In this document: piece by piece, positions 1-64,000 of the stretch
Position numbering within the stretch: the first letter of the stretch is position 1
Layout of the letters: each line of letters opens with the position of its first letter
Source: Anaerolineales bacterium
GTDB taxonomy: Bacteria; Chloroflexota; Anaerolineae; Anaerolineales; RBG-16-64-43
NCBI GenBank assembly: GCA_049511715.1
Contig: JBEKXU010000002.1
Coordinates: 100,994-164,993, forward strand
Direction of reading: 5' to 3'
DNA: 64,000 bases
The notes under the pieces: model-generated
Seen by the model: the letters and a program-made list of their open reading frames with translations, nothing else
What the model was told of the DNA's origin: nothing
Database searches by the model: none
Position numbers and translations under genes: made by a program

Positions 1-491
1 TGGCCGATCTGATCGCCTACACTGCCGATAATACCCAGGTCGGGCAGACCGTCTCGCTGACCGTCCTGCGGGGCGGCAAGCAAACCCAGCTCTCCCTCAC
101 CCTGGAGGCCAGGCCCTCGGGTTCACAAACCGCCAGCGTCGTTTCGGGCGCCGCCTGGCTGGGAATCGATGCCGAGACCCTGAATGCGGATCTGGCCCAG
201 GCGATGAATCTCCCTGCCGATCAGCAGGGGGTGCTGATCCTTCGGGTGACGTCGGGCAGCCCGGCGGAAAAGGCCGGGTTGCGGGGTGGCAGCCAGACCG
301 TGACCATCGCAGGCGTCTCCACCTTGATCGGCGGCGACGTGATCGTGGGGATGGACGGGCAGGCCATTGCCACCAGCGCGGACCTGCAGGCCGAATTGGC
401 CCAGGAGGCACCGGGCCAAACGGTGCGGATCTTTTTCCTCCGCTCCGGGAGGCAGCGGTCGGTTGAGGTGAGTTTGGGAACGCAGCCGTAG
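1..491 (+). CDS. HtrA/DegP-family serine protease, C-terminal PDZ region (5' end cut by window edge)
   Basis: Frame 3 is open from the window start to TAG at 489-491. The translation shows PDZ-like segments (..QTVSLTVLRGGK.. and ..GVLILRVTSGSPAEKAGLRGG..GDVIVGMDGQAI..VRIFFLRSGRQRSVEV). Confidence 0.7.
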   Translation, partial: ADLIAYTADNTQVGQTVSLTVLRGGKQTQLSLTLEARPSGSQTASVVSGAAWLGIDAETLNADLAQAMNLPADQQGVLILRVTSGSPAEKAGLRGGSQTVTIAGVSTLIGGDVIVGMDGQAIATSADLQAELAQEAPGQTVRIFFLRSGRQRSVEVSLGTQP

Positions 492-815
492 TTCCGGGCG
501 GGCAGGCCAGTTCCCGAGTGGAGCGAGGTCTGCCCGGGCCCGCAGGATCGTGGTGTGCCGGCGCGCCCAGCCGACCCGTGGCGGAAGCCCCGGACCGTTC
601 GGGGCAGGTTGCTTCGGGTTCTCCTTGGCCGCCGGCGATTATGGAGAGAACCCATATGGCGCCGCCTCGATGCGGGAGCGGAGGGGTCGCGCGGGAACCT
701 TTGGCCTGGAATGCCGCCAGGCCCTCGGCCGCTCTCCGGCGGATAAGTGCGGCTGGGGAAAGAGAACGGGGAATCGACTGAGCACTTTGGCGAGGGGAGG
801 AGAGGAACCAGACTC

Positions 816-2324
816 ATGCTAGCAGACATCACCGTTGCCTTCTTGGAGCTGCTTTACTTTCTCGCCCTGGTCGGGCTGGCCCTCTTTGGCGTCCATAGTC
901 TTGTGCTCATGATCATGTATTGGAGGCAGAAGAACCGCCCCAGGCCGACTTTGCCGCCTCCGCCCGAGGACTCCTGGCCGGTCGTCACGGTCCAGCTTCC
1001 TGTGTATAACGAGCGCTACACGATCGGGCGCCTGCTCAAATCCGTTTCCCAGCTGGATTACCCTCGCGACCGCCTGCAGGTTCAGGTTCTGGATGATTCG
1101 ACGGACCTGACCACGGAGATTATCGCCCGCCTGGTCAGGGAGTACCGTGCTCAGGGGCTCGACATCGAATGCCGGCACCGAACGAACCGCCAGGGGTACA
1201 AAGCGGGGGCTCTGGGTGAGGGGCTTGCGGTGGCCCGCGGGGAACTGGTGGCCATATTCGACGCCGATTTCCTCCCCCCTCCCGAGTGGTTGCGGAAGGT
1301 CGTGCCCGAGTTCGCCGACCCCAAGCTGGGCTGCTTCCAAACGCGCTGGGGCCACGCCAATCGCGAGTTCAGTGCGCTGACCCGCGCGCAGGCCCTGGGA
1401 ATCGACGGGCACTTTGTGATCGAGCAGACCGTTCGTTCCGCCAACGGGCTGTTCCTTAATTTCAACGGCACCGCCGGCATCTGGCGCCGGTCCTGCATCC
1501 AGGACGCCGGAGGCTGGCAGTCCGATACGCTGACCGAGGACCTGGACCTGAGCTATCGGGCCCAGCTGTGCGGCTGGCGCATTGGCTATCGGCCCGATGT
1601 GGTCGTGCCGGCGGAACTCCCGGCCCAGATCGAGGCTCTGCTTCACCAGCAATTCCGATGGGCCAAGGGCAGCATCCAGACGGTCCGCAAGATTCTGCCC
1701 AGGCTTTATCACCAGGACATCCCCTGGCGCAAGCGGATCTTCGGAACCATCCATCTCCTGGGGTACGTGGTCCACCCGCTCATGCTGGCGGCCCTCCTTC
1801 TGTCTCTGCCCGTCGGGTACTTTGCCTCGGGCTTCTTCCGGGTGTTCCCGTGGACGGGCCTGGCCATCGTTGGGCCGCCTCTCCTGTATGCAGGCTCGCG
1901 GACGGTTCAGCTGCCGCGCGTGAGCGACCGCTTGAAGGTCCTGCCGGTCCTCGTTCTCCTGGGTTTCGGCCTATCCTTGAGCAATACCCTGGCCGTGATC
2001 GAGGGGCTGGTGGGAGACGGCGGCAAGTTCGAAAGAACCCCCAAGTTCGATCTGGGGAATGGCACGGGGGCGTGGATCTCCGGCCGGTATGCCCCCCGGC
2101 ACAGCGCCATGGTGTGGGGCGAATTGGCCCTGGCGGCATATGCCATGGTCACCGTGGTGGTCCTGTGGAGCTCGGACACCTGGACGACGGTGCCGTGGAT
2201 GATGGCCTATGCGGCTGGCTACCTGTTTGTCGCAGGTTTGACCCTGCTGCAGATCTGGCAGCAACGCCTCGCCGGGGCGGAGCAAAAGGCGTCGGCGGCC
2301 TCGGATCGGCTCTCCGTGTCATGA
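816..2324 (+). CDS. Processive family-2 glycosyltransferase (cellulose-synthase-like / CslA-like), multi-TM
   Basis: GT2 signatures are present: LDDSTD, FDADF, TED and QQFRWAKG (QxxRW), plus an N-terminal TM and several C-terminal TM helices. The ATG at 816 follows a GGGGAGGAGAGG Shine-Dalgarno-like run; the ORF track start at 747 is less likely. Confidence 0.8.
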   Translation: MLADITVAFLELLYFLALVGLALFGVHSLVLMIMYWRQKNRPRPTLPPPPEDSWPVVTVQLPVYNERYTIGRLLKSVSQLDYPRDRLQVQVLDDSTDLTTEIIARLVREYRAQGLDIECRHRTNRQGYKAGALGEGLAVARGELVAIFDADFLPPPEWLRKVVPEFADPKLGCFQTRWGHANREFSALTRAQALGIDGHFVIEQTVRSANGLFLNFNGTAGIWRRSCIQDAGGWQSDTLTEDLDLSYRAQLCGWRIGYRPDVVVPAELPAQIEALLHQQFRWAKGSIQTVRKILPRLYHQDIPWRKRIFGTIHLLGYVVHPLMLAALLLSLPVGYFASGFFRVFPWTGLAIVGPPLLYAGSRTVQLPRVSDRLKVLPVLVLLGFGLSLSNTLAVIEGLVGDGGKFERTPKFDLGNGTGAWISGRYAPRHSAMVWGELALAAYAMVTVVVLWSSDTWTTVPWMMAYAAGYLFVAGLTLLQIWQQRLAGAEQKASAASDRLSVS

Positions 2325-2362
2325 TCTGCGACCCGACCGCCTGACCGCGAGGGGCGATCCTG

Positions 2363-3625
2363 ATGAAGAGGGGTTATCAAGTCCTGCTGTTCGTGGGAGG
2401 CGGCCTGTTTTTGGTCGCCTTGGGGGTGGTCGCCGGGGTGGCCGGCGACCGTTTCTTAGCCAGCTCCTATTCCCCTCCCAGCTACGTTCCGGCGGGGGCC
2501 GCTTCCGACTTCCGCCTCATGGCCCAGGCCTGGAATCTGATCGCTCAAGACTACGTGGATCATGCCGTGGAGGATCCTCGGACCCTTACCTACGGCGCCA
2601 TCAGCGGAATGGTCGATGCTCTCGGGGACACCGGCCACAGCCGCTTTTTGAGTCCGAGCGAGGTGCACTCGGAGCAGACCTTCACCTCCGGAACGTTCGA
2701 GGGAATCGGGGCCGAGGTCGAGATGAAGGACAACCAGGTTGTGATCGCGGCCCCCTTGAATGGATCCCCGGCCGAAAAGGCCGGCCTGCAGCCCGGAGAT
2801 ATCATTTTGAAAGTGGACGGCGTGGATGTGAGCGGCATGTCTTTGACCCAGGTCGTCAATCGGATCCTGGGAAAAGCGGGCACCTCGGTTACGCTCACGA
2901 TTCTGCGTCCCGCCACGGGGGTCACCCAAAACGTGACCATCGTGCGTGCCCGCATTGAGGTGAACAACATCAGCTGGCATATGTTGCCCGGCACAGCGGT
3001 CGCCCACCTGGACATCCTGGCGTTCAGTCAAGGGTCCACGGACAACCTGGCGCAGGCCTTGGTCGCGATTCAGTCGGCGGGTGCCAAGGGGATCATCCTC
3101 GACCTTCGGGACGATCCGGGCGGGCTCCTGGGGGAGGCGACCGGGGTGGCCAGTGAATTCCTTCCGAGCGGGAACGTTTTGCTGGAGAAGGATGCCAAGG
3201 GCAAGCTCACCCCGGTGCCGGTCAGCCGGCGCGCGCTCGACCCCAACCAGCCTCTGGTCGTGCTCGTCAACGGGGAAACCGCCAGCGCCGCGGAAATCGT
3301 CGCCGGAGCCCTGCAGGATGCCGGACGGGCAGCCCTGGTCGGTCAGACCACTTACGGGACGGGCACGGTGCTTCAAGAATTCCCCCTGGCAGACGGCTCG
3401 GCCGTGCTCCTGGCAACGCAAGAATGGCTCACTCCCAAGGGCCGGGTCATCTGGCACAAGGGGATCCAGCCGAACGAGATCGTCACTCTGCCTCCGAGCC
3501 AACAGCTCCTGAGCCCCGATGGCGAGCAAGGCCTGACCCCCGCCGAGCTGCAGTCGAGCGGAGACACCCAGTTGCTGGACGCGCTCAAACTCCTCGAGCA
3601 GAAGTTGCCGTCCGCGTCGCACTGA
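2363..3625 (+). CDS. S41 C-terminal-processing peptidase homolog with PDZ domain (catalytic Lys position is Thr)
   Basis: N-terminal TM anchor, PDZ segment (GSPAEKAGLQPGDIILKVDG), IILDLRDDPGG, and GETASAAE with Ser308. The FGKG motif 25 residues later reads YGTGTV (Thr333). Confidence 0.8.
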   Translation: MKRGYQVLLFVGGGLFLVALGVVAGVAGDRFLASSYSPPSYVPAGAASDFRLMAQAWNLIAQDYVDHAVEDPRTLTYGAISGMVDALGDTGHSRFLSPSEVHSEQTFTSGTFEGIGAEVEMKDNQVVIAAPLNGSPAEKAGLQPGDIILKVDGVDVSGMSLTQVVNRILGKAGTSVTLTILRPATGVTQNVTIVRARIEVNNISWHMLPGTAVAHLDILAFSQGSTDNLAQALVAIQSAGAKGIILDLRDDPGGLLGEATGVASEFLPSGNVLLEKDAKGKLTPVPVSRRALDPNQPLVVLVNGETASAAEIVAGALQDAGRAALVGQTTYGTGTVLQEFPLADGSAVLLATQEWLTPKGRVIWHKGIQPNEIVTLPPSQQLLSPDGEQGLTPAELQSSGDTQLLDALKLLEQKLPSASH

Positions 3626-3660
3626 CCGCCGGCTCGAAAAGAAAGCAACCTCCTCGCCCA

Positions 3661-3742
3661 GGAACCCCAGAAGCTGGTTCTCCCGGAGGGATCCCGGGAC
3701 GGGGCGGGGGAACCCCAGATTCTGGTTCTCCCGGAAGGATCC
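3661..3742. repeat. Two 34-nt direct repeats (31/34 identical, 48-nt period), each with an internal short palindrome, in a convergent intergenic region
   Basis: 3661-3694 reads ggaaccccagaagctggttctcccggagggatcc and 3709-3742 reads ggaaccccagattctggttctcccggaaggatcc. A third partial copy (gttctcccgga) lies at about 3783-3793. Confidence 0.7.
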
Positions 3743-3921
3743 GAACCGCAGGCGCTGCCCCGGAACCTGCCTCTGCGGTCCGTTCTCCCGGATGAACCGT
3801 CCGGGATTCCGGGGTTCAGGGAACGAGGGACAAAGGGTTGGTGAAACGGGGACTGCCGTCGGATCGGTTGGCCGGGCCGTTACCCGGCAGGTGCGCCCCG
3901 CCCTGGGGCAGGCCGAGGGGG

Positions 3922-4779
3922 CTACTCCGTCGCCGGCTGCATGCTCGGCAGAGAGAGAAGATAGCCTCGCCCTCGTACGGTGCGGATGAAACTGGGCCGC
4001 TTGGGATCGCGTTCCAGTTTGCGCCGAAGCCGGACGATGTGGGGATGGACAATCGTCTTGGCCTCGGTTTCAGAGAGCTCGTAACTCATGGCCTCGCGGG
4101 CGATGCGGCGCGAGGAGAGGACGTCCCCCGGATGGGCCATGAGGAGCGACAGGATGCTCTCCTCGCTGGCCGTGAGGGGGATGGCTCGGGTCTCCTCACC
4201 CGCCTTGAGGGTGAGCGTGCGCTTCTCGCGGTCCAGCGAAAGCGGGCCGGCGTATTGAAACCGTTCGGCAGGAACCGCGCTGCTCTTGCCCTCGTGAATG
4301 GGTCGATCGGTCTTCAGCAGTTCGAGGGCGGCGATCGCCGCATCCAGGGAATGACGCTGCTGCATCTCCTGGACCCGCTTCCGCAGCGCCCGGTGAATGG
4401 CCGCATCCACCTGCTCCAGAGAGGCCGGCTTGAGCAGGTAATCCACGACCATGCCGGACTTGAGGGCCGCCACGGCGCTGTCCAGAGCGGCGTGCCCGGT
4501 GAGGATGATGACCAGAATGTTGGGACGGAGCTGCTGTGTCTTCTGAAGCACCTCCAGGCCGTCCATGCCCGGCATGCGGATGTCCAGGACCATCAGGTCG
4601 TAGGGCAAACGGGTGAGCTTGTCGAGGGCCTCTTGGCCCGAGCGGGCCTCGTCCACGTACGTGTAGCCTTTGAGTCGCAGGGCCCGCGACATCGCCAGCA
4701 GGACGTGAGGCTCGTCATCGACCAGCAGGATGCGGGCTTCCGGGAGGATCGGAGCGGAGATCGACTCATCCATAGCCAT
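3922..4779 (-). CDS. OmpR/PhoB-type response regulator (receiver + winged-helix) with an extended linker
   Basis: The receiver has ILLVDDEPH, LMVLDIRMPGMDG and LLKP. The C-terminus has VHPHIVRLRRKLE...IRTVRGRGY. It overlaps the upstream kinase gene by 14 nt. Confidence 0.85.
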   Translation of the reverse strand: MAMDESISAPILPEARILLVDDEPHVLLAMSRALRLKGYTYVDEARSGQEALDKLTRLPYDLMVLDIRMPGMDGLEVLQKTQQLRPNILVIILTGHAALDSAVAALKSGMVVDYLLKPASLEQVDAAIHRALRKRVQEMQQRHSLDAAIAALELLKTDRPIHEGKSSAVPAERFQYAGPLSLDREKRTLTLKAGEETRAIPLTASEESILSLLMAHPGDVLSSRRIAREAMSYELSETEAKTIVHPHIVRLRRKLERDPKRPSFIRTVRGRGYLLSLPSMQPATE

Positions 4780-6580
4780 TTTCCGCAGGTGGGTTCTCGT
4801 GGATCAAGGGCAGGGTAATCGTGAAGACCACCCCCTTGCCGTGGGGGACATTCACCACTCGAATCGTACCATGATGTCGCTGAATGATTGAATGGCTCAC
4901 GCTTAAGCCCAGACCGGTCCCCTCCGCTCGCGTGGTGAAGAAGGGTTCGAACAGGTGCGGCAGAACATCGGGCGGGATCGGCGGACCATCGTTGGCGAGC
5001 GACACCTCAACCTTTTCCCCTCGCGTGCGAATGCGGATCTCCAAGTGCCCCCGCCCCTGCATGGCATGGGCGGCGTTCAGGATGATGTTCAGAAAGACCT
5101 GAATCAGCTGCCCGGGCGCCACCATCGAGGGAGGCAGAGACCCCGGCGCTGTCACGTGCATCTCGATCTGCTGATTCTGGAGGTAATTTCGGCTAAGCGC
5201 AAGTGCCCCATCCAGGACCTGGGCCACGGAAACCGGCTGCAGCACATCGGAGGTCGGGCGTGCAAACCCCAGGACCCTGCGGGTGATCTCGTCCAGCCGT
5301 TCGACCTCGCCCTCCAGGATGCGCAGCGACTCCTCGCGTTCCTGCGGGCTCAAGCGGTAGCGCCGGATGAGCTCGAGGTGGGCCTGCAAGGATTGAAGCG
5401 GGTTGTTGATCTCGTGCGCCAGCGAGGCCGCAACCCGGCCGATGGCGGCCAGTCGCTCGGTGCGCTCGGCCTCGGCGGTGACCAGGTTGGTGTAGGTCGT
5501 CAGTTCGGCCAGGAGCAGGATCCCCAAGACCGAGTGGCTGGCGTCGCGCAGAGGCACGCTATGGACCCTCAGCGTCTCTTGACCTCCCGGCAGGTCCACC
5601 GTGAGCTTCTCCATCGAGGTCGTGTCGCGGCGCTGGAGACTCTCGCGAATCATGCCCCGCAGGGCTTCCGGGATCAGCGGATCGGTCAACAGATTGCGGT
5701 CGAGGGCACCCGAGGGGCTTAGGCCTCGCTTGGAAAGCTCCGCGGAAAGGCGGGGGTTGATCTCGATCACCGTTCCATCCCCTTCCAAGAGGGCGATCAG
5801 GAAGGGAACGGTGTCCAGCATGCTTCGGTAGCGCACCTCGGAGGCCTGAAGGTTCAACAGCAGGCGGGCATTGAGCAGGGCCGTCTCGAGGGCCGCCGAG
5901 CTGCTGCTCAGCAGCTCGGCCAGGGGCCCATCGATCCCGTGCGGTTTCCCGGTCGCCAGAAGCAGGACCGCGTCGGCAGGACGTCCCAGCGGGACCAGCA
6001 CCCAGGCGAGCAGAGGAGGGTCCCCCAGCAAGGGGAGATCGGGGAGCGAGGCGGCATCCGCCAGATAAATGGCCTCCCCGGAGCGCGCGACGGCCGCCAG
6101 CAAGGGAAACTCAGAGTAGGGCAGGCTTTCCGGCAGAATCTTGCGCGCCGGCCCCAAGCGCTCAAACCGCAGGCCCGCCTGGTGCTCGTCGTCGCACAAG
6201 ATGAGGCTGGCCAGGCGCACTCCCGGGCCTAGGCGCAGACAGGAACGCAGCCCGGCCGCAACCGGCCGGCGCTGGGTCTGCAGTGCCACTTCCAGTTGCT
6301 GTGGGCTGGGGAGGGGGAGCCCCGGGGCCGCAAAGGCAGGGGCCCCGGACAGGGCAGGACGGGGCGGGGCGGGCGAACCCGGCGGCCTTTCCGCCTGCTC
6401 GCCCGGGGCGGGCCGGCGAGGAAAACCAGCCATCTCTCGCGCCAGGGTCTGCGGCCGACAGCCTCGAACCTGAAAGCCCGCGCGCTCCAACGACCGACGC
6501 GCGCTGCTCGATCGGCGCGAATCGGCCGAGACAAGAAGCAGACGGCGGGGCGGAGGAGCAGGTGCTCGCTGGGCTTTCAT
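4766..6580 (-). CDS. Cytoplasmic sensor histidine kinase (GAF-like + PAS + HisKA + HATPase_c)
   Basis: H-box SLAHEINNPLQSL, N-box NIILNAAHAM, and G-boxes NDGPPIP and GTGLGLS. The PAS-like segment is YRSMLDTVPFLIALLEGDGTVIEINP. No TM helix is seen. The Pro/Arg/Ala-rich first ~100 aa make the true start uncertain. Confidence 0.8.
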   Translation of the reverse strand: MKAQRAPAPPPRRLLLVSADSRRSSSARRSLERAGFQVRGCRPQTLAREMAGFPRRPAPGEQAERPPGSPAPPRPALSGAPAFAAPGLPLPSPQQLEVALQTQRRPVAAGLRSCLRLGPGVRLASLILCDDEHQAGLRFERLGPARKILPESLPYSEFPLLAAVARSGEAIYLADAASLPDLPLLGDPPLLAWVLVPLGRPADAVLLLATGKPHGIDGPLAELLSSSSAALETALLNARLLLNLQASEVRYRSMLDTVPFLIALLEGDGTVIEINPRLSAELSKRGLSPSGALDRNLLTDPLIPEALRGMIRESLQRRDTTSMEKLTVDLPGGQETLRVHSVPLRDASHSVLGILLLAELTTYTNLVTAEAERTERLAAIGRVAASLAHEINNPLQSLQAHLELIRRYRLSPQEREESLRILEGEVERLDEITRRVLGFARPTSDVLQPVSVAQVLDGALALSRNYLQNQQIEMHVTAPGSLPPSMVAPGQLIQVFLNIILNAAHAMQGRGHLEIRIRTRGEKVEVSLANDGPPIPPDVLPHLFEPFFTTRAEGTGLGLSVSHSIIQRHHGTIRVVNVPHGKGVVFTITLPLIHENPPAENGYG

Positions 6581-6819
6581 CCTGCAGACCCCTCAGAGAC
6601 CTGAAGTTCGAGCGAGCCGCTTAACCCCTGGAGAAAAGCAGCTGCCAGGGATTCTACGCTACCTTCGCAATTGGTGCACCCTGCTTCGGGACCGCCTTGC
6701 TGTTCTCGCCCCATGGCGACCGCGCCGCGTCGGGGTGGAGGACCTCGCGGGAAACCGAATGGCGCGCGGGGTCAAGCCGGGGGCTACCGCCCGGCACGGG
6801 GAAAGGCTCGCGTCTCTCT

Positions 6820-8073
6820 CTAGTGGGCCAGCGCGAGAAGCGCGGAGGCTAATTGATCCACTTCCTCGAGGGTGTTGTAGTGAACCGGCCCGACCCGTAC
6901 CGTTCCGCCCTGGGACTCGAGTCCCAGGCGCTCGGCCAGGGCCAGGGCGTAGTGGTTGCCGTCCCAGACGTAAATCCCCTGGCGGTCGAGGGCCTCCGCA
7001 ACCTCGCTGGGAGACATCCCCTTCAGGGTGAAGGAAACCGTTGGCACACGCGCCGAGACGCGGTCGGGATCGGCAATACCCCAGATGCGCAGTCCGGGGA
7101 CTTTCCCCAAGCGCTCGAGAAGATGGCGGGACAGCGTCATCTCGTAGCCGCGAATGGCCGCCATCGCCTGCTCAAGCGCCAGGCGCCGGGGGCGGCTGGG
7201 CTGGGCGCTGCCCTCTACGGCAGCCGAGCCGAAGGCTTCTCCCAGCCAGGCCAGGTACTCCAGCGCCCCCAGCATCCCCGCGATGGCCTCAAAACTCGGG
7301 GTTCCCGTTTCGAACTTGCCGGGGGGGCGGTTATCTGCGGGGCGCACCTTGTAGGCCGGGAGATCCTCCAGGAGCTCAAGGCGTCCAAACAGGATCCCCA
7401 GGTGAGGGCCGAAGAACTTGTAGGCCGAACACACCAGGAAGTCGCACCCCAGCTCCCGCACGTCGATGGAGCTGTGCGGCGCATAGTGGACAGCATCCAC
7501 GAAAACCCAAGCGCCCATTTCCCGCGCCAGGTCGACGGCCCGGCGGACGTCGTTGATGGTTCCGACCGCATTGGAGGCCAGGCCGAGCGCCACCAGGCGG
7601 GTGCGGGGCGTGAGCAAGCGCTGGAGATCCTCGGTCCGGAGGGTGCAGTCCTCAACGTCGATGTCCCACCAGCGCACACGGCAACCCCTTTCCTGGGCGG
7701 CCGACAACCAGGGGGCGATGTTGGCGTCGTGATCCAGGCGGGTCACCACGATTTCGTCTTGCGGCCGGAGGCGCTGAGCGAGACTGCGGCTGAGCTGGAA
7801 CGTGAGGGTGGTCATATTCGGCCCGAAGATGATCTCTTCGGGCCGGCTGGCGTTGAGGAAATCCGCGGCCGTCCGGCGCGCCAGGTCCACCAGGGCGTCG
7901 GAGTCGCGGCTGGTGCGGAAGCCTCCGCCCTCATTGGCGTTCGTGGTGCGCAGATACTCGTCGATCCGCCGCAGGGCCTCGCGGCATATCTGCGTGCCCC
8001 CGGGGTTGTCGAAATAGACCGCCCGGCCCGCGAGCGCAGGGAAGTGATCCCGGACCGCGGCGACATCCAGCAT
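6820..8073 (-). CDS. Class-V aminotransferase-fold PLP enzyme (cysteine desulfurase-like / selenocysteine-lyase-like)
   Basis: The N-terminus VRDHFPAL...VYFDNPGGTQ, then VVTRLDHDANI, FVDAVHYAPH and the SAYKFFGPH PLP-lysine motif are typical of the SufS/CsdA-like subfamily. Confidence 0.8.
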   Translation of the reverse strand: MLDVAAVRDHFPALAGRAVYFDNPGGTQICREALRRIDEYLRTTNANEGGGFRTSRDSDALVDLARRTAADFLNASRPEEIIFGPNMTTLTFQLSRSLAQRLRPQDEIVVTRLDHDANIAPWLSAAQERGCRVRWWDIDVEDCTLRTEDLQRLLTPRTRLVALGLASNAVGTINDVRRAVDLAREMGAWVFVDAVHYAPHSSIDVRELGCDFLVCSAYKFFGPHLGILFGRLELLEDLPAYKVRPADNRPPGKFETGTPSFEAIAGMLGALEYLAWLGEAFGSAAVEGSAQPSRPRRLALEQAMAAIRGYEMTLSRHLLERLGKVPGLRIWGIADPDRVSARVPTVSFTLKGMSPSEVAEALDRQGIYVWDGNHYALALAERLGLESQGGTVRVGPVHYNTLEEVDQLASALLALAH

Positions 8074-8084
8074 GGAGGTCTCGC

Positions 8085-8645
8085 TCAGCTTTCCAGATGA
8101 GGGAAGGCCAGGGCCAGGGCGGCAAGGCTCTTGGCGTCTTGCAGCTGCCCCTGATGAATCATGCGGCGCACTTCCTTCAGAGGAAGCGGGAGCGTCGTGA
8201 TGATCTCATCTTCATCCGCGGGGGCGGGGTCCGCATAGAGCCCTTGCGCGAGAAAGGCATGCATGAATTCTGTGGCGTAGCCCGGGGCCAGATAGAACGA
8301 TCCGATGGGCACCAGGTCCCTGGCGCCCATCCCGGTTTCCTCGCGGAGTTCGCGCAGCGCACAAGCTTCCGGCTCCTCCCCCGGCTTGAGCGTCCCCGCG
8401 GGCAGCTCGAGGATCTCGCCGCCGGCAGCCTGGCGGTGCTGCCGCACCAGCCAGACCCGCCCAGCCTCGTCGACGGGGACCAGGACGACGGAATTCGGAT
8501 GCTCGACGATTTCCAGGGTCGCCTCTTTGCCTCCGGGCAGAAGAATTCGATCCGCGCGCACCGAGACCAGCTTGCCGCGAAAGAGTTGCTGGGTGGAGCG
8601 GGTGACGATTTTCATGGGGATCCAGGCGGAGGGGGGCGAGGTCAC
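8085..8645 (-). CDS. NUDIX hydrolase (ADP-ribose pyrophosphatase-like)
   Basis: The Nudix box is GTLKPGEEPEACALRELREETG. The start is either GTG at 8645 or ATG at 8615. Confidence 0.8.
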   Translation of the reverse strand: MTSPPSAWIPMKIVTRSTQQLFRGKLVSVRADRILLPGGKEATLEIVEHPNSVVLVPVDEAGRVWLVRQHRQAAGGEILELPAGTLKPGEEPEACALRELREETGMGARDLVPIGSFYLAPGYATEFMHAFLAQGLYADPAPADEDEIITTLPLPLKEVRRMIHQGQLQDAKSLAALALAFPHLES

Positions 8646-8661
8646 CCCCCTCGCGCGAGGC

Positions 8662-9357
8662 CTAGGGGATGCTGAGGGTCTGGCCGGGACTGAGCGTGTA
8701 GGGGGCCGTCAAGCCGTTCGCCTCGGCAATCTCGAGCGGATCCAGATCGCCGTACCAGCAGGCAACGGAGTTGAGGGTATCGCCGGCCTCGACCGTGTAC
8801 GTGTCGGGATGCGAATGCCACATCCGACCGCTTCCGTAGGTGTTTCCGGTCTGCGGGATCTTCAGGACCAAGCCGGGAAAATAGGTGACCCCTGTGCTCA
8901 ACCCGTTGAGAGTCATGAGTTCATTCGGGTCGAGATTGAACCGCCGGGCGATGCAGTAAGGATAATCCCCCTTTTGCAAGGTGTACGTGGCCGGGATTCC
9001 CGGGGTGGGTGTCGCGTACGGCAGCAAGGTGGAGGTGGCCTCGGGGGTGGAAGTGGGCTCGGGCATGGAGGTGTCGGTCGGGACGCTCGTGCCCGATGCC
9101 TCTGTGGCCAGCGAGAGGAATGTGGCGGTCGGCTGAGGAGCCGCCGCCGTCAACAGGACGGCCTGGGGATTGGCCACGGCGGTCTGGGTCATAAACGCTG
9201 CCCGGATGGCATCCATGGTCGCCTCCGCCGGGGAAGTCGCCCCAATCGACGAGGTGGAGGTCGCCGCGGCAACCGCCGGCGCCTTGAGCATTCGAGTGCA
9301 GGCGGCCAGTGCCAGGAGCGCGAAGGCAACTGCGGACATGCGAATCGCTTTGGTCAT
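8662..9357 (-). CDS. Lipoprotein with Ala/Thr/Pro-rich linker and two C-terminal LysM domains
   Basis: ATG at 9357 is preceded by GGGGAGGAA. The lipobox-like leader is MTKAIRMSAVAFALLALAAC. The LysM repeats are YTLQKGDYPYCIARRFNLDPNELMTLNGL and YTVEAGDTLNSVACWYGDLDPLEIAEANGL. Confidence 0.8.
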   Translation of the reverse strand: MTKAIRMSAVAFALLALAACTRMLKAPAVAAATSTSSIGATSPAEATMDAIRAAFMTQTAVANPQAVLLTAAAPQPTATFLSLATEASGTSVPTDTSMPEPTSTPEATSTLLPYATPTPGIPATYTLQKGDYPYCIARRFNLDPNELMTLNGLSTGVTYFPGLVLKIPQTGNTYGSGRMWHSHPDTYTVEAGDTLNSVACWYGDLDPLEIAEANGLTAPYTLSPGQTLSIP

Positions 9358-9702
9358 GAATTCCTCCCCGGACCCATCCGGGTTCCTTGTGCCACGCGGT
9401 GTCGCCGGGACAGGAGCGGCTATCCTAGCATAAGGGCCCCTACGGCGCAACCACGGAGCAGACTTTGCCGGCCTGGAGCGGCTCCCTAAGGGCGCCGCCG
9501 GGCTGGCGTCTTGTCCGCCTGAAAAAACCGAGGTCTGCTTGTGAAAGGAGGCATCCGCTTCTGCGCCACCCCGCACGTGGTTCGGCCCGCCGCCTTTTCC
9601 GAGGATATTGGGTTGCAACTCCCGTGCCAGTTTCCCAGACCAAGGGAACGGGGCCGGATCCGAGTTTCTGGGCTGCCCCTGGTCTGGATTCGCCGCAGAA
9701 CT

Positions 9703-10857
9703 TCAGGCTGTTTTGAGGATGTGGGTGGCAACCAAGGCGCCTGAGCCGCCAATGTTCAGGGCCATGCCTACCCGGGCCCGCTCCAACTGGTTGGCCCCGG
9801 CCTCTCCCCGCAATTGCTGGACGACTTCGACGATCTGGTACATCCCTGTGGCCCCGACGGGATGGCCGCGGGCCTTGAGACCTCCCTGGGTCGCGATTGG
9901 GAGCGAGGCATTCAAGCGGATCCTGCCCTCCAGGCCGAGCCGGGGGGCCTGCCCGCGCTCGGCAAACCCGCAGGCCTCCAGCGAGAGCGCGCTCAGGATG
10001 CTGAAGGCATCATGTAGCTCGAAGAAGTCGATTTGGGCGGGCTGAAGGCCGGCTTGGTCGTAGGCCTTGCGAGCCGATTGAAAGGCGGCGAGGAGAAAGA
10101 GGGGATCCTTGCGATCGTGAACCGCCAGGGAATCCGTGGCTACTCCCGACCCGGCGACCACCACGCGGGGGCGCGGTCCGCCGGCCACCCGCTCGGCCGG
10201 GACCAGAATTGCCGCCGCGGCGCCATCGCCGATGGGCGAGGCATCCAGCAGGTTAATGGGGTCGCAGACCATGCGTGCGTGAGCGTAGTCCCGTTCTGTG
10301 ATCGGCTCCTGCAGCCGCGCAAACGGATTGCGGGCTCCATTCGCATGCGCATTGATGGAGAAGGGCGCAAAGTCCGTGTGCTTCCAGCCGAATTCATGCA
10401 TGTAGCGCTGCATGAGCAGCGCATTGAGGCCGACGAAGGTGACGCCCTGGGCGGACTCGTAGTCCGCGTCCGCGGCGGTGGCCAGAGCCGCCGTCGTCTC
10501 GGCGGCTGAGGTCTCGGTCATCTTCTCCGCGCCGAGGGCCAGGGCCACGTCCACGGCGCCCGAGGCAACCGCCAGCCAGGCCAGGCGAAAAGCGGCGGCC
10601 CCGGAAGCGCAGGCCCCTTCGACCTTGTAGGCCTCTACCGGTTTTTGTCCGAGCCAGTCGGCGATCAGGGCTCCCAGGTTCTCCTGCCGGGCGACGATGC
10701 CGGAAAGCATGTTGCCGACGAAGATCGCCTCCACCCGCTCCAGGCCCGCATCCCGCAGCGCGGCCAATCCCGCTTCCGTGGCGAGATCGCGCAGCGAGTG
10801 CTCCCAGTGCTCCGCGACGGACGTCTGGCCGATACCGAGAACCGCAACCTCGCGCAT
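9703..10857 (-). CDS. Archaeal/SCP-x-type acetoacetyl-CoA thiolase (mevalonate pathway)
   Basis: The nucleophile motif is VEGACASGAAAF, followed by GAEKM and GGLKARGHPVGATG. It lies in a cluster with DUF35 and HMG-CoA synthase genes. Confidence 0.85.
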   Translation of the reverse strand: MREVAVLGIGQTSVAEHWEHSLRDLATEAGLAALRDAGLERVEAIFVGNMLSGIVARQENLGALIADWLGQKPVEAYKVEGACASGAAAFRLAWLAVASGAVDVALALGAEKMTETSAAETTAALATAADADYESAQGVTFVGLNALLMQRYMHEFGWKHTDFAPFSINAHANGARNPFARLQEPITERDYAHARMVCDPINLLDASPIGDGAAAAILVPAERVAGGPRPRVVVAGSGVATDSLAVHDRKDPLFLLAAFQSARKAYDQAGLQPAQIDFFELHDAFSILSALSLEACGFAERGQAPRLGLEGRIRLNASLPIATQGGLKARGHPVGATGMYQIVEVVQQLRGEAGANQLERARVGMALNIGGSGALVATHILKTA

Positions 10858-10875
10858 GGGCGGCTGGGCCGGGTC

Positions 10876-11277
10876 TCAAACGGCCGCGAGTACCGGGCGG
10901 AACTTGTAGCCGTACTGGATCAGACCTTCTTCGCCCTCGGCGCGCAGCTTGCGGGTCACCATCTCTACCGGCAAGCCGATCCGCAGCTCCCGGGGGTCCA
11001 CATCCGTGATCTGGGCCGTGACCAGCGGTCCTTCGGCGAGCTTGACCAGGGCGATGGCATAGGGCGCCTGGGTTTCATAGCCGCTGGGTGCGTCGTGAAT
11101 CACCGTGAACGAGTAGACCTCGCCCTGACCGCTGAAGCTGAACCGCGACTGGGTGGCCCGGCCGCATTCGGGGCAAATGTCCCGCGGCGGGAAGATCTTG
11201 GCGTGACAGTGCTCGCACTGCTCGCCCACCAGTCCGTAGCGCTGCTGTCTCAGTCTCCAATTGCGTGGGATATCCAT
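10876..11277 (-). CDS. DUF35 Zn-ribbon/OB-fold protein (scaffold of the thiolase/HMG-CoA synthase complex)
   Basis: Zn ribbon CEHCHAKIFPPRDICPECG followed by an OB-fold tail. It sits between the thiolase and HMGS genes, as in archaea. Confidence 0.8.
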   Translation of the reverse strand: MDIPRNWRLRQQRYGLVGEQCEHCHAKIFPPRDICPECGRATQSRFSFSGQGEVYSFTVIHDAPSGYETQAPYAIALVKLAEGPLVTAQITDVDPRELRIGLPVEMVTRKLRAEGEEGLIQYGYKFRPVLAAV

Positions 11278-11295
11278 AAACCTCCTGGGCGCTCT

Positions 11296-12435
11296 CTACT
11301 GGCGCAACTTCCCGCGGAAGCGCGCATAGAGGGCGTAGTCGATTTCTTTGCGGCGGGCCAGATAGTCCCGGGTGCGGGCCGCCAACCCCTGACGGCTCGG
11401 CAGGGCCTCCGTCACTCGCAGGCTGAAGGCGTCTGACCCGGCGCCCGAGCCGAAGGAGACGACCAGAAGCCGGTCTCCCGGTTCCGCTTCGTCGAGAACG
11501 GCCGTCAGGCCGATCAGGGTGGCTCCGGCATAAGTGTTCCCGATCTGCGGCACCAGCAGCCCCGCGCGGATCTGTTCCCGCGTAAAGCCCAGATCGACCG
11601 CAACGCGCTGCGGGAACTTGGTGTTGGGCTGGTGGAATACCGCGTGCCGGTAGTCGCAGGGCTGGAGCCCTAGGGCCGCCATCAGTTCGCGGGCGGCGGC
11701 TTCGCTGTGCTTGAAATAGGCGGGCTCCCCCGTGAAACGCTGGCCGTGCTGCGGATAGGCCGCCTCCGCCCGGCGCCAGAAGTCCGGGGTATCCGTCACG
11801 TACGAATACGAGGCTTCGATCACGGCCAACGACTCATCGGCCGGACCCACGACCAGGGCCGCCCCCCCCGCTCCTGCCGTGTACTCCAACGCATCACCCG
11901 GCCGCGCCTGTGCCGTATCCATGCCGATGGCGATGGCGTAAGGGACCATTCCTGAGCCCACCAGTCCGATCGCGGCCTGGAGCGCCTCGGTGCCGGCCTT
12001 GCAGGCGAACTGCCAATCGGCCGCCAGCAGGCTGGGAGAGGCGCCGATCGCCTCGGCCACGATGGTGGAGGTTGGTTTGACGGCGTAGGGATGCGATTCC
12101 GATCCCACCCACAGGGCCCCGATCTGGCTGGCCGGGATCCGGGCACGGGCCAGCGCATTGCGCGCCGCCTCCACGGCCATGGTTACGACGTCCTCGTCCA
12201 GCCCGGCCACGGACTTCTCCTGAACCGGTAGCGGGGCCGCCCCGTCGCTCCACACTCGGGCCACCTCCCGGGCGGGCAGCCGGTATCGGGGCAGGTAGGC
12301 GCCGTAGCCCAAGATGCCCACCGGATGGGACGGCCGCATCGCTCGCCCCAGAGGACGGGCTGCGGCCTGTGGGCTTGGCGCAGAGGTTTGGACCGCCGGA
12401 CTTGCGCTTCGGTTCCCTTCCACCCTCGTTTCCAA
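11296..12435 (-). CDS. Hydroxymethylglutaryl-CoA synthase (archaeal type)
   Basis: [24 protein letters not shown], the FACKAGT active-site Cys region, HQPN and [12 protein letters not shown] at 12435 has a GGAGAGG SD. ATG at 12339 would give the usual ~347 aa. Confidence 0.85.
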
Positions 12436-12470
12436 TTCCTGCCTCTCCAGGACGGCGCCCAGGACGGCTC

Positions 12471-13751
12471 CTACTTTCCCGAACGGTGGAGCAATTCCTG
12501 TGCCCGGTCAATTCTCACGGAACCCTCGCGAACCATCTGCTCGGCAATGGTCCCAACCGCCTCGCCCTCCGCGCCCGCGGCCATGGCCACTTGGCGCGCG
12601 TGCAGGGACATGTGGCCGCGCTGGATTCCCTCGGTGGCCAGCGCCCGCAAGGCCGCCAGGTTCTGGGCCAAGCCGACGGCGGCGATAATCTCCTCCAGCT
12701 CGCGGGCACTGCTGACGCCCAGGATCTTTAGGGAAAGTCTGGCCAGGGGATGCACCTGACTCGCCCCGCCGACGATGCCCACGGCCAGGGGAAGCTCGAG
12801 CGTTCCGGACAGGTTCCCCTGGGGATCGCGTTCCCACGTTGAGAGCGAGGTATATCGCCCCGACCGAGCCGCATAGGCATGGGCCCCGGCTTCGACTGCC
12901 CGCCAGTCATTCCCCGTAGCGATCACCAGGGCATCGATCCCGTTCAGGATGCCCTTGTTGTGAGTGGCGGCGCGATAGGGGTCGCAGGCGGCGAAGGCCC
13001 AGGCCTCCAGGATTCCGTCGCGCACGCGCTCCCCCGAGTAGCGCTCGAAGGCAAGGCCCTCCACCGGGATCCGGCAACGGGCCCGGGCCAGGCGGCGATC
13101 GGCCAGGTTCGAAAGGATCCGCAAATGGACGCGCCCTCCCGTGATCCGCTCGAGTTCCGGGGCGAGCCTCTCGCAAGCTGTGTTGACCGAATTGGCCCCC
13201 ATGGCGTCGCGGACATCCCAGAGGAGGTGGACCACCAGAAAGGGACCGATGGGCGAGTTCTTGATCTCGCGGATCTCCAGCCCGCGGGCGCCCCCTCCGA
13301 GCCCCAGCAGCATGGGATCGGTCTGATTGGCAACCTCGAGAAGGTGATCTCGGTTCTCGAGCAGCTTCGCTTGCGCGAGCTGGAGGTCGTCCAGGTCCAG
13401 GAGTTGAATCTGACCGATCATCACGGGGTCGTCCGCTTCGGCCTGGAACCCTCCTGTGGCGCGCGCCAGTTTGGCCATGAAGGAGGCTCCCGCCACCACC
13501 GAGGGCTCCTCAATGACCATCGGGACAAGCATCTCCCGGCCGTTGACCACAAAGTTCGTGGCAAATCCGAGCGGCAGCGAGAAGACGCCGGCGACGTTCT
13601 CGATCATCTGGTCCGCCTGCGAGGGATCCAACCCGCCGCTGCGGAAGGCCTGGCCGGCCTGCGCCTCAAAGCCGAACTGGGCGCAGACTGTCTCCAGCCG
13701 CTTCTGCCAGGGCTGGTTGTAGAAGCCGGGCAAGCGGGAACTCAGGGGCAT
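12471..13751 (-). CDS. HMG-CoA reductase (class II-like)
   Basis: [44 protein letters not shown] and GIVGG motifs. ATG at 13751 ([11 protein letters not shown]) gives ~426 aa. Confidence 0.85.
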
Positions 13752-14509
13752 TATGGCGAATCTTTCTTTCCGTTCCTTGCGCCTTGGACAGACTTGAAGA
13801 AAAGGCAAGATGAAACATCACAGTACTCGGCCCCGCCTAGCAATTGCTCTCAGGGTCCCCGCCCAGCAGGGATAAAGCGCTTGTTTCAGGAGCCTGAGAG
13901 GAAATGAGGGAGCTTGGGAAGGGCGACCCGAAAGGTGCCAAGTATCCTCAATGATGCCTGCCATCAGCTTTGAAAGCCGACCGGGGCGAAAACGCGGTCA
14001 AGTCGCCATGAGAAGACTGGCTCCTTAGGGATCACACGGACCGGTGTCGTCGGAGATGTGTGCCTCCCAGACCTCATCAGAGAAAAGGATATGGCCTTGA
14101 CTGCTCGGCAGGGTCAGGGCCGTCCCCGTCGAGGCGGACCAAGACCAGCCCGCGGATGGTCCTAAGCCGAGAATCGGGGAACGGAGCAGGGCACGAAGCT
14201 TGCATGGGCTGGCAGGTGCTCACTTGCAATGGCCAGCTTGGTTCCGCTCCAGCCGGCGGAGATGGCGTCCGGAGGCAGAGGGAGGACTCGGCGATGCTCC
14301 TGGGGCACCGGCCAAGAACGTTTCCGCAGTGTGAATTTATTGTTGGGGCAGCGTGAAAGGCCGGGCGCATTCTGGCAAGATCGGTGCGCTTCCGGTATCC
14401 AGGCCGGAGGCACCAATCTCTCTCCTATAATGCCGGCAGAACACAAGGCGGGGAAGCCGCCCCACACGTCGGCCGAATTCATTGGGTTCACGAGGAACAG
14501 GAGAAAAAC

Positions 14510-14872
14510 ATGTTCACACGAAGGATGCTAACCATTGTCGCCACCGTGGCTGTCTCGTTGGTGTTTGCCACGGCCGCCTTTGCCTTTGCGGCGGCAAACA
14601 CCGTGCCTGCGACGACTTCGGGCAGCGGCTCGAATACCATCAGCGGGTACACGATTACTAATGTCAGCTACGGTCTGGACACGACCACCCCTACGAATAT
14701 CGATACCGTGACCTTCACCCTCAGCCCCGCGGCCGCGACGACTGTGAAGATCCAGTTGGTGACCGGAGGCTCTTGGTACAGTTGCACCGATTCGACAGGC
14801 AGTGTGTCCTGCACGACAACGGGCGCAACCGTGGCCGCGGCCAATAGCCTCACGGTGGTTGCCAGTCAGTAG
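14510..14872 (+). CDS. Small secreted Thr/Ser-rich protein with SipW/TasA-like leader (candidate substrate 1)
   Basis: ATG at 14510 lies 8 nt after GGAG. The leader is MFTRRMLTIVATVAVSLVFATAAFAFAAANTVPATT. The mature part is beta-rich with 2 Cys. It sits just upstream of the SipW-like peptidase gene. Confidence 0.7.
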   Translation: MFTRRMLTIVATVAVSLVFATAAFAFAAANTVPATTSGSGSNTISGYTITNVSYGLDTTTPTNIDTVTFTLSPAAATTVKIQLVTGGSWYSCTDSTGSVSCTTTGATVAAANSLTVVASQ

Positions 14873-15039
14873 TGAGTTGTCCATCCGGCTCCCCGAGCTG
14901 GAGCGGAGGTTGCCGTCGCGCAACGGAGGCCCGGCGATGGCGCAGGCGGCTTGCTCACGGCCTACTCCCTCTACAATCCGCAAGGAGGAAGCCGTGAGCG
15001 AATTGTGTCTGGGAGCGCCTGTTCAATGGAATAGACCGC

Positions 15040-17409
15040 ATGAGGAAGTATCGCCGGTGGTACGGCATCGTCCTTGGGGCCTGCTGCCTCGTCTTGCTGG
15101 TTGCGGCTTGGCTGGTTTTTGCTCCCGTTCCTTTCGGCGGCCAGTCGAGCTATGTGATCGTAACCGGCAACAGCATGGACCCCATGTACCCGCCGGGCGA
15201 CCTGGTGATTGTCCGGGAAGAGCCCCACTACCAGGTCGGAGATGTCGTCGCCTACTTCGACGGCCAGCTGAACCGATACGTCATTCATCGCATCGTCGCG
15301 CAAGACGGCAACCGGTTCACCCTCAAGGGAGATCACAACGGCTGGACCGACTCGGATCAGCCCCTGGCCAGCCAGATCATCGGCAGGGCCTGGATTCAAT
15401 TACCCGGTCTCGGCCCGGGCGTGCAGGCCGTGCGCACCCCGCTGGCGATGGCTCTCCTGGCCGTCCTGGTGGGTGTGCTCCTGGTAACCGCCCTGCGGGC
15501 TTCTCCGCCGCGAAAACAAGGGGGGAGATTCTTGAAGCGAAAAAGTGGTTTTGAACAGAGTCTGGTTCTCGGGAGACTGGCGGAGGCGAAGGAGGGGATC
15601 GTCTTTGCCGCGGCCGTCCTCGGCGCGGCCTCGATTCTGCTGGGTGTCTTCGCCTTCACCCGGCCGCTCAAGGTGACGGAGGCCGATAACCTGAAATACA
15701 ACCAGGTCGGTGCCTTTGGCTACGGGGCGCCCGCACCGGCCGGGGTCTATGACACCCCCATGATCCAATCAGGCGAACCGGTCTATCCGTCCCTGACCTG
15801 CGGGATCACTGTGGATTTCGGTTACGCCCTGGTCGCGGATGCGCCCATCTCGGCCGGGGGCTCCTATCGCCTCACAGCTCAGGTAAGCGACCCCGCGGGC
15901 TGGCAGAGGACCCTGCCGCTGCAGCCGGAGACCGCCTTTTCGGGAGACCATTTCACCACCTCAGGCCAGCTCGACCTGTGTGAGATTCAAAACTTGGTGG
16001 CGGCCAAAGAGTCGATCACAGGAGACAAGCAGCCGATCTACATGGTGAAGGTCACTCCCCAGGTCGCTGTCCAGGGGACGATCGGCGGACGTCCTTTGAA
16101 CGACAGCTTTGCTCCGGCCTTGACCTTCCAGCTGGACGCACAGGAGCTCCACTTGGTACAGCCCGACTCACTGACGAACCCTCTGGCCCCGACCAAGGCA
16201 GGGGTGCTTCCGGAGTCTCTCACGGCAGCCAACACCTTTTCCATTTTTGGGGGGAACCTGCCGGTCGGGGCCGCCCGGCGCATCTCGTTGGCAGGTTTCA
16301 GCCTCGCCCTCGTGTGCCTCGGTCTTTTCGCCGTGGGTCTGCTCTACGCCGTGCGCAGGGATCCGGCGGCCCTGGTCGACTTCAAGTACGGCCCGCTGTT
16401 GGTGGGCGTGGGCCAAGGCCAACTGCCGACTCCGGGCCCGCGGGTGGTCGAAATGGCCTCCATCGATGACTTGGCCAAACTGGCGGACCGGGAAGGATAC
16501 CTGATCCTGCACGAACCGGGCGATGGCTGCGACCGCTATGTGGTCCAGGTCGGCGAGGTGACCTACCGCTTCACCTGGGTTCAACCCCAGGCCGCGCCCT
16601 TGCTGGCAAGCCCGCCGGTGGTGGAAAGCGAGCTCCGGGCAGCACTCGCCGCCGGTCAGTTCGAGGTTTACTATCAGCCCATTCTCTCGCTCGACAGTGG
16701 AAAGGTCACCGCCGTGGAGGCGCTGCTGCGCTGGAACCACCCTGAACGGGGGATCCTTCCAGCCATGGAATTCATGGCCGCAGCGGAGGAAACGGGGTTC
16801 ATCGTCTCCCTTGGGAGCTGGGCCCTGCGCACCGCGTGCTTGCAGCTCAAAGCCTGGAAAGCGCAAGGGCTCCCGGCCCTCTCCCTATTGGTGAATGTCT
16901 CTACCCGCCAGCTCAAGGAGGGCCTGAGCGATGTGGTGGCCGAGATTCTTCGTGAGGGCGATCTGGAGCCTGAGCGCCTGCACCTAGAGATTCGCGAGGA
17001 AAGCCTCCTGGAGGATCCGGAGGCGCTGGGACCCAAGCTTCAGGAGCTCCGGGATCTGGGGGTGCACCTCACCCTGGACAACTATTGCGGCAAGTCGCCT
17101 CTGGATCTCCTGCGGCGCGTGCCCATCAGCGGCCTGAAGCTGGACTGGAGATCGGTGGAGAAGATAGCAGTCGACTCGGCCGAGGCTGCCGTTACGCGAG
17201 CCGCCGTGAGCGCGGCACATAGCATGGAACTGCAGGTCGGGGCCGAGGGTGTCGAGACCGAGGAGCAGCTGAACCTGCTCCGCTCCCAAAAGGTGGATGC
17301 CGTACAAGGCTACTTCCTGGGTCACCCGATGCCTGCGGAGCAGGCGGCCAGCCTGATCCGGGAGAAGATGGTCAAGCCGCGCAAGAGCCCGCGGTCGATA
17401 GTGAGCTAG
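15040..17409 (+). CDS. Fusion protein: SipW/archaeal-type S26 signal peptidase I + 4-TM body with ~230-aa outside domain + cytoplasmic linker + EAL domain
   Basis: S26B layout: TM1, GNSMDP (Ser45), VIHRIV (His83), KGDHNGWTDSD, TM2. Then TM3, a long extracytoplasmic segment and TM4. C-terminal EAL motifs: YYQP, VEALLRW, NVS, EIRE, KLD, AEGVE, QGY. Loop 6 is degenerate (LDNYCGKSPL). Confidence 0.8.
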   Translation: MRKYRRWYGIVLGACCLVLLVAAWLVFAPVPFGGQSSYVIVTGNSMDPMYPPGDLVIVREEPHYQVGDVVAYFDGQLNRYVIHRIVAQDGNRFTLKGDHNGWTDSDQPLASQIIGRAWIQLPGLGPGVQAVRTPLAMALLAVLVGVLLVTALRASPPRKQGGRFLKRKSGFEQSLVLGRLAEAKEGIVFAAAVLGAASILLGVFAFTRPLKVTEADNLKYNQVGAFGYGAPAPAGVYDTPMIQSGEPVYPSLTCGITVDFGYALVADAPISAGGSYRLTAQVSDPAGWQRTLPLQPETAFSGDHFTTSGQLDLCEIQNLVAAKESITGDKQPIYMVKVTPQVAVQGTIGGRPLNDSFAPALTFQLDAQELHLVQPDSLTNPLAPTKAGVLPESLTAANTFSIFGGNLPVGAARRISLAGFSLALVCLGLFAVGLLYAVRRDPAALVDFKYGPLLVGVGQGQLPTPGPRVVEMASIDDLAKLADREGYLILHEPGDGCDRYVVQVGEVTYRFTWVQPQAAPLLASPPVVESELRAALAAGQFEVYYQPILSLDSGKVTAVEALLRWNHPERGILPAMEFMAAAEETGFIVSLGSWALRTACLQLKAWKAQGLPALSLLVNVSTRQLKEGLSDVVAEILREGDLEPERLHLEIREESLLEDPEALGPKLQELRDLGVHLTLDNYCGKSPLDLLRRVPISGLKLDWRSVEKIAVDSAEAAVTRAAVSAAHSMELQVGAEGVETEEQLNLLRSQKVDAVQGYFLGHPMPAEQAASLIREKMVKPRKSPRSIVS

Positions 17410-17420
17410 ATGGAGGGACG

Positions 17421-17825
17421 GTGCACATGCTGGGATCCCGGATGATCAAACTCACGCTGCTCGGAGGGGCCGCGCTGTTGCTTCTGGCGGTGATCACCGC
17501 CTTCGCGGCCTCAAACTCCGTGCCTAAGACTCTTCTCACGAGGCAAAGTTTTGCGATCAACGCCAACAGCCTGAAACCGTCTGGGTGCGCGTCGCTCAAC
17601 TTGAGTGTCATCGTAACCGGATCCGGAACGATCACCCACAATGGATCTTCCAATGCGCTGATCCTGGGGAGTGCCGGCAACGATACCATCACGGGCGGCT
17701 CCGGAGATGACTGCATTCTGGGCGGGGGAGGCCACAACACCATCAACGGCAGACAGGGGACGAACGTCTGCTACGGCAACAAGACAGACACCTTCACGAA
17801 TTGTCAGACCATCATCTACTACTGA
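17421..17825 (+). CDS. Small secreted Cys-containing protein with matching leader and RTX-type GGxGxD repeats (candidate substrate 2)
   Basis: GGAGG at 17412-17416; start is GTG 17421 or ATG 17427. The leader ..LLLLAVITAFAASNSVPKT parallels the 14510 ORF. Ca-binding-type repeats read ITGGSGDDCILGGGGHNTINGRQG. Confidence 0.7.
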   Translation: MHMLGSRMIKLTLLGGAALLLLAVITAFAASNSVPKTLLTRQSFAINANSLKPSGCASLNLSVIVTGSGTITHNGSSNALILGSAGNDTITGGSGDDCILGGGGHNTINGRQGTNVCYGNKTDTFTNCQTIIYY

Positions 17826-17896
17826 TCCGGGCGGCGCCATCCCTGCCGCGGGGGGACGGCAGGGTGGGCGCGCCCCAAAGCTTGCTCCTGCAATCG

Positions 17897-17927
17897 AACG
17901 GTGCCGCCCGAGGCGGCACCGTTTTCG
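17897..17927 (+). terminator. Rho-independent terminator closing the 14.5-17.8 kb unit
   Basis: 11-bp perfect stem aacggtgccgc / gcggcaccgtt with a 5-nt loop, running into TTTT. Confidence 0.65.
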
Positions 17928-18006
17928 CATGGGTTGAGGCGCATGCCGTCACGGCCCCCGAAAGGGAATCCTGGGGAATGCGGGTCTCTTGTCGGGATGA
18001 GCTGGG

Positions 18007-18216
18007 TCAGTCGGAGCCCTGGGAGGGGGCGGGGGTTTTGGGGTGATCGCGGCGGTACCAGCCAGAGCCCTTGAAGAGGACGGTGGGGGCGGTGGAGCGG
18101 CGGTGGATGGGGCGATGGCCGTTGGGGCAGGGGACGTCCTGGGAGTGGGCCTGGAAGGGGAGGGTGAGCTCGAAGTCGAGGCCGCACTGGGGGCAAGTGT
18201 ATTAGTAGGTGGGCAT
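18007..18216 (-). pseudogene. FmdB-family CxxC zinc-ribbon protein with in-frame TAA at codon 5
   Basis: The minus strand reads ATG CCC ACC TAC TAA TAC ACT TGC CCC CAG TGC GGC = MPTY*YTCPQCG..FKGSGWY.., against a family consensus of MPxYEYxCxxCG. The stop is at 18202-18204. The second zinc knuckle is also degenerate (CPNGH). Confidence 0.5.
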
Positions 18217-18304
18217 GGTCGAACCTGAGGGTGGAATTGGAAAGAGCGGGGGAGGCCCCGGGTACGGATCCTGGGGTCTCTCCTGTGCTCGCGAAAGTGG
18301 CCGG

Positions 18305-18754
18305 TTATTTCTTGGCTTTGACGGTGATGGAGCGGGGCTTGACCTGCTCGGCCTTGGGCAGGGTCAGGACGAGGATTCCATCTTCGAAGTCGGCATGGGC
18401 CTTGTCGACATTGACGTCGGTGGGGAGGGTGACGGAGCGCTGGAAGGAGCCGAAGCGTCGTTCGCGGATGTGGTAGGTATGGGTTTTGTCTTCCTGGTCT
18501 TCGTGGACTTCGCCGCGCAGGTTGACGACGCCGTTGGTGACGGAGATCTGGAGGTCTTCGGCCTGGACGCCGGGCAGGGCGGCCTTGATGACGATCTCGT
18601 CGTCGGTCTGGTAGAGATCGAGGGCGGGAGTGCCGCTGCCGTCGAAGGCGGAGGAAGCGAAGGGTCGGATGAAGGCCTGGTCGAACATGCGGTCCATGAC
18701 ATCCCGCAGGCTGGTCATCTCCCCGAAGGGTTCCCATCGAATCAAGCTGGACAT
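18305..18754 (-). CDS. Small heat-shock protein (Hsp20/alpha-crystallin family)
   Basis: MSSLIRWEPFGEM.., alpha-crystallin core ALDLYQTDDEIVIKAALPGV...GVVNLRGE..RRFGSFQRSVTLP..DGILVLTLPK. Confidence 0.9.
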   Translation of the reverse strand: MSSLIRWEPFGEMTSLRDVMDRMFDQAFIRPFASSAFDGSGTPALDLYQTDDEIVIKAALPGVQAEDLQISVTNGVVNLRGEVHEDQEDKTHTYHIRERRFGSFQRSVTLPTDVNVDKAHADFEDGILVLTLPKAEQVKPRSITVKAKK

Positions 18755-18871
18755 GGTTTCATCTCCTAGATTGGAATGCGGGTAAACCGGTACAGGGTTC
18801 AGGATACGCGCAAGGCGTCAGAAAGTTACCAGAGGAGGGTAAGAGGATTGTAGGAGGGCGGGGGGAGGGGA

Positions 18872-20275
18872 TTAGCCCGGGAAAAGGATGGGGAGGGCCG
18901 CGGGGGCAAAGGAGGCGACCATGGAGCTGGAGAGGCAATTCTGGCGGCAGATTTGGGCGTAGAGCTGGGCGGAGGGGCGGGCGGTGCGCTGCTGGGTTTG
19001 GGGGTTGAGGGCCCACAGTCCGAAGCGCTGGGTCCAGCCGCGCTCCCACTCGAAATTATCGACCAGGGTCCAGTGCCAGTAGCCGCGGATGGGGAAGTTG
19101 GAGTTGAGGGCCTGCCAGAGTTTCTGGAGATGCTGGCAGAGGTATTTGGGGCGTAGGCGGTCCTCTCCGTCCTCGACGCCATTCTCGGTGACCAGGACGG
19201 GCAGTCCGAAACGGGAGGCCCAGCGCAGGGCGGCGGAAAAGCCGTCCGGGACGTTGGCGATGAAGCCGCCCGGGCTCAGTTCGGCCCGGGGAGGGAAGAA
19301 TCGGCGCCCGAAGAACTCCCCGGGCCGGCGCAGGTCAAAGGCGACTCGGTCGGTGGTGTAGTAGTTCAGTCCGAAGAAGTCCTGGGTGCCGCGCGCCTCG
19401 GGAATCGCCTGCTCGCCAAGCAGGAGCGGCAGCCGGCCGCTCCAGAGCGCGCGGGGGAAAGCTTCATTGAAAAGACGGGACTGCAGGCGGGCCACGAGGT
19501 GGTCCAGGGGTGAGGCAGAGTCGGGCTGGATCCCGCGGAAATGGTGGGCGACGCCGACCTGGGAGCCGGGAGCCAGCTCATGAATGGCGCGGTAAGCCCG
19601 CGCATGGGCACGGACCATGTTGCCCATCACCCGGAACGCGGCACCCGGGTCTTGCTTCCCGGGAGGGAAGAGGCCTTCGAGGTAGGCCTCGAAGACATAA
19701 ACGTTCGGCTCATTGAGGGTGCACCAAAGATCGACTTGGCCCGCGAGCGCCGCCGCGACTTTCCGCGCAAAGGCCTCAAATCGCAGGATCACCTCCTCGT
19801 TCTCCCAGCCTCCCTGCTCGGCCAGCCAACGGGGATTGGTGAAGTGGTGCAGCGTGACCATCGGGCGCAGCGACCGCTGCGCCATTCCCGCCACAATCTC
19901 ACGGTACTGGGCCAGCGCCTGCTCGTCCCAAATTCCAGGCCTGGGTTCGATGCGGCTCCACTCGACGGACAGGCGGTGAGTGTTTTGGGCGCCCTCCGCC
20001 GCGCGATCCAGGTCCTCCGCCCAGCGCCCTCCCCACCAGTCGCAAGCTAACCCGGAGCGATCTCCCTCAGAGATGTGACCCGGGTGCTGCTCCCAGTCCC
20101 ACCAATCATTGCCTTTATTGTTGCCTTCCACTTGGTGGGAGGAGGTCGCGGTTCCCCACAGGAAGCCGGGCGGGAAGTGCAAGCTGGCCTCAATCAAGTG
20201 CTTCCTCACGCTGGGAGGGGGAGCCGGTCGCCGTTGGGGCGGCCGAGGCGCGGCAGGCCACACAGGCGAACTCAC
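18872..20275 (-). CDS. GH1 beta-glucosidase
   Basis: FPPGFLWGTATSSHQVEGN, TLHHF, the TLNEP acid/base motif and the VTENG nucleophile motif. The annotated start overlaps the GNAT 3' end by 86 nt; GTG at 20209 is more likely. Confidence 0.85.
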   Translation of the reverse strand: MSSPVWPAAPRPPQRRPAPPPSVRKHLIEASLHFPPGFLWGTATSSHQVEGNNKGNDWWDWEQHPGHISEGDRSGLACDWWGGRWAEDLDRAAEGAQNTHRLSVEWSRIEPRPGIWDEQALAQYREIVAGMAQRSLRPMVTLHHFTNPRWLAEQGGWENEEVILRFEAFARKVAAALAGQVDLWCTLNEPNVYVFEAYLEGLFPPGKQDPGAAFRVMGNMVRAHARAYRAIHELAPGSQVGVAHHFRGIQPDSASPLDHLVARLQSRLFNEAFPRALWSGRLPLLLGEQAIPEARGTQDFFGLNYYTTDRVAFDLRRPGEFFGRRFFPPRAELSPGGFIANVPDGFSAALRWASRFGLPVLVTENGVEDGEDRLRPKYLCQHLQKLWQALNSNFPIRGYWHWTLVDNFEWERGWTQRFGLWALNPQTQQRTARPSAQLYAQICRQNCLSSSMVASFAPAALPILFPG

Positions 20276-20963
20276 GCTCCCCGCTGTCCCGAAAGCCGAC
20301 CCCCTGAGCTAAGCGCACGGAAGCCTCGTTGTCCGGCTCGACATGATAGAGAGGAGTGAGCCCTTCCGACAGCAGTTCCGCGCACAGTCCCGAGACCACC
20401 GATCGGCCGTAGCCGCGTTCGCGGGTCTCCGGCTCGGTATGCACGAAGACTTCTGCGAAGCGGCGCGATCTCCAGTTCAGCCCGGCCGCCGCCAGCAGCC
20501 GGCCCGCCTGACGGACCTCGTAGCGCGTCAGGCCGTCCGGCGACTTGGAGCGGGTCACGAAGATGTTCACAACCGGCTGAAAGGAACGCGCTTCCAGCTG
20601 GAAGATCTGTAGCGTGGACCGTTGCTGGATTTCGAGGGTGGCGGGCAGGAGACTCGTCAGCGAGGCGGGCATCGAAAAGTATGCGCTTTCCCCGGCGGCC
20701 AGCGCGGCCTGGAGCAGGGAGGAAGCAGGCACCGGCCCGGGAGCACGCAGGGAGATCAACGGCCGAAAGAGATCCTGCCCGGTCCGCGCTTTGACCAGCA
20801 AGGCTTCCGGACGGCCGGGAGGGTCGGAGATGATGTAGAGACCGGTCCGGGCGGCCGGGTGGTAAAGGGCGTAGTAGCAGGCCAGGGCGTCGCGGGGGGA
20901 CTGCTCGTCCAGCAGGGTTCTCAGCCGATCGCGGTCCGCGGCCGCCAGTTTCTCCACCTTCAT
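20190..20963 (-). CDS. GNAT-family N-acetyltransferase (C-terminal acetyltransferase fold)
   Basis: The ATG at 20963 overlaps the plsC stop as ATGA. The acetyl-CoA motif RERGYGRSVV is followed by ASVRLAQGVGF. Confidence 0.65.
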   Translation of the reverse strand: MKVEKLAAADRDRLRTLLDEQSPRDALACYYALYHPAARTGLYIISDPPGRPEALLVKARTGQDLFRPLISLRAPGPVPASSLLQAALAAGESAYFSMPASLTSLLPATLEIQQRSTLQIFQLEARSFQPVVNIFVTRSKSPDGLTRYEVRQAGRLLAAAGLNWRSRRFAEVFVHTEPETRERGYGRSVVSGLCAELLSEGLTPLYHVEPDNEASVRLAQGVGFRDSGEREFACVACRASAAPTATGSPSQREEALD

Positions 20964-21697
20964 GAGTTCATCTGCCTCTCCCGCTCGGCGACACCGGGGT
21001 GATGGGCGTAGACACCGCGATAGGCTTCCGGAAGAAGCGCGGCGATGGCGCACATGATCTGTTCGGTGAAGACGGCCAGTTGCGCGCCGCGAGCGCGTCC
21101 TGCGGCGGGAAGGCGGAACGGTTTGCCAATCCGCAGATACAGGTCGGGCCGGCGCAGTCGGCCCAGCTCCCGGAAGGCATGCTCCGTCCCCCAGACTGCC
21201 ACGGGCAGGATCGGTGCGCCCGATCGACCGGCCAGAAAGGCCGGGCCGTCTTTCCCCGGGATCAGGGCGTGCGTCCGCTGACTGCGGGTTCCCTCCGGGG
21301 AGACCCCCAGAAGGCCTCCGTGGGCCAAGTGCCCCAGCGCCAGCCGAAGGGCCGGGACGTCGGGTTCGTTTTGGCGGACCCAGATCGCGTCGAGGCTCTC
21401 GACGAACCAGCGCAGCGGCAGTACCTTGCGATACTTTTGCCCGATAAAGACTCTCACCTGGCGCGGCACCGCGACGCATATCAGCGGCGGGTCCAGGCGA
21501 CTGAGATGGTTGGTCACGAGCAGGAGCGGCCCTTGGGGCGGGACATTCTCCCTCCCGGCGATGTGCACGCGACACAGGGCGTGGAAAGCCGCCGAAAGCG
21601 CGGCCCGGGAGAGGGCGTACTTCCGATCCTCGAAAGAACGGGACTCGCCCTGCATGGGAGGAAAGTATACCGCCTTGGGCGTGCCCGCCGGCAACAT
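20960..21697 (-). CDS. plsC: 1-acyl-sn-glycerol-3-phosphate acyltransferase
   Basis: Acyltransferase motifs NHLSRLD (HX4D), GVSPEGTRS and ILPVAVWG. Confidence 0.8.
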   Translation of the reverse strand: MLPAGTPKAVYFPPMQGESRSFEDRKYALSRAALSAAFHALCRVHIAGRENVPPQGPLLLVTNHLSRLDPPLICVAVPRQVRVFIGQKYRKVLPLRWFVESLDAIWVRQNEPDVPALRLALGHLAHGGLLGVSPEGTRSQRTHALIPGKDGPAFLAGRSGAPILPVAVWGTEHAFRELGRLRRPDLYLRIGKPFRLPAAGRARGAQLAVFTEQIMCAIAALLPEAYRGVYAHHPGVAERERQMNS

Positions 21698-22708
21698 TTA
21701 GGGCCGGGCCTCCAGAAAGACGGCGTAATGGCTGAAGGGTCCGGCCAGGGAGTAGGCCCGCAGGGTGAAGGAGTGGATTTGACCTGGCGCCCACGTTTCA
21801 TCCAATTGCAGCACCCGAAGGCCGATCGAGTTCCCGGCGCTGTCGTAAAGAACCAGCAGGACCGTGATGTGAGCCGCGGACGCGCTGGCGGCCGGCGACA
21901 GCCGCGCTTGGCCGCTCAGTTCCAACCCTCCCTGGAGGGGGGAGGACTGGGAGCCAACCAGCTCGATGGGCAGGTAGCGCTGTTGTGGGTTCTCCGAGGC
22001 GACATCCTCTACCAGGGAGACCTGGGCTCTGAGGCCGGGCTTTTCCAAAGGGGAGAAAAATGCGGCAACGGGCAGGGAGCCTCCGGCGGGAAGCAGTCCC
22101 AGCGGCACGCTCTCGACTTCCTCGCCCACGGCGCGATTGGCGTCGTTGTAGAGGGTGAACTGCACGGTGACGTCCTCAAGGGGTCCCGTTCCGGGGTTGT
22201 GGACATCGGCCAGGCACCAGGTGGCTCCGGTGGGGGCCGGGTAGCAGCGGCCGACGGATAGGTCCAGGGGCATGGGGGTGGGCGTGGGGGCCGCCGCGGC
22301 GGAGGTGGTCGGGAGCGGAATGAGCAACTGTTGCCCGATCCGCAGGAACCGCTCTTGAATCCCCGGGTTGGCGGCTTCGAGGGCCTGCAAGGAAATCCCA
22401 AAGTGGACGGCAATGCTGATCAGCGTATCCCCGCTGGCTACCCCGTAAGTCACCGGGGTCGGGCTGGGGGTTGGGGTGACCGGGACCTCCGGGGCGACCG
22501 CCGGGAATGGTGGGGTGGCCGTTTCGGTTGGTGGAACCCAACTGGTGATGGCGGGGCTAGGCGCGTTCAAAACGCCTCCCTGCCCGCAGGCGCACAACGC
22601 AAAGCTGGCCAGAAGACCAAGGAGGAGAGTCAGGCTTCGGGCTTCGCGGGGGTGCGCCCAACGCAGGGCGCCAGGGCAGGCATTTCCGGAAGGCAGACGA
22701 GTGGGCAT
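21698..22708 (-). CDS. Lipoprotein with one LysM domain and a ~200-aa C-terminal beta-rich domain
   Basis: The leader is ..LLLGLLASFALCAC. The LysM is YGVASGDTLISIAVHFGISLQALEAANPGI. The stop abuts the plsC start. Confidence 0.7.
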   Translation of the reverse strand: MPTRLPSGNACPGALRWAHPREARSLTLLLGLLASFALCACGQGGVLNAPSPAITSWVPPTETATPPFPAVAPEVPVTPTPSPTPVTYGVASGDTLISIAVHFGISLQALEAANPGIQERFLRIGQQLLIPLPTTSAAAAPTPTPMPLDLSVGRCYPAPTGATWCLADVHNPGTGPLEDVTVQFTLYNDANRAVGEEVESVPLGLLPAGGSLPVAAFFSPLEKPGLRAQVSLVEDVASENPQQRYLPIELVGSQSSPLQGGLELSGQARLSPAASASAAHITVLLVLYDSAGNSIGLRVLQLDETWAPGQIHSFTLRAYSLAGPFSHYAVFLEARP

Positions 22709-23126
22709 GTGCTTCCGCGGTCAGCGTTGCGATTATACCTGCCGCCGCTCCGCCCCGAGCTGGGCCCCGGCCGTCAAGCCGGGCGGATCGGGGCGCTTGC
22801 CATCGCAGCAGGTATTTGGAAGCCTTCCATCTCGCGCTGGGGCTCCCAGGAAAGGGCGAGCAGACGGGTCTTGCCAGGACTTAAGACCTCCCGGGTTTGG
22901 TTGGCTTCCCTTTCCCCTGCGAGCACGCCGGGGGCAGAAGGTGGTCCGGATCCCGGGGCATCCCTGGCCTGTTGCCGCGGCGGCGCGGGAGCCCCTGGAG
23001 GGTTGCTGTCTTCGAGTGGGTTGCGAGCAGGCTCGGGGATCTTCGTTTTAGGCTGCCAAGCGGTTCCTCTTTTCGGTTTGGAAGGCGCATTTCTGGGTTT
23101 CCGGGGGAACATGCTTCGCACACCCC

Positions 23127-23155
23127 TTGACAGCCAGGGGACAATTGGGTATATT
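23127..23155 (+). promoter_or_regulatory. Sigma-70-type promoter of groESL
   Basis: TTGACA at 23127-23132, a 17-nt spacer, and TATATT at 23150-23155. Confidence 0.7.
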
Positions 23156-23163
23156 AAGGATGG

Positions 23164-23190
23164 TTAGCACTCTTTTCTCCTGAGTGCTAA
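23164..23190 (+). promoter_or_regulatory. CIRCE operator (HrcA binding site)
   Basis: Perfect consensus TTAGCACTC-N9-GAGTGCTAA, immediately downstream of the -10 box and 44 nt upstream of groES. Confidence 0.9.
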
Positions 23191-23233
23191 GCATCCATTC
23201 TCACCCTTACAATAGCCACATGGAGGTGGAACC

Positions 23234-23530
23234 ATGGCACTCTCGCTAAAGCCCCTGGGTGACCGCGTCGTGATCGAACCGCTGGAGCAGGAAGAGATCA
23301 CCCCGGGAGGCATTGTTCTCCCTGAGACGGCGAAGGAAAAACCGCAGCGAGGCAAGATCCTAGCGGCGGGGCCCGGAGCCCGCGATGAGGAGGGGAAACG
23401 CATCCCGATGGAGGTCAAGGTCGGCGACACCGTCCTTTTCGCGAAGTACGCCGGGACCGAGGTCAAGCTGGACTCCAAGAAGCTTCTGATCATCAAAGAG
23501 TCCGATATCCTGGGCATTGTGGAACCCTAG
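23234..23530 (+). CDS. groES: Co-chaperonin GroES
   Basis: The sequence [54 protein letters not shown] is unmistakable. Confidence 0.97.
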
Positions 23531-23563
23531 GACCGGGTTCTCATTCATTCGGCACGTCGATGA

Positions 23564-25219
<1,656 letters not shown>

Positions 25220-25247
25220 AACTCGGCGCGCACTCGCAAGACATGAA

Positions 25248-25280
25248 AAAGCCCCCGGCCGGATGGCCGGGGGCTTTCTT
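25248..25280. terminator. Strong, probably bidirectional, intrinsic terminator between groEL and the convergent LysM gene
   Basis: 13-bp perfect stem aaagcccccggcc / ggccgggggcttt with loop ggat. It is A-rich on the 5' side and T-rich on the 3' side. Confidence 0.8.
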
Positions 25281-25393
25281 CGCTAGGTGAGCACCCTTCA
25301 ATTCAACCGCACCGAGCTCCGCCTGAAGGGTCAGGACAGGGCGGAGAAGCGGTCGACGCGTTTTCCCCTCACGTTTCGCCCCGCGCCCGGGAC

Positions 25394-26125
25394 CTAGGGC
25401 GCCCGAGTGGAGGTCGGCCCGATCGTCGGGGTGTCGCTGGGCGACGGAACAGGGCTCGGGGTCAGGGTGACCACGGTCGGGGTGGGGGTCGCAATCCCAT
25501 AGTGCACCTTCAGGTACAGCCCCGGATAAATCATATTCGGGTCGGTGATATTGTTCAGCTTCTGGATGTCCTCGGCGGTCGAATTGAACTTGGAGGCGAT
25601 CGACTGCAGCGAATCCCCGGGCTGGACCAGGTACAGGATTGTGCTCCCGGCCTTCAGCCCGGTCGGAAGGGCGGTCGGACTCGGCGCAGCGCCGGGAGCG
25701 GGAATCACCAGCTGCTGCCCCACAAAAATCTGGCTCGGATCCGTGAGGCTGGGGTTGGCGGCCATGATCGCCGAGATCGTCACCCCGTACTTCTGGGCGA
25801 TGTCGCTGAGCAAATCCCCCTGTTGAACAATGTACGTGACCGGCCCCGAGCGCGTGGGTGTCACCGGCACGGGACTGGCGGTTGGCGTGTTGCTGGGAGT
25901 GGGGGTCGCGGACGGGGTCAGGGTCAGGGTGGCCGTCGGGGTGGGGCTGGTCAGAAAGGGCAGCTTCACCTGGATCGGACCACCAAGCCATGAAATGATT
26001 AGCACGATGCCCACAATGGCCAGAATGGCGGCCAAGGCGCCAATCGCGCCGTTTCCGATGCGTTCCCTTCTGCGTCGGTAATGCTCGATGGTGCTCCCAA
26101 TGTCGTCTTTACTCGGATTGGACAT
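25394..26125 (-). CDS. Membrane-anchored protein with Pro/Thr linker and two LysM domains
   Basis: ATG at 26125 follows GGAGAAGGGGA. The TM anchor is GAIGALAAILAIVGIVLIISWLG. The LysM domains are YIVQQGDLLSDIAQKYGVTISAIMAANP and YLVQPGDSLQSIASKFNSTAEDIQKLN. Confidence 0.8.
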   Translation of the reverse strand: MSNPSKDDIGSTIEHYRRRRERIGNGAIGALAAILAIVGIVLIISWLGGPIQVKLPFLTSPTPTATLTLTPSATPTPSNTPTASPVPVTPTRSGPVTYIVQQGDLLSDIAQKYGVTISAIMAANPSLTDPSQIFVGQQLVIPAPGAAPSPTALPTGLKAGSTILYLVQPGDSLQSIASKFNSTAEDIQKLNNITDPNMIYPGLYLKVHYGIATPTPTVVTLTPSPVPSPSDTPTIGPTSTRAP

Positions 26126-26372
26126 GGCATTCTCCCCTTCTCCAGGCTCCCGCCCGAACCGAAAGCGAGAGTCGAGGGAGGCCTTCGATTCTACCTCGCG
26201 GGTCCAGGCTCCGCCAGCGTCCGGCCGCAGGCCAAATCCGCCCGCGGGCGCCACCTTGAGGGAATCCGTGGCCAGGCCCCGGGCGGCTTGAGGACCCGGC
26301 GGCTCGGATCGGCCTGGACGGCGGCACGGGCGAATGGAGCGGGCCTCGAACCAGAGGGCTTCGCAGGCCACG

Positions 26373-27554
26373 TCAGGCTCTTCTCGAGCCTCGGTCGGCG
26401 CTTTCAGGCGGCTCGTGCCTCAGCGCCTCCTCGATCTCCTGCTGGCAGGCTGGGTCCTGTTCCTGGGGCAGGGCTCGGGCCAGCGCTTCCCGGGCCTCCG
26501 CAGACCCGATGCGACCCAGCGCCCAGGCCGCATGCTGGCGAATGAGTGGGAGCGGATCGCGCAGAGCCTGCAACAGGGCGGGAACGGCCGCGGCTTGGCG
26601 GCTGTTGCCAAGCGCCACGGCAACATTCCGCCGGTATCCCTCGGGCCGAGTCCGGCGCAGCGCGCTTCCTTGGAACCGCTGGGTCGTCTGCTCTTTATCC
26701 AGGGCCAGTTCTCTGGAAAGGTCGGCGAGAGGGAAGTGACCGCGAGGCAGAAACCGCAGCTCCGGCGCCGGCGGGTCCGCCCGTCGGTTCCAAGGGCACA
26801 CCTCCTGGCAGAGGTCGCAGCCGAAGACCCAGTTCCCGAACGCCTCACGCAATCCCGGCGGCACCGGGCCCTTCTGTTCAATGCTCAGGTAGGAAACACA
26901 GCGCCTCGCGTCCAGCGTACGATCGGGTAGGATGCATTGCGTGGGGCAGGCCTGGACACACCGCGTGCAATTCCCGCAGCGGTCCGCCTGGAACGGTTCG
27001 TCGGGCGGCAGGCGCAGGTCGATGAGGATCTCGGCCAGGAAGAAGTACGACCCGTACCTGGGATGAATCAGCAACGTGTTCTTTCCGATCCAGCCCAGCC
27101 CCGCTCGCTGAGCCAGGTCCCTTTCCAGGATGGGGCCGGAGTCTGTGTAGGCTCGGAATCGAATACGGCGCCCCGCTGGTTGCTCGATCCAGGCCGCCAG
27201 CGCCTTCAGCTTGGGGACCAGGACGTCATGGTAGTCATCTCCCTGGGCGTAGGACGCCAGGCGACCGGCCATGGGGTCCGGCCCTGGAGGGCGTGGGACG
27301 GGGTAGGGGGCAGCGACCATGATGACCGACTGGCAGCCCGCCAGAAGCATCTGGGGCCGAGCCCGAGCCGCTCGGGCTCGGGGGCTTTCGAGATAGGCCA
27401 TCCGGCCGTGCCGGCCCCTCTCCAGCCAGACGCGGAAAACCTCCAGGTGCGCGGGCGGGTCCGGGGTGGTGAAACCGCACAGCGCAAACCCGAGCTCCCG
27501 CGCTCGCCCCCGGATTTCCTCTTTGAGGTGCGCATTCGAACTTGGCCCGCCCAT
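26373..27554 (-). CDS. queG: Epoxyqueuosine reductase
   Basis: Start at MGGPSSNAHLKEEIR. Two 4Fe-4S motifs (CGNCTRCVQACPTQC and CDLCQEVCPWN) and a C-terminal HEAT-like region (LQALRDPLPLIRQHAAWALG). Confidence 0.85.
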   Translation of the reverse strand: MGGPSSNAHLKEEIRGRARELGFALCGFTTPDPPAHLEVFRVWLERGRHGRMAYLESPRARAARARPQMLLAGCQSVIMVAAPYPVPRPPGPDPMAGRLASYAQGDDYHDVLVPKLKALAAWIEQPAGRRIRFRAYTDSGPILERDLAQRAGLGWIGKNTLLIHPRYGSYFFLAEILIDLRLPPDEPFQADRCGNCTRCVQACPTQCILPDRTLDARRCVSYLSIEQKGPVPPGLREAFGNWVFGCDLCQEVCPWNRRADPPAPELRFLPRGHFPLADLSRELALDKEQTTQRFQGSALRRTRPEGYRRNVAVALGNSRQAAAVPALLQALRDPLPLIRQHAAWALGRIGSAEAREALARALPQEQDPACQQEIEEALRHEPPESADRGSRRA

Positions 27555-28096
27555 GGCTTTCCATTCGCCTCCGGTTCGGAGAAGCCGCCTCCATACTATC
27601 ACCCCTCCTAAGGGCCGGGAGCGGCGCCGATCCCTCGTGCCGTCGGGAGCGGGACAATCCCGTCGGCCGAGGCAGGGCCGAAGGAGCGCGCGATTCTGAG
27701 GAGCCCATTTGAGCGTCCCGGAACCACCCGTTGGCTCGGTCACCCGCGCCGGCCAGGGTCGAGGGAATTCTCCGCGGAGCGGTGGCCGGCCTTGATCAAG
27801 CGAGACGGCAAGGGTCCGCCGGACCGTAAGGCTGAGGAGAAAGCGCCCAGTGCGGAACGGTATTGCGTGCCAGGGGCCGCAGGGCACCCGGAGGGTCGTT
27901 CTCGGTCGGTATGGGAGGGGCAAGACCACTCTCTTCAATCTCCCGGCCGGAATGGACTCGTCGGATCGCCGGACCGTGGGAAGAGCTCGGCAGGCGCCTG
28001 ACCGGCCCTGACGCCGACTCCGCGCGGCGGGAGGGAGGCAGGCCCTTTGGTCCTTCCTTGGAGGTATTATTCAGCGGAAGAAAGAGGGCAACCGCG

Positions 28097-29128
28097 ATGC
28101 GCAAACCAGCCATCTTGATCACCGGAGCCAGCGGGGAAGTGGGGCATGGTCTCATCCGCGAGCTGTCCAAGGGGCGGGAGGAGGAAATCATCGCCCTGGA
28201 TCTTCAGCTCTTGGAGGCCGATCTGCTCGGGCAATGCTCGCGGTTTGTCCAGGGGGATATTCTGGACCCGATGTTGCTGGGCAGGCTGGTCGGGGAGTTC
28301 GAGATCCGCGTGATTTACCACTTGGCTTCGATCCTTTCCACCAAGGCGGAGCACAACCCCGAAGGAGCCCACCGCGTGAACGTCGAGGGTACACTCAACC
28401 TGCTGCGGCTGGCTCATGACCAGTCGCAGTGGCAGGCCCGCCCGGTGCGCTTCCTGTATCCCTCCTCCATTGCCGTCTACGGACTGCCCGACGCGGAAAC
28501 CAAAGCGCGGTCCGGAAAGGTAAAGGAAAACGAGTGGTGTCTGCCCACCACAATGTATGGTTGCAACAAGCTGTATGCTGAGCACCTGGGCCGTTATTAC
28601 GCCGAATACTATCAACAGCTGGGCGCCCAGCAGGACCGGGTCCGCCTGGACTTCCGCTGTGTGCGCTTCCCCGGACTGATCAGCGCCGTGACTCTCCCCA
28701 CCGGCGGGACCAGCGACTTTGCCCCAGAGATGGTTCACAGCGCGGCGCAGGGCAGGCCCTATCGTTGCTATGTTCGTCCGGATACCCGCCTGCCCTTCAT
28801 GGCGATGCCGGACGCCGTCAAGGCGCTGCTCGTTCTGGCTGAGGCGCCCCGCGAGCGGCTGACCCAGCACGTGTACAACGTCGGCAGTTTTAGCCTTTCG
28901 GCCCAAGAACTATACGAGCGGACAAAGAGAAGCTACCCCTCGGCCGAGGTGACCTTTGATCCGGATCGCGGGCGGCAAGCTATTGTCGACAGCTGGCCGG
29001 CTGACGTGGACGACGGCGCCGCGCGCCGGGACTGGGGCTGGAGACCCGACTATGACGAGGTCCGTGCCTTTGGGGAGTACCTGATCCCGGCCGTCGCCGG
29101 GCGCTACCACCCGGCGAGTGCCGGCTGA
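28097..29128 (+). CDS. NAD-dependent epimerase/dehydratase-fold (extended SDR) enzyme, L-threonine-3-dehydrogenase-like
   Basis: Rossmann motif ILITGASGEVG, catalytic YGCNKLYAE (YxxxK) and RFPGLIS. ATG at 28097. Confidence 0.7.
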   Translation: MRKPAILITGASGEVGHGLIRELSKGREEEIIALDLQLLEADLLGQCSRFVQGDILDPMLLGRLVGEFEIRVIYHLASILSTKAEHNPEGAHRVNVEGTLNLLRLAHDQSQWQARPVRFLYPSSIAVYGLPDAETKARSGKVKENEWCLPTTMYGCNKLYAEHLGRYYAEYYQQLGAQQDRVRLDFRCVRFPGLISAVTLPTGGTSDFAPEMVHSAAQGRPYRCYVRPDTRLPFMAMPDAVKALLVLAEAPRERLTQHVYNVGSFSLSAQELYERTKRSYPSAEVTFDPDRGRQAIVDSWPADVDDGAARRDWGWRPDYDEVRAFGEYLIPAVAGRYHPASAG

Positions 29129-29335
29129 GCCCCCTTGGCGAACCCAGGCTCTCTTGTCCGAACCGGCGGTCCTTGCGGCCCGGCGGGATGGAAGGGCTTG
29201 GGAGAGTTCCTTCTTCGGCGGGGCGTCAAGCCGCAAGGGTCCGGTTGAAGCCGGGCCGGAGATCCCCGGGCTTGCAACGGTCCCGCGTTGGTGGCGGAAC
29301 ACTTCCTATTGGAGCGTCCCCGAAGGGGAGCCAGC

Positions 29336-31000
29336 TCACCAGCCGCTGGCGGCAAAGGCTTGTGACAGCAGGGCCGCGCGCTCGGGTGGGGTCATCGGGC
29401 GCGGGCGGGCATAGTCTTCCAGCATCGCGGTGAGGAGCTCTGTTCCCAGGTAGCGGCCGTCATAGAAGACGTGCCGGTCGATGAATTCCCAGCGGGTGCC
29501 GGGGACGATCTGGCCGAACTGGTTGCGGTAGAGCATTTGGTCAAAGAAAAGGTTGCCGAGCCCATAATGGATGAAGGATCTCTGGTCAAAGGCCATCGCC
29601 TGGGGATAGTGGGATTGGCTTCCGCTGACGATGACCGCGCCGGCGTCGGCCATGGCCTTGAAATCCCGCACCTGATCCGGACGGGGCGGGAAGGTGTAGT
29701 ACTGATAATACTGAAACGTTGCGATCGGTAGGATTCCCTGGCTGCGCAGCTCCCGGATCTGAGCGGTCATGTAGTTCAGGTCGCAGGGGGCCGTCCCTGG
29801 CCGATCCTCCGTGGCCCAGTCATACGCGGGACCGACCGGATTGCAGCCAATAAAGGCAATCCGGTTGCCGTGGTTCGTTAGCACAATCGGCTTGCGCGCG
29901 TCCTCCAGGTTCTCGCCCCCGCCATAATAGGGCCACCCAAGTTGACGGTACAGTTGCAGGGTGTACCTGTCCGCGCTCGTCCCCCAGTCGTTGAGGTGAT
30001 TTCCTGTCAACTCGACGACATCCGTGCCCACATCCTCCAGCAGTTGAATGTAGCGGGGGTCCTCGCAGAAGAAGAGGTCTAATTGGTCCCGGTTTGGATA
30101 GGGGCACCCCGGAGCGAAGGAGGCTTGGTTGCTGATGTGGGTGATGTCCGCATCCCTTAGCCAATCCCCGATGTCGCGGGCCGGATAGTCAATCCCCTTC
30201 TGTTCCATCGTCCAGGCTGTGGCCCGCACCAGCGCGGTCACGCCCGTCATCACCAGAGTCGTCAGTTTGGCCGGGTCGCGGTTGCTGGAGGGCACCGTTC
30301 CCCGCAGGGCCTGGGCCAGGCTCTCCGCCTGTGGGTCAGGCCCGTCAACTCCCAGAGACACCGTCAGGCCATAGGCGGTGGGGCTGAAGTCCTTGTGGAT
30401 CGGCGAGCTGCCGTCCACCTCGAGGACCTTCCAGCGGGGCTCAATGCTTTCGAAGGGAATGATTGCCCAGGCCGGACGGTGAGCCCAGGCGTAGGCGACG
30501 ATTTGGTCCGCAGGCAGCACCTGGGTCGCGCCGGGAGCCGGCGCCTGCCAGGACGCGCTCAGCACGGCAAGCGTATCCTGGCTCATCAGGATGGGTCGCC
30601 CGGCAAAGGGCCCCGAACTTCCTCCCTGCCAGTCGTTGCGCAGGTCCTGCAGGGACACGCCATCCGGGATGGTCGGGAAGGGAGCGACCAGGGCATAAAC
30701 CCAGGCGCTCAGGGGTCGCCGCCCGCCAGCCTCAAGGCGCAAGTTGGCGGAGCTCGAGTCCCGGGTCTGAGAGAAGCCGGAAGGGAACCGCAGCGCGGCG
30801 AGAAAAGCCGCCGGCAGCCCGGGTGAGACCCAGACGCTCGTCACTTGCGGCGCGGCAGTGGGGCTGGGCGTCGGCGTCGCCATGGAGGTCGACTCAGCCG
30901 CCTTGCTGAGCAGGGGCGCGCAGGCACTGGTAAGCAGGATCATGCAAAGCACCCGCAGGGCTGCCCGCGGGTGCCAAGGACGCAGCACCGGCCGAGTCAT
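29336..31000 (-). CDS. CapA/PGA_cap-family metallophosphatase-fold protein, secreted, with extra N-terminal domain
   Basis: The leader is ..LCMILLTSACAPLL. TGNHLNDWG, AFIGCN and VIVSGSQSHYPQAM are present. The ATG at 31000 overlaps the polA stop as ATGA. Confidence 0.7.
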   Translation of the reverse strand: MTRPVLRPWHPRAALRVLCMILLTSACAPLLSKAAESTSMATPTPSPTAAPQVTSVWVSPGLPAAFLAALRFPSGFSQTRDSSSANLRLEAGGRRPLSAWVYALVAPFPTIPDGVSLQDLRNDWQGGSSGPFAGRPILMSQDTLAVLSASWQAPAPGATQVLPADQIVAYAWAHRPAWAIIPFESIEPRWKVLEVDGSSPIHKDFSPTAYGLTVSLGVDGPDPQAESLAQALRGTVPSSNRDPAKLTTLVMTGVTALVRATAWTMEQKGIDYPARDIGDWLRDADITHISNQASFAPGCPYPNRDQLDLFFCEDPRYIQLLEDVGTDVVELTGNHLNDWGTSADRYTLQLYRQLGWPYYGGGENLEDARKPIVLTNHGNRIAFIGCNPVGPAYDWATEDRPGTAPCDLNYMTAQIRELRSQGILPIATFQYYQYYTFPPRPDQVRDFKAMADAGAVIVSGSQSHYPQAMAFDQRSFIHYGLGNLFFDQMLYRNQFGQIVPGTRWEFIDRHVFYDGRYLGTELLTAMLEDYARPRPMTPPERAALLSQAFAASGW

Positions 31001-33762
31001 GAGCGCGGCAGGGCCTCCATTTCTTCCCAATTGTCTCCGGCCTGGCACTCGGTCGAGACTTCTACCGACAGGGCAAGCGCGTGTTCCATCTCACGGGCGG
31101 CAAGCGCAGCCAGTTCCTGGACCTCATTGCGGGGAACGTCGAAGACAAGCTCGTCATGGACCTGGAGGATCATGGAGCCGTGAAGACCGGCCTGAGCCAG
31201 AACCGCGGGGAGGCGAATCATGGCCAGCTTGATCATATCGGCCGCCGTGCCCTGCACTGGCGCGTTGATGGCCTCCCGCTCGGCCCGGTTGCGCGCCGTG
31301 ACGTCGATCCGGGATCCGGGCTGAAGCTCCGGAAAGTACCGGCGTCGGCCGAGCAGGGTTTCGACATAGCCCTGTTCGGCGGCCAGGCGCTTGGTGTGCT
31401 CGATATAGTCTCGGATTCTGGGGAATCGTTCGAAGTAGGCCCGGATGAAAGCTTCGGCCTCCGCGAGAGTGAGGTCGCTGGCCCGAGTCAGGCCGTAGGC
31501 GGTTTGACCGTAGAGCAGGCCAAAGTTGACCGCCTTGGCGTGGCGGCGCATTTCGGGCGTAACCGCTGCGATCGGCACGTTGTAGACCGCCGCCGCCGTG
31601 GCGGCATGAATATCCTCGCCCCGGCGAAACGCCTCGCTCATCCCGGGGTCCTGGGCGATGTGCGCGGCCACGCGCAGCTCGATTTGGGAGTAGTCGATCG
31701 AAACCAGGCGGCATCCCGGCGAGGCAAGGAACGCGCGGCGGATGCGGCGTCCGAGGTCCGTGCGTGTCGGGATGTTCTGAAGGTTCGGGTCGGAGGAGGA
31801 GATTCGTCCCGTCACGGTTCCGGTTTGATGGTAGGAGGTGTGCACCCGCCCGGTCTCCGGGTTGATCTCGCCGAGAAGACCCTCCACAAAGGCAGAGAGC
31901 AGTTTGGAGAGTTCCCGCTGCTGCAGGATGAAATCCACCGCAGGGTGCTCTCCGCGGAGCGATTCCAACACATCCGCCGCCGTGGAGTATTTGCCGGTAG
32001 CCGTCTTGCGCGAGCGGTCGGGCGGTTTGAGCGCCAGGCGGGTGAAGAGCACATCCGCCAGCTGCTGGGTGGAGTTTAGGTTGAAGGAGGTGCCGACCAG
32101 GTCGAAAACCTTTTGCTGAAGTTGCTGCAGATCGTTCCTCCAGGTTTCTCCCAGGCCCTGCAAATAAGCCGAGTCCAGCCGAACGCCTGTCATCTCCATG
32201 CCGGCCAGGACCGGGATCAAAGGCATCTCCAGATCTCCAAAGAGCTTGAGCTGCCCCTTGGACTCGAGCTCGTCTCGGAGCGGCCGGACCAGGCGCAGGG
32301 ATAAGTCGGCGTCGGCGCAGGCGTAGGGGGCCGCCTTCTCGGCCGGCACCTGGTCCATCGTGATCTGCTTGGCCCCTCGGCCGATCAGGTCTTCAATGTG
32401 CGTCATCTCGACTTTCAGACGCACGAAGGCCAGTTCTTTGAGCCCCAGAATGTGCGAGGCGGGATTGCAAAGCCACTCCGCCAGCATGGTGTCGAACGCA
32501 ATCGGCGCAACGGGGAGACCCGCCCGGGCAAGCACCACATAGTCATATTTCAGATTGTGGCCCAGCTTAGGCAGGTGGGGGTCGGAGAGGGGGGCGCGCA
32601 TCCTATCGATCACCGCCTCGATCGCCAGGTTTGGACCGCCGGCGTGACCCAGGGGGATGTAGAAGCCCTCCCCCTCACGGAACGCCAGGGCGATGCCCAC
32701 CAAGCGGGCCCGGATCGGGTCGAGGGAGGTCGTCTCGACGTCGACGGCGAGCTGGGCGGCGCTGCTCAGATCCCTTAGCAGCCCGTCCAGGTCCGGCATC
32801 CCGGCGATCAGGTGCCACTGGGTAGAGGTTGCCCCGGCCGAGGCCTCCTGAACGAACAGAGGAGCCTGGCGCACTTCCTCCAAGGGGGCCGGAAGACGGC
32901 TGAGAAGGGAACGGAATTCGAGCTGGCGGAAGGTCTCCAGGACCTCCGGCCGATCCATGCGGCCGACGCGACAGGATTCCGGATCGAGTCTCACGGGAAC
33001 ATCCCGGCGGATCGCCGAAAGGGTCCTGGACAGGAAGGCGTTCTCTTTTCCCGCCTCCAGCTTCGCCCGCACGCGAGGAAGAAGTTCCTCCAAGCGAGCG
33101 TAGATGGTATCCAGGTCGCCGTATCGCTGCAAAAGGTCCGTCGCCGTTTTCTCCCCGACGCCGCGTACCCCCGGGATGTTGTCCGACTTGTCCCCCACGA
33201 GAGCCTTGAAGTCCACCATCTGGTCCGGACGCACCCCATACTGCTCCAGGACCTTCTGAGGGGTGTAGTCCGTGGATTCCGAGAGAGAGCGGCCCGCCAG
33301 GCGAATGGTCACTTGGTCGGTCACCAGTTGCAGCAAGTCCCGATCCCCGGTCAGGATGATGGATTTCCAGCCGCGGGCCGTGGCCTGCTCCGCCAGGGTT
33401 CCCAGAACATCGTCCGCCTCGTATCCCTCCGCTTCAAAGATCGGCAGGCGGAAGGCGGAAACCACTTGGCGGATGCGCTCAATCTGGGGGGCCAGATCGG
33501 CGGGCATCTTGGCCCGGGTTGCCTTGTAGGCGGGGTACAAGTCGTCCCGAAAAGTGCGCCCGGTGTCGAAGGCCACGGCCAGATTCTCCGGGCGCTCGCG
33601 GTCCAAGAGCGATAGGAGCACGGAGGTAAAGCCATAAACGCCCGCGGTTGGCTCTCCGGAACTCGTGATCCAGCGCGAGGAGTCTGTGCCTGCCCCCGTG
33701 AGAGCGAAGTACGTCCGATAGGCCAGGGCGTGTCCGTCAATCAGATAGAAAAGGGGGACCAT
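30997..33762 (-). CDS. polA: DNA polymerase I
   Basis: The 5'-nuclease N-terminus is LIDGHALAYRTYFA. Polymerase motifs are DYSQIELR (A), RRHAKAVNFGLLYG (B) and QVHDELV (C). ATG at 33762 (MVPLFYLIDG). Confidence 0.95.
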   Translation of the reverse strand: MVPLFYLIDGHALAYRTYFALTGAGTDSSRWITSSGEPTAGVYGFTSVLLSLLDRERPENLAVAFDTGRTFRDDLYPAYKATRAKMPADLAPQIERIRQVVSAFRLPIFEAEGYEADDVLGTLAEQATARGWKSIILTGDRDLLQLVTDQVTIRLAGRSLSESTDYTPQKVLEQYGVRPDQMVDFKALVGDKSDNIPGVRGVGEKTATDLLQRYGDLDTIYARLEELLPRVRAKLEAGKENAFLSRTLSAIRRDVPVRLDPESCRVGRMDRPEVLETFRQLEFRSLLSRLPAPLEEVRQAPLFVQEASAGATSTQWHLIAGMPDLDGLLRDLSSAAQLAVDVETTSLDPIRARLVGIALAFREGEGFYIPLGHAGGPNLAIEAVIDRMRAPLSDPHLPKLGHNLKYDYVVLARAGLPVAPIAFDTMLAEWLCNPASHILGLKELAFVRLKVEMTHIEDLIGRGAKQITMDQVPAEKAAPYACADADLSLRLVRPLRDELESKGQLKLFGDLEMPLIPVLAGMEMTGVRLDSAYLQGLGETWRNDLQQLQQKVFDLVGTSFNLNSTQQLADVLFTRLALKPPDRSRKTATGKYSTAADVLESLRGEHPAVDFILQQRELSKLLSAFVEGLLGEINPETGRVHTSYHQTGTVTGRISSSDPNLQNIPTRTDLGRRIRRAFLASPGCRLVSIDYSQIELRVAAHIAQDPGMSEAFRRGEDIHAATAAAVYNVPIAAVTPEMRRHAKAVNFGLLYGQTAYGLTRASDLTLAEAEAFIRAYFERFPRIRDYIEHTKRLAAEQGYVETLLGRRRYFPELQPGSRIDVTARNRAEREAINAPVQGTAADMIKLAMIRLPAVLAQAGLHGSMILQVHDELVFDVPRNEVQELAALAAREMEHALALSVEVSTECQAGDNWEEMEALPRS

Positions 33763-33781
33763 GGAGACAGCCTGGGGGCCT

Positions 33782-35350
33782 TCAAAGGGGGGAGCCGGAC
33801 GGTGAAGCGAATCGGCCGGTGCGACGTGCCGGGTGGCTTTCGGCAAGGAAGTTTGCGATTTGGCCTGGGGTGGGAGGTTGTTCCTGGGTGGTCAACAAAT
33901 GCGAGCGGGCCCAGAAGTCTCCTGCCTGGCCCTGGGGCACCAAAGAGGGGAAACGTCCGAGCAAATGGTCGGTCGTCATGCTCCGCAGGCGGCCAACGAT
34001 TAGGCTGGGAAGAACCGTGGGCGGAGCGGAGAGGGATACCAGGAGGTAATCCGGGTGGGCACTCACCCGCATGGGACGACAGCCGAGGGCAACCACCAGG
34101 TTGCGAGTGAAGCCCTCCAGGTCGCTGGCCACTTCGGGAACCAGGCGCAGATTCTCGTCCGTGGGCGACAGTACAAGGTGGTAGGTCAGGCGGATGCTGC
34201 CGACCTCCCCCGCGGAGCTCTCGGCAGGTCCGGCACCCTTGAGCGAAAAGGGCGGCTCGGCCGAACCGGCGGAGCCTCTGCCAGGGACCTCTGGCCAGTC
34301 CTGCAACCTGTGGGTGCCCATCGTGTAGATATCCTCGGGTTGCAGCCGGCGGGTCCCCATCGTGTAGATGTCCTCGGGTTGCAGTCTGCGGGTCACACCA
34401 GGCTTGGACTCTTGAGGCCCTCGGGGAGTGGCAACTCCCGTTCCCGCCTTTGTCTGGGGCGCCTCATGAGGGGCCCGGGAAGCCGGGACTTCCGACTCCC
34501 TCACGGGCGGCAGCGGTAGCGCCGGGGGTTCTTCCAAGGCGGCCAGGATCTGCCGAGCCTGAGCTCTCATTCTTGCCGAGGGTTGCCACGTATCGAAGAC
34601 CAGCGTGAGGTGCAGTCCCGCCGGGGCCGGGGTGGAGTACAAGAGATAGTCCTCCTCCCGCGAAGGAACGTTCAGGTAACGCACGACCACCCCACCCATG
34701 GAAGGGGACCAATTCTCCCTGATGGCCTGGGCGGCGGCTTGTGCCTCCGCTGGCTGCAGGTCCCCACAGGCAGCCCACACCTGTCCTGAGCGACTGAGGA
34801 GGCAAGCAGTTGCTTCGATCGTCGGCTGGAGGGAAGCCAGCAGGTCCTGGGCAAAGCGGGGGTCCTGGAGCGGGCTGGGCAACACCTCCGCCGCCTTGGG
34901 AATGGCGCCAGCCGGGGTCTCGGCCGCGCGCATCTCCGTCACGGTGAGGCTGACGGGAGGCCCCGTCGGCATTTCTGGTTTGCGGGCGGCCCGGGCTTCC
35001 AGAAGTTTCCTGATCAGGGGCAGGAAGTCGGGCAGATAGAAAGGCTTGGTCGTTGCGGCTTGAAGCCCGAGAGATTCGACCAACGGGTGATGAGGATCGT
35101 TGTCTGGCGGGATGCCTACCAGGATGAGGCTGGGGTTGAGCGCGCGCAGCGAGCGCACGAATTCCTCCGGTGTCCCCTCCGGAAGGTCCAGATCCAGAAT
35201 GGCCAAGTCGAACGACACCGTCGAGGCCAGGTGCAGCGCTTCCTGGTCGGTCTGGGCCACCTGGCAGTCGTACCCAGCTTCCTGCAAGGCCTGCTGCACC
35301 ATGCCGGCAAAGCCCGGGTTGGGATCAAGGACCAGGATCGAGCTGGCCAT
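33782..35350 (-). CDS. Multi-domain response regulator: receiver + possible Roadblock/LC7-like domain + Pro-rich repeat linker + degenerate IS200/IS605-TnpA-like (HUH/Y1) domain
   Basis: The receiver has ILVLDPNP, LAILDLDLPEG and TKPF. The C-terminus LTYHLVLSP..HPDYLLVSLSAPPTVLPSLIVGRLRS..DFWARSHLLTT..IANFLAE parallels the Y1 transposase layout but lacks the HUH histidines and the catalytic Tyr. Confidence 0.7.
   Translation of the reverse strand: MASSILVLDPNPGFAGMVQQALQEAGYDCQVAQTDQEALHLASTVSFDLAILDLDLPEGTPEEFVRSLRALNPSLILVGIPPDNDPHHPLVESLGLQAATTKPFYLPDFLPLIRKLLEARAARKPEMPTGPPVSLTVTEMRAAETPAGAIPKAAEVLPSPLQDPRFAQDLLASLQPTIEATACLLSRSGQVWAACGDLQPAEAQAAAQAIRENWSPSMGGVVVRYLNVPSREEDYLLYSTPAPAGLHLTLVFDTWQPSARMRAQARQILAALEEPPALPLPPVRESEVPASRAPHEAPQTKAGTGVATPRGPQESKPGVTRRLQPEDIYTMGTRRLQPEDIYTMGTHRLQDWPEVPGRGSAGSAEPPFSLKGAGPAESSAGEVGSIRLTYHLVLSPTDENLRLVPEVASDLEGFTRNLVVALGCRPMRVSAHPDYLLVSLSAPPTVLPSLIVGRLRSMTTDHLLGRFPSLVPQGQAGDFWARSHLLTTQEQPPTPGQIANFLAESHPARRTGRFASPSGSPL
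34313..34390 (-). repeat. In-frame 39-nt tandem duplication (2 copies) inside the response-regulator linker
   Basis: It encodes RRLQPEDIYTMGT twice. At DNA level the copies differ at only 4-5 positions. Confidence 0.85.
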
Positions 35351-35476
35351 ACAAGTAGTTTAGCACAGACTAAGGGGCCAGCCTGGCAAGGGGCTGCGAT
35401 TTGAGAACGAAAGCAGGGGCACATTTGGTGTGCCCCTGCATGGTTCCCGGGCACTTTCGGCCAGAGGGCCGCCGGC

Positions 35477-36514
35477 CTATTTGCCGAGGCGCTTCTTGAG
35501 TTCCTCGGTCAGGGCGGGGAGAACCTGGTGCATGTCGCCTACCACCCCAAAGCGCGCCAGTCCGAAGATGGGAGCCTCAGGGTCTTTGTTGATGGCGACA
35601 ATCGTCTTGGCCGTGCGCATTCCGGCTTGGTGCTGAATCGCGCCGGAGATGCCGCAAGCAATGTAGACGTCGGGGGATACGACCTTGCCCGTCTGCCCCA
35701 CCTGGTTGGCGTAGGGAATGTAGCCGGCATCCACAGCCGCGCGGCTGGCCCCCACGGCGGCACCCAGCACGCTGGCCAGCTCGCGGACCAGCTTGAATCC
35801 CTGCTGGGCCTTCCAGATCTCCTTTTGCTTATCATCGGTGATATCCGCTGGCGGAGTGAGGTTGGGGTTGTTCGCCACACCGCGTCCCCCGGAAACGATG
35901 ATCTTTGCATCCGTCAAGCTGACCCCGCCCTCGGAGGCGACGTATCCGGAAACCTTTGTGTGCAGGTCCGACTCGCTCTGGGTTGGGTTCACCTCGGTGG
36001 CCGTTCCGCTTTTGCCGGGTTGGGCCTCGGGCATGGCAAAAGCGCGCGGCCGTAAGCTCACGATGCGGGTTCCCCCGGAGGCAAAGACGGCGGTCGTAAA
36101 GAGCTTGCCGGCATAGACCGGGCGGGTGACTCGCAGGGCGCCGTCCTTCGTCTCCAGCCCGGTCGCGTCGGGAATCGCTCCGCAACCGAGCTCGGCGGCC
36201 ACCAGGGCCGTGATATCCCGGCCGCGAGTGGTGCAGGGGATCAGCAGAAGTCCCGGTTTCTTCTCTGCGGCGAGGTGCGCGACAAGTCCTGCGAATGCTT
36301 CGGCGCGGAATTCTTCGAGCAGCGGGTGTTGACTCCACAGGACCTGGTCGGCCCCGAATTGGAAGGCTTCTTTGGCAATCGCCTGGGCCCCGGGCCCAAA
36401 CACGAGTGCCGTGACGGGGCCTCCCATCGTCTTCGCTTGCCCCAAGGCCTCCCAGGAAGCGGGCAGAGGCGTACCCTTGAACTGATCGACGTAGACCCAA
36501 GTCTCGTTGCTCAT
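35477..36514 (-). CDS. etfA: Electron transfer flavoprotein alpha subunit
   Basis: The FAD-binding tail reads IIVSGGRG..LGAAVGASRAAVDAGY..NQVGQTGKVV.PDVYIACGISGAIQH. It overlaps the etfB stop by 1 nt (TGATG). Confidence 0.9.
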   Translation of the reverse strand: MSNETWVYVDQFKGTPLPASWEALGQAKTMGGPVTALVFGPGAQAIAKEAFQFGADQVLWSQHPLLEEFRAEAFAGLVAHLAAEKKPGLLLIPCTTRGRDITALVAAELGCGAIPDATGLETKDGALRVTRPVYAGKLFTTAVFASGGTRIVSLRPRAFAMPEAQPGKSGTATEVNPTQSESDLHTKVSGYVASEGGVSLTDAKIIVSGGRGVANNPNLTPPADITDDKQKEIWKAQQGFKLVRELASVLGAAVGASRAAVDAGYIPYANQVGQTGKVVSPDVYIACGISGAIQHQAGMRTAKTIVAINKDPEAPIFGLARFGVVGDMHQVLPALTEELKKRLGK

Positions 36515-37308
36515 CAGATCACCTTCTCCGCAATCAGTCGGTCGACTAGGACCCGGGCGGTTTCTTGAGGGGTCTCGCCCTTAACAACCTCGCATTCCAC
36601 TTTGTGGACGGGCGGGGCGTAGATCTCGGACCAGGATACGAGAGCCCCTCCACGGCCAACCTGGGACGGTTCCACTCCCAACTCCGCGATGGACCAGGTG
36701 GGAATGGTCGCCTTGGAGGCTTTGCGAATCCCCATGAAGGAGGGATAGCGTGGCTCGTTAATCTCTTTGGTCACGCTCATCACGGCCGGAAGCTGCGCCT
36801 GGACCACCTGTCGGCCTTCATCGATCATCCGCTGGACGCGCATGGTCTTGGTCTCGGGCTTGATCTCCTCGACCGCAGCCACGTAGGTGAGGACAGGCCA
36901 GCCCAGGAGACGGGCCACTTGTCCCGTCGTCAGTCCGGTGTCTCCGTCGATCGCCTGGCGCCCGAACAGCGCGAGATCCACAGCGCCGATCTTGCGTATG
37001 GCCGAGGCCAGGACCCGTGCAGTGCCCAGGGTGTCCGAGCCCTTGAGCCCGGCATCGCTCACCAGGATCGCCTCGTCACAGCCCATGGCCAAGCCCGTCT
37101 TGAGCGCCTCTCGAGCGCTCTCAGGCCCCATGCTGATGGCTGTGACCTTGCCCCCGTGTTTTTCCTTCTGGCGGAGGGCCTCCTCCACGGCGTATTCATC
37201 CCAGGGGTTGACGATCAAGGGCGCGTCTCCCCAGGAAACGTGTCCGCCTTCCACGGTGACCTTAGCCGCCGAATCCGGAGTTTGTTTGACGCAGACGACG
37301 ATGTTCAA
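36514..37308 (-). CDS. etfB: Electron transfer flavoprotein beta subunit
   Basis: MNIVVCVKQTPDS...VNPWDEYAVEEALR..G.QAIDGDTG.TGQ. Confidence 0.9.
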   Translation of the reverse strand: MNIVVCVKQTPDSAAKVTVEGGHVSWGDAPLIVNPWDEYAVEEALRQKEKHGGKVTAISMGPESAREALKTGLAMGCDEAILVSDAGLKGSDTLGTARVLASAIRKIGAVDLALFGRQAIDGDTGLTTGQVARLLGWPVLTYVAAVEEIKPETKTMRVQRMIDEGRQVVQAQLPAVMSVTKEINEPRYPSFMGIRKASKATIPTWSIAELGVEPSQVGRGGALVSWSEIYAPPVHKVECEVVKGETPQETARVLVDRLIAEKVI

Positions 37309-37402
37309 GGTGACCTCCTCGTAAAGAAGCCCGGATGTTCAGAGATGCGCCGCCAGAGGCTCGAGAGGCTTCTCCGGTTCCCGAGCTCTGGCCCGGTGCG
37401 AA

Positions 37403-38599
37403 TCAGGGAGCCCGGTGGGCTGGTAGTTCTGTGCGCAGAGCCCCATCCTCCCGCAACCCCAGAGCATAACCGGCTTGAATCAGGGTGTGGATTTCGCTGG
37501 TTCCCTCGTAGATCATCGCGCCCCGTGCGTTGCGGAAGAAGCGCTCGACATCGAACTCGTCGCTATAGCCATAAGCGCCGTGCACCTGAAGAGCCTGGCT
37601 GGCGGCGTCGAAAGCGGCCTCCGTCGCGTACCACTTGGCCAAAGAGCTTTCGCGCGTGTTTCGCCGGCCTTGATTCTTCAGCCAGCCAGCGCGCAGGTAC
37701 AGCAGGCGGGCAATCTCATACTGTTGTGACATGCGTGCGATTTTCTCCTGGATGAGCTGGTGTTGGGCAATTTCTCGGCCGAAGGCCTTGCGCTCGCGGG
37801 CGTAGCTCACGCTCGCCGCGAGGCAGGCGCGGATCAGACCCGCCGCTCCGGCCGCAACCGTGTAGCGGCCGTTGTCCAGGCAAGACATCGCGATGGCGAA
37901 ACCCTCCCCCTCCTGGCCGATACGATTGCCTTCGGGAACACGCACTTCATCGCAGCGAACCCACCCAGTTGACCCCGCCCGTATGCCAAGCTTCCCCGGC
38001 AGATCACCGCGCGTCACCCCAGGCCGGTCCGTCTCCAGGAGAAACGCAGAGAGGCCGTCGTGAGGGTCTTTAGCTCCCGGATTCGTCCGGGCGAACCAAA
38101 GCACATGGTCAGCTTTGGTAGCGAGTGAGATCCACATCTTCTCGCCCTTGAGCAGATAGTCGTCCCCGTCGCGCCGTGCGGTGGAAGCGAGGTGGGCTGC
38201 GTCCGAACCGGCCCCCGGTTCCGTCAGGCCAAAAGCCGCGATCTTCTCCCCCCGGGCCTGGGGCACAAGGAAACGGCGCCTCTGTTCTTCGTTAGCCCAC
38301 TGCAACAGGCCCAGACTATTGAGTCCGACGTGGACGGACATCACCACCCGCAAGCTGGTATCGACACATTCGAGTTCCTCGCACGCCAGCCCCAGGGAAA
38401 TGTAGTCCAGATCCTGACCTCCGTAGGCCGAAGGGATGCACAGGCCCAGCAGGCCCTGGGCGGCCATGCGAGGCAAGACCTCCGGTGGCATTTCCGCCCG
38501 GCGGTCTGCCTCCTTGATATGCGCTGCAATCTCCCGCCGAGCGAATTCGCGCACGGTCTTCTGGAGAAGCAAGTGTTCTGAGGAGAGCTCGAAGTCCAA
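37403..38599 (-). CDS. Acyl-CoA dehydrogenase
   Basis: FGLTEPGAGSD, KMWISLA and the C-terminal YEGTSEIH catalytic-base region. It is adjacent to etfBA. Confidence 0.9.
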   Translation of the reverse strand: MDFELSSEHLLLQKTVREFARREIAAHIKEADRRAEMPPEVLPRMAAQGLLGLCIPSAYGGQDLDYISLGLACEELECVDTSLRVVMSVHVGLNSLGLLQWANEEQRRRFLVPQARGEKIAAFGLTEPGAGSDAAHLASTARRDGDDYLLKGEKMWISLATKADHVLWFARTNPGAKDPHDGLSAFLLETDRPGVTRGDLPGKLGIRAGSTGWVRCDEVRVPEGNRIGQEGEGFAIAMSCLDNGRYTVAAGAAGLIRACLAASVSYARERKAFGREIAQHQLIQEKIARMSQQYEIARLLYLRAGWLKNQGRRNTRESSLAKWYATEAAFDAASQALQVHGAYGYSDEFDVERFFRNARGAMIYEGTSEIHTLIQAGYALGLREDGALRTELPAHRAP

Positions 38600-39187
38600 G
38601 TCTGGACCCTCGGGACCGTCACATCGGCCCCATTATACATAGCCCGCCCAGCCCCCGCGCGACTTTCGGCATGGAATCGGCATGATCAAGGGAGGCTCCC
38701 TCAAGGTGGCCGTCGCGTGAAGCGGCGCAACCTGCCGGGTCGTGGCGGGCAGAAAGCGGCCAGCACCGGCTGAGGGCCCAGCGGACAAGCCTCGCTGGAG
38801 GAAGGAGGTTGGAGGCGGGAGGAAAGTCTGCGGACCAGAGTGAAGTGAATCGGGTGCCGGGGATGCGCCGCAGGCGTATGGGCCAAGAGCGTGCGCGAGG
38901 TGCCTTGTGGGGAAAAGACTTTCTTCGGTCCGATCGCTTGGCGGCAGAGGCTGGCGAGCGACTCGTTGTCTCACGCCCAAGTCTTCTGCCATTCCCCTGC
39001 GGCCAGCGGATCGCATGAGGGCGCTCTCGAGGGCGAATCTTGGAGCCTGATCCGGATCTCACAGGGTAGCTGGGCCAAGACCTCAATCCACCAGCAACCC
39101 AAGCCTGGGGAGGCTCCGCTGAGGCGTGGACGCCCTGGGTGGGTCGTGATACCATTCAAATCATGGACGGAAATAATCTGATTTTAG

Positions 39188-41113
39188 GTGGCTGGGCAAA
39201 TGGGCGTGACCCCGCAGGACATTGACCGATTGCTGGCTGCGATCCTGCCTCGGGTTCAGAAACCGGGCAGGTACACAGGCGGTGAGTACAACCAGGTCGT
39301 TAAGGACTGGGCCTCTACCCCTATCCGCACGGCGTTGGTCTTCCCGGATCTGTACGACCTGGGGATGTCGAACCTGGGCATCGCGGTTCTTTATAACATT
39401 CTCAATTCCTGCGGGGATGTCCTTTGCGAGAGGTCATTCTCCCCCGGAGAGGACATGGAAGGCGAGATGCGCCGGGCGGGTGTGCCGCTCTACTCGCTGG
39501 AGACCCATCGCCCGCTGGAGGACTTCGATCTGCTTGGCTTTTCGATCCCCTACGAGCAGCTTTACACCAATGTTCTCAACGCCCTCGATCTAGCCGGGAT
39601 CCCTCTCCGGGCCGCCGAGCGCGACGAGCGGCATCCGCTGGTGATTGCAGGGGGCCATGCGGCCTACAATCCTGAACCTATGGCCTCTTTTGTGGATGCC
39701 TTTGTGGTCGGTGAGGGCGAAGAGGTCATCCTGGAGATCGTGGGCGTGTTGCGCTGGGCCAAGGAGACCTCGGCCCAGCGAAGTGCCGTGCTTGAGCGTC
39801 TCGCACGGCTATGGGGCGTATATGTGCCTGGCTATTACCGCCCCATCTACCATGCCGACGGCACCCTCAGCGGGATGGAGCGCGTTTGGTCGGGTGCGCC
39901 TGCGGTGGTGCTCAAGCGGATCGTTTCCAAGCTGCCTCCCTCTCCGGTGAAGATGATCGTCCCTTACATTGAGGTCGTTCACGATCGTTTCCCGGTGGAG
40001 ATCATGCGGGGCTGCACCCGGGGCTGCCGCTTTTGCCAAGCCGGGATGATTACCCGCCCGGTTCGGGAGCGTCCGGTCGAGGAAATCCTTGACACGATCG
40101 ATGCGGGGCTCAAGCACACCGGCCTTGAGGAAATTGCGCTGCTGTCGCTCTCTTCCTCGGACTATAGCGACATCCAAAAGCTGGTGGCGGGCGTTGCCGA
40201 ACGGTACGCGGGACGTCACTTGCGCATCTCCCTCCCCTCCCTGCGGATTGAAACGGTCTCCGTGGCCTTGATGGAATCCCTGCGAGGCCATCGTGCCGGC
40301 GGGTTCACCCTGGCCCCGGAGGCCGCGACGGAAAGAATGCGTAATGTGATCAACAAGCCGGTGTTGAGTGAACAACTGCTCTCGGTCTCCCGGGAGATCT
40401 TTGTCCGTGGCTGGACAACTCTCAAGCTTTACTTCATGATTGGTCACCCGCGTGAGGGGCTTGAAGATGTTCAGGCGATCGCGGACCTGTCCAAGGCCGT
40501 ACTGGCGCAGGGGCGCAAAGCGGCCGGTCGGCGCGCCGAGGTTCATGTCGGGGTCAGCACCTTCGTCCCCAAACCGCACACGCCCTTTCAGTGGGTACCG
40601 CTCGACTCGCTCGAGCGGATTGAGGCCAAACAGAAGTTGCTCATGAGAGAACTGCGGGATCCTGGTCTTAAGCTCAGCTGGAACCCTATCCAGCAGACGA
40701 TGCTGGAGGCATGGCTCTCGCGGGGAGACCGCCGAATGGGGGAGGTGGTCTACGAGGCCTGGCGGCGAGGCGCACGATTTGACGCTTGGCAAGACAGCCT
40801 GCGCTATGAGGCCTGGACCGAAGCGTTTTCCTTCTGTGGCCTCGACCCGACTTTCTACACTCATCGCGACCGTCCTTTGGATGAGGTCTTTCCATGGGAC
40901 CACGTGGATTCTGGCGTGCGCAAGCACTTCCTCTTGCAGGATTACCTCGGGAGCCTGCAGGGGAAGACGCGCGCCGACTGCCGCGAGAAGTGCTTTGGCT
41001 GCGGCATTCTCCCCAAGTTCAACGACCTGAGGATCCGCCAGGCCGAGGAGGCTTGGTTCTGCCCGGTGATCAAGCGGAGCGCGCACGAGCCCACGCAGGC
41101 GATTCCCTCATGA
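39188..41113 (+). CDS. B12-binding-domain radical SAM protein (TIGR03960-like)
   Basis: CTRGCRFCQAG (CX3CX2C) after an N-terminal B12-like domain. It is followed by its usual DUF2344 partner. Confidence 0.8.
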   Translation: MAGQMGVTPQDIDRLLAAILPRVQKPGRYTGGEYNQVVKDWASTPIRTALVFPDLYDLGMSNLGIAVLYNILNSCGDVLCERSFSPGEDMEGEMRRAGVPLYSLETHRPLEDFDLLGFSIPYEQLYTNVLNALDLAGIPLRAAERDERHPLVIAGGHAAYNPEPMASFVDAFVVGEGEEVILEIVGVLRWAKETSAQRSAVLERLARLWGVYVPGYYRPIYHADGTLSGMERVWSGAPAVVLKRIVSKLPPSPVKMIVPYIEVVHDRFPVEIMRGCTRGCRFCQAGMITRPVRERPVEEILDTIDAGLKHTGLEEIALLSLSSSDYSDIQKLVAGVAERYAGRHLRISLPSLRIETVSVALMESLRGHRAGGFTLAPEAATERMRNVINKPVLSEQLLSVSREIFVRGWTTLKLYFMIGHPREGLEDVQAIADLSKAVLAQGRKAAGRRAEVHVGVSTFVPKPHTPFQWVPLDSLERIEAKQKLLMRELRDPGLKLSWNPIQQTMLEAWLSRGDRRMGEVVYEAWRRGARFDAWQDSLRYEAWTEAFSFCGLDPTFYTHRDRPLDEVFPWDHVDSGVRKHFLLQDYLGSLQGKTRADCREKCFGCGILPKFNDLRIRQAEEAWFCPVIKRSAHEPTQAIPS

Positions 41114-41271
41114 TGGTCGGCGTCCGATCCCCTGTAGAAGGTCGCCCCGAAGCGGCCCGCAACGCGAGCAGAACCTGGGGGGACACTTAGCTGTCCGCCG
41201 GATTGGCTCGCTTTGACGGTTGCCATCCCGATGAAAGGGCTGAGCCGATCGGGAGGTTTTCAGGAGAGTCC

Positions 41272-41934
41272 GTGATCCGGCGGTATCGGGCAAGATTCGC
41301 GATCCTGGAGCCCATGCGCTTCACTGGGCACCTCGATCTCTTGCGGACGTGGGAACGTGCGGTTCGGCGAGCGGAGTTGCCGCTCGCCTACACCCACGGA
41401 TACCATGCTCATCCTCGGATTCAGATCGGGGCGGCGCTGCCCCTGGGATGCATCGCCTGCGCGGAACTGCTTGACCTCTGGCTGGAAGAGGATCTTGCTG
41501 GGGAGGAGGTGAGGGCGGCTCTCGAGCAGAGCCTGCCGCCCGGGCTAAGGTTGCACCTCCTGGCGGCACTGCCTTCCCCTCAGCGCGACCTGCAAGATGA
41601 GATCGTGGCTGGCGACTATACGGCGATTCCCTTGGAGCCGGAATTCCCCGCGCAGGTTGCCGAGGGCGTGATGGGTTTCCTGGCCAGTCCAAGCATTATC
41701 CGCGAGAGGCGGGGCAGGTCCTACGACCTGCGCCCTCTGGTTTTGGATCTTCGTATCCTGTTGGGCCACCCTTCCAGCTCTCTGACCATGCGCCTGCGCC
41801 TCGGAGAGAACGCGACGGGCCGACCAGATGAGGTTCTGGCCTGCTTGGACCTGGCGGGATTCGCCGTGCATGTCTGTCGCGATCGCCTGTTGTTGTGGGA
41901 CCCCGGCAAGGGTCTTGTCGGCTCCGATGGGTAG
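41272..41934 (+). CDS. Radical-SAM-associated DUF2344 protein (TIGR03936-like)
   Basis: GTG at 41272 lies 5 nt after AGGAGA. The sequence begins RYRARFAILEPMRFTGHLDLLRTWERAVRRAELPLAYTHGYHAHPRI. Confidence 0.7.
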   Translation: MIRRYRARFAILEPMRFTGHLDLLRTWERAVRRAELPLAYTHGYHAHPRIQIGAALPLGCIACAELLDLWLEEDLAGEEVRAALEQSLPPGLRLHLLAALPSPQRDLQDEIVAGDYTAIPLEPEFPAQVAEGVMGFLASPSIIRERRGRSYDLRPLVLDLRILLGHPSSSLTMRLRLGENATGRPDEVLACLDLAGFAVHVCRDRLLLWDPGKGLVGSDG

Positions 41935-42276
41935 CGCAGGGTCGACAGGATTCCCCGTCTCTTCAAGACCGCCGGGGACTTCCTTGCGCAGCAATGAGCC
42001 CGAAGCGACCCCAGGTCCGAGGGGAGCGGGCTCGCAGTCCCTCGTCCGGCGCAGGACCCTCAGAATAGGTGAAGCATGTCCGCGCTTGCCTCGGTTGGCG
42101 CCGGGATCTAGACTCGGCCTGAGAGGCTTTCGCTCAATCGGGCCCATCCTGCTCCGCGGGGGGTAAGACTGACCTTCCAGAGGAATATGCGCTCTGGCAT
42201 CCCCGTCGGCATGTGGCGCCCTCCCAAGAAGCGGGGGGCGGCGGGCGGAACAGCAAGACAGCCGGGAGGAAGGTGA

Positions 42277-44154
42277 ATGATACGTGCTGAGGGACCCTGG
42301 TTCAAGGACGAGCGGGGCCGAACCCTCATCCTGCGGGGGGTCAACCTGGGGGGAAGCTCGAAAGTGCCCTTCCATCCGAATGGTGCCACCCACCTGCGGG
42401 AAGGATTCCTGGATGATCGCAACGTGTCTTTCGTAGGCCGGCCTTTTCCGCTCGAGCTTGCCGATGAGCACTTTGAACGCCTCCGTCGCTGGGGATTTAC
42501 CCTTTTGCGCTTCGTGGTCACGTGGGAGGCCATTGAGCATGCCGGGCCCGGCCTCTACGATGACGCCTACCTGCAATTTGTGCGGGCGGTCATCAAGAAG
42601 GCGGCTGACCACGGCTTTCAGGTTTTCATTGACCCGCATCAAGATGTCTGGTCGCGCTTTTCGGGGGGGGACGGGGCGCCCGGATGGACCTTGGAGGCGG
42701 TGGGGTTTGACTTGGCCATGCTTCACGCTTCCGGCGCAGCGATCATTCATCAGATGCATGGTGAATCCCTGCCGCGCATGATCTGGCCAACGAATGCAAC
42801 TCGCCTAGCCTCCGCCACCATGTTCACGCTGTTCTTCGGGGGGAACGTCTTCGCGCCAGCGACCCAAATTGAAGGGGAGCCAGCGCAGGAATACCTGCAG
42901 CGGCACTACATTCAGTCGCTGTGCCGGCTGGCCCAGCACCTGCGCGACCTGCCGAATCTGGTCGGCTACGACACGCTCAATGAGCCCTCCGCTGGCTGGA
43001 TCGGCTGGCGGGACTTGAACTCTTCCCGAGGAGCGATTCGATACGGCCTCAGCCCCAGTCCCCTGCAGTCGATGGCCCTAGGCGACGGGATCCCCTGCCG
43101 GGTCCAAGATTGGGTCATTGGTTTGACGGGTTCCCGGCGCAGGAAACTGACTTGGCTCAACGCGGATCGGACTCGCGCTTGGCAGGCGGGCCACAAGTGC
43201 CTTTGGCGGGCGAATGGGGTTTGGGACGTGGATCGAAAGGGCCGGCCCACGGTCCTGCGCCCGGAGCATTTTTCGACCGTCCGGGGCCGCCGGGTCAGCT
43301 TCCCTCAGGACTTCCTGCTGCCCTTTGCAAGGCGGTATTCAGCCGCCCTGCGAGCGGCCCATCCTGGTGCCCTGACCTTCTTCGAGGGGGAGCCCGGGCA
43401 TGCGCCGCCAAACTGGGGGAACGGGGATCGCGACGGGTTGACGTATGCGCCGCACTGGTATGACGGCTTTGTCCTTTTCACTAAGACGTACCTCCCGCAC
43501 CTTGCCGTGGACGAGCGCACGAGGGGGCTTGTCGTGGGGTCCGTCTGCATCCGGCGTTCTTTCAGCGCCCAACTGGCGCGCCCCCGCCGCGAAGCCGAGA
43601 GGCTCCTTGGGGGTGTTCCCTCTCTGGTAGGCGAGGTCGGGATCCCCATGGATCTCGAAGGGGCCCGGGCCTACCGCACGGGCGATTTTCGCCACCAGGT
43701 CAAGGCGGCCGATCGAACCTGCCGCTCTCTCGAGGCAAACCTGCTCTCCTACACTTGGTGGAACTACACCGCCGACAACTCCAACGCGTGGGGGGACCAG
43801 TGGAACGGCGAGGATTTCTCGATCTTCAGCGCAGATCAGCGAACGCAGGCGGCGGATCCTTACTCCGGCGGGCGAGCGCTGAGGGCCATCGTGCGGCCCT
43901 ACGCCCGGGCCATTGCCGGCGAGCCGGTCCGAATGCAATTTGACTTGCCCGGGCGCGAGTTCAATTTGGTTTTCCGCAGTGTTCCGCCCGCCTCAGGAGC
44001 GACAGAGATATTTGTGCCTGCGTTGCATTTTCCTCGAGGCTACCGGGTGGAGGTGTCGGACGGGGAGTTCGAAATTCAATCTGAAACCTCGCTCCTGGCA
44101 TACTACCACGACCCCGCTCGCGCGCTACACCGGCTGCGGCTCACTGTGGATTAG
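42277..44154 (+). CDS. GH5-family glycoside hydrolase (endoglycoceramidase-like), no signal peptide
   Basis: RGVNLGGSSK, LRFVVTWEAIE, VFIDPHQDVWS and YDTLNEP (acid/base NEP). Confidence 0.7.
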   Translation: MIRAEGPWFKDERGRTLILRGVNLGGSSKVPFHPNGATHLREGFLDDRNVSFVGRPFPLELADEHFERLRRWGFTLLRFVVTWEAIEHAGPGLYDDAYLQFVRAVIKKAADHGFQVFIDPHQDVWSRFSGGDGAPGWTLEAVGFDLAMLHASGAAIIHQMHGESLPRMIWPTNATRLASATMFTLFFGGNVFAPATQIEGEPAQEYLQRHYIQSLCRLAQHLRDLPNLVGYDTLNEPSAGWIGWRDLNSSRGAIRYGLSPSPLQSMALGDGIPCRVQDWVIGLTGSRRRKLTWLNADRTRAWQAGHKCLWRANGVWDVDRKGRPTVLRPEHFSTVRGRRVSFPQDFLLPFARRYSAALRAAHPGALTFFEGEPGHAPPNWGNGDRDGLTYAPHWYDGFVLFTKTYLPHLAVDERTRGLVVGSVCIRRSFSAQLARPRREAERLLGGVPSLVGEVGIPMDLEGARAYRTGDFRHQVKAADRTCRSLEANLLSYTWWNYTADNSNAWGDQWNGEDFSIFSADQRTQAADPYSGGRALRAIVRPYARAIAGEPVRMQFDLPGREFNLVFRSVPPASGATEIFVPALHFPRGYRVEVSDGEFEIQSETSLLAYYHDPARALHRLRLTVD

Positions 44155-44284
44155 GGCCGCTGCCCGAATCCATCTCCGGGCTGTGAGCCTTCACCTAGTG
44201 GCTTCCCCTTGGTCGGTGGTGCTGCATCCGAGGTTAGTCTCCCGGGACGGTACCATCAGACCCCGGCTTGGGAGAAAGCGCGGA

Positions 44285-45145
44285 CTAGCTGAGCTTCATT
44301 TTGAGCGAGAAGTTCGAGGGGACCGATCCCTGCACGACCTGGACGACATAGTCCTCGGAGGCCGGAAGGCTTCCGCTGAAATGAATGGCGTGATCATTGA
44401 GGCTCACGATGGATCGCCCGTCCTGCAATCCGTACACGACTAAGCTCGCCGACCCCGTCTTGATCTGAAGATCCAACGTCAGAGTTTGCGCTGCCTGGAC
44501 CGGCAGGAGATAAGTGACATTGGGGATCTCCTGAGCGGTCCCGGTTACCACATAGGCGTTGCTGCCAGGCTGGAGGATGATGGTCTGCGCGACGGTGATC
44601 GAAAGGGTGAAGGAATCCTCGGCCTCTCCCGCCACCACCTCAATTACGTAATCCTCCGATTCCGGACATGTGCCTTGAAAGCTCGGTTGGCCCTGGGTCG
44701 GCGTCAAGAGCCAAGTACCATCGGCGGAACCATAGATACCGAGGACGAGATCGTGGTTGGGGGAATCGAGCGAGGCCATCATCTCCTGCCCCTGCTGAGC
44801 CCCCACGACATAGTATTGGGTTGTGCCGGCTGGCACTTGCCCGGACTCACTCGCTTCGGTGCCTCCGCCAGGAAACGAAACTCGTGTGCTGCCAACAGGC
44901 AAGGTGGCCAGCGGAAGAGGCGTCTCGGTCGCTAACACCGTCGAGGTGGTCGGTGCAGGAGTTGAAGACAAAGCAGGCGGGGGAGAGGGTGTCGGGGTCC
45001 AGGCAGGCGAAAGGATGAGCGGCGCCAAGGTGGGTGGGATCGCCATCACCGGGGTCGGCGCCCCGCCTCCCCCGCCGTAGAGGCTGCAGCCGCTCAGTGT
45101 GAACGCAGTCCAGGTTGCGACTAAGACAAGGCGGATCGATCGCAT
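44285..45145 (-). CDS. Lipoprotein with two repeated beta-sandwich-like modules
   Basis: AAGGAG SD upstream of ATG at 45145. The lipobox is LVATWTAFTLSGC. The module endings repeat: EDYVIEVVAGEAEDSFTLSITV and EDYVVQVVQGSVPSNFSLKMKL. Confidence 0.6.
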   Translation of the reverse strand: MRSIRLVLVATWTAFTLSGCSLYGGGGGAPTPVMAIPPTLAPLILSPAWTPTPSPPPALSSTPAPTTSTVLATETPLPLATLPVGSTRVSFPGGGTEASESGQVPAGTTQYYVVGAQQGQEMMASLDSPNHDLVLGIYGSADGTWLLTPTQGQPSFQGTCPESEDYVIEVVAGEAEDSFTLSITVAQTIILQPGSNAYVVTGTAQEIPNVTYLLPVQAAQTLTLDLQIKTGSASLVVYGLQDGRSIVSLNDHAIHFSGSLPASEDYVVQVVQGSVPSNFSLKMKLS

Positions 45146-45634
45146 GCCGTGGCTCCTTCTGTGGCCAGCCCCCTGCTCATGGTCGAGCCCCCATGCGGGG
45201 GCCGATATTCTCATGCCCTGACCTGGAAGGCACGGCGCATCATCCGCAGTGCCGGCGCTTCCACGGCGGACAGGGTCGCTGGCCAACTGCACTTACCCCT
45301 CTGGCACCAGCCTCCTGGAGGATGGGCCTCGCGATGGTATACCACGAAAGCGAGGAAAAACACCACCATCAAGATAATCGCTAGGTCCAAGGACACCGCG
45401 GGAGCGGAGGCCCGGGCGGCTCCCTTCCGGTCCGAAAACGATGGGGAGCAGGTGAACGACCGCGGAGACCTGGCAATGGCGGAGAGGCGCGTGGGATCAT
45501 TCCAGACGCCAGGCAAGGGGAAAGGGGTGCGGATTTTTGGACGGCTTCGGGCTCGCCAATCCTGGGGGGCAAGTTTTCCCCGGTCTTGATAAAATCTGGT
45601 TCCTTTCCTCCCCAACGGAAGGCGGCTGAGCATC

Positions 45635-47431
45635 TTGAAAAGCAAAAGCATGACCGGGTCGCCTAAGGTTCTGGACAGCAAAGCCCGATCCGAGTGGAAG
45701 CGCATGCTGCGCTTGGTCACTCCCTACTGGCGTTCCCTGGCCCTGGCGATTTTCCTGCTCCTGCTGTCCAATGCGGTTGTCCTCGCGTTGCCCTTGGTAG
45801 TCCGCTGGTTGGTCGATACGGTTTTCGTTTCCCATGACCTGGCCCAGTTGAATCAGATCGCCCTCGGGTTGCTGGCCCTCTTCCTCTTGCAGACCGTCAC
45901 CGGAGTAGGCAACACGTACTTGATTGCCCGGGTTGGACAGCGCCTGATTGCCGACCTGAGGCTGCAGATCCACATGCGGGTCCAGAACCTCCCCTTGCGT
46001 TTCTTTGCCGAACGCCGGACCGGGGAGATCGTTTCTCGGGTGAGCAACGACGTGACGGTTGTGCAAAATGCGCTGACCGAAATGCCCATCAGCTTCCTCG
46101 GTCAGTTGACCACGCTGGCAGGGGGTCTCATCTTGATGTTGGTGATGAACGCGCGCTTGACCCTCTTCATCCTGCTGATGATCCCTCCGATCCTCGGAAT
46201 AGGGATGTTCTTCGGGCGGCGGCTGGAACGGCTCTCGACGGCGGTCCAGGATCGCTTGGCGGACTCGACGGTGGCGTTGGAGGAAATGCTTTCGGGGATC
46301 CGGGTGGTGAAATCCTTCGCGCGCGAAGACTATGAGCGTACACGATTTCGCAGCCAAGTTGAGTCAGCGTTTGCCACCGCCATGCAGCGGGCACGCCTGC
46401 GGGCCATTTTCATTCCCCTCATCAGCTTTGTGGGCTTCGGGGCGCTCACTTTTCTTCTTTGGTACGGCGGCCTAGAGGTGATTCATGGCCAGATCACGCC
46501 GGGCGAGCTGGTCGCTTTCCTTTTCTACATGATGATGGTGGCGGGGCCGATGGGGGCGTTTGCCGGCTTGTATGCGCAGCTGCGCGAAGCGCTGGGGGCA
46601 GGCCGGCGGGTGTTTGAGCTCCTGGATGCCAGCCCGGAACCGATGGATGTCGCCGGTTCCTACCAACCGGGACGGTTGCAGGGGTGGGTGCGCTTCCTGG
46701 AGGTGAGCTTCTCGTACGCTGGCTCTCAGCTGGTGCTGCAGGACATATCGCTGGAGGTACAGCCGGGTGAGGTGATTGCGATTGTCGGCCCGAGCGGGGT
46801 GGGCAAGACCACGCTGGTGAATCTCATTCCTCGCTTCTACGATCCGACCGCGGGGCGAATCGAGATTGACCGCCACGACCTCAGGGATTTCGACCTGCGC
46901 GGCCTGCGCCAGCAGATTGGCCTTGTGCCGCAGGACACCTTTCTTTTCGGTGGGACGGTCCGCGAAAACATCGCCTACGGCCGACTGGGGGCGCGCACGG
47001 AGGAAATCCTGGCCGCGGGGCAGTCGGCCAATGCGGAGGAGTTTGTCAGCCGTCTTCCCCAGGGATATGACACAGTCGTCGGCGAGAAGGGGGTCAAACT
47101 GTCCATGGGCCAGCGGCAGCGCATCACGATCGCCCGGGTGTTGCTCAAGGATCCGCGCATTCTGATCCTGGACGAGGCCACCTCGTCTCTGGACTCTGAG
47201 TCCGAGAGGCTGGTTCAGGAGGCGCTGGAACGGCTGACGCGAGGGCGCACAACGTTCATAATCGCCCACCGCCTTTCGACGATTCAGCGCGCCACCCGGA
47301 TCATCGTTCTCCAAGGGGGACGCCTGGTGGAGGAGGGCTCGCACGCCGTGCTTCTGGCGCGAGGCGGTCTCTATCAGCGGCTGTGGGCGCTTCAATTCGC
47401 AGAAGGAGAATCTCTGAACGCTGTGGGGTGA
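45635..47431 (+). CDS. ABC exporter, fused permease/ATPase (MsbA-like)
   Basis: Six-TM N-terminal half. Walker A GPSGVGKTT, signature LSMGQRQR and Walker B ILILDEATS. The start is TTG 45635 or ATG 45650. Confidence 0.9.
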   Translation: MKSKSMTGSPKVLDSKARSEWKRMLRLVTPYWRSLALAIFLLLLSNAVVLALPLVVRWLVDTVFVSHDLAQLNQIALGLLALFLLQTVTGVGNTYLIARVGQRLIADLRLQIHMRVQNLPLRFFAERRTGEIVSRVSNDVTVVQNALTEMPISFLGQLTTLAGGLILMLVMNARLTLFILLMIPPILGIGMFFGRRLERLSTAVQDRLADSTVALEEMLSGIRVVKSFAREDYERTRFRSQVESAFATAMQRARLRAIFIPLISFVGFGALTFLLWYGGLEVIHGQITPGELVAFLFYMMMVAGPMGAFAGLYAQLREALGAGRRVFELLDASPEPMDVAGSYQPGRLQGWVRFLEVSFSYAGSQLVLQDISLEVQPGEVIAIVGPSGVGKTTLVNLIPRFYDPTAGRIEIDRHDLRDFDLRGLRQQIGLVPQDTFLFGGTVRENIAYGRLGARTEEILAAGQSANAEEFVSRLPQGYDTVVGEKGVKLSMGQRQRITIARVLLKDPRILILDEATSSLDSESERLVQEALERLTRGRTTFIIAHRLSTIQRATRIIVLQGGRLVEEGSHAVLLARGGLYQRLWALQFAEGESLNAVG

Positions 47432-47487
47432 GGGGCTGGCCATGGGAGCGGGCCCGAGTCGCTTGACGCGAACGGTTATCGGGCCTA

Positions 47488-48651
47488 GTGTCATGAGTTA
47501 TAAATATGTTGCATTATTCCGAGTCTTGTGGTAGGGTGAGTGAAACGTTTCCCGGAGGCCCAGCCATGGCACAGGGACGCCCGCTCACCGCGCTCCGCTT
47601 GACCGATACAGAATGCGAATCTCTCCAACGATGGATTCGGCGGCGCAAGACGGCTCAGGCGCTTGCGCTGCGGGCGCAACTGGTGCTGCTCAGCGCCCAA
47701 GAGGTGTCGAACCAAGATGTGGCGGCACGACTGCACGTCACCCCGCAGACCGTCAGCAAGTGGAGAGGGCGCTTTGTGGAACGCGGCCTGGATGGGCTGC
47801 TGGATGAGCCGCGTCCGGGAGCGCCGCGCACGATCAGCGACGTCGATGTGGAGCGGGTCATCACCCTGACCCTGGAGACCACACCGGAGAACGCCACCCA
47901 CTGGAGCACGCGCCTGATGGCCTCGCGGACGGGGATGAGTCAGAGCGCGATCAGCCGAATCTGGCGGGCGTTTGCCCTCCAACCTCACCGCAGCGAAACC
48001 TTCAAACTGTCCCAGGATCCCCTGTTCATCGAGAAGGTGCGAGACATCGTTGGACTGTACCTGAATCCGCCCGACCACGCCCTGCTGTTGTGCGTGGACG
48101 AAAAGACTCAGATCCAGGCTCTGGACCGCACGCAACCCTTGTTGCCCATGCGCCCGGGACAGATCGAGCGCCGGACGCACGATTACGTCCGACACGGCAC
48201 CACCACCCTGTTTGCGGCCCTGGTGGTCAAGACTGGCCAGGTCCTGGCACAGTGCCATCGTCGTCACCGCTCCATCGAGTTTCGTGAATTCCTCAACCAC
48301 ATCGACGCCAACGTGCCCAAGGAACTGGAGGTGCATCTCATCGTCGATAATTACGGTACGCATAAGACAGCGTCCATCCAGCGCTGGCTGGCGCGGCACC
48401 CTCGCTTCCACGCGCATTACACTCCCACGAGCTCCACCTGGTTGAACTTGGTCGAGCGCTTCTTCGCCGCCCTGACCGAAAAGCAACTCCGGCGAGGTGT
48501 CCACCGCAGCACCCGAGAACTAGAAGACGCCATCTACCGCTACATCGATCGCCAGAACCAGGAGCCCAAGCCGTTTATCTGGACCAAAACCGCCGATCAA
48601 ATCCTGGAATCGCTCGCAGGATTTTGTAAACGAATCTCTGACTAGGGACAC
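47488..48651 (+). mobile_element. IS630-family insertion sequence, apparently intact, with TA duplication at a CTAG target
   Basis: The imperfect terminal inverted repeats are gtgtcatgagttataaat and gtgtccctagtcagagat (right end, reverse complement), about 13/18 matching. They are flanked by TA at 47486-47487 and 48652-48653. The reconstructed empty site is ccTAgg. Confidence 0.75.
47566..48645 (+). CDS. IS630-family DDE transposase
   Basis: GGAGG lies 7 nt upstream of the ATG. The N-terminal HTH is [20 protein letters not shown]. The DDE_3 core has [16 protein letters not shown] and NLVERFF. Confidence 0.9.
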
Positions 48652-49604
48652 TAGGAAGAGTGCACTCCTGGGCTGGAGGGAGCCATACCGGAGATCTCCG
48701 CTTCCCCGATAGACTCTTACCTCCTTCAATTCTGGTTCCAGAGCTGGGGCATAAGGGCATCAATTGCGGGTCGTTTGGGACCAACATCCTAGCCAGGGAC
48801 GATTTCATATTGCGTTTCTAGTGCCTCTACACTGCCAAGAATTGATGCCACAGGTCTGAGTGGGAATGCTGCTTGTTTGGAACTTGAGAAGCTGAGTTGG
48901 GCCCGTCAAAGTTACTTGGGGTGGTGCAAGTGGTTACGGACCCTTTCCCCCTTCTATTCTTGTCCCTGCTTGACTCAAGACTGGAGTTGCGCTTCTTTGG
49001 GGAGTATTCTCAGAGGAAGTGAATTCATTTTGAATTCTGTTTGCAGGATTGCTTTTTCAGCCTGAGGCATTCATCTGGATTCTTCTCTCTTCCTGCTCGC
49101 CAGCCATAGGAATTCAACTGCAGATCAAAGGAATTGCGTGGAATGAAAAGGGGTCCAATTCCGGACTCCTAACTTGCGTGGATTTTCCCCGACGGGGAAA
49201 TGCCAACGAATTGATTATTTGCTGTTTTGCGGTTTCTTGAGTAATTCCGCGCAGATTTCAATCGCGAGAATATCTTCAGCGGGAATATAGGGTGCTTGAA
49301 TTCCCTCGGGTTTCTCGCGAGAAGAGCAGGCACAAGACGAGATAACCTGGGAATATCGCCTGCCGGTCGGCCGGTAATGGTTCGATTTCCCATATCAAAC
49401 TTCGCGAATGCTGAAGCCGATCTCGTTTCGGATTCGGATGGCGATCAAGGGGGGCATGAATTCGTCTGTCCGCGGCTATTCCACCCGCCCGGGAAACGGG
49501 TTGGCCCCGCCAACCCCGCACCTGACCCGCCTGGGCAAGCAGCGAGTCTCGGCCAACCGGCGACCTGTGAGAGAATCGGATCAGGCCCGCCGAGGGAAAG
49601 GACC

Positions 49605-50228
49605 ATGCCGGATCTGCGCATTCTAATTGTAAGCAAGGACATGCTTTCTCGGGCCGCCCTGGCTGCGGTGCTGGGTGGAGCTCCTGGAATCGAGGTTGTG
49701 GGCCAACTGCCGCCGGGCAACAATCCGGCCGATGAAGCTGCCCTATTTCATCCCGACGCCATCCTTTTCGAGATGGGTCCCGAGACTTCCGGTCCGTACG
49801 ATCTCATCACCGCGCTGCAAGAGGTAGCCCCGGTCGTTGCCCTCCTTTCCGGGCCGGATAACTTCCCGGCCAGCTGGGAGGCTGGCGCTCGCGGACATCT
49901 GCTGCGGGACGTCAGCCCTCAGGTTGTGACCTCGGCGCTCGTGGCCGCTGCCAACGGCAACCTGGTCCTGGGTCCCGAGTTGGCCGAGCAGGTAGCTCCC
50001 CGGGTCGCAGCGGACGGATCTACTTCTCTCGATCTTCTATCCCCGCGGGAACGAGAGGTTCTCCTGCTCCTGGCCGGCGGCCTTTCCAACAAGGCCATCG
50101 CCGGCCAGCTCTTGATCAGCGAACACACGGTCAAGTTCCACGTGAATTCGATCCTCCGCAAGCTCGGAGCGCAGAGCCGCACAGAAGCTGCTATGGTTGC
50201 AGCTCGATCCGGCCTGATCCCAGTCTGA
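49605..50228 (+). CDS. NarL/FixJ-type regulator with LuxR HTH and an atypical (probably non-phosphorylatable) receiver
   Basis: The HTH is LSPREREVLLLLAGGLSNKAIAGQLLISEHTVKFHVNSILRKLG. The receiver has SK in place of the acidic DD pair, Glu56 at the phospho-Asp position (AILFEMG) and Arg at the conserved Lys position. Confidence 0.8.
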   Translation: MPDLRILIVSKDMLSRAALAAVLGGAPGIEVVGQLPPGNNPADEAALFHPDAILFEMGPETSGPYDLITALQEVAPVVALLSGPDNFPASWEAGARGHLLRDVSPQVVTSALVAAANGNLVLGPELAEQVAPRVAADGSTSLDLLSPREREVLLLLAGGLSNKAIAGQLLISEHTVKFHVNSILRKLGAQSRTEAAMVAARSGLIPV

Positions 50229-50340
50229 CCTAACCGAAAGTCTAGGTCCCAACTGATCGAGTAGAGGATGTCCTCGACCCGACCCGAGGGTTATGCTCCT
50301 GTTCAGTTGGAATTGGAGTCCAATGCATGGGAGGCGGAAC

Positions 50341-51237
50341 ATGGCGATGAACCTCAGGAGTTTCTCCGACGAACTGGCCGGGTTGGTCGAACGAGCTTCG
50401 CCCAGCATTGTGCGAGTGGAAGGGCGCCCGCGACTCTCCGCCAGTGGAATCGTCCTCTCCAACGATGGAGTGGTCGTTACGGCCCACCACGTGCTTGAGC
50501 GCGAGGAGGGCGTCCAGGTTGGTTTGGCCGACGGAAAGGTAGTAGGGGCGAAACTGATTGGACGAGATCCGGCGATCGACCTAGCTGCACTTCGGCTGGA
50601 GGGCGGGGCGGTTGCTGCGGGAACCTGGGGGGCCGTTTCGAGCCTGCGTGTCGGCCACCTCGTACTTGCCCTCGGGCGGCCAGGTAAGTCCGTGTCTGCC
50701 ACGCTCGGAGTCGTGAGCTCGATGGAAGGGAGCTGGGGAACACCAGCCGGAGGCCGCATGAGTGCCTACTTGCAGACCGATGTTGTTATGTACCCGGGAT
50801 TCTCAGGTGGAGCCTTAGTGGACGCGGAGGGTAACCTCGTTGGCATGAACACTTCGGGAATTCTGCGCGGCGCAAGCCTCTCCATCCCGGCCGACACCAT
50901 CAGGCAGACCGTGGAGATGCTGCTTCAGCACGGCCGGGTTCGCAGAGGCTTCCTCGGGCTGACAGCCCAGCCGGCTCACCTGCCCCGCCCCTTGGCCGAG
51001 AAGCTTGGACAGGAAACCGGCTTGCTCATGATCTCGGTCGAGCCCGGGGGGCCCGCAGATCAGGCGGGTCTCATGCTTGGGGACACCCTCGTGGGAGTAG
51101 GCAGTCTGAAGGTCCGCCACTTGGACGACCTGATGGCCGCGCTTGGCCCGGAGACCGTGGGCCAGAAGATCCGAGCCCGGGTGATCCGAGGCGGGCAGGA
51201 GCGGGAGCTCGAGGTCACTATCGGGGAGAGAAAATAG
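50341..51237 (+). CDS. HtrA-like S1C serine protease with one PDZ domain, no signal peptide
   Basis: The triad context is VVTAHHV, DLAALRL and GFSGGAL. The PDZ is LLMISVEPGGPADQAGLMLGDTLVGVG. GGGAGG lies 6 nt upstream of ATG 50341. Confidence 0.8.
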   Translation: MAMNLRSFSDELAGLVERASPSIVRVEGRPRLSASGIVLSNDGVVVTAHHVLEREEGVQVGLADGKVVGAKLIGRDPAIDLAALRLEGGAVAAGTWGAVSSLRVGHLVLALGRPGKSVSATLGVVSSMEGSWGTPAGGRMSAYLQTDVVMYPGFSGGALVDAEGNLVGMNTSGILRGASLSIPADTIRQTVEMLLQHGRVRRGFLGLTAQPAHLPRPLAEKLGQETGLLMISVEPGGPADQAGLMLGDTLVGVGSLKVRHLDDLMAALGPETVGQKIRARVIRGGQERELEVTIGERK

Positions 51238-51245
51238 GTCTTTCT

Positions 51246-51872
51246 GTGTGTCGATCGGAGAGAGCTGCTGTGCTTCAGGAGCTAAACGTTGAATTCGCAG
51301 AGGTAGTCGGGACTGCCCGGAAGAGCCTGCGCTGGGTCCAGAACGGGAGGCGCGGGCTGGGCACCGCAGTGGCGATCTTGCCTCAGGGTTGGCTCTTGAC
51401 TAACGCTCACGTTGTGTCGGGATCGACGAAGGTTCAAGTCGGAAGCGAGGGCGAAGAGGCAACAGAGGCTAGCGTCCTGGCCTACGACGAGAAAGAGGAT
51501 CTTGCACTTTTGAGGACCGATGGCCGTGCAACCCTCATCCCCCTTCCCCTCGGCGATTCAGGATCGCTTCGTGCGGGCGATTGGGTCATCGCTCTAGGCT
51601 ATCCCTGGGGAGGCCGGACAGCCGTAACTTGGGGCTCGTTGATCGGCTTGGAGAACAGGGCCCCCGACAGAGGGCGGACGGGGCAGGAGTACCTGGTCGC
51701 CGCCATCCCCATGCGACCAGGGTATTCGGGGGGCCCGTTGATTGACGCAGGGGGAAATCTCGTTGGCTTGAACGTGATGATGACCGGGCCGGACGTGGGC
51801 CTAGCCATCCCCAGCCACCTGGTGCGCAGTTTCCTGGGCCGCGTGCTGAGCAACAGCCAAGACCTCGCTTGA
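51246..51872 (+). CDS. Trypsin-like S1C serine protease without PDZ, no signal peptide
   Basis: LLTNAHVV, DLALLRT and GYSGGPL. The likely start is GTG 51270, after GGAGAGAG. Confidence 0.75.
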   Translation: MCRSERAAVLQELNVEFAEVVGTARKSLRWVQNGRRGLGTAVAILPQGWLLTNAHVVSGSTKVQVGSEGEEATEASVLAYDEKEDLALLRTDGRATLIPLPLGDSGSLRAGDWVIALGYPWGGRTAVTWGSLIGLENRAPDRGRTGQEYLVAAIPMRPGYSGGPLIDAGGNLVGLNVMMTGPDVGLAIPSHLVRSFLGRVLSNSQDLA

Positions 51873-52769
51873 AGCGGCATGCGGCCATGCTGAACTCCAA
51901 CCGGCACAAGGCGGAAGGGGCCCCAGTCGCCCATGGGCACGAGAAGTGCCCGATGGGGGAACATCTACGACCTGGCAGGCCCTTTGTACACGGTCCTTGG
52001 TTCCAACTCCCAGTCAGTCGAGCCACATTCATGTGTTGGGTGTTCCTTCGCAGAGGTGATCACTGACCTCAGCAGACACCCGGAAACGAAGTCGCTCGGT
52101 CCCGGTGGCATGCCATGCACATGTCAAACTGCTGGTCTTCTGCAGCGCATGGAGATCGAGGTCGTTGGGATTTGCCATATCGGCAAGGAGGCAAACGAAC
52201 TGGAGCTTGTGCAAGCCGAATCGATTCTGCTGGAAGATGAGGTACTTGCCACTTACAAGCCAAATGCGCGGGGGTCAATACAGCCAGTTCTCCAGCAGAT
52301 GCCCGCCAGCCGTATCCAAAACGAGACCGGTTGCAGCCTCCGCGAGATCCACCATAGTGTACAAAGCTATCTAGGCACACGCCCTGTGAAAGGCCGCGCT
52401 GCCTTGGATTTGATTGTTGCTGATCTGGCAGGCTGTTTCTTCGGAGAACTCCGAACCGGATGGCCCTCTTTGAACCCTTTCCCATTGGGCGCTCGTCGAG
52501 GCCGATGCGTTCTATACAAAATTGGAGGTTTTTGGTACAGTTAATGGGTGCGGCGGTGACCGAAGCAGTGGAGTTGCGGAATTCCTTGCTTGGAGGGCAG
52601 CGTTTTCACCAGGGTTGGATTGCATTGCGCGTTCTGGAAGCGCAAGACTGCTGAATGCTCTGCCACTGTTCCCAGTACGCGAGAGGGCTGTGAGCAGCCC
52701 ACTAACCTTCCGCCGGGAAGCACTGCACGCTTCCCGGCAGGGCAAGACTTTGAGTGATGGAGGTCTCGG

Positions 52770-52970
52770 ATGAAAATAGCTTTGGCGATCATCGGCGTCC
52801 TGCTGATCCTGGGAGGAGCGATTTGGTTCTTTCAGGGGATCAATGTCTTGCCGGGGAGCGCCATGACAGGCCAGATGAAATGGGCCATCTATGGTGTGAT
52901 CGCGGTCCTAGCAGGCGTGGTTCTCCTCATTCTTGGCGTTCGGCGAAGAGTTTCCAGTGGAAAGGATTGA
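52770..52970 (+). CDS. Small two-TM membrane protein (66 aa)
   Basis: GGAGG lies 6 nt upstream of the ATG. The hairpin topology is MKIALAIIGVLLILGGAIWFFQG..GSAMTGQMKWAIYGVIAVLAGVVLLILGV, followed by a basic tail. Confidence 0.55.
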   Translation: MKIALAIIGVLLILGGAIWFFQGINVLPGSAMTGQMKWAIYGVIAVLAGVVLLILGVRRRVSSGKD

Positions 52971-54043
52971 TCGTTCCGGGGGAATAGATTGAGGCAGCCT
53001 GTCCAGCTGGCGGGTGACTTCGGAGCCGGCTCCCAGCGACCAGCTGTCTCGTACCATCGCACAGGAAGACCAAAGCTCGCCGCCAGCCCCCCTCCAAAGG
53101 TGGCAGGGGATCTGAGCCTGATCCATCGTGGCCGTGAATAGTGGCAACGGCTTGAGTGCCGTGATTGCCAGTTCTCGCTGACGCGACACCCAGACGGAAG
53201 AAGAAGGCGCTTTCCTCATGTCCTCTTCCTGGCGGAAGCCTGGCTAAAAAGCCTGATGGGATATGGCTCTTCCACCGCCGAAAAGGCCTGACCTTGGACT
53301 GTCCGAGAAAAGGGCGATTCTCCCCCTTCAACCTGGTTCCGGCTCGCCCGTCAGTTCCTCTCGGCGCCGACGGTATTCGATGATGGGGGAATCGCCTCGG
53401 ATAAGTTGTTCAGCAATGCACAGTGCGGATCCAGGGGACTCACTGGTCTCTACGACCCGCCGGTCCTGGTGAGCGACGTACGCAAGGGAAGAAACCTCAT
53501 GAAATTCCTCAGACTGAAAACTCAATTTCCCGAGCAGAATTTCAAGGAATTCACTGCATTCAAAAATACCTCCCGAAGAAACGTAACTCCAGCGCCGAGT
53601 CAAGCAAGAACCAGAAGAATGGGGGAAAGGGTTCTCAACCGATTCTAAAATCTCCCCCAAGTAACCTCCACGCGTTCGACACCATTTCGCAAATTCAAAT
53701 CAAGACATGACCCGCAACACTCCAGCCGTCAAATCTTTGCTTTGTCCAGGCACCGGAAAACCAATCTCCAATTGCCCCCTGACCAGGAACACAAGCGCAA
53801 ATCACCCAATTCATCATCTCATTGGCCGATATTCGAACAAAGACTGAGGGGTCAAGCGGCAATCGGGGCGCTAGGGGGATATCCTCTACGTCACTTGTCA
53901 CCCAGTTGTGCACTCTTGGAGGGACCTGTAATATATCCCCCGAGTCGCTTGACACCTTCTTTCACGGAAAGGTATAATCGCGATTCTGGAAAGCCAGCTA
54001 TCTTCTGTCAACGCGATGCGTGTGCGCGAGAAGCGAGTAGGTG

Positions 54044-54244
54044 ATGCCCCCTCATCCAAAACGGAAGCTCAGTCGTGGTCGACGGGACCGCAGGCGGGCT
54101 CACGATGCCCTCGCGGCGACCCCTTTGGTCGCTTGCGGGAATTGTGCCGCCCTCATTTCGCCTTATACGGTTTGCCCCAAGTGCGGCTACTACGGTGGGC
54201 GACAGGTCTTTGAGCCCAAGAAGAAAAAGGCTAAGAAGGAATAG
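54044..54244 (+). CDS. rpmF: 50S ribosomal protein L32
   Basis: MPPHPKRKLSRGRRDRRRAH...CGNC......VCPKCGYYGGRQV. Confidence 0.9.
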   Translation: MPPHPKRKLSRGRRDRRRAHDALAATPLVACGNCAALISPYTVCPKCGYYGGRQVFEPKKKKAKKE

Positions 54245-54250
54245 CTCGGC

Positions 54251-54279
54251 AAGGCCGTGGTCGCACGGCCTTTTCGTTT
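54251..54279 (+). terminator. Intrinsic terminator after rpmF
   Basis: 9-bp stem aaggccgtg / cacggcctt with loop gtcg and a T-rich tail. Confidence 0.6.
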
Positions 54280-54338
54280 CTGCACCCTTCGTCTTCCTTT
54301 GCACCCCTTGGATCTAGGCCCGAGATGGTGAGGCCTCC

Positions 54339-55289
54339 GTGGACCCTCTGACGACCTCGCTTGCCCTCCTTTTTCCGGGACAGGGTTCCCAGTTCGTAGG
54401 CATGGGGAAGGATCTGGCGCTCGCCTCCGAGAGCGCCCGGGCGACTTTCGAGGCGGCCGACTCGGCCCTCGACTTTTCCCTCTCCAAGCTGTGCTGGGAA
54501 GGCCCGGAAGGGGATCTGAACCTGACCCAGAACACTCAGCCGGCGATTCTCGTTCATTCGGTTGCGGCTTGGCGGGCTCTTCAAGAGCGGGTAGGGGACT
54601 TTCATCCGCGTTGCGTGGCTGGCCACTCTCTGGGCGAGTTTTCCGCTCTGGTGGCGGCCGGGTCTCTGATGATGGAAGACGCCCTGCGTCTGGTCCGGGA
54701 GCGCGCCCGGCTGATGACGGAGGCGGGAGAGCGATCTCCAGGTGGGATGGCGGCTCTGCTCAATCTGGGGGTCGAAGAGGCCGAGGAGATCTGTCGTCAG
54801 GCAGCCGAGGAAACCGGGGAGTTTGTGGGGGTTGCCAATGACAACTGCCCGAGCCAAGTGGTAATCTCCGGAGCCCTGCAGGCCTTGGAGCGGGCCATGA
54901 CCCTCACGAGGCAACGCGCTGGGCGACGTGCTTTGCGGCTGGCGGTCAGCATCGCGGCCCACTCTCCCCTGATGCGCCCGGCTGCAGCCGTCTTCGCGAC
55001 GGCGATCCAGTCCACCCCGATGTCTGCCGCGGGGGCCCCGGTCATCGCCAATGTCACCGCCGAGGCAATCTCGCAGGTGAGCGAGATCCGGCAAGAGTTG
55101 GAGGCTCAACTGACCTCGCCGGTGCGGTGGACCCAATCCGTGCACACCCTAGTCGCGATGGGCTGCTCGCGGTTCATCGAGCTGGGTCCGAAAGACGTAC
55201 TCACCGGTTTGTCACGGCGGATCGCACCCGAAGTGCGGGGCCTGAGCATCGGAACCGCCGCGGACTTGGCCGCCTTCGACGGGGTATAA
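54339..55289 (+). CDS. fabD: Malonyl-CoA:ACP transacylase
   Basis: LFPGQGSQFVGMG, the GHSLGEFSAL active-site Ser and AHSPLM. Confidence 0.92.
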   Translation: MDPLTTSLALLFPGQGSQFVGMGKDLALASESARATFEAADSALDFSLSKLCWEGPEGDLNLTQNTQPAILVHSVAAWRALQERVGDFHPRCVAGHSLGEFSALVAAGSLMMEDALRLVRERARLMTEAGERSPGGMAALLNLGVEEAEEICRQAAEETGEFVGVANDNCPSQVVISGALQALERAMTLTRQRAGRRALRLAVSIAAHSPLMRPAAAVFATAIQSTPMSAAGAPVIANVTAEAISQVSEIRQELEAQLTSPVRWTQSVHTLVAMGCSRFIELGPKDVLTGLSRRIAPEVRGLSIGTAADLAAFDGV

Positions 55290-55389
55290 TTGTTTGAGGG
55301 TCCTCGTTGATCTGGCACGTGCCTCGCGGCTGAGCAGAAAATCCTGAGGTCCATTGGATAAGCCGAGCACGTTCTCCAGCTCTTCCCAG

Positions 55390-56133
55390 ATGCTCAATGG
55401 GCGGGCCGCGGTGGTGACCGGCGGCTCGCGTGGAATTGGACGAGCCATCGCCCTCGAGCTGGCACACCGAGGGGCGCGCGTCGTGGTGAATTTCCACCAG
55501 AACCATGAGGCGGCGAGTGAGGTTGTCGAAACGATCCGCAGGGAGGGTGGGGAAGCGATCTCCTTTCAGGCCGATGTTGCGCTTCTGCCGCAGGCGGAAG
55601 CGCTCATCCAGGTTGCGGTCAAGTCCTTTGGGCAATTGGATATCCTCGTCAATAACGCCGGCATCACCCGCGACACCCTCCTGCTCTCCATGTCCGAGGC
55701 AGATTGGGATACGGTTCTGGACACGAATCTCAAGAGCACCTTCAACTGCTCCCGCGCCGCGCTGAAAGGGATGATCCGGCGCCACTACGGGCGCATTATC
55801 AATGTCACCTCGGTCTCCGGGCAGATGGGCAACCCGGGGCAGGTCAACTACTCGGCGTCGAAGGCCGGCCAGATTGGGTTCACGAAGTCGCTGGCCCGCG
55901 AAGTGGCCTCACGCCACATCACGGTCAATGCGGTCGCTGCCGGGTTCATTGAGACTGACATCTGGGCCAAAGTCCCGGAGGAAGGTCAGCAGGCCCTGCT
56001 GAAGCTGATCCCCCTGGCCCGAAAAGGAGCGCCTGCGGAAGTGGCCTATGCCGTTGCGTTTCTGGCCTCGGATCAAGCGGCCTACGTCACAGGACAGGTG
56101 CTGGGGGTGGACGGCGGCATGGCGATGATGTAG
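55390..56133 (+). CDS. fabG: 3-oxoacyl-ACP reductase
   Basis: VVTGGSRGIGRAIA, NNAGI, YSASKAG and VNAVAAGFIETD. ATG 55390 gives 247 aa. Confidence 0.9.
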   Translation: MLNGRAAVVTGGSRGIGRAIALELAHRGARVVVNFHQNHEAASEVVETIRREGGEAISFQADVALLPQAEALIQVAVKSFGQLDILVNNAGITRDTLLLSMSEADWDTVLDTNLKSTFNCSRAALKGMIRRHYGRIINVTSVSGQMGNPGQVNYSASKAGQIGFTKSLAREVASRHITVNAVAAGFIETDIWAKVPEEGQQALLKLIPLARKGAPAEVAYAVAFLASDQAAYVTGQVLGVDGGMAMM

Positions 56134-56142
56134 GAGGTAGCC

Positions 56143-56508
56143 ATGGACACAACTCCTGCGCCCGGGAAGACCTTCGTGGCCCCTGGCGTGCTGATCACAG
56201 TGGCCAAGCTGGCCGCCCTGAGCGTTCCCGGGGTGATTCGGATGAGTCCCATCGCGGGCGGGGTCAATCGCCTATTTCGGCGCGGCTGGGCAGAGGGCGT
56301 ACGCTTGGAGACCGAGGGAGAAACTGTCTCGGCCGATCTTTTCATTGTGGTGGCCCAAGGCGGGAATGTCCAGGATATTGCCCGCGAGGTGCAGCGTGAA
56401 GTGGCCCGGGCAATCCGAGAGATGATCGGGTTGGAGGTGGGTCGGCTGGATGTGCACCTGGAAGATATCGAGGTCACGGATCCGAAGGGTGCGACAGCGG
56501 GGCGCTAG
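56143..56508 (+). CDS. Asp23/Gls24-family envelope-stress protein
   Basis: ..ITVAKLAALSVPGVIRM..., of typical size, and in the typical position before nusB. Confidence 0.75.
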   Translation: MDTTPAPGKTFVAPGVLITVAKLAALSVPGVIRMSPIAGGVNRLFRRGWAEGVRLETEGETVSADLFIVVAQGGNVQDIAREVQREVARAIREMIGLEVGRLDVHLEDIEVTDPKGATAGR

Positions 56509-56574
56509 GGGCGTTTCGGACGGAGTAGAAAAGGGAGTGAACGAACAGGAGCCCATCTCCGGGTCCGAGCCAGT

Positions 56575-57030
56575 ATGAAGGGTAGACGCAAGGCACGCGC
56601 GGTTGCACTCCAGGCACTTTACGAGGTCGAGTCCTCCTCTCACTCCCCCGGGGCGGTTTTGCAACAGCGACTCGAGGCGACCCCTCTGAGCGCCGAGCTT
56701 TCACGCTTTGCCGATCAATTGGTGCTCGGCGTCTTGGAACACCGCGGGGAGCTCGACCGGATGATCGCCCGCCATGCGCCCGAATGGCCGGTCGAGCAGA
56801 TGGCGCTGGTTGACCACAACATTCTGCGCATCGCGCTCTGGGAATTCGCCATCAGTGGGGAAACCCCGGCACGCGTTGCGATCAATGAAGCCGTGGAACT
56901 GGCCAAGGCTTTTGGCTCGGAAACGTCGGCCCGGTTCATCAATGGAGTGTTGGGCAGCTTGGCCGAGGCCGCCGGGGCAGGGGGAGCAGCGAGAGGGGAG
57001 CCCAAGTCGGATGAGTTGCCGACGCGATAA
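56575..57030 (+). CDS. nusB: Transcription antitermination factor NusB
   Basis: RRKARAVALQALYEVE.., DHNILRIALWE and INEAVELAKAFG..SARFINGVLG. Confidence 0.9.
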   Translation: MKGRRKARAVALQALYEVESSSHSPGAVLQQRLEATPLSAELSRFADQLVLGVLEHRGELDRMIARHAPEWPVEQMALVDHNILRIALWEFAISGETPARVAINEAVELAKAFGSETSARFINGVLGSLAEAAGAGGAARGEPKSDELPTR

Positions 57031-57333
57031 ATCCTTTGGCTTTGGTCCGCCTCGGATTTCGATGGCCGGCACAGGGCGCACGCGCCGAGCGGCTGGCCGA
57101 GGATTGGGCCCGCTGATAAAGGGATCAGCAGCCTGGGTCGAACGTCATCTGCCCTGCGCGGGTGGACCTGGAGAGCGGGCCGGCCCCGCGGCCTGCCCTG
57201 CCGATTCTGGTTGAACCGACTCGGGATCGGGGATCCCGGGTTGCACGACGGCTGGAACTCTCTCGAAATCGGCGCTGGAAGGTAGCCAGGTTCTGAAACG
57301 GGGAGGGCTTGGCGCGGAGAAAGGGAAGGAGGG

Positions 57334-58488
57334 TTGATGAATCGAACCGTCGAGATCGTAGGAGTGGGATGGAGCGGCTTTCGATCCATTACGCCTGACC
57401 AGTCGTACAAGGAACTTATTTTTGAGGCCGCGACGCGCGCCTATGCCGATGCAGGCATCGATCCCCGCTATGACGTTCAAGGATTTGTTACCGCTGCGGA
57501 GGACTACCACGAGGGGACCAGCATCTATGATGAGTACACCCCCGATCAGCTCGGTGCAGCCCAGAGGCCTATGCACACGATCGCGGGCGACGGCTTGCAT
57601 GCGCTGGCCGCCGCCTACATGCAGATCGCCTCGGGATTGATGGATGTGGTGGTCGTCGAAGCGCACAGCAAGGCTTCCAATATCCTTTCCCTGCCTCACA
57701 TCACCGCGTTCGCAGAGGACCCAACCTTCGAACGTCCTCTGGCTCTGCACCCCATTGCGCTGGCGGGTCTGGAAATGCAAGCGTTGATCAATTCAGGGCG
57801 GATCACAGAGGAAGAGTGCGCCGGAGTTGTGGTCAAGAATAGGCGCAACGCAACGCGCAACCCATCGGCCGCTCATGGAATTGAGGTCACCAGCAAGGAT
57901 GTCCTTGCCTCGCCGCCCCTGGCCTCGCCGCTCACGAGCCTGATGGCGGCCCCCCATGCAGACGGCGCTCTGGTATTCGTCTTGGCAGACACGGAGAGGG
58001 CGCGAACTCTCAAGGGGAATCCGGTCCGTGTGCGCGGCGTGGGCTGGGCCACCGACACGCCAGCCTTGGACTCGCGGGATTGGACCGGGGGGCGTTACGC
58101 CCGCAAGGCCGCGGAGATGGCTTACCGGGTCGCTGGAATTCATACGCCCGGGCGGGAGATTGACTTCGCGGAGGTGGATGACTCCTTTGCCCACAAAGAG
58201 CTCCTCCACCTGGAGGCCCTGGACCTGGTGCCCAAGGGGCGCGCGGGCGAGTGGACCCTGCAGGGCCAAACGGCTCCTTCCGGATCGATGCCTGTCAACA
58301 TTTCCGGAGGGGCCTTGGGGGAAGGATCGCTCCTGGATGCCACCGGGCTGTCGCGCGCCTTAGAGGTGGTGCTGCAACTACGCGGCCAAGCCGGACCGCG
58401 GCAACTTCCTCATGTCACCACCGGATTGGCTTTTGGCTGGCGCGGACTGCCCACCACGGTAGGCGTCGCTGCCGTGCTCAGCGCGTAA
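57334..58488 (+). CDS. Thiolase-fold protein A lacking nucleophilic Cys and catalytic His
   Basis: The overall SCP-x-thiolase layout is present (VGVGWSGF.., EAHSKAS, ADGALVFVLA, NISGG). However, TIAGDG replaces CxSG and GEGSLLDATG replaces GHPxGATG. Confidence 0.75.
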   Translation: MMNRTVEIVGVGWSGFRSITPDQSYKELIFEAATRAYADAGIDPRYDVQGFVTAAEDYHEGTSIYDEYTPDQLGAAQRPMHTIAGDGLHALAAAYMQIASGLMDVVVVEAHSKASNILSLPHITAFAEDPTFERPLALHPIALAGLEMQALINSGRITEEECAGVVVKNRRNATRNPSAAHGIEVTSKDVLASPPLASPLTSLMAAPHADGALVFVLADTERARTLKGNPVRVRGVGWATDTPALDSRDWTGGRYARKAAEMAYRVAGIHTPGREIDFAEVDDSFAHKELLHLEALDLVPKGRAGEWTLQGQTAPSGSMPVNISGGALGEGSLLDATGLSRALEVVLQLRGQAGPRQLPHVTTGLAFGWRGLPTTVGVAAVLSA

Positions 58489-58499
58489 AGGAGGGTGAC

Positions 58500-59666
58500 A
58501 TGACCATGCGACGGGTGGCTGTTGTGGGGGCCGGGATGACGAAGTTTGTCCGCCGAGCACAAGAGACGGGGCGGGAACTGGCCTGGGAGGCGACGAGCAA
58601 AGCGCTCGAATCCTGTGAGATGAGCATTGACCAGATTGAGGCGGTCGTGATGGGCACGGGTCCCGATGCCTTCGATGGGGTTCACATGAAGTCAGAGTGG
58701 CTGGCGGATGGGGCTGGCGCGTGGGGCAAGCCTTGCCTGCGCGGGTATGTAGGAGGCGGAACGGGAGTCTTTGCGGCTGCCCAAGGCTGGTATCACGTGG
58801 CCTCCGGTCTGTTCGATACCTGCCTGGTAGTCTGCGAGGAAAAAATGTCGCCTGCGCAGCCCCACCCGCAGGGTGCCTTCCTGACGATCTTTGATAGCTT
58901 CATCGAGAGGCCTCTGGGGCCCAACCTGCTTTGGATCTTCGCTCTGGAGATGAATGCTTACATGCAGCGCTACGGCCTGCGTAAGGAGGACATTGCCCAG
59001 GTTGCTGTCAAGAACAAGCGCAATGCCGCCGACCACCCCGCCTCGCTCTTGGGGGATCGAAATATCACTCTCAAGGACATTCTCGAATCTGAGGTGATGG
59101 CTTGGCCGGTCCAGCGACTCGACGTCAGCCCCGTAACGGACGGAGCCGTGGCCGTGGTGCTGGCGGCCGACAATGTCGCCCGGCGAGTAACCCCCCAGCC
59201 CGTGTGGATCGAGGGCGTCGGCTGGAACCTGGACACTGCCTACTGGACCGATCGCGATCTTTCCTACCCGACCTACGTCGAGGAAGCAGCGCGGATGGCC
59301 TACCGCATGGCCGGCATCACCGAGCCGCGCCAGCAAATCCATATCGCGGAACCCTACGACCCATTTGACTACAAGGAGTTGCATCACCTCGAGGGGCTGA
59401 TGCTCTTCCCCAAAGGCAAGGCTCCCGAGGCGACCGCCTTGGGCATTACCCAGCGCAACGGCGACTTGCCGGTTTGTCCTTCGGGGGGCTTGCTCGGCGT
59501 GGGCAACCCCATAGCCGCCGCTGGCCTGATGAAGGTCGCCGAGCTCTTCTGGCAACTGCGGGGCGAGGCGGGCGGAAGACAGGTCCCTGGCGACCCGAGG
59601 CGGGGTGTCGCGCAGGCCTGGGGAGACCTGATGCAGGTGGGCACTGTTGTGGTCATGGGGAAGTGA
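58500..59666 (+). CDS. Thiolase-fold protein B lacking nucleophilic Cys and catalytic His
   Basis: AAGGAGGG SD. VAVVGAGMTKF, EEKMS, TDGAVAVVLA and CPSGG are present. However, GGGTGV replaces CxSG and GVGNPIAAAG replaces GHPxGATG. Confidence 0.75.
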   Translation: MTMRRVAVVGAGMTKFVRRAQETGRELAWEATSKALESCEMSIDQIEAVVMGTGPDAFDGVHMKSEWLADGAGAWGKPCLRGYVGGGTGVFAAAQGWYHVASGLFDTCLVVCEEKMSPAQPHPQGAFLTIFDSFIERPLGPNLLWIFALEMNAYMQRYGLRKEDIAQVAVKNKRNAADHPASLLGDRNITLKDILESEVMAWPVQRLDVSPVTDGAVAVVLAADNVARRVTPQPVWIEGVGWNLDTAYWTDRDLSYPTYVEEAARMAYRMAGITEPRQQIHIAEPYDPFDYKELHHLEGLMLFPKGKAPEATALGITQRNGDLPVCPSGGLLGVGNPIAAAGLMKVAELFWQLRGEAGGRQVPGDPRRGVAQAWGDLMQVGTVVVMGK

Positions 59667-59678
59667 GGAGGGAAGGCC

Positions 59679-60185
59679 ATGATGGATCAATGGGTCTATT
59701 CCACGACCGGGCTGCACGAGAAGGACTTCGAAACAGGGCGGGTCCTGGTGGAAACATGGAAGAGCAAGGCCGAGTACGCCTGGGACGCGGGAATTGCGAT
59801 GGGACGGTTTCTTGAAGAACTCCGCTGCGGCCGCTTGGTGGGCCGCCGCTGCAACTCCTGTCACCGCGTCCTCTTTCCGCCCAGAATGTTCTGCGAGCAG
59901 TGCTTCCGGCCGACAGCGGAATGGGTCACTCTCGCCGAGACCGGAACCGTGATGACCTATTCGATAGTCCATGTGCGCTGGGACATGGTGAGACTGAACC
60001 AGCCGCAGGTGCCGGCCGTCGTCGCGATAGATGGCGCTTCCCAAGGCATGGGGATCCTGCACCTCCTGGGAGAAGTCGTGCCCGAGAGCGTCAAGATGGG
60101 AATGCGAGTCCAGGCGGTGTGGAAGACGCCCGAAGAGCGCGAAGGGTCCATCACCGACATCCGGTATTTCAAGCCGATCAGCTGA
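59679..60185 (+). CDS. DUF35 Zn-ribbon/OB-fold protein 1
   Basis: CNSCHRVLFPPRMFCEQC plus an OB-fold tail. Confidence 0.8.
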   Translation: MMDQWVYSTTGLHEKDFETGRVLVETWKSKAEYAWDAGIAMGRFLEELRCGRLVGRRCNSCHRVLFPPRMFCEQCFRPTAEWVTLAETGTVMTYSIVHVRWDMVRLNQPQVPAVVAIDGASQGMGILHLLGEVVPESVKMGMRVQAVWKTPEEREGSITDIRYFKPIS

Positions 60186-60217
60186 CGGTTGGGCTTTGTC
60201 CCACGGGGAGGTGAGCT

Positions 60218-60697
60218 ATGGTGCCTGCGGATAGGCTGGAACACCCGACCGAGGCCAGGACCTGGAAAGGGTCCATCCCAGTTTGGCACCGCTACACGGC
60301 GGGAATTGCTGGCGAACGTTTCCTTCGCGTCCTCAAGGAACAGGGCAAGATCATGGGGGCACGTTGCGGGGCCTGTGAGGTGACTTACGTGCCGCCTCGC
60401 ATGTATTGTGAGCGCTGCCTGAAGCCTTTGCCCGACGCGAGTTGGAAAGAAGTAGGGCCGCGAGGGGAACTGGTTTCCTTCACCCGAGTCTACCTGGACC
60501 TGGATGGCGAGCAACTAAAGACTCCCCGCTGGGTGGGCTTGGTCCGCCTGGAGGGCGCTTCGGGCGTACTCCTTCATTACCTGCAACTGCCCGAAGGGGT
60601 GCCACTCCGCCCAGGGATTCAGGTTGAAGCCGTCCTCAAGCCGGCTGGAGAGCGGCGAGGTTCAATCCTGGACATAGAGCACTGGAAAGTGGTCTGA
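60218..60697 (+). CDS. DUF35 Zn-ribbon/OB-fold protein 2
   Basis: GGAGGTGAG SD. CGACEVTYVPPRMYCERC plus an OB-fold tail. Confidence 0.8.
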   Translation: MVPADRLEHPTEARTWKGSIPVWHRYTAGIAGERFLRVLKEQGKIMGARCGACEVTYVPPRMYCERCLKPLPDASWKEVGPRGELVSFTRVYLDLDGEQLKTPRWVGLVRLEGASGVLLHYLQLPEGVPLRPGIQVEAVLKPAGERRGSILDIEHWKVV

Positions 60698-60758
60698 TCC
60701 CGGGGGCCGTCCGGCCCCTGTCCGGAACGACGGCTTCGACGAAAGGAAAACGCCAAGA

Positions 60759-61115
60759 ATGGCAAAGGCCCCAGATCTCTCGTCGACGGTTTTGCTGGTC
60801 ACGCGCAACGGCATGGGGTGGGGTGACGAGAATCTGCAAAAACAGCTCTTGAAGAACTACCTGAACATGATCCTCGAAAACGGATCCTTTCCCTCCGCGA
60901 TCTGTTTTTACACCGAGGGGGTCAGACTGGTCACCGAGGGTTCCCCCGTCCTGGATGCCTTGCGGGACCTGGAGCAGAAAGGCGTGCAGTTAATTGCCTG
61001 CCGCACATGCTTGGCCTTTTATGGGCTGACCGCGAGCGTGAAAGTGGGAGTCGTCGGGGGACTCGGTGACATCCTTGAGGCCGAAGGTCTCGCGCAGAAA
61101 GTGATCCCGCTTTGA
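60759..61115 (+). CDS. DsrE-fold protein (YedF C-terminal-domain-like)
   Basis: VLLVTRNGMGWGDENL..., ICFYTEGV, and IACRTCLAFYGL as the conserved CxxC-proximal motif. Confidence 0.5.
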   Translation: MAKAPDLSSTVLLVTRNGMGWGDENLQKQLLKNYLNMILENGSFPSAICFYTEGVRLVTEGSPVLDALRDLEQKGVQLIACRTCLAFYGLTASVKVGVVGGLGDILEAEGLAQKVIPL

Positions 61116-61147
61116 GCAAGGGCGCCGGGGCCTGACATGGCAAGAAA

Positions 61148-61645
61148 ATGAAGATGAACCATTGGCTGATGCAGCTTGCGGGGAGACCGCTTAGGACGAG
61201 CGGCATGCTCGTCCTTGCCCTGGGGCTGGTCAGCTGCGGCTACAGCCCAAAGAGCCCCAACAGCCTGCTGGCTGCGCAGAACGGGAGTTCCGGGGATACA
61301 GCCTCGCCCCTGGCGGATGAGGCGACGGTGCTGCAAGTGTTTCTCCCGGGGGGAGGGTCGATCCCCTTCACCCTGCGCCAGCTTCGGGTCCTTCCCCAAG
61401 CCACACTGGATGTCCCCGGGGGGCAGCTCAGCGGACCTCCGCTGGAGGAGATCCTGCAGGCGACGGGGGTAGGAGACTACAGGACGGTCACGTTGGTGGG
61501 GAAGGAATCGGTCCGCCTCTCTAGCCTGGATGTCTCGCCGCAAGTCATTCTCCGTTTGACCAGTCAGGGCACCTTGGATTTGGCGGGGGCGAACATCCCC
61601 CATGCCGATTGGGTCAGGGATGTGCACGAGATTTACGTCCACTGA
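61148..61645 (+). CDS. Hypothetical lipoprotein
   Basis: The lipobox is MLVLALGLVSCG. I did not recognise any family. Confidence 0.5.
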   Translation: MKMNHWLMQLAGRPLRTSGMLVLALGLVSCGYSPKSPNSLLAAQNGSSGDTASPLADEATVLQVFLPGGGSIPFTLRQLRVLPQATLDVPGGQLSGPPLEEILQATGVGDYRTVTLVGKESVRLSSLDVSPQVILRLTSQGTLDLAGANIPHADWVRDVHEIYVH

Positions 61646-62222
61646 CCGCGCCGAGCGGAGGGTGGCCGTCTCCCCGGCCCGTGGTTCGCGAGACCGACCC
61701 GGCGGGACGTCGCCAGGTAATTGACCCCGTTCAAGATGTGAGGAGCCCCCTCGAAATGGGGGGAGGCTTCTCCTGCCCCACGGCCGCGCTGCGGAAGCAC
61801 GACGAAGCAAGATCTCAAATTGGGTGTAGGGTAGTTCCCGATTGTGTGGGCCAAGCTGGCCCCGTGGCCGAACCTCGCGACCGGTCCGGGGCGCATAGGA
61901 GGAGCCCATCGGGACTGCGTAACGTGGCTCCAGCTTCTGAAAGGCGTCGGATTCCCGAAGCCTTGGCTTGGAGGCTCGAAAGCGACATGCTCTTGGGCGT
62001 CCCGGTTTCCTTTGCATTGGGGCCTGCGCCAGGAGCAGGAGCCCAGCTTCCAGCAGGGGTCAATCGCGCTTGAGTACGGAATCCCTCGTGCACACGGTTA
62101 CGTGGGCGGATCCCCGCACGCGTGGTTCCGCCGCAGAGGCAGGACCGGCTCTGTGGGCCTGGAACCGACAGAGTCGACCTCTCTCCGTTTGGCCCAGACA
62201 ACTGGAAACGGAATGAGTACAG

Positions 62223-63896
62223 CTAGGGCTTGCGCGAGACCAGGTAAATCGCGCCGTCATCAAATCGGTCGACTTGCTGAAAACTGGCCACGCGTTGCAA
62301 GTCGTTGAGAGCATACAGGTAGTGTCTATCGGTGATCTTGTCAAACCAGATGAGGTAAGAGGCGCTTGGCCCGGGCCATAGGTCACTGACCTGGGACAGA
62401 TCCTGGGCGACGGGGCTGGAAGCCGGGATCTCGCCACTGGTGTCAATCGTCTTGAGCGGACTCAATTTGCTTTGGAGATGAACCAGGATATAGAGCACGT
62501 CCGGTCCGTTGCTGTAGATGGCCTGGGAGGCTGGTAGAGGGTGGTGCTGCAGATATTGGACGGTTGGGCTCTCTCTCCAGAGCCGACCGCTATATCCCCA
62601 GCCCTGGTCCAGACCCGTTCGGACGTCCGCCCGGATCGTGCGCAAAGGATAGAGTAGCCAAATGCCGACAAGGAGAACCGCGAGCGTGCCCGGAAATCTG
62701 GGGGTGAGCCCTTGGCCGATCGGCGCGAGTAATTGATCGGCAAGTATGAGTACGAGGAGAGTTAAAGGAACATAGATAGGCGATAGCAACCGATCCTTGA
62801 GCGGGCTGACCTCGGTGGTCACTGAGGAAATCACCATGAAGGCTAGATAGCTCACGACGAAGAGAAGGACCGGGGCGGCCTTTGCGATTTCGGGTCGCAG
62901 GGCTCGGACCGTTGCCCAGCCACCTCGGAAACGGAACCCCGCCAGAAAGCCAATTGCTAGCGCAAGAAGGAAAAGGACGGCGCGGCTCCCAAGGATTGCG
63001 CTGGGGAGGTACCAAGCCGTGAGGGTCTCGAATGTAACTTTGAGAATCTGGATCAGGCCATAAGCGGCTGGAGCTCGCGGGCCAAGAAACGCGCCAGAAA
63101 CATCATGGTTGCGCACCAGCCAAAGGGCGACGGGAAGAATGGAGATAAAGCCAAAGACGATGGCATGAACTATTCTGAGTTTCAACTTTTCGTTTTCGAG
63201 GAGCAGAACAGTTACCCCCTCAGCCAGGATCAAAGTGATCCCGACGTAACGAGTCATACACGCCAGGGCCGCGGAAAGGATCAGGACGGCAAAGCAGACT
63301 CCGCTTTTGTTCTGGAGCCACAATGTCAAGCCTAGGAGAGACAGCACGGTCAGGAAGATGAAGAGCGGCTCGGAATAGGCCATTACGGAAACACCGAACA
63401 GCGCCGGTGAAGCCAGAATGCAGGCTGCCCCAAGCAGCCCGTAAACGCGCGCCCGGCCTAACAAGGTTGAGAGCAGCCATCCCGAGACGTAGATCGTAAG
63501 GCCAAGAATGAGGGCATTGACGACGCGGGTTGATGTAAGTGGATCGACTCCCAGTAGGCGGTCGACCATGGCAAGGACGAAGGGATAGAAGGGCGGTTGC
63601 AAGACCAGCGGGTTTCCGCCGTAAGAAACAGCCCCGAGGCCGTGCGCTATGTTCCTCGCGGTCCCTATGTATGCCACGCTGTCGGGATCCAATCCTGCCC
63701 CGTAGGACCTTGTGGACAGGAGGACGAGGACGGCACCCGCCGCGCCCAACAAGCCGAAGACGACGTGGTTGATTACCGCGAGCCAAATGGGCTTCAAGGA
63801 TTTCACTGCTTCTCGAGCCTCCTTCGGAAGATGCCTAGGGCGAACTTCACTCGCTTTCTGTCGGCCAGAGCTCGCCCGCCTCTCTGAAACCGCCAA
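62223..63896 (-). CDS. GT-C-fold membrane glycosyltransferase (ArnT/PMT-like) with C-terminal soluble domain
   Basis: About 11 predicted TM helices. An acidic first-loop motif follows TM1 (GAGLDPDSVAYIGTARNI). The soluble tail is ~110 aa. Confidence 0.5.
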   Translation of the reverse strand: MAVSERRASSGRQKASEVRPRHLPKEAREAVKSLKPIWLAVINHVVFGLLGAAGAVLVLLSTRSYGAGLDPDSVAYIGTARNIAHGLGAVSYGGNPLVLQPPFYPFVLAMVDRLLGVDPLTSTRVVNALILGLTIYVSGWLLSTLLGRARVYGLLGAACILASPALFGVSVMAYSEPLFIFLTVLSLLGLTLWLQNKSGVCFAVLILSAALACMTRYVGITLILAEGVTVLLLENEKLKLRIVHAIVFGFISILPVALWLVRNHDVSGAFLGPRAPAAYGLIQILKVTFETLTAWYLPSAILGSRAVLFLLALAIGFLAGFRFRGGWATVRALRPEIAKAAPVLLFVVSYLAFMVISSVTTEVSPLKDRLLSPIYVPLTLLVLILADQLLAPIGQGLTPRFPGTLAVLLVGIWLLYPLRTIRADVRTGLDQGWGYSGRLWRESPTVQYLQHHPLPASQAIYSNGPDVLYILVHLQSKLSPLKTIDTSGEIPASSPVAQDLSQVSDLWPGPSASYLIWFDKITDRHYLYALNDLQRVASFQQVDRFDDGAIYLVSRKP

Positions 63897-64000
63897 TCCA
63901 GCTCTGAAGAGACAGAATGAGCAGCACCGTCTTCACCTTTGTCGATCGCATGGTTCGTGTCAAAACCTGCCGCCGGCCAGCTTGCCTGGTTGCCTCGCGC

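Follow-up and report, generated by a model that had tools for sequence, protein, structure and literature searches.

A signal peptidase I fused to a DUF5305 module and an EAL domain in a three-gene cassette of Anaerolineae

Can one membrane protein link the trimming of export signals to c-di-GMP? The question is raised by a locus in the window, i.e. the whole 64-kb stretch of Anaerolineales DNA analysed here. An earlier note had described a 789-residue protein that starts as a Ser/His signal peptidase, ends in an EAL domain and is bracketed by two small, cognate-looking secreted proteins. The coordinates and length of this open reading frame are confirmed, see Table 1, and so are its motifs: GNSMDP at residues 43–48 (Ser45), VIHRIV at 81–86 (His83), KGDHNGWTDSD at 96–106 and EAL at 560–562 (nucleotides 16717–16725). 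The database label of the protein, which comes from an Anaerolineales MAG, is merely "signal peptidase I".

Table 1. Features of the locus, in positions of the window.
Feature	Position	Strand	Details
Upstream small secreted protein gene	14510–14872	+	120-aa precursor; GGAG ribosome-binding site
AANTVP motif of the upstream gene	14591–14608	+	leader/mature junction
Structured spacer	14873–15039	+	167 nt; MFE −65.9 kcal/mol, z = −2.2
Fusion gene	15040–17409	+	789 aa, MGA2110757.1; SEC11/SipW-type signal peptidase, DUF5305 module, EAL domain
Signal peptidase I module	15076–15492	+	residues 13–151: TM1, extracytoplasmic catalytic beta-domain, TM2
Catalytic candidates	Ser45 15172–15174, His83 15286–15288, Asp98 15331–15333, Asp104 15349–15351	+	
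DUF5305-type accessory module	15562–16581	+	residues 175–514; AF2 model and homologue Pfam matches
EAL domain	16630–17328	+	residues 531–763; Pfam EAL 198.6 bits
Downstream small secreted RTX gene	17421–17825	+	134 aa from GTG 17421; MGA2110758.1
Two hairpins closing the unit	17829–17927	+	MFE −72.9 kcal/mol, z = −3.8

Judged from profile and motif matches, the N-terminus is a SEC11/SipW-type (Ser/His) signal peptidase I, in agreement with its first description as an ER/archaeal/SipW-type (S26B) enzyme. With 62.1 bits it passes the NCBIfam model TIGR02228 (sigpep_I_arch; cut-off 51.85), and Pfam Peptidase_S24 matches with 31.8 bits. Ser45, His83 and Asp98 align with the serine of SGSMEP, the histidine of IVHRV and the aspartate of KGDNN in human SEC11A, and likewise with the SEC11C motifs; the position substituted in the SEC11A Ser-to-Ala entry 9rjb aligns with Ser45. 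The best Foldseek matches of the catalytic domain are also SEC11C and SEC11A.

Between the peptidase and the EAL domain, the earlier note had placed a 4-TM sensor body. There are indeed four hydrophobic segments (about 9–29, 134–154, 186–206 and 416–440); however, the first two (TM1 and TM2) are part of the peptidase, and the AF2 model (pLDDT 87.6) together with the Pfam matches of homologues identifies the region from TM3 to residue 514 as a DUF5305 module, not an unknown sensor body. The modelled layout is TM3, an extracytoplasmic beta-sandwich (211–408), TM4 and, in the cytoplasm, a conserved alpha/beta domain (442–514) that carries the motif IDDLAKLA. In the 789-residue protein itself, Pfam DUF5305 (PF17231) is matched only at its tail and below threshold (20 bits, cut-off 29), while 69 of the 75 homologues match it (best E 1e-19). 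The outside segment measures about 205 residues rather than ~230, and the cytoplasmic linker put at ~130 residues is about 90, most of it (442–514) being the folded alpha/beta domain. Among the best 50 structural matches, none pairs the beta-sandwich with an accessory subunit of the signal peptidase complex (SPC).

The two small proteins are otherwise unrelated; their sole likeness is the leader with a nearly invariant A-x-A-A-(A/S/T)-N-T-V-P junction motif, which no other ORF of the window carries. The upstream ORF was correctly delimited before. Its precursor has a basic n-region, a hydrophobic helix of ~22 residues and a leader ending in AFAFAA-ANTVP, followed by a mature part of about 90–93 residues, an Ig-like beta-sandwich with two invariant cysteines. 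In the AF2 model (pLDDT 80), a helix (2–29) precedes a disordered conserved segment (30–41) and the beta-sandwich (47–119). All 352 homologues are "hypothetical", with no match to Pfam or NCBIfam. This protein is the probable abundant ("major") substrate. The downstream leader ends in AFAASNSVP, and the mature part of ~100 residues contains four cysteines and calcium-binding nonapeptide repeats at residues 75–108 of the protein (Pfam HemolysinCabind, 35.6 bits, cut-off 23). The length of ~134 residues given earlier holds for the GTG start; NCBI instead starts at ATG 17427, giving 132 residues.

The gene order was surveyed in 80 related loci from species-representative Chloroflexota genomes. 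The upstream small gene is adjacent and on the same strand in 78 of these, and the RTX gene lies directly downstream on the same strand in 76, its start overlapping or abutting the peptidase stop in 50 of the 76. The wider neighbours differ between loci while the three-gene set persists. Thus, the arrangement is beyond chance, as it recurs in 76–78 of 80 genomes (18 of them with the EAL domain fused), and the common leader motif also agrees with the description of the small ORFs as cognate-looking. An identity of the TasA/TapA type is rejected: the TasA and camelysin families and the TIGR04088 leader model are unmatched, and TasA is absent from the fold matches of the small proteins.

Two noncoding elements accompany the genes. 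A spacer between the small gene and the peptidase gene is kept in relatives (median 105 nt), and in the window it has no Rfam match; a possible role is attenuation or processing that fixes the subunit:peptidase stoichiometry. The closing region, for which none of 200 shuffles was as stable, lies between the cassette and a convergent Hsp20 gene. It contains a strong hairpin at 17829–17875 and a distal hairpin with a perfect 12-bp stem (17897–17908 / 17913–17924) and a short U-run. The latter had been noted before as a hairpin with a T-tract at 17897–17927; the stem stands, but the tract has only four T, and for this reason it escaped a consensus terminator scan. The hairpin at 17897–17924 is a probable terminator, possibly bidirectional.

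We suggest that the fusion is a c-di-GMP-responsive, dedicated signal peptidase, with maturation following the c-di-GMP level, and that the three genes form a self-contained cassette for secretion and maturation in Anaerolineae. Taken jointly, this has about an even chance of being right; the gating is what we infer. The peptidase would remove the unusually long, TM-like leaders of both co-encoded small proteins, presumably at or just before the junction motif. The upstream substrate, an abundant Ig-like protein of ~93 residues with one disulfide, and the downstream substrate, a translationally coupled calcium-binding RTX protein of ~100 residues, would be released by this cleavage and could then assemble on the cell surface. 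No significant fold match to any known fibre subunit was found for the small proteins, so the surface assembly is a conjecture. Both the source genome and a subclade of relatives have the EAL domain; tethered to the cytoplasmic domain of DUF5305, it may bind c-di-GMP, as all binding residues are kept. Its ligand state could be passed on, by way of DUF5305 and/or oligomerisation, to the peptidase. A link of this protein to c-di-GMP is also supported by at least eight relatives (P0020, L019, L076, P0284, P0303, P0316, P0341 and P0371) that have HD-GYP, an unrelated fold, at the same C-terminal position; the one HD-GYP protein placed in the tree (P0020) branches apart from the EAL group.

That the protein ends in a genuine EAL domain, as had been proposed, is borne out by the Pfam match and the best solved relative, the EAL domain of MorA (E 2.5e-52). 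Glu560, Arg564, Asn619, Glu650, Glu653, Asp680, Lys700, Glu736, Glu739 and Gln756 are present; these retain the general-base Glu736 and every first-metal ligand. However, in the DDFG motif the second Asp, at the second-metal position, is Asn681 (17080–17082), and loop 6 reads NYCGKSPL instead of the canonical DFG(T/A)GYSS. Only one catalytic residue is lost, by a conservative change, so hydrolysis of c-di-GMP is still possible. All of 32 fused EAL domains (100%) have Q, E (EAL), R, N, K, E (GVE) and Q (QGY), and the residues for c-di-GMP and the first metal are invariant. RocR D296 and E352, mapped through alignment coordinates (cf. Rao et al. 2008; Tchigvintsev et al. 2010), are taken here to be the second-metal Asp and general-base positions; each has the expected residue (Asp and Glu) in only 12 of the 32. 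Both are kept in a single protein, that of Ornatilinea, and the other 31 lack one or the other. Loop 6, whose importance is described in PMC12943098, is shortened and non-canonical in all 32. The earlier wording was "sensing or turnover"; of these, sensing is favoured because of Asn681 and the non-canonical loop 6, and turnover is less well supported. By its residues, the domain is most likely a c-di-GMP sensor, or a slow "trigger" phosphodiesterase.

Control could also run from the outside in. The EAL domain would then be a working phosphodiesterase controlled from outside the cytoplasm, either by whether the peptidase is occupied by substrate or by the state in which the DUF5305 beta-sandwich is found, and export or assembly of the small proteins would lower cellular or local c-di-GMP. 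The retained general base and first-metal ligands fit this, and so do the best solved relatives, which are active phosphodiesterases such as MorA. Further, neither PilZ nor GGDEF was found at the C-terminus among the relatives surveyed, only the phosphodiesterase-type EAL and HD-GYP, which are two unrelated folds. Two of the three HD-GYP domains inspected look canonical and catalytically intact, and together with the restriction to phosphodiesterase types this suggests that selection may act on hydrolysis itself. However, the third (L076) lacks the metal ligands, and the losses in 31 of the 32 fused EAL domains, with a shortened loop 6 in all, would be expected to be selected against if the output were turnover. 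We regard outside-in control as unlikely.

A second alternative is mere co-localisation, in which the membrane-tethered EAL domain is a local c-di-GMP sink or partner platform and has no effect on cleavage. The linker from DUF5305 to EAL is variable (~15–25 residues) and probably flexible, which argues against rigid allosteric coupling. Most relatives lack the EAL domain; 60 of the 80 loci have no c-di-GMP domain at all, which makes it an optional add-on, and many non-EAL relatives carry at this position disordered tails with short conserved motifs, suggesting a docking role of the C-terminus. On the other hand, this very protein has acquired c-di-GMP domains of two different families, and the EAL fusion is retained in orthologues (14 metagenomic and 18 genomic, 33–73% identity) down to 33% identity. 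Both facts point to a functional tie to the cassette, and co-localisation alone seems rather improbable.

A peptidase-like domain without catalysis, serving as a chaperone or assembly factor and leaving the leaders uncleaved, is very improbable. Streptococcus pyogenes SipA/LepA, which is required for pilus polymerisation, would be the precedent, and SipA (4n31) is indeed among the structural matches. However, Ser45, His83, Asp98 and Asp104 are invariant in all 14 EAL-fused homologues aligned; in the wider set of 75 family members, His83 and Asp98 never vary, and conservation reaches at least 90% for Ser45 and Asp104. These residues align with the SEC11 motifs that hold the catalytic residues, and TIGR02228 is an equivalog model.

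Finally, the EAL fusion is genuine and recurs among Anaerolineae. That a misassembly or frameshift joined a peptidase gene to an EAL gene is practically out of the question, since the same continuous ORF occurs in independent assemblies (the identical protein on five contigs from four sources), in 18 of the 80 species-representative (GTDB) Chloroflexota genomes, one of which is the cultured isolate Ornatilinea apprima, and in ~35 clusters at 50% identity, with a peptidase/EAL junction region conserved among the aligned EAL-fused homologues, and nothing was seen that speaks in favour of an artefact. The reverse kind of error occurs in one relative (L016), where a frameshift separates the end of the EAL domain from the rest.

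In Bacillus subtilis, SipW is the peptidase dedicated to TasA and TapA, the proteins of the biofilm fibres. The tapA-sipW-tasA operon resembles the cassette in that a Ser/His S26B-type peptidase, its catalytic domain flanked by an N-terminal and a second TM helix, is encoded with presumed secreted substrates that share a conserved motif at the leader/mature junction. However, SipW has only ~190 residues and neither a DUF5305 module nor a c-di-GMP domain, and its substrates have the TasA fold and a TIGR04088-type leader, in contrast to the Ig-like and RTX proteins with the AANTVP junction.

For the proposed inside-out control, the best functional analogy is LapD-LapG-LapA. In Pseudomonas fluorescens, the degenerate cytoplasmic EAL domain of LapD senses c-di-GMP and controls proteolysis of LapA, a giant calcium-binding RTX-type adhesin exported by a type I system, across the membrane. 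LapD is not itself a protease; it is a receptor of the GGDEF-EAL type that also has HAMP and periplasmic domains, sequesters a separate cysteine protease, LapG, and shares no homology with the fusion protein beyond the EAL domain. Among solved structures, the catalytic domain comes closest to the eukaryotic signal peptidase complex with SEC11A/C (PDB 7P2P, 7P2Q), which has the same motif layout and also pairs the catalytic subunit with membrane-anchored accessory subunits, but is general, not dedicated, and has no signalling domain.

The archaeal Tafi/AbpX systems (PMC11821415, PMC12337348, bioRxiv 10.64898/2026.01.04.697558) encode an SPase I (TafD) and a DUF5305 protein (TafG) with small secreted structural proteins. 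Processing of TafA by TafD is shown genetically, and TafG is proposed as an accessory partner of this pilin-processing peptidase. There the modules are separate genes and the substrates are donor-strand-exchange pilins of the TasA superfamily, whereas here the modules are fused, an EAL (or HD-GYP) domain is appended and the substrates belong to other, undescribed families. A fusion of SPase I and DUF5305 in Anaerolinea thermophila is already known among these papers, in which we found no nucleotide second-messenger domain reported. Leptospira LIC_20173, an uncharacterised protein, is a predicted fusion of a PrsW protease and PilZ (PMC12943098), i.e. again a membrane protease with a c-di-GMP-binding domain predicted from sequence, but of another family, with another module and no co-encoded substrates described. 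No S26-EAL fusion was found described in the literature searched, consistent with the earlier note.

If the c-di-GMP-responsive peptidase is the correct reading, surface-protein maturation would track cellular c-di-GMP by an inside-out control analogous to LapD/LapG, and the trimming of export signals may be tied directly to c-di-GMP, the bacterial "stick-or-swim" messenger.

The ORF call confirmed the 789-aa reading frame (MGA2110757.1) that the earlier note had described as a SipW-type signal peptidase fused to a sensor body and an EAL domain. The motifs GNSMDP (Ser45), VIHRIV (His83) and KGDHNGWTDSD and the EAL tripeptide (residues 560-562, nt 16717-16725) lie exactly where they were first placed, and a hydropathy scan found all four of the proposed TM-like segments. 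The C-terminal domain is matched by Pfam EAL at 198.6 bits (cut-off 31.3, residues 531-763). In the database the protein is labelled 'MAG: signal peptidase I [Anaerolineales bacterium]'. The coordinates of this gene, its neighbours and the modelled segments of the protein are collected in the table.

Features of the cassette and its surroundings (nucleotide positions) and modelled segments of the fusion protein (residues)
Feature	Position	Strand	Remarks
Thiolase	9703-10857	-	
Small OB-fold ChsH2/DUF35-like protein	10876-11277	-	
Condensing-enzyme-like protein	11296-12435	-	matched ACP_syn_III_C only
HMG-CoA reductase	12471-13808	-	
Upstream small protein ORF	14510-14872		120 aa; good GGAG RBS
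Fusion protein ORF	15040-17409	+	789 aa
Downstream small protein ORF	17421-17825		134 aa from GTG; NCBI MGA2110758.1 is 132 aa from ATG 17427
Hsp20	18305-18754	-	
GH1 beta-glucosidase	18872-20275	-	
TM3 helix	residues 175-207		AF2 model
Beta-sandwich	residues 211-408		AF2 model; ~200 aa
TM4 helix	residues 409-440		AF2 model
Cytoplasmic alpha/beta segment	residues 442-514		AF2 model

The region between the peptidase and the EAL domain was proposed to be a 4-TM sensor body. The architecture of the model and the Pfam matches of the homologues instead indicate that the core of the protein is a peptidase-accessory fusion with DUF5305. The AF2 model of residues 1-530 (pLDDT 87.6) has a TM/beta-sandwich/TM/alpha-beta layout, in agreement with the description of DUF5305 in bioRxiv 10.64898/2026.01.04.697558. 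Pfam DUF5305 (PF17231) reaches 19.9-20.2 bits on the window protein itself, below its cut-off of 29, and covers only the C-terminal 42 positions of the profile, while 69 of the 75 aligned homologues match it with a best E of 1e-19. In the papers on archaeal Tat fimbriae and AbpX, the DUF5305 protein TafG has the same architecture and is proposed to serve the pilin-processing peptidase TafD as an accessory; fusion of DUF5305 to SPase I is noted in some cases, e.g. in Anaerolinea thermophila (PMC11821415, PMC12337348, bioRxiv 10.64898/2026.01.04.697558). From the model, the homologue matches and this literature, the core of the protein is therefore most probably a known, though uncharacterised, peptidase-accessory fusion rather than an unknown sensor. 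No eukaryotic SPC accessory subunit was found as a relative of the beta-sandwich among the top 50 Foldseek matches.

The C-terminus of this core varies among the relatives. In many non-EAL relatives the peptidase-DUF5305 ORF ends in a low-complexity cytoplasmic tail of 50-115 aa (loci L018, L023, L033-L035, L046, L056, L061, L066-L069, L080, L085 and L087 of the species-representative genomes). The tail ends carry the short conserved motifs EYVIxTGEIEF and terminal (V/I)LRKI(K/R)(I/L), which look like docking peptides for some partner. Two relatives from the representative clusters have other endings: P0347 (791 aa) has a C-terminal region of ~280 aa past DUF5305 without a Pfam match, possibly an output domain of a third type, and P0318 (664 aa) has a fragment of a DUF4096 transposase at its end, which probably reflects an IS insertion or read-through.

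The closest solved relatives of the window EAL domain are active phosphodiesterases (MorA EAL domain, E 2.5e-52). We mapped the catalytic set of RocR (E175, R179, N233, E265, E268, D295, D296, K316, E352, Q372) through the PDB-search alignment coordinates, with functional roles assigned to these residues as in Rao et al. (2008) and Tchigvintsev et al. (2010). Of the ten residues, nine are kept in the window domain; the equivalent of D296, the second Asp of DDFG, is Asn681. The 32 fused EAL domains that were compared all share Q, E(EAL), R, N, K, E(GVE) and Q(QGY) (100% conservation). By contrast, only 12 have Asp at the D296 position and only 12 have Glu at the position of the general base E352. 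A single domain has both, and the full catalytic set is found in only one of the 32. Loop 6, reported to be essential for EAL activity (PMC12943098), reads NYCGKSPL in the window protein versus the canonical DFG(T/A)GYSS, and 30 of the 32 fused proteins have a non-canonical loop 6 with one residue fewer.

An HD-GYP domain occupies the same C-terminal position in P0020, a representative-cluster relative, and at the loci L019 and L076, and in at least five further representative clusters. It is canonical in P0020 and L019 and degenerate in L076, and P0020, the sole HD-GYP member in the core tree, branches apart from the EAL group. Thus, the same protein has acquired c-di-GMP domains from two unrelated families. 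No GGDEF or PilZ version of the fusion was seen among the relatives.

These patterns bear on whether the output domain senses c-di-GMP or degrades it. An outside-in or feedback model, in which the domain works as a phosphodiesterase, is favoured by the finding of PDE-type folds only at the C-terminal position and by the apparently intact state of the Ornatilinea EAL and of some HD-GYP versions. However, the ligand and first-metal residues are strictly kept while second-metal or general-base residues are systematically lost, a pattern that favours sensing over turnover. We regard the phosphodiesterase model as fairly unlikely, and a purely tethered phosphodiesterase as less likely still.

The N-terminal part matches TIGR02228, 'signal peptidase I, archaeal type', in NCBIfam at 62.1 bits (cut-off 51.85, residues 13-151) and Pfam Peptidase_S24 at 31.8 bits (cut-off 23.3). 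The best Foldseek PDB matches of the model of residues 1-530 are the human signal peptidase catalytic subunits SEC11C and SEC11A (7p2q_A and 7p2p_A, E 7.5e-5 and 2.8e-4, probability 1.0). Ser45 aligns with the serine of SGSMEP in SEC11A/C, at the position of the Ser-to-Ala substitution in SEC11A entry 9rjb. His83 aligns with the histidine of IVHRV, which puts His and not Lys at the position of the general base. Within KGDHNGWTD lie Asp98, which aligns with the aspartate of KGDNN in SEC11A/C, and Asp104. The proposed S26B type, as in SEC11 and SipW, is thus supported by both the profile score and the alignment of Ser45 and His83. All four residues are invariant in 14 EAL-fused homologues; over 75 family members this also holds for His83 and Asp98, whereas Ser45 and Asp104 show conservation of at least 90%. 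The flanking TM helices and positive-inside loops of the model would place the catalytic domain outside the membrane. A pseudo-peptidase that has lost its activity is a less likely reading and was rejected because the candidate catalytic residues are conserved.

The fusion is also real. An identical protein is on record from four sources on five contigs, and the peptidase-DUF5305-EAL layout is uninterrupted, with a conserved junction region, in 14 metagenomic homologues of 33-72% identity. A GTDB scan with one genome for each species gave at least 565 relatives, the best 80 loci of which are all from Chloroflexota, mostly Anaerolineae. By HMM census these 80 comprise 18 EAL-fused loci, including the cultured Ornatilinea apprima P3M-1 (L025), 2 HD-GYP-fused loci and 60 without an output domain. 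An exhaustive profile search against 1.84 billion representatives at 50% identity listed ~35 clusters of full-length fusions, plus fragments. The less likely explanation of an assembly artefact, a frameshift or misassembly joining two genes, is rejected on this recurrence of one uninterrupted layout across sources, homologues, species genomes and clusters. At one locus of a long-read MAG (L016, 4001-6497) a frameshift breaks the EAL-fused orthologue into ORFs of 774 aa and 116 aa, probably a sequencing error or possibly a recent pseudogenisation.

The flanking small ORFs, taken by the earlier note as cognate secreted partners, are conserved neighbours: of the best 80 loci, 78 have the upstream gene and 76 the downstream RTX gene, both on the same strand as the peptidase gene and adjacent to it, while the wider neighbourhoods vary. 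The spacer between the upstream gene and the peptidase gene has a median of 105 nt in the relatives, and is 167 nt and structured in the window; in 50 of 76 loci, the peptidase gene overlaps the RTX gene or abuts it. The conserved spacer and the overlap fit a first product that is abundant and a third that is stoichiometric and translationally coupled.

In each precursor, a basic n-region and a hydrophobic helix of ~20 residues are followed by a nearly invariant junction, (Y/F)A(F/Y)AA(A/S)NTVP upstream and A(V/I)AA(T/A/S)NTVP downstream. Past the leader the two proteins are unrelated to each other, and within the 64-kb window the NTVP-type leader motif is found in these two ORFs only. A leader motif common to otherwise unrelated proteins is best read as the putative signal by which the dedicated peptidase recognises or cleaves its substrates.

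For the upstream family there are 352 matches, all 'hypothetical', including proteins from Gaiellaceae and Acidobacteria MAGs. The AF2 model of the upstream protein (pLDDT 80) has a disordered, highly conserved N-terminal segment and then a small beta-sandwich, in which a pair of Cys is invariant. Foldseek of this model against PDB gave nothing at E <= 0.001, generic Ig-like matches at E > 0.5 and no TasA, and a PDB profile search with a small protein gave only a weak neocarzinostatin match (E 0.016). The downstream protein contains RTX repeats (PF00353, 35.6 bits, cut-off 23) in two stretches within residues 75-108, and four Cys; the GxxGxD-type repeat is present in 42 of 43 relatives. NCBIfam models did not match any of 62 small-protein family members, and a PHROGs search with the small proteins gave nothing meaningful. 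Substrates of the SipW-cognate kind (TasA-like, camelysin-like or with a TIGR04088 leader) can be rejected, as there is no match to such profiles in Pfam or NCBIfam and no TasA among the fold matches. The two small secreted proteins belong to no described family. The cassette itself is very widespread in Anaerolineae, with at least 565 occurrences in the species-representative genomes.

A more distant version of the cassette is found in two MAGs (GCA_037024515.1 and GCA_037024415.1; L010 6001-7870 and L011 2129-3998), in the order small NTVP-leader protein, stand-alone SipW-type peptidase of 188 aa without DUF5305, and small RTX protein. After the RTX gene, a 106-aa ORF corresponds to no more than the last third of an EAL domain, and an EAL gene next to the cassette may have left it as a remnant.

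In the window the cassette stands alone, between a putative opposite-strand mevalonate operon upstream and convergent Hsp20 and GH1 genes downstream. Of the hairpin and T-tract said to end the unit, a perfect 12-bp stem is indeed present 3' of the cassette, with another strong hairpin ahead of it (z = -3.8), but the T-run is only four bases long; because of this short run, the consensus terminator scan did not call the hairpin. Rfam, searched for a riboswitch or other RNA element over 13700-18400, gave no match at E <= 1, and the promoter scan found no sigma-70-like promoter, including in the ~700 non-coding nt (13809-14509) before the small-protein gene. The divergent gene set at 9703-13808 (-) looks like an archaeal-type mevalonate pathway, and its condensing-enzyme-like protein may be HMG-CoA synthase. 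At 18001-20000, over the Hsp20 and GH1 genes, the GC skew spikes to 0.21, compared with about 0.02-0.1 elsewhere, and several long spurious Pro/Arg-rich ORFs are present on both strands.

We suggest that the cassette encodes a dedicated signal-peptidase complex which would mature both co-encoded surface proteins. The tethered EAL domain would act as a c-di-GMP sensor, or a slow trigger-type phosphodiesterase, coupling maturation to the level of the messenger by analogy with LapD/LapG. The evidence leaves this proposal about evenly balanced between right and wrong. More tentatively, it can be speculated that this is the first case of second-messenger control at signal-peptide cleavage. Here, binding of c-di-GMP to the degenerate EAL domain (or, in sister lineages, to HD-GYP) would turn a dedicated complex of SEC11-like peptidase and DUF5305 on or off. 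This would gate the release of an undescribed two-component surface structure, an Ig-like subunit of ~93 aa and a small RTX subunit with a common N-terminal NTVP end.

The SipW-like dedicated peptidase, its DUF5305 accessory and even the peptidase-DUF5305 fusion are already in the recent literature. In the literature searched, nothing relevant to an S26-EAL fusion was found, in keeping with the earlier note, and the EAL/HD-GYP extension, the NTVP-type leader, the two substrate families and a direct coupling of c-di-GMP to a signal peptidase are likewise absent. c-di-GMP controls matrix and adhesin production by transcription, riboswitches, glycosyltransferase activation and adhesin release (LapD/LapG). 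If the EAL or HD-GYP domain regulates cleavage, the maturation of proteins at the membrane would be a further checkpoint in c-di-GMP signalling, and DUF5305 would gain a testable role, relaying the signal across the membrane within a dedicated peptidase complex. Since the isolate O. apprima P3M-1 carries an EAL-fused version, the hypothesis can be tested in a cultured organism. Anaerolineae are filamentous bacteria, abundant in sludge, sediments and peat, and the cassette may contribute to the biology of their filaments, sheaths or aggregates.

Follow-up and report, generated by a model that had tools for sequence, protein, structure and literature searches.

The locus described here raises the question of what is made by a 120-aa secreted protein, small protein 1, whose gene lies beside that of an S26B (archaeal/SipW/TafD-type) signal peptidase. 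In the window, which is the whole 64,000-nt stretch of Anaerolineales DNA that was analysed, the peptidase gene is followed by a second small gene encoding a protein with RTX Ca-binding repeats (Table 1). The original prediction regarded small protein 1 as a structural (fibre or sheath) subunit with a leader reminiscent of SipW-dependent signal peptides. The analysis confirmed the gene of small protein 1, which is conserved widely and encodes a secreted protein of very small size, rich in beta structure. There is about an even chance (probability around 0.5) that its product is matured by the private S26B peptidase and is the main subunit from which an extracellular matrix fibre or surface polymer is built, with RTX protein 2 (small protein 2) as a minor partner.

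Table 1. Features of the small protein 1 locus (positions within the window).
Feature	Position	Strand	Basis and remarks
GGAG, Shine-Dalgarno-like	14500..14503	+	Read in the sequence; 6 nt ahead of the small protein 1 ATG
Small protein 1 gene (P0001)	14510..14872	+	ORF and translation; 120-aa precursor
Small protein 1 signal peptide region, residues 1-29	14510..14596	+	Basic n-region (TRR), hydrophobic helix
Small protein 1 junction tag A25-F-A-A-A-N30-T-V-P33	14582..14608	+	(Near-)invariant columns; 2 copies in this genome
Small protein 1 Gly-rich linker, residues 34-43, x-T-x-A/S-G-x-G-S-x-x	14609..14638	+	Invariant G38 and G40; alignments
Small protein 1 six-strand beta domain, residues 44-120	14639..14869	+	pLDDT >90
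Intergenic gap, small protein 1 to peptidase gene	14873..15039	+	167 nt past the stop codon
S26B signal peptidase gene, 789 aa	15040..17409	+	TIGR02228, EAL, DUF5305-like
Small protein 2 gene (P0002), RTX Ca-binding repeats, 6 Cys	17421..17825	+	Translation; HemolysinCabind E = 9e-9
Small protein 2 junction tag A27-F-A-A-S-N-S-V-P35	17499..17525	+	Second genome copy of the tag

The open reading frame of small protein 1 had been read correctly, and its homologues confirm it as a gene. The MFTRR start is also seen in close homologues; in a database gene call the protein begins at Met6 and is 115 aa long. From its N-terminus the precursor runs through a signal peptide and the conserved junction into a Gly-rich linker, and ends in a six-strand beta domain; it carries two invariant Cys. 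Residues 2-29 form a helix in the AlphaFold model of the full precursor, and the n- and h-regions vary in sequence between homologues in the alignment. An RR pair is found in the n-region of only 29 of 108 family representatives, many having Lys alone (small protein 1 itself reads T-R-R-M-L-T), which argues for export of the Sec type and led to the rejection of a twin-arginine signal peptide. A lipoprotein leader (no lipobox Cys) and a type IV prepilin leader (no G↓F-T-L-I-E motif) were also rejected on reading the sequence.

The junction that follows is almost invariant, with the family consensus (Y/F)-A-(F/Y)-(A/T)-A-(S/A/T)-N-T-V-P. Five of its residues (A25, N30, T31, V32 and P33) do not vary at all across 31 homologues at 55-83% identity, and each is at least 90% conserved in 120 homologues. 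In a set of 108 sequences, each representing a 50%-identity cluster, the N, T, V and P positions retain their residue in 83%, 70%, 78% and 77%, respectively. Three candidate cleavage sites lie inside this tag (A25↓F26, A27↓A28 and A29↓N30), where the -3/-1 rule is fitted by 96, 90 and 85 of the 108 representatives, respectively (79-89%). The family of small protein 2, whose true start is likely the ATG at 17427, keeps a looser A-x-A-A-(S/A/G)-N-x-V-P-x-(T/S) in its alignment. Both leader and junction strings had been quoted exactly in the original prediction, and the motif that it saw in the two small proteins proved to be conserved in homologues (alignments of 31, 120 and 108 sequences). When the pattern A-[FYILVMW]-[AT]-A-[STA]-N-[ST]-V-P was searched in a six-frame translation of the whole 3.2-Mb genome, it matched small proteins 1 and 2 only, that is 2 matches where 0.005 were expected from composition; the common motif is therefore not a chance resemblance. 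The two tag-bearing genes flank the S26B peptidase gene. An N-glycosylation sequon in the tag was rejected, N-T-V and N-S-V not being N-x-S/T.

TasA and camelysin (..GGGTFAFFSD) presumably carry a similar T-aromatic-A-x-F junction recognised by SipW. The proposed likeness to this junction holds loosely, as an aromatic residue followed by Ala at -2/-1 if cleavage takes place at A25↓F26, and does not extend to the model of the SipW-cognate class signal peptide, TIGR04088 (34 positions, cut-off 19 bits, G-G-G-T-aromatic-A-x-F-x-D/N type junction). This model gave no match to P0001 or P0002 at E<=10, and its best scores in a six-frame search of the genome, 12.2 and 11.8 bits, were on other contigs, with none at the locus. 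TIGR04089 (alternate signal-mediated exported proteins, RER_14450 family; cut-off 60 bits) found nothing in the genome at E<=1 and nothing on P0001 or P0002 by hmmscan. Neither PF12389 (Peptidase_M73, TasA/camelysin) nor PF06510 (DUF1102, Taf-like subunits) matched P0001 or anything else in the whole genome. The suggested SipW-cognate signal-peptide class was thus contradicted by TIGR04088 and TIGR04089, and, with all four models negative, SipW-cognate, TasA or DUF1102 family membership of small protein 1 was rejected. No TasA, TIGR04089 or DUF1102 protein was present in the genome as an alternative substrate for the S26B peptidase.

Counted from N30, mature small protein 1 is 91 aa long; 23 of these residues are Thr, 13 are Ser and only 4 are charged. 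Extracellular structural proteins typically show such a make-up (40% Ser+Thr, 4% charged). AlphaFold predicted an all-beta domain with strands at residues 47-56, 63-72, 78-82, 89-95, 98-107 and 115-119 (pLDDT >90), which is modelled confidently and is complete without the N-terminal segment; the linker is modelled at low confidence. C92 and C101, the 2 Cys of the mature protein, are both invariant in the alignments. Composition count, alignments and AlphaFold thus agree with the earlier description of the mature part as about 90 aa, Thr/Ser-rich and all-beta with 2 Cys. Foldseek found no fold relative in the PDB (best E 0.87 for the full model and 0.25 for the high-confidence mature model), its TM-scores being at most 0.43 and its best 50 PDB matches including no TasA, AbpA, thread or Tafi chain. 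A TasA-like fold was found neither by Foldseek against the PDB nor with Pfam PF12389, and Foldseek detected no relative among chaperone-usher pilins and other solved fibre subunits. Kinship with neocarzinostatin, the sole PDB profile-search match (E 0.05, 78 residues), was rejected because this protein is missing from the Foldseek list and its context differs. A Big_13 Ig-like domain (15 bits versus a cut-off of 27; Pfam, E<=10) was rejected too, its score being only a hint at a generic beta-sandwich.

In both AlphaFold monomer models, full precursor and mature-only, the tag residues have pLDDT <50, and in the mature-only run, where a fold-back of the tag into the beta domain was looked for, the tag stays disordered. 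Residues 25-43 are the most conserved segment and also the sole part unplaced in the monomer (pLDDT <50-55), which fits a segment acting between molecules and is compatible with strand donation. The tag itself, N-T-V-P-x-T, is short, has a central Pro and is devoid of the alternating hydrophobic pattern of classical donor strands.

The order small protein 1, S26B peptidase, RTX protein 2 was found in 64 of the 66 loci with at least 3.5 kb downstream of small protein 1, in both Actinomycetota and Chloroflexota, which bears out the proposed adjacency of the family to S26B peptidases. The same order was seen in 3 metagenomic loci. In three loci (L040, L052 and L069) small protein 1 has no cassette nearby. 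A neighbour census revealed no further conserved structural or assembly gene beside the cassette, and no sortase, usher or glycosyltransferase; its only yield was PAS histidine kinases, response regulators and LuxR regulators, all of scattered occurrence. The gap ahead of the peptidase gene, previously given as 168 nt, is present. The idea that it allows excess expression of the subunit found no support: the gap has no terminator-like or attenuator site and an unremarkable RNA fold (z = -1.28), and the spacing, 60-220 nt in Chloroflexota, gives way to abutting or overlapping genes in Actinomycetota. Within 13700-15100 the only Rfam match was a chance-level mini-ykkC (E 0.97).

The 789-aa partner is a fusion of an S26B peptidase (TIGR02228, 62-66.5 bits vs a cut-off of 51.85), a DUF5305-like body and a C-terminal EAL domain (E = 1.3e-58), with four predicted TM segments. 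DUF5305 scores 19.9 bits in this protein and 30-50 bits, over the cut-off, in orthologues. Conservation of Ser45, His83, Arg84, Asp98 and Asp104 is 84-92%, each of these residues being present in 64-70 of the 76 orthologues. A short bare peptidase without DUF5305 occurs in 15 of the 66 loci. The genome also has one separate, ordinary LepB-type SPase I (TIGR02227, 142 bits, contig C8), so the S26B enzyme is an additional, private peptidase. Linkage in 64 of 66 loci, in a genome that encodes LepB as well, is what would be seen for a dedicated S26B substrate.

The small protein 1 family comprises at least 352 homologues and 1591 50%-identity clusters (E<=1e-3), and is present in 360 species genomes, mostly of Actinomycetota (Thermoleophilia, Gaiellales) and Chloroflexota. 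It has no model in Pfam or NCBIfam, and no account of it was found in the literature. Two to three paralogues are present in 13 of 66 loci, and these could be major and minor subunits. In natural fusion proteins, one protein-1 domain with the tag and one without it share a chain with RTX protein-2 modules, and the internal domains lack the tag.

The TasA, Tafi and AbpX loci combine donor-strand fibre subunits with a dedicated TIGR02228 peptidase, often with DUF5305 (PMC11821415, PMC12337348, PMC9674648, bioRxiv 10.64898/2026.01.04.697558), and by analogy with them the proposed roles of cognate substrate and structural subunit fit small protein 1. As in tapA-sipW-tasA of Bacillus subtilis (PMC9674648, PMC10151520), there are three genes, for a private S26B (SipW-type) peptidase and two secreted putative substrates, one abundant and one minor, whose mature forms are alike at their very N-termini; the gene of the minor partner abuts the peptidase gene, and a housekeeping LepB-type peptidase coexists. 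In B. subtilis the fibre is nucleated by TapA, which shares its N-terminal strand with TasA (PMC10151520). Unlike TasA (~230 aa), the subunit here has ~95 aa and no PF12389, TIGR04088 or Foldseek match, and the minor partner is an RTX beta-roll protein, whereas TapA has an Ig-fold. The gene order (subunit, peptidase, partner) differs as well; DUF5305 is often joined to the peptidase in one protein, in this genome together with EAL; and the hosts are Chloroflexota and Actinomycetota instead of Bacillota.

Archaeal Tafi and taf-like clusters (TafA/TafE subunits, TafD peptidase, TafG = DUF5305; PMC11821415, PMC12337348) likewise have a dedicated multi-TM S26B peptidase paired with DUF5305, small beta-rich secreted subunits beside it and several subunit paralogues per locus. 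The catalytic layout of TafD, Ser40, His83 and Arg84 (PMC11821415), lies at nearly the same positions as Ser45, His83 and Arg84 here, and knockout of tafD stops TafA processing and fibre formation (PMC11821415). However, Taf subunits are DUF1102/TasA-superfamily jelly-rolls of 150-370 aa, with no such match in small protein 1; haloarchaeal Tafi use Tat, the present cassette Sec-type export; Taf loci have 5-7 genes including tip and terminator proteins, against three genes here; and their DUF5305 protein is separate, not fused to the peptidase.

The AbpX/AbpA biomatrix loci (bioRxiv 10.64898/2026.01.04.697558; PMC9245690) also place a dedicated TIGR02228 SPase I and a DUF5305 accessory beside a small secreted fibril subunit, although no homology between small protein 1 and AbpX or AbpA could be detected. 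The Ca-mediated donor-strand complementation of AbpX finds a parallel in the RTX partner here. The AbpX preprint also cites an SPase-DUF5305 fusion of the cultivable Anaerolinea thermophila (bioRxiv 10.64898/2026.01.04.697558), which is an orthologue of the present peptidase; the A. thermophila locus (L071) has the same three-gene cassette, whose small flanking proteins are not described in the consulted passages of the preprint. Genes for secreted matrix proteins beside a SipW-type peptidase are also found in Clostridium perfringens sipW-bsaA, where the matrix pilin BsaA polymerises via intermolecular isopeptide bonds (PMC11580942), and with TIGR04089/TIGR04090 proteins; unlike the latter 'alternate signal-mediated exported proteins', small protein 1 belongs to a genome in which TIGR04089 finds nothing.

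Since the tag is confined to the two proteins flanking the private peptidase, the cassette looks like a very small, undescribed version of TasA/Tafi-type extracellular fibre operons, fibre formation being proposed by analogy. The precursor of small protein 1 would be exported by Sec, and its signal peptide would be removed at one of the three sites within the junction, probably by the operon's own S26B peptidase and not by the housekeeping LepB. Cleavage would expose the N-terminal tag ((F-A-A-A)-N-T-V-P-x-T), followed by the Gly-rich linker and the compact, disulfide-bearing beta domain. The mature protein (~91-95 aa) may then polymerise as the major subunit of a fibre or surface polymer. RTX protein 2, which has the same tag and would be translated directly after the peptidase, may be the minor component, dependent on Ca2+, that initiates, anchors or caps the polymer, much as TapA does for TasA.

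Against this fibre reading, small protein 1 has no Foldseek or TasA-superfamily profile match, its beta domain is complete alone and its tag makes a poor donor strand; the loci with a short peptidase devoid of DUF5305 and the three without a cassette also count against it. Some of these features would suit a protein that is cleaved by the private peptidase and remains a monomeric secreted or surface Ig-like protein (coat, adhesin or ligand-binding), which might pair 1:1 with RTX protein 2; the tag would then be a P-prime recognition element only. Synteny and tag exclusivity fit such a monomer equally well, as do a beta domain modelled with confidence by itself, a tag with Pro at +3 that is a poor beta-strand candidate and is missing from the internal domains of natural fusions, and the lack of structural likeness to known fibre subunits by Foldseek. 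This alternative is nevertheless rather unlikely. S26B-class peptidases normally need no conserved P-prime residues, whereas N-T-V-P is the best-conserved part of the mature protein and is common to two otherwise unrelated proteins; tandem paralogues and beads-on-a-string fusions suggest repeated head-to-tail contacts; and all characterised dedicated S26B systems, with or without DUF5305, make fibres (PMC11821415, PMC9674648, PMC12337348).

It is improbable that small protein 1 is an uncleaved type-II signal anchor whose juxtamembrane motif docks on the peptidase-DUF5305(-EAL) protein as a regulatory or sensory partner, not as a substrate. The hydrophobic stretch L7-F26 has a membrane-spanning length within the continuous helix 2-29 of the AlphaFold model, and the partner combines a signalling output domain with four predicted TM segments. 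However, 79-89% of the 108 diverse sequences obey the small-residue rule at one or another of the three nested sites taken singly, the sequence of the helix is unconserved while the residues directly after it are conserved, and the partner retains its catalytic Ser, His and Asp; moreover, the EAL domain is missing from most loci, and in 15 of 66 the peptidase stands bare. Highly improbable is ordinary Sec/LepB processing of small protein 1, in which the S26B peptidase would have other or no specific substrates and adjacency would reflect co-regulation. The junction does resemble a normal A-x-A SPase I site, the leader is unrecognised by TIGR04088 and the genome has a functional-looking LepB, but synteny in 64 of 66 loci across two phyla, a tag confined to the two flanking genes and a genome without another candidate substrate family all argue for the adjacent enzyme, which in the Tafi system is needed for processing (PMC11821415).

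In Bacillota and Archaea, a dedicated peptidase of the SipW/TafD type is coming to be seen as a marker of chaperone-free matrix fibres (TasA, Tafi, AbpX). If the fibre reading is right, the cassette would carry this principle into two large phyla whose soil and sediment members (Thermoleophilia/Gaiellales and Anaerolineae/Chloroflexia) are mostly uncultured. Small protein 1 is under half the size of any known fibre subunit and has no detectable homology to them. The family is large, with ~1600 clusters at 50% identity, and neither Pfam nor NCBIfam has a model for it, so that a name would provide an annotation for thousands of 'hypothetical proteins'. With three genes, the cassette is small enough for reconstitution in a laboratory host and could serve as a test bed for substrate selection by private signal peptidases and DUF5305.

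The fusion of the peptidase to DUF5305 and a cytoplasmic EAL domain in this Anaerolineae genome suggests that maturation of small protein 1 may be tied to c-di-GMP. A bolder proposal, which is tentative and distinctly doubtful, is that the family represents a new fold of minimal (~90-aa) fibre subunits in Chloroflexota and Actinomycetota which polymerise without chaperone or usher via the N-T-V-P tag (by strand donation or a covalent link), with the tagged RTX protein as nucleator or anchor and, in Anaerolineae, c-di-GMP gating subunit supply via the EAL domain on the peptidase. In the LapD-LapG-LapA system, c-di-GMP gates the proteolysis of an RTX adhesin by LapG, a C93 cysteine protease. The EAL-fused form may be a functional analogue, coupling a cytoplasmic EAL-type domain across the membrane to an extracytoplasmic protease that would act on the N-terminus of an RTX-repeat protein, although here the protease is S26B and not C93, and EAL and protease form one polypeptide. 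This form offers a test bed for c-di-GMP control of matrix assembly at the processing step and, if true, such gating would be the first second-messenger control at the signal-peptide cleavage step. The EAL domain is present in 8 of the 66 loci only.

The small protein 1 gene is followed by the gene of a 789-aa protein, in which an S26B (archaeal/SipW/TafD-type) signal peptidase is joined to a DUF5305-like body and a C-terminal EAL domain, and by that of small protein 2, an RTX Ca-binding protein. The leader and junction strings originally quoted for both small proteins were exact against the sequence, and the protein 1 ORF proved to be a real gene with a large homologue family. GGAG lies 6 nt 5' of its ATG, and the MFTRR start is common to protein 1 and its closest homologues in the alignment; in one database the gene is called from Met6. 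For small protein 2, the ATG start (MLGSRMIKL) is probable rather than GTG 17421, in agreement with homologues and a 132-aa database call. The region upstream of protein 1 is poor in ORFs and gave no Rfam match (best only mini-ykkC at E 0.97), and a consensus scan of it detected no sigma-70-like promoter. The suggestion that the 168-nt gap before the peptidase gene could allow excess production of the subunit was not supported: a search for terminator-like sites gave none, and the RNA fold was ordinary. Nor was an Rfam element found in this gap, which is absent from the Actinomycetota loci of the census.

Features of the three-gene cassette and its upstream region (window coordinates)
Feature	Coordinates	Strand	Length	Remarks
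Upstream region	13809-14509		~700 nt	
Small protein 1 (P0001)	14510-14872	+	120 aa	sequence starts MFTRRMLTIVATVAVSLVFATAAFAFAAANTVPATTSGSGSNTISGYT
Peptidase-DUF5305-EAL gene	15040-17409		789 aa	167 nt 3' of protein 1
Small protein 2 (RTX)	17421-17825			11-17 nt 3' of the 789-aa gene; likely start ATG 17427

A word-indexed search returned at least 352 homologues of protein 1 (117-126 aa, 55-83% identity). When a profile of its mature part was scored against 1.84 billion cluster representatives, 1591 clusters matched at E≤1e-3 and 864 at E≤1e-10, nearly all of them 115-135 aa long with the domain at the same position. With one genome scanned for each species, relatives turned up in 360 species, and the best 79 loci belonged to Actinomycetota (Thermoleophilia, Gaiellales) and Chloroflexota (Anaerolineales, Caldilineaceae, Chloroflexia and Dehalococcoidia, Anaerolinea thermophila included). 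No Pfam-A or NCBIfam model matched protein 1.

The junction that follows the hydrophobic leader core (hereafter the tag) is the best-conserved part of protein 1. In an alignment of 31 sequences, residues A25, N30, T31, V32 and P33 never vary, and in one of 120 they are conserved to at least 90%; the n- and h-regions that precede the junction vary freely. The logo of 108 representatives (50%-identity clusters) reads A-A-Y-A-F-A-A-(A/S)-N-T-V-P-x-(S/T)-x-A-G-D-G, and that of the protein 2 family, for which 54 homologues were found, is looser, A-x-A-A-(S/A/G)-N-x-V-P-x-(T/S). When all six frames of the 3.2-Mb assembly, which is 96% complete, were searched for A-[FYILVMW]-[AT]-A-[STA]-N-[ST]-V-P, this pattern matched exactly twice, in proteins 1 and 2, versus 0.005 matches expected from composition, which confirmed that the two proteins share a motif that is above chance and conserved in homologues. 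An orphan protein 1 subfamily (loci L040, L052 and L069, the first two being two copies in one MAG) has the leader M-x-x-L-L-G-L-K-G-L and the tag S-Y-A-F-T-A-S-N-T-V-P, and lacks peptidase and RTX genes within 3-6 kb downstream.

Profiles of the two small proteins and of the three parts of the 789-aa protein were used to score ORFs from the 79 loci. The protein 1 family adjoins an S26B peptidase: among the 66 loci that extend 3.5 kb or more downstream, 64 show the order protein 1, peptidase, RTX protein 2, and 13 have 2-3 protein 1 paralogues. The order recurs at three independent metagenomic loci. The peptidase is a bare catalytic domain (~185-225 aa) at 15 loci, carries the mid body at 41, and both mid body and EAL at 8. 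The mid body is DUF5305, above the Pfam cut-off in five orthologues (30-50 bits); the window's own protein scored 19.9 bits. Against TIGR02228, the archaeal-type SPase I model, the peptidase scores above the curated cut-off, and Ser45, His83 and Arg84 are each retained in 68-70 of 76 orthologues, Asp98 in 69 and Asp104 in 64.

The fusion of EAL to the peptidase in this genome and 7 other loci suggests a possible coupling to c-di-GMP. EAL-fused forms (the window gene, L015, L027, L028, L034, L042, L064, L071, L076 and L090) are restricted to some Anaerolineales and Chloroflexia loci. L028, labelled as an Acidobacteria bacterium MAG, has a cassette near-identical to those of Chloroflexota L027, L042 and L090; its contig is only 3.6 kb and the label may be a binning error. 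At L007 a separate small EAL gene lies directly 3' of the RTX gene. The bare-peptidase loci are mainly from Thermoleophilia; there the protein 2 tag is more degenerate (e.g. N-P-L-P, N-A-V-P, N-I-I-S) and protein 1 retains N-T-V-P. No structural or assembly gene was common to the nearest outside neighbours in the neighbour census; PAS-rich histidine kinases, receivers and LuxR/GerE-type regulators were the commonest, recurring in ~10% (~7-12 of 132 neighbour genes).

AlphaFold2 models were made of full-length protein 1, using 120 homologues, and of its mature part, using 91. A helix spans residues 2-29, the pLDDT lies below 50 at residues 30-43, and six strands make up a beta domain at residues 47-119 (pLDDT >90 and pTM 0.72 in the mature-only model), on which the tag is not folded back in the monomer. 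Of the 91 residues of the mature protein from N30 onward, 23 are Thr and 13 are Ser; charge is limited to three Asp and one Lys, and the two Cys, C92 and C101, are invariant and lie on adjacent strands. Since only 29 of 108 family members have RR in the n-region, export is of the Sec type and a Tat-type route was rejected.

Neither TIGR04088 (SipW-cognate) nor TIGR04089 matched protein 1 or 2. Of the proposed TasA-like junction, only an aromatic residue followed by Ala at -2/-1 stood, provided that cleavage is at A25|F26; nothing beyond it did. Foldseek searches of the protein 1 models against PDB, which includes TasA, AbpA, thread, Tafi and chaperone-usher structures, gave at best E 0.25 and TM 0.43. 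As these profile and fold searches gave no support, protein 1 is not detectably a member of the TasA superfamily. The only hit of the PDB-sequence profile search was neocarzinostatin (E 0.05, 78 residues, P0001 residues 37-114), a weak similarity without Foldseek support. Neocarzinostatin apoproteins, secreted by actinomycetes, are small Ig-like proteins with disulfide bonds.

The system is nevertheless closely alike to the TasA, Tafi and AbpX loci. In B. subtilis, both TasA and TapA are cleaved by SipW; TasA subunits polymerise by donor-strand exchange, and nucleation is by TapA, which donates a similar strand from its N-terminus (PMC9674648, PMC10151520). In haloarchaeal Tafi, the adjoining multi-TM S26B peptidase TafD (Ser40, His83, Arg84) is needed for TafA processing and fibres, TafG, a DUF5305 protein, is thought to be its helper, and bacterial SPase-DUF5305 fusions were pointed out by the same authors (PMC11821415, PMC12337348). 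In the AbpX preprint, dedicated TIGR02228 peptidases and DUF5305 adjoin AbpX subunits, one example being an Anaerolinea thermophila SPase-DUF5305 fusion (10.64898/2026.01.04.697558). The A. thermophila locus of our census, L071, bears the cassette of protein 1, peptidase-DUF5305-EAL and RTX protein 2. The kind of system, in which cognate matrix proteins accompany a private S26B peptidase, is already known. The literature search found no paper describing small proteins 1 and 2; the subunit family and its tag are undescribed, as are the RTX partner and the compact three-gene form found in Chloroflexota and Actinomycetota.

Protein 1 would be the major subunit and the cognate substrate of the private peptidase, and protein 2 a minor Ca2+-binding partner exposing the common tag; for the role of protein 1 as cognate substrate the probability is about 0.8. 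Another contig of the genome encodes a single ordinary LepB-type SPase I (142 bits with TIGR02227), so the S26B enzyme is an additional, private peptidase. TasA (PF12389), TIGR04089 and DUF1102 proteins were not found in the genome, and the tagged proteins 1 and 2 are the only evident candidate substrates. That protein 1 is an ordinary LepB substrate, its linkage to S26B being incidental, is very improbable. From the sequences, three nested candidate cleavage sites can be proposed, A25|F26, A27|A28 and A29|N30, which obey the -3/-1 small-residue rule in 96, 90 and 85 of 108 sequences, respectively. That protein 1 is an uncleaved, signal-anchored partner of the peptidase membrane protein is improbable, if slightly less so than a LepB substrate.

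For the cognate substrate, the chances that its product is a polymer or fibre are roughly even, and assembly by classical strand donation is more doubtful, because the tag is short with a central Pro and the beta domain is modelled complete. That protein 1 is cleaved but does not polymerise, as a protein of the surface or a secreted one, is unlikely, although this is the strongest of the rivals.

Three representatives from the profile search, P0201, P0221 and P0300, all outside the window, are natural fusions of 432-615 aa. They consist, in this order, of a tagged leader with a protein 1 domain, a second protein 1 beta domain lacking profile positions 1-12 or 1-22, which correspond to the tag, and one or two protein 2-like modules without a leader of their own. 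This architecture says that the tag belongs to the N-terminus and not to the fold, and, as a 'Rosetta stone', that the two module types act next to each other within a single extended structure. The leader junction of the fusions reads A-(T/S)-L-(T)-V-P in place of A-S-N-T-V-P.

Follow-up and report, generated by a model that had tools for sequence, protein, structure and literature searches.

An open reading frame at positions 33782..35350 on the reverse strand of the window (the whole stretch of 64,000 nucleotides that was analysed) encodes a protein of 522 aa whose C-terminal domain is a true homologue of the Y1 fold of IS200/IS605 transposases without the catalytic residues and, judging by gene order across its relatives, this gene nearly always opens the DNA polymerase I operon. 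The product is built from three folded domains and one disordered linker, in the order receiver (REC), Roadblock fold, linker and inactivated Y1 domain. A misassembled fusion, which the earlier note had named as grounds for refutation, was rejected, as the same three-part layout is found in 156 of the 162 family sequences examined, and also in isolate genomes, e.g., Longilinea arvoryzae and Thermanaerothrix daxensis.

Clustered at 50% identity, the family comprises 109 or more groups with E below 1e-30. All come from the Chloroflexota as far as was found, and mostly from the Anaerolineae, which are abundant filamentous bacteria of sludge, sediments, and peat. Its members have been given automatic names at NCBI and JGI, such as “transposase,” “IS200/IS605 family transposase,” and “RayT.” A literature search found no paper on the protein family, and nothing relevant to a receiver-Y1 or a receiver-Roadblock-transposase architecture came up in the searchable literature, in keeping with the earlier remark that no described REC-Y1 architecture was known to its author.

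The C-terminal domain

The domain spans residues 386–510 (33821..34195, reverse strand), and its proposed assignment to the Y1 transposase fold was borne out by sequence and structure comparisons alike. Pfam Y1_Tnp (PF01797) matched residues 387–491 with 30.6 bits against a cut-off of 23, the window protein matched IS200-type transposases in the PDB at 3e-8 using phmmer, and a profile of the family matched them at 1e-21. An AlphaFold2 model of the domain (pLDDT 88) returned IS200/IS605 TnpA structures as all of its top 29 Foldseek matches, the best structural fit being to 2fyx (TM 0.84, rmsd 2.0 Å); class 1 IS200 TnpA (E 6e-9) was structurally closer than the RAYT 4er8, for which the match was weak (E 1e-2). 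The fold and the order of secondary-structure elements are the same as in IS200/IS605 TnpA (2xm3 and 2xo6 of ISDra2, 2vjv of IS608, and 2ec2, 2f4f, and 2fyx), and both share a W..(S/G)Y strand, a PP motif, a length of about 125 residues, and clear homology. However, TnpA is a stand-alone protein of 130–150 aa whereas the family domain forms the C-terminus of a host protein of 500–700 aa, and HuH is replaced by Y-L-L in the window protein (Y-L-Q in most of the family), the nucleophile Tyr by Phe, and the Gln ligand by Ser or Thr.

In the window protein, alignment to ISDra2 TnpA, both wild type and the Y132F mutant, places the remnant of the HuH motif at Y435-L436-L437 (34040..34048, reverse strand), with both histidines replaced, by Y435 and L437, in the sequence PDYLLVS (PDHVHLLLS in ISDra2); their absence had been recognised correctly beforehand. 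The position of the catalytic tyrosine had in contrast been assigned to the His of an RSH motif, H484, which is the wrong residue; it sits on strand beta4 within the W..SY motif. Its true equivalent is F501 (33848..33850, reverse strand), where QIANFLAES aligns with QKYIESQ around the ISDra2 nucleophile Y132 (Y127 in IS608); the same position is a Phe in the Y132F mutant 2xo6. Four residues further on, the Gln ligand (Q136 in ISDra2) is replaced by S505. With the Tyr remapped to F501, and with Y435, L437, and S505 also taken into account, the verdict that the domain is dead thus stands on better grounds. Since the two His, the Tyr, and the Gln ligand have all been replaced, DNA cutting or joining by the HuH/Tyr mechanism is, as far as can be read from these residues, impossible for this protein.

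The same holds for the family as a whole. None of the 162 members retains HuH and Tyr together on proper alignment, and from this distribution the catalytic loss is judged to be ancestral. H-x-H is present in only two members, most having Y-L-Q at the HuH position; the Tyr position is occupied by Phe in 132 and by Tyr in 30, and the Gln ligand is kept in a single member. Nevertheless conservation in the dead domain reaches 75% or more at 37 alignment columns, among them those of the helix which formerly carried the Tyr (F/Y-I-x-Q-T-R-x-x-Q), and this degree of conservation, across the 109 or more clusters, indicates purifying selection rather than decay. The domain is basic in the family, with a median pI of 9.1, and Arg and His residues are conserved in it. 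That of the window protein is neutral (pI 7.2); of the 37 strongly conserved columns it agrees with only 22, and R397, H401, W424, R506, and Q509 are among the residues it no longer has.

Genomic context and the polA operon

A full-length polA, encoding the 5'-3' exonuclease, 3'-5' exonuclease, and polymerase domains of DNA polymerase I, lies directly downstream (30997..33762, reverse strand) after a gap of 20 nt with no terminator in between. It is followed by a PGA_cap-family gene (29336..31000, reverse strand), the ATG of which overlaps the polA stop codon (ATGA) and which is the third gene of the polA unit in the clade of the window only. On the other side, an intrinsic-terminator-like hairpin after etfA (35413..35439, reverse strand), comprised of an 11-bp stem with eight GC pairs followed by the T tract TTTCGTTCTC, divides the etfBA unit from the operon. 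The adjacency to polA had been pointed out from the window alone; it is confirmed, and the link proved to be much stronger, holding in essentially all informative loci. The position immediately upstream of polA is fixed in about 76 loci, and wherever the sequence extends far enough past the gene, polA comes next in the same orientation, with a single exception. Neighbours other than polA differ between loci; in 57 loci the gene after polA encodes a TPR protein of about 775 aa, and a conserved small GTPase gene was not present nearby. This near-constant first place in the operon points to the protein as a possible undescribed partner in replication or repair. A shared operon is not by itself proof of a shared function.

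The operon also appears to have a conserved start. An extended -10 promoter element, TGCTAAACT, lies at 35357..35365 on the reverse strand, and the ATG at 35350 follows after 6 nt; the element was found in 74 of 78 unique upstream regions of the family (51 of them with it 6–7 nt before the start codon), compared to 0.9% of random 30-nt windows in the control. As a distance of only 6 nt to the ATG implies a leaderless mRNA, transcription from a conserved leaderless extended -10 promoter is predicted.

Could the gene nevertheless be what its database names say, i.e., the transposase of a mobile element, still active or decayed only recently, or else a nuclease of the RAYT type, which has been fused to a response regulator by chance or misassembly? 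Those automatic names and the Pfam Y1_Tnp match would speak for this, yet we regard it as highly improbable. The catalytic residues have all been replaced across the family, the match to the NCBIfam equivalog transpos_IS200 reaches 37.2 bits, under its cut-off of 55, and synteny with polA runs through the whole class in the loci examined, with the architecture kept in isolate genomes. Neither IS ends nor flanking hairpins were present at the family gene and no tnpB occurred among the locus neighbours, while a search of the 64-kb window for REP-like sequences or a repeated hairpin family gave matches at chance level only. A mobile transposase is thus refuted by the residue and synteny data taken together, the gene being a single host gene in a syntenic position, and the earlier description of the domain as a domesticated, inactive module is upheld. 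Short “Y1-only” entries do not alter this, as two of the three that were checked are frameshift fragments from long-read assemblies that have a broken polA as well. Hundreds of entries named after transposases or RayT are neither mobile elements nor nucleases.

RAYTs are domesticated Y1 transposases known in bacteria, and they have retained their chemistry. The present family resembles them in that a Y1-family protein has been kept as a host gene outside any mobile element, but unlike RAYTs it is devoid of catalytic residues, and REPs are absent from its surroundings. The Y1 fold has in this case been kept class-wide, and probably for a very long time, while every catalytic residue has gone, and the dead fold has become joined to domains of a signalling type and incorporated into the polA operon. 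TnpA-REP/RAYT (4er8) was described as the first prokaryotic domesticated transposase (PMC8266576), and in the 2018 classification of TnpA-Y1 proteins the sequences without HuH/Y were set aside as probably non-functional. Surveys which drop HuH-less sequences on such grounds overlook this family.

The Y1 domain is not universal at this locus. About seven species have only the receiver and the Roadblock domain upstream of polA, and the Y1 domain is therefore dispensable in some lineages.

The receiver domain

Residues 1–120 (34991..35350, reverse strand) form an atypical receiver, as seen from Pfam, PDB alignments, and the family alignment. Pfam Response_reg (PF00072) matched residues 5–81 at 32.4 bits against a cut-off of 30.2, and residues 3–125 align with receiver domains in the PDB. 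The earlier assignment of a receiver to residues 1–115 therefore stands as regards the domain itself and the retention of D53 and K102, but the domain is not canonical. Compared to CheY, D9 corresponds to D12, P10 to D13, D53 to D57, P81 to T87, and K102 to K109, so that the complete phosphorylation pocket is absent. Across 159 family receivers the phospho-acceptor Asp is kept in 155 and the K109 position is K or R in 139. The D13 position, however, is P, A, or S and never acidic; 121 members have T or S at the D12 position, and 127 have Pro at that of T87; a motif unique to the family, IPP[DE]N, replaces the usual Thr-Ala of receivers.

With the D13 equivalent never acidic and the T87 equivalent a Pro, a classical phospho-switch in the family receiver is doubtful, and so is the earlier view that the Y1 domain serves a two-component regulator as its output. 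Put as a rival reading, that model takes the protein for a genuine phosphorylation-controlled response regulator, whose Y1-like DNA-binding output would control transcription of its own operon, including polA, or of other targets. It can draw on a receiver that scores above the Pfam cut-off, on the conservation of the acceptor Asp and of K/R, and on the protein being the first gene of the very operon to be regulated. Against this, besides the altered pocket, the immediately neighbouring genes of the window gave no match to a histidine-kinase domain and no kinase recurred among the neighbours of 80 family loci; across the 78 loci compared there was no conserved operator-like element or hairpin upstream, only a core promoter abutting the start codon; and some species lack the Y1 domain altogether. 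We consider such a regulator quite unlikely.

FrzS, HP1043, and NblR are examples of response regulators with atypical or pseudo-receivers. The family is like these in having a receiver fold with an incomplete phosphorylation pocket, and action without classical phosphotransfer is therefore likely; it differs from them in keeping the acceptor Asp and the Lys without the metal-binding Asp and the Thr, in the IPP[DE]N motif, and in its other partner domains. Screening with defence-system models gave a sole match, a marginal one to SduA on the receiver (E 1e-3), which was dismissed.

The Roadblock-fold domain and the linker

The middle domain (residues about 160–275; 34526..34873, reverse strand) is predicted with confidence to be a Roadblock fold of the Roadblock/LC7 (MglB-like) type. 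The AlphaFold2 model of residues 150–285 (pLDDT 88) has the order alpha-beta-beta-alpha-beta-beta-beta-alpha, and its best Foldseek matches were MglB (6hjm, E 1e-5), a Roadblock/LC7 domain (3kye), and p14/MP1-LAMTOR, with 1j3w as a further match; against the MglB, Roadblock/LC7, and LAMTOR structures the TM was about 0.6 with a probability of 1.0. The suggested resemblance to Roadblock/LC7 is hence borne out by AlphaFold2 and Foldseek but not by sequence families, as Pfam (Robl_LC7 included) had no match to the middle domain in 16 members even at E values up to 10. While the predicted fold is the same as that of MglB, Roadblock/LC7, and LAMTOR proteins, the family thus differs from these in having no detectable Robl_LC7 similarity, and in that the domain is flanked by a receiver on one side and a dead transposase domain on the other.

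A low-complexity linker follows (residues about 276–385; 34196..34525, reverse strand) which, as had been noted, is rich in Pro, and also in Ala. Linkers of the family are acidic (median charge -17.5) and short motifs recur in them, i.e., [DE][VI]PPPxP, DW[IL]P, and FPWE; that of the window protein carries clade-specific TRRL[QD] motifs. An association of the [DE][VI]PPP-type motif with the TPR gene was looked at (21 of 49 loci with the TPR gene compared to 2 of 15 without) but is not relied on, as the trend is weak and confounded by phylogeny. Myxococcus RomR consists of a receiver, a Pro-rich disordered region, and a C-terminal interaction region. The logic of the present protein is RomR-like, a receiver being followed by a long Pro-rich disordered linker within a Roadblock-type system; however, RomR has no homology to the family beyond the receiver, no Y1 domain, and no link to polA.

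Such an arrangement could also serve as a pure protein-protein scaffold, in which the dead Y1 domain would be a dimerisation or docking module (compare the TnpA dimer interface) with no role in nucleic-acid binding, the Roadblock domain and the linker motifs would bind partners, e.g., a small GTPase or the TPR protein that most lineages encode after polA, and the tie to Pol I would be one of co-expression or complex assembly. Roadblock/MglB folds are classic platforms for dimerisation and partner binding, and the recurring linker motifs, the TPR gene after polA, the loss of the Y1 domain in about seven species, and the non-basic C-terminal domain of the window protein are all in line with a scaffold. 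Yet in the family this domain is basic with conserved Arg/His, the sole known activity of the Y1 fold is the binding and processing of single-stranded DNA, and the linker motif tracks the TPR gene only in the weak, confounded way described above. On this evidence a pure scaffold seems rather unlikely to us.

A possible role alongside DNA polymerase I

The reading that we favour, tentatively and with somewhat less than even confidence, is that of a non-catalytic adaptor linked to Pol I, with a REC/Roadblock platform, a recruiting linker, and a dead TnpA domain which would bind single-stranded, hairpin, or fork DNA. The host has captured an IS200-type Y1 domain which no longer has its chemistry, and the resulting protein would act as an adaptor, probably as a dimer. 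The receiver-like and Roadblock domains may together serve as a platform for dimerisation or regulation, the receiver probably not being a classical phospho-switch, and short motifs in the long disordered linker may recruit partners. The dead TnpA domain could still supply the non-catalytic side of TnpA, binding to lagging-strand template DNA that is single-stranded, folded into hairpins, or fork-like, and the adaptor would then guide Pol I or modulate its work where gaps, flaps, or structured single-stranded DNA occur. By analogy with active relatives, the Y1 domain may bind single-stranded DNA or hairpins; for IS608 TnpA, action on the template of the lagging strand, binding to fork-like DNA, and an interaction with the beta clamp are on record (PMC5027513). 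The adaptor reading draws on the TnpA fold and homology, the family-wide loss of catalysis under purifying selection, the tie to polA with its conserved promoter, the confidently predicted Roadblock fold, and the basic C-terminal domain and acidic linkers of the family. A more specific form, in which the protein would be a lineage-specific Pol I accessory factor whose dead Y1 domain recognises hairpin or fork DNA of the lagging strand, while a Roadblock/pseudo-receiver dimer and the motif-rich linker tether that domain to Pol I and, in most lineages, to the TPR partner, is possible but on balance doubtful.

Some observations run against the adaptor: the loss of the Y1 domain in some species, the neutral and less conserved C-terminal domain of the window protein, the lack of a REP-like or hairpin repeat family in the window, and the occurrence of a paralogue away from polA. 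If the Pol I link is functional, the family would provide a new accessory factor by which the Anaerolineae process Okazaki fragments or repair gaps. Should the more specific form be true, it would be the first case in which core DNA replication or repair of bacteria has recruited a HuH/Y1 transposase domain that is dead.

A search of the 64-kb window against Rfam found no known RNA families. The paralogue mentioned above is a stand-alone dead-Y1 protein of 164 aa, and “Roadblock-only” entries are short proteins of the same family, some of which lie on the frameshifted contigs already described. Finally, the linker of the window protein contains a 39-nt tandem duplication (34312..34394) by which RRLQPEDIYTMGT is encoded twice; the duplication is common to P0001, and P0002 has a single copy.

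Domain architecture and fold of the C-terminal domain

The gene at 33782-35350 on the reverse strand encodes a protein of 522 aa in which a receiver, a middle domain and a linker precede a C-terminal domain related to the IS200/IS605 (Y1) transposases. The receiver proposed in the earlier note was recovered as Pfam Response_reg (residues 5-81; 32.4 bits, cut-off 30.2), and the check for Y1_Tnp ("Transposase IS200 like") placed that family at residues 387-491 (30.6 bits, cut-off 23); the NCBIfam IS200 equivalog scored 37 bits, under its cut-off of 55. Phmmer searches of the PDB gave two groups of matches, namely receiver domains over residues 3-125 and IS200-type transposases (2fyx, 2f4f, 2ec2, and 2xm3 and 2xo6 of ISDra2) over residues 377-508, and the family profile of the C-terminal domain matched the same transposases at 1e-21.

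Residues 376-522 were modelled with AlphaFold2 from a family alignment of 150 sequences, giving a mean pLDDT of 88.4 and the element order beta-alpha-beta-beta-alpha-beta-alpha. In a Foldseek search of the PDB, each of the top 29 matches of this model was a TnpA of the IS200/IS605 family (E 6e-9 to 1e-5), bearing out the Y1 fold first suggested from sequence motifs; 2fyx superposed best (TM 0.84, rmsd 2.0 Å), with the RAYT structure 4er8 well behind (E 1e-2).

Loss of the catalytic residues

The TnpA active site is described as combining the HuH motif of one monomer with the tyrosine on helix alpha-D of the other (PMC3597680). Catalytic positions were mapped by alignment to ISDra2 TnpA, which is present in the PDB as wild type (QKYIESQ) and as Y132F (QKFIESQ). 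The HuH histidines (PDHVHLL) correspond to Y435 and L437 (PDYLLVS) and are thus missing, as had been noticed, whilst the nucleophile Tyr132 corresponds to F501 (QIANFLAES) and Gln136 to S505. As all of these are replaced, an active transposase is excluded, and the domain is, by alignment and model together, a catalytically dead IS200-type fold. The earlier note had reached the same conclusion by reading the tyrosine position as H484 ("RSH"); this residue instead belongs to the W..SY motif of strand beta4, so that the right basis for inactivity is F501.

Phmmer, run exhaustively against 1.84 billion representatives, gave, as clusters at 50% identity, 109 with E < 1e-30 and 649 with E < 1e-10. 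Among 162 sequences analyzed for layout the C-terminal domain was present in all, the receiver in 159 and the middle domain in 157; an assembly artefact or misassembled fusion was also excluded. HuH and Tyr never occur together in these 162 members. H-x-H is found in two, Tyr at the nucleophile position in 30 and the Gln ligand in one, the most frequent combination being Y-L-Q … F … T, and inactivation was ancestral in the family. The C-terminal domain nevertheless has 37 columns conserved at 75% or more, including the former catalytic helix (F/Y-I-x-Q-T-R-x-x-Q-G) and the stretch N-P-S-G-D-F-W-A-P-G-Y, which rules out a decaying pseudogene and points to a domain under selection. Some of the strongest divergence is seen in the window protein and its near relatives (P0001-P0010), which match at 20-25 of the 37 columns, the median for the family being 33; the window protein no longer has R397, H401, W424, Y484, R506 and Q509. 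Within the window's clade, the near relatives with a PGA_cap-family gene after polA, the C-terminal domain is still the most conserved portion of the protein, and the constraint is therefore read as changed rather than absent.

In agreement with the earlier note, which knew of no described receiver-Y1 architecture, a literature search for the receiver/Roadblock/Y1 combination found no paper describing it. In the fullest classification of TnpA-Y1 proteins, only sequences with HuH and Y were retained, others being deemed probably non-functional, and no receiver fusion is reported (PMC6006769). RAYTs, called the first domesticated prokaryotic transposase (PMC8266576), stay catalytic, whereas the Y1 domain of the present family is inactive; what is new here is a domesticated Y1 domain that is both inactive and part of a multi-domain protein, with a new genomic association. 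Database names for members include "transposase", "IS200/IS605 family transposase" and "CheY-like / RayT".

Receiver, middle domain and linker

The receiver is atypical, with a degenerate pocket, as read by alignment with CheY and Spo0F across 159 family sequences. CheY D57 (window D53) is Asp in 155, and K109 (K102) is Lys in 109 and Arg in 30; D12 (D9) is T in 101, D in 35 and S in 20, and T87 (P81) is Pro in 127. D13 (P10) is P in 95, A in 30 and S in 23, and acidic in none. As D13 binds the Mg2+ required in phosphotransfer, classical phosphorylation is doubtful, although the kept Asp and Lys leave some room for an unusual receiver mechanism. The earlier model, in which Y1 is the output domain of a two-component system, is consequently the weaker of two rival explanations, given a receiver without the Mg site and the lack of a conserved kinase neighbour.

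The middle domain (residues ~160-275) had been guessed to be a Roadblock domain. This failed in sequence searches, with no Pfam match in any of 16 members tested and a profile matching this family only, but holds at the level of predicted fold: the AlphaFold2 model (pLDDT 88.1; alpha-beta-beta-alpha-beta-beta-beta-alpha) resembles MglB (6hjm, 6izw, 1j3w), the Streptomyces Roadblock/LC7 domain 3kye and p14/MP1-LAMTOR (E 1e-5 to 5e-4).

The family linker is disordered (median 139 aa, range 52-530 aa) and in most members strongly acidic (median charge -17.5), with recurring short motifs, [DE][VI]PPPxP, DW[IL]P and FPWE, which look like docking peptides. In acidic, otherwise variable linkers such as those of P0016, P0021, P0027, P0037 and P0041, these take the forms [PL][LF]x[DE][VIM]P[PS]PxP and DW[ILM]P followed by (R/K)xGFLEELL. 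The linker of the window's clade is shorter and slightly basic, with TRRL[QD] its sole conserved motif; in the window a 39-nt in-frame tandem duplication (34312-34394) doubles RRLQPEDIYTMGT, as in P0001 (79% identical), with a single copy in P0002.

A conserved polA operon

A full-length polA (5'-3' exonuclease, 3'-5' exonuclease and polymerase domains) starts 20 nt downstream of the gene, as the earlier note had it, and this arrangement recurs. When a single genome was scanned for each GTDB species, 80 loci were recovered, from Chloroflexota only and predominantly Anaerolineales; isolates (Longilinea arvoryzae, Thermanaerothrix daxensis) are represented as well as MAGs of Anaerolinea thermophila and Bellilinea. 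Apart from L003, every locus that extends far enough downstream has polA as the next gene on the same strand, even in relatives of 23-27% identity with wholly different other neighbours; etfAB and the acyl-CoA dehydrogenase and PGA_cap genes are neighbours in close relatives only. In L003 the gene (3644-5203, P0012) is followed by a convergent formate/nitrite transporter gene and preceded by a Ser/Thr protein kinase gene.

The extended -10 element TGnTAnnnT, found in 0.9% of random 30-nt windows, occurs in 74 of 78 unique upstream regions, most commonly as TGATACACT. In 51 of these 74 the gap between the end of the element and the start codon is 6-7 nt, which implies that the operon's first gene would have a leaderless mRNA. 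The window's copy, TGCTAAACT (35365-35357, reverse strand), was overlooked by a consensus scan because it is without a good -35 element. Upstream, right after etfA, the acyl-CoA dehydrogenase/etfBA unit ends in a strong hairpin like that of an intrinsic terminator (35413-35439, reverse strand), in which 8 of the 11 stem base pairs are GC and a T tract follows. The gene is the promoter-proximal member of a conserved polA operon.

Directly after polA, 57 loci encode a TPR protein of ~775 aa (e.g., L002 12539-14866 and L048 10599-13022), which could be a partner of the short linker motifs. The window's clade is without this gene and has the PGA_cap gene in the same place; in the window the polA stop and PGA_cap-family start overlap as ATGA (30997-31000, reverse strand), identically in L001, which suggests translational coupling.

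Possible role and variant forms

The protein would be a non-catalytic adaptor, and probably a dimer, since dimerisation is common to TnpA, Roadblock and receiver modules. We infer that the dead TnpA domain may keep single-stranded or hairpin DNA binding, linking the protein to Pol I function, on the basis of the family's basic C-terminal domain and of the ancestral TnpA, a beta-clamp-binding enzyme that recognises fork-like DNA and has the lagging-strand template as its place of action (PMC5027513). Counted against this are the neutral, divergent C-terminal domain of the window protein, a search of the 64-kb window for hairpin repeat targets that found none, and the loss of Y1 in some lineages; the main rival is a pure protein-protein scaffold.

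Such loss was seen in ~7 species (L009, L010, L012, L034, L049, L051, L054), four of the seven in the window's PGA_cap clade, where an ORF of just 280-360 aa comprises receiver and Roadblock, lies directly upstream of polA and ends at it (~6001-6990 in L009, L010 and L012); no Y1 remnant was found at any of the seven loci. Some genomes carry, away from polA, a 164-aa stand-alone dead-Y1 paralogue (P0281, L086 5001-5495; relatives P0268-P0279), with Y-L-Q in place of HuH in P0281, whose gene adjoins an Mrr-type restriction gene, a TPR gene and a histidine kinase/response regulator pair. Two of three "Y1-only" database entries checked on long contigs were frameshift fragments: in the long-read metagenome assemblies L085 and L087, frameshifts break the gene and polA into several short ORFs, giving rise to spurious "Y1-only" and "hypothetical" proteins in protein databases.

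Follow-up and report, generated by a model that had tools for sequence, protein, structure and literature searches.

Two adjacent genes encoding thiolase-fold proteins without the catalytic residues of thiolases (A and B), followed by the genes of two DUF35 proteins (C and D), were found to form a conserved cassette. We propose, with a probability of roughly 0.4, that A, B, C and D assemble into one complex in which B would act as a Cys-independent carbon-carbon lyase on a short, probably branched 3-hydroxyacyl-CoA, a retro-aldol reaction being the best guess for the chemistry of the cassette. The results obtained directly were the loss of thiolase residues, the conservation of the four genes and the pattern of conserved residues, together with the gene fusions and the neighbourhoods of the cassette. 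In the window (the whole stretch of 64,000 nucleotides that was analysed), the following features were delineated:

57337..58488, + strand: subunit A, Cys-less SCP-x-type thiolase-fold protein, 383 aa
58500..59666, + strand: subunit B, Cys-less thiolase-fold protein, 388 aa, member of NF004721/PRK06065
59679..60185, + strand: subunit C, DUF35 protein, 168 aa, C4 zinc ribbon (Cys58, 61, 72, 75) and OB fold
60218..60697, + strand: subunit D, second, distinct DUF35 protein, 159 aa, C4 zinc ribbon (Cys50, 53, 64, 67) and OB fold
9703-13808: bona fide thiolase-DUF35-HMG-CoA synthase-HMG-CoA reductase set of the same window

Organisation and distribution of the cassette

The ATG at 57337 was taken as the most likely start of A over the TTG at 57334, the resulting 383 residues agreeing with the A homologues, and B was assigned to the ATG at 58500 and not to the listed GTG at 58251. 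GGAGG-type Shine-Dalgarno sequences were found at all four starts (that of A, GGAGG, lies 4 nt 5' of the ATG) and the intergenic gaps A-B, B-C and C-D measure 11, 12 and 32 nt, in agreement with the coordinates, good Shine-Dalgarno sites and short gaps described in an earlier, sequence-only reading of this DNA. The same reading had identified C and D as two separate DUF35 zinc-ribbon/OB proteins, an assignment borne out by the presence of Pfam domains PF12172 (zf-ChsH2) and PF01796 (OB_ChsH2_C) in each of them and by the conservation of the four zinc-ribbon Cys in 79-80 of 80 orthologues of C and of those of D in 80-81 of 81. The best solved relative of D is SSO2064/3irb (E 1.5e-14), with which it shares an N-terminal YTxGxAGxxF motif.

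A relative of B is encoded in at least 575 species genomes. Among these are Chloroflexota, Actinomycetota, WOR-3 and a Desulfobacterota-like phylum, and Sulfolobus acidocaldarius, a genetically tractable archaeon, matches both corresponding NCBIfam families (NF004721 and NF004722). Co-conservation of the four genes, without which the sequence-only reading would have failed, was strict: the order A-B-C-D is kept in 63/81 loci examined from at least four phyla, with exceptions mostly at contig ends, and in 12/13 further loci that were retrieved for a second phylum, where the remaining locus is truncated at the end of its contig. The C-terminus of B continues into C in loci L040, L057, L075, L091 and P0242. 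Four Actinomycetota loci carry a B-C fusion, P0242 and P0256 have B, C and D fused into one protein, and these natural fusions argue for one physical complex. The cassette is thus real and ancient. A search of the searchable literature for a functional description of the A/B family found none, in keeping with the earlier statement that the four-gene arrangement is uncharacterised.

Fold, catalytic positions and conservation of A and B

Both A (Thiolase_C_1) and B (Thiolase_C_1 and Thiolase_N) were recognised by Pfam, confirming them as SCP-x/archaeal-type thiolase-fold proteins. B scored 619 bits against NCBIfam NF004721 (PRK06065, 'thiolase domain-containing protein'; curated cut-off 455) and is a member of this family, the name of which gives no function. 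A scored 432 bits against NF004722 (PRK06066), below the cut-off of 516, although this is still its best family match, and a tree placed it within the A-type clade with an SH-aLRT support of 98-99%. An AF2 model of B (pLDDT 86.5, pTM 0.91) was compared with solved structures using Foldseek, and its closest folds were ST0096 (4yzo) and archaeal thiolases, with TM values of 0.84-0.91 to solved thiolases. Catalytic positions were read from phmmer alignments to the solved archaeal thiolases 7yvy and 6esq, together with numbering against the thiolase of the same window:

Nucleophilic Cys position: Ala83/Gly84 in TIAGDG of A (383-aa numbering; two alignments disagree by one residue), Gly86 in VGGGTGV of B
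His of HDCF/HDAF position: Asp281 in VDDSF of A, Tyr286 in YDPF of B
His of GHP position: Ser331 in GEGSL of A, Asn336 in GVGNP of B

The earlier proposal that both proteins have lost the catalytic Cys and His was upheld and holds for the second catalytic His as well, the alignments showing absence and not a shift. An invariant Cys was sought anywhere in B across 95 orthologues and none was found. The public annotation of A and B as acetyl-CoA acetyltransferase was ruled out by the missing Cys, His and His. Comparison with the solved enzymes supports the view that neither A nor B can be a thiolase; four canonical thiolases are encoded elsewhere in the genome of the window, and therefore no thiolase is missing.

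B is among the more constrained proteins that we have met. Across the 95 orthologues, from at least four phyla, 157/388 positions (40%) are at least 97% conserved, and identity between phyla is 73-97%; judged by this conservation, the loss of the thiolase residues is not a matter of decay or chance. Conservation centres on the four loops from which a thiolase forms its active site, all nearly or fully fixed: VGGGTGV (84-90), EPYDPF (284-289), GVGNPI (333-338) and AxAWGDLMQVGTV (371-383). Gly occupies the Cys position in 95/95 orthologues, Tyr286 and Asn336 are fixed and Asp376 is invariant. When B was compared with its 97 nearest full-length sequences, most of them representatives of 50%-identity clusters, both the Tyr and the Asn were present in 25 and the Cys in only 19. 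A fixed new polar set (Tyr, Asn, Asp, Gln) in the loops of B and its recurrence across many clades make a pattern typical of a repurposed active site, and on this evidence B is read as an enzyme and not a relic. This high conservation and the fixed active-site loops make it the likely catalytic subunit.

In the A family, only 17% of positions reach 97% conservation and the catalytic positions vary (86 orthologues), the nucleophile position being T/A/P/S/G and the GHP-His position retaining His in 47/86; as judged from these orthologues, Ser331 of the A of the window is a local state and not a family trait. Variable at these positions, A is probably a non-catalytic or auxiliary partner. Its family keeps Glu279 and Asp282 invariant, and an acidic residue at position 85 in the former nucleophile loop (68 Asp, 18 Glu; 383-aa numbering). 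The Cys-less proteins of A-type and of B-type belong to two distinct lineages of old standing, and a sister cassette likewise pairs one A-type with one B-type protein (P0391 and P0250).

Gene neighbourhoods and candidate reactions

The informative neighbours of the cassette are a short-chain acyl-CoA dehydrogenase (ACAD), found nearby in approximately 18/81 loci across phyla, a two-subunit CoA-transferase (6-8 of 81 loci) and an ICM-type B12 mutase. The order ATR-mutase large-mutase small-A-B-C-D was observed in 8/13 second-phylum loci, followed downstream by ACAD and MeaB in four, by ACAD alone in two more and directly by MeaB in L064; the mutase carries the Phe/Gln pair of isobutyryl-CoA mutase and was therefore typed as ICM. 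The association with the mutase is thus well supported in one phylum, and in the phylum of the window it depends on a single adjacent locus, an Anaerolineae MAG locus (L037) with an ICM-type mutase directly upstream of B. The genome of the window has its own ICM-type mutase and MeaB at other sites, together with orthologues of the neighbouring CoA-transferase and ACAD. By analogy, the context resembles an ACAD-hydratase-aldolase series; no recurrent aldehyde-handling enzyme or hydratase was found next to the ABCD cassette itself in the loci examined.

In the scheme proposed here, of which the stoichiometry, residue roles, substrate and reaction type are inferred, A and B would form a thiolase-fold heterodimer (or a dimer of heterodimers), each protomer being clamped by its own DUF35 protein (C, D), which would lend the assembly stability and might serve as docking sites for partner enzymes. 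B would be the catalytic subunit, working by Cys-independent retro-aldol or aldol chemistry, with A as its dimer partner contributing part of the pocket. The substrate would be a 3-hydroxyacyl-CoA derived from the product of the neighbouring short-chain ACAD, on the butyryl/isobutyryl-CoA (ICM) branch. The beta-hydroxyl would lose its proton to Tyr286 of B, the thioester enolate would be stabilised by Asn336 together with a backbone NH, and C-alpha would receive a proton from the invariant Asp376 (or water), yielding an aldehyde or ketone and a shorter acyl-CoA. Against the aldol reading, B is without the general acid of both known aldolases (Asn336 for Tyr344; Pro288 for Sal Cys304/Ltp2 His296), and the neighbours are also compatible with a decarboxylase or a hydratase.

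A decarboxylase, in which B would turn malonyl-, methylmalonyl- or ethylmalonyl-CoA into the corresponding acyl-CoA, was considered unlikely. Tyr286 and Asn336 would then form an enolate oxyanion hole like the His/Asn pair of KAS III, with the proton coming from Asp376 or Tyr286. KSQ/CLF provide a precedent for decarboxylation in a thiolase fold without an acyl-enzyme; however, B lacks the Gln and the His-His or His-Asn pair of these decarboxylating ketosynthases, having Gly at the Cys position, no His, and only the Asn in common. A second precedent is TbSLP, which carries a YDCF motif and has weak malonyl-CoA decarboxylase activity (PMC12329534). The L115-L118 operons run on into mmdA, an MCM-type mutase and a true methylmalonyl-CoA epimerase, as would suit this reaction, but mmdA already supplies them with a carboxyltransferase, and the mutase adjoining A is of the ICM type, acting on uncarboxylated substrates, and not of the MCM type. 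Similarly, a VOC-fold gene lies between A and B in Actinomycetota, but its product gave no match when scored as a methylmalonyl-CoA epimerase. Chemistry on the ACAD product that leaves the carbon skeleton intact, by an enoyl-CoA hydratase, isomerase or similar acid/base enzyme using, for example, Asp/Glu85, Asp281 and Asp282 of A (383-aa numbering) and the Tyr/Asp pair of B, was rated quite unlikely. It would account for the ACAD, whose product is a 2-enoyl-CoA, as the most consistent cross-phylum neighbour, for the lack of a hydratase in the ABCD operons and for the conserved acidic residues of A, but to our knowledge there is no thiolase-fold hydratase to serve as precedent, and the sister cassette, which also has a CoA-transferase, carries its own crotonase beside the pair, which suggests that hydration is done by a separate enzyme.

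It is similarly improbable that the assembly is non-catalytic, binding acyl-CoA as a scaffold or regulator and organising mutase, dehydrogenase and other enzymes or channelling between them. All canonical catalytic residues have been lost, many protein interfaces could explain the high conservation, and DUF35 proteins are known scaffolds, including in the thiolase/HMG-CoA synthase and Sulfolobus fatty-acid synthase complexes (PMC6996347; bioRxiv 10.1101/2024.07.05.601840). However, conservation in B is focused on the four active-site loops, where the new polar set is fixed, and the signature recurs in many clades. Very improbable are an accessory function in fatty-acid synthesis, in primer formation or condensation, and a true thiolase with another nucleophile. 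The former draws on fabD-fabG-Asp23-nusB lying upstream on the same strand in 24/81 loci, an adjacency to which the sequence-only reading had drawn attention; it proved to be a Chloroflexota synteny block with no special bearing on function, not seen in Actinomycetota, in WOR-3 or in the second phylum and usually broken by tatA/tatC and another gene, with 303 nt between nusB and A in the window. The latter would match the database label, but B has neither an invariant Cys nor a conserved Ser at the nucleophile position, where Gly86 is fixed.

We tentatively suggest, while holding it doubtful as a whole, that the cassette represents an undescribed family with a new Tyr/Asn/Asp machinery in the thiolase fold, which would carry out an unrecognised C-C cleaving or forming step of short branched-chain acyl-CoA metabolism, tied to isobutyryl-CoA-type B12 mutases and short-chain ACADs, in many bacterial phyla and Sulfolobales. 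If so, a 3-hydroxyacyl-CoA might, for example, be cleaved to an aldehyde or ketone and acetyl- or propionyl-CoA, bypassing dehydrogenase and thiolase, and the ancient pairing of A-type and B-type Cys-less proteins would define a whole radiation of heteromeric lyases. Thousands of database entries are labelled 'acetyl-CoA acetyltransferase' or 'thiolase domain-containing protein', yet on the present evidence cannot be thiolases. Once known, the reaction would supply a missing step in models of short-/branched-chain acid metabolism under anaerobic conditions and in soil, would add to the few Cys-less C-C lyases of the thiolase fold an example from outside steroid catabolism and might yield a small-substrate CoA-dependent aldolase for biocatalysis.

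Comparison with known thiolase-fold systems

The nearest solved relatives of A and B (E 1e-29 to 1e-41) are the archaeal DUF35-dependent acetoacetyl-CoA thiolases (6esq/6et9, 7yvy) and ST0096 (4yzo). The association with DUF35 is common to the former and the cassette, but the nucleophilic Cys and the His of HDCF/HDAF and of GHP, all present in the archaeal thiolases, are all missing from A and B; in ST0096, Ser takes the place of the Cys and both His remain, unlike in A and B. In Ltp3-Ltp4, the side-chain aldol-lyase of the actinobacterial sterol C24 branch, two adjacent thiolase-like paralogues are thought to act as a joint C-C lyase; this description resembles A and B, although the cassette has no steroid context.

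Two retro-aldolases of the thiolase fold, Ltp2-ChsH2(DUF35) and Sal-Shy(DUF35), lack the nucleophilic Cys, their catalytic Tyr being Tyr294 of TcLtp2 (YDHF) and Tyr302 of CtSal (YDCY) (PMC12329534). Tyr286 of B aligns with the His of HDCF, the position of both. The search for Ltp2-like Tyr residues proposed earlier was thus answered in part: the counterpart of Tyr294 is present and invariant in B, but that of Tyr344 is Asn336 in B and Ser331 in A. Fifty residues past the catalytic Tyr stand Asn336 in B, Tyr344 in Ltp2 and Gln352 in Sal. B matched 4yzo and 7yvy with E-values of 1e-41, as against 7e-17 for 6ok1 (Ltp2) and 2e-17 for Sal, and Foldseek ranked Ltp2 27th (approximately 23% identity) and Sal 37th. 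Judged by these E-values and ranks, A and B lie outside the Ltp2 and Sal clades, and since B is far closer to true archaeal thiolases, the shared Tyr could be convergence or coincidence.

CtSal-CtShy (bile-acid aldolase, 9myr) and TbSLP share with B the Gly at the nucleophile position and a Tyr-Asp-x-aromatic motif, and Sal also the amide side chain at +50 (Gln352 and Asn336). They differ in that the essential Cys304 of the Sal YDCY motif is Pro288 in B, A reading D-D-S-F, and in the partners and context of B. Like the cassette, TcLtp2-ChsH2 (steroid side-chain retro-aldolase, 6ok1) combines a thiolase fold without nucleophilic Cys with an obligatory DUF35 partner, a Tyr at the HDCF-His position (Y294DHF in Ltp2, Y286DPF in B) and an acyl-CoA dehydrogenase in its pathway or neighbourhood. 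However, His296 of Ltp2 is Pro288 in B and its general acid Tyr344 is Asn336; the cassette lacks a MaoC hydratase and a steroid context, and a homodimer with the DUF35 domains of a hydratase stands against the predicted A/B heteromeric core with two stand-alone DUF35 proteins.

Gene layout and catalytic positions of the cassette

Four co-directional genes occupy window 57334-60697; the products of the first two (A and B) are thiolase-fold proteins and those of the last two (C and D) each carry a ChsH2-type zinc ribbon and the OB fold of DUF35.

A: most likely start ATG 57337, 383 aa (the near-universal homologue length), GGAGG 4 nt upstream
B: start ATG 58500, AGGAGGG site, homologues of 386-388 aa
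C: 59679-60185, strong Shine-Dalgarno site
D: 60218-60697, strong Shine-Dalgarno site

TTG 57334 is an alternative start of A. A start of B at GTG 58251 was rejected, as that ORF overlaps A and the homologue lengths lend it no support. The A-B, B-C and C-D gaps are 11, 12 and 32 nt, and the good Shine-Dalgarno sites and short spacing described for C and D in the sequence-only reading were borne out. A gap of 303 nt separates nusB from A, and simple scans returned no sigma-70-like promoter and no convincing terminator. Directly after D lie a gene for a YedF/DsrE-like small protein (60759-61115; TIGR03527, 98 bits, under the cut-off of 110) and a 165-aa ORF without a Pfam match (61148-61645); both were found only in the two closest relatives (loci L013 and L014) and were therefore placed outside the conserved cassette.

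B was assigned to NCBIfam NF004721 (PRK06065; 619 bits, cut-off 455), and the top match of A was NF004722 (PRK06066; 432 bits, under the cut-off of 516), both families being named merely 'thiolase domain-containing protein'. The best solved relative of D is SSO2064 (3irb), which has the N-terminal YTxGxAGExF motif in common with it and may be its Sulfolobus counterpart (orthologue). SSO2064 was the first DUF35 structure to be solved, and no function is known to have been established for it. Several solved DUF35 structures matched C, all weakly. Trf (Sso2509) gave no match to C or D at E <= 1 and was discarded as an orthologue of either.

A and B were aligned to two archaeal thiolases of known structure (7yvy and 6esq) and numbered against the true thiolase of the same window (Cys83, His282, His332). 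The latter belongs to a complete archaeal-type early mevalonate module (9703-13808, minus strand), which provided an in-window control for catalytic residues.

9703-10857, minus strand: true SCP-x-type thiolase (ACASG, HDAF, GHP)
10876-11271, minus strand: DUF35 protein of the mevalonate module
11296-12435, minus strand: HMG-CoA synthase (NF003274, 535 bits)
12471-13808, minus strand: HMG-CoA reductase

Table. Residues of A and B at the catalytic positions of thiolases
Nucleophilic Cys: A, Ala83/Gly84; B, Gly86
His of HDCF/HDAF: A, Asp281; B, Tyr286
His of GHP: A, Ser331; B, Asn336

The catalytic residues are absent from both proteins rather than shifted, confirming the earlier observation that the Cys and His had been lost. 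This loss is not decay. Conservation was calculated for all four proteins, using for A the 384-aa TTG form, in which raw positions are one higher than in the 383-aa numbering employed here.

Table. Conservation among orthologues
A: 86 orthologues, 17% of positions conserved at >=97%
B: 95 orthologues, 157 of 388 positions (40%) conserved at >=97%
C: 80 orthologues, 23% of positions conserved at >=95%
D: 81 orthologues, 14% of positions conserved at >=95%

Across the 95 orthologues of B, four thiolase active-site loops show little or no variation: V84-G-G-G-T-G-V90, E284-P-Y-D-P-F289, G333-V-G-N-P-I338 and A371-x-A-W-G-D376-L-M-Q379-V-G-T-V383, the last of which stands in for the NxGG(S/T)G of true thiolases and brings an invariant Asp and Gln. 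The orthologues of A, by contrast, drift at the Cys position (T/A/P/S/G), the HDCF-His position (D/N/S) and the GHP-His position (H47/N17/Y8/D7/S5); they retain an invariant Glu and Asp and, in the loop that carries the nucleophile in true thiolases, a conserved acidic residue (Asp or Glu). On this pattern of fixed and drifting loops, B is read as the putative catalytic subunit and A as a probable structural or auxiliary partner.

Conservation and distribution of the four genes

Of 81 loci, 63 have A-B-C-D complete and in that order. A contig end cuts the cassette in 15 of the other 18; another of the 18, L064, has all four genes, with D labelled as a second C by the classifier. An adjacent A is missing only in L032, whose genome carries A elsewhere, and in L037, in whose 2.5-Mb MAG no A orthologue was found. 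The same order recurs in metagenome contigs, in four genomes belonging to the window's phylum and, for a second phylum (centred on L064), in 12 of 13 loci, the thirteenth (L108) ending at a contig edge. In Actinomycetota a small VOC-fold gene lies between A and B, for which an assignment as methylmalonyl-CoA epimerase was dropped since NCBIfam gives no support, and B and C are fused in four loci. Triple B-C-D fusions are represented by the cluster representatives P0242 and P0256. Such fusions are a textbook sign of proteins that work as one physical unit. The order kept in 63 loci bears out the co-conservation of the four genes, on which the earlier proposal of a two-plus-two complex depended. 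An AF2 model of the natural B-C fusion of L091 (pLDDT 43, pTM 0.36) was of too low confidence to show docking.

More than 3,500 relatives of each of A and B were found in public protein collections (among 8,000 candidates scored), the best 120 clusters being 81-97% (B) and 63-91% (A) identical to the window protein, with Anaerolineae, Thermoflexales and other Chloroflexota as named sources. When 1.84 billion 50%-identity representatives were scanned in full with HMMER, the B orthogroup proved to be tight: after representatives at 66% and 58%, identity drops to 43% and then to about 35-41%. At least 575 stretches of GTDB species genomes contain a relative of B; the best 80 of these encode B proteins 73-97% identical to that of the window and come from Chloroflexota (Anaerolineae, Thermoflexia, Chloroflexia, Caldilineae), Actinomycetota, WOR-3, a 'Deltaproteobacteria' MAG and Ca. 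Fervidifonticultor. The spread is patchy: the family turned up in 5 of the 201 genomes sampled from the window's phylum and in 14-15 of the 301 from the second. Among 14 named control genomes, only that of Sulfolobus acidocaldarius, a genetically tractable archaeon, scored above the NF004721 and NF004722 cut-offs.

Searches of the literature for the cassette, ST0096, SSO2061-2063 and DUF35 with a mutase yielded no functional study. Closest to the subject was a thiolase/DUF35 pair, induced by acetone, from a B12-mutase cluster of Desulfotomaculum (PMC8084838), whose kinship to A-D is not implied. The cassette is judged a widely conserved family of the Cys-less, DUF35-associated thiolase-fold lyase kind, and the earlier view of the two-plus-two arrangement as uncharacterised stands for the searchable literature.

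Gene neighbourhoods and metabolic context

In Chloroflexota the cassette often lies 3' of (prfB)-fabD-fabG-Asp23-nusB-(tatA)-tatC on the same strand, an arrangement counted in 24 of 81 loci. Other phyla lack the block, so the adjacency to fab and nusB genes already remarked on was judged to be lineage synteny, and a functional link was not upheld. The neighbours recurring across phyla are a short-chain acyl-CoA dehydrogenase (ACAD) of Bcd/AcrC type (about 18 loci) and a two-subunit family-I CoA-transferase (6-8 loci), and an ACS-like ligase also recurs near the Actinomycetota cassettes.

In 8 of the 13 second-phylum loci, A-B-C-D is preceded by cob(I)alamin adenosyltransferase, mutase large subunit and mutase small subunit. 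D is followed by an ACAD and MeaB in L115-L118, by an ACAD in L112 and L113 and by MeaB directly in L064; in a ninth locus, the truncated L108, MeaB is still present. Alignment of the mutase next to A placed Phe and Gln at the positions of Tyr89 and Arg207 of methylmalonyl-CoA mutase (MCM) and Ala at that of Asp117 of HcmA, a combination that is the signature of isobutyryl-CoA mutase (ICM). HcmA was the best PDB hit, but an assignment as 2-hydroxyisobutyryl-CoA mutase was rejected on the replacements Asp117 to Ala and Ile90 to Phe. A second mutase pair further along in L115-L117 has Tyr/Arg and is of MCM type, and Pfam and NCBIfam scans of L116 also identified mmdA and a true methylmalonyl-CoA epimerase. 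The large operon seen in L116:1-19901 (also in L115, L117 and L118) runs from an ACAD and two HdrA/NfnB-like flavin-FeS oxidoreductases (752 and 644 aa) through ATR, the ICM-type mutase, A-B-C-D, ACAD and MeaB to the mmdA carboxyltransferase, the MCM-type mutase and methylmalonyl-CoA epimerase, with an AraC/PocR regulator on the opposite strand.

Within Anaerolineae, the MAG locus L037:3922-10984 has an ICM-type mutase large subunit immediately 5' of B, with no adjacent A; about 870 nt are inserted between its B and C. An ICM-type mutase is encoded in each of the four near-complete carriers of the cassette in the window's phylum, among them the window's own genome, which elsewhere also encodes MutS and MeaB, CoA-transferase orthologues (66-70% identity) and several short-chain ACADs. 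From the ACAD, CoA-transferase and ICM-type mutase around it, the cassette is assigned to the metabolism of C4-C5, probably branched, acyl-CoAs. The window itself contains, about 19 kb upstream of the cassette, an ACAD-EtfB-EtfA block (35477-38599, minus strand), close to a 522-aa ORF with an unusual pairing of domains.

37403-38599, minus strand: short-chain ACAD
36514-37308, minus strand: EtfB-like gene
35477-36514, minus strand: EtfA-like gene
33782-35350, minus strand: N-terminal response-regulator receiver and C-terminal IS200-like Y1 transposase

Proposed chemistry and relation to known enzymes

The best-supported reading, to which a probability of about 0.4 was given, has A and B form a heteromer clamped by the DUF35 proteins, within which B would act as a cysteine-free C-C lyase on a 3-hydroxyacyl-CoA. 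Of the aldol-type heteromer interpretation put forward from the sequence, the four-gene unit has gained support and the C-C lyase step stays tentative. In the proposed mechanism, the Tyr of B would serve as base, its Asn and a backbone NH would form the oxyanion hole, and Asp376 or water would donate the proton.

The rival explanations are decarboxylation, hydration or isomerisation, a scaffold without catalysis, and a fatty-acid or true-thiolase role. A-B-C-D was considered as the organism's missing thiolase and rejected, the window's genome and four other carriers having 2-5 canonical thiolases each (four in the window's genome). A tie to the mevalonate pathway, as an analogue of HMG-CoA lyase, was likewise considered: no canonical HMG-CoA lyase scored above cut-off in five carriers, but HMG-CoA synthase occurs in just one of five carriers from other lineages and hence does not co-occur with the cassette, and the idea was not supported.

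A signature survey of the wider radiation covered 97 full-length sequences, made up of the nearest 50%-identity representatives, P0391 and three proteins of the window (A, B and the thiolase). Cys and both His are kept in only 19 of these, and 25 have Tyr at the HDCF-His position and Asn at the GHP-His position. A quick ML tree, with SH-aLRT support values and a midpoint root that serves display only, yielded a group of Cys-bearing thiolases that includes the window's mevalonate thiolase (100% support), an A-type group (99%) and a B-type Tyr/Asn group with a weak basal fork (40%) and two sub-clades at 96-97%. A sister cassette (L132:490-4998) consists of CoA-transferase, an A-type protein (P0391; LGEDG, YDNY, GNP), a B-type protein (P0250; YDPF, GNP), one DUF35 protein only and then a crotonase, with a MaoC-like gene on the other strand. 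The pairing of one A-type with one B-type protomer therefore seems to predate the A-B-C-D cassette.

In the known Cys-less aldolases, TcLtp2 uses Tyr294 of Y-D-H-F as base and Tyr344 as acid, and CtSal uses Tyr302 and Cys304 of Y-D-C-Y, with Gln352 at the second position; both motifs are the counterpart of HDCF in SCP-2 thiolases (PMC12329534). Y286-D-P-F of B aligns to this motif, and Asn336 follows at the 50-residue spacing also found for Tyr344 and Gln352. The search for Ltp2-like Tyr residues was therefore answered in part, the base Tyr being common to both and neither known acid being present in B. In both sequence and fold, B stands closer to the true archaeal thiolases and ST0096 (E 1e-41) than to Ltp2 or Sal (E about 1e-17), and in a Foldseek search with its AF2 model (pLDDT 86.5, pTM 0.91) the former took ranks 1-8 and Ltp2 and Sal ranks 27 and 37. 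By analogy, we infer that B may work like Ltp2 and Sal while standing outside both families, in a proposed pathway that would parallel the logic of ChsE (ACAD), ChsH (hydratase) and Ltp2 (aldolase).
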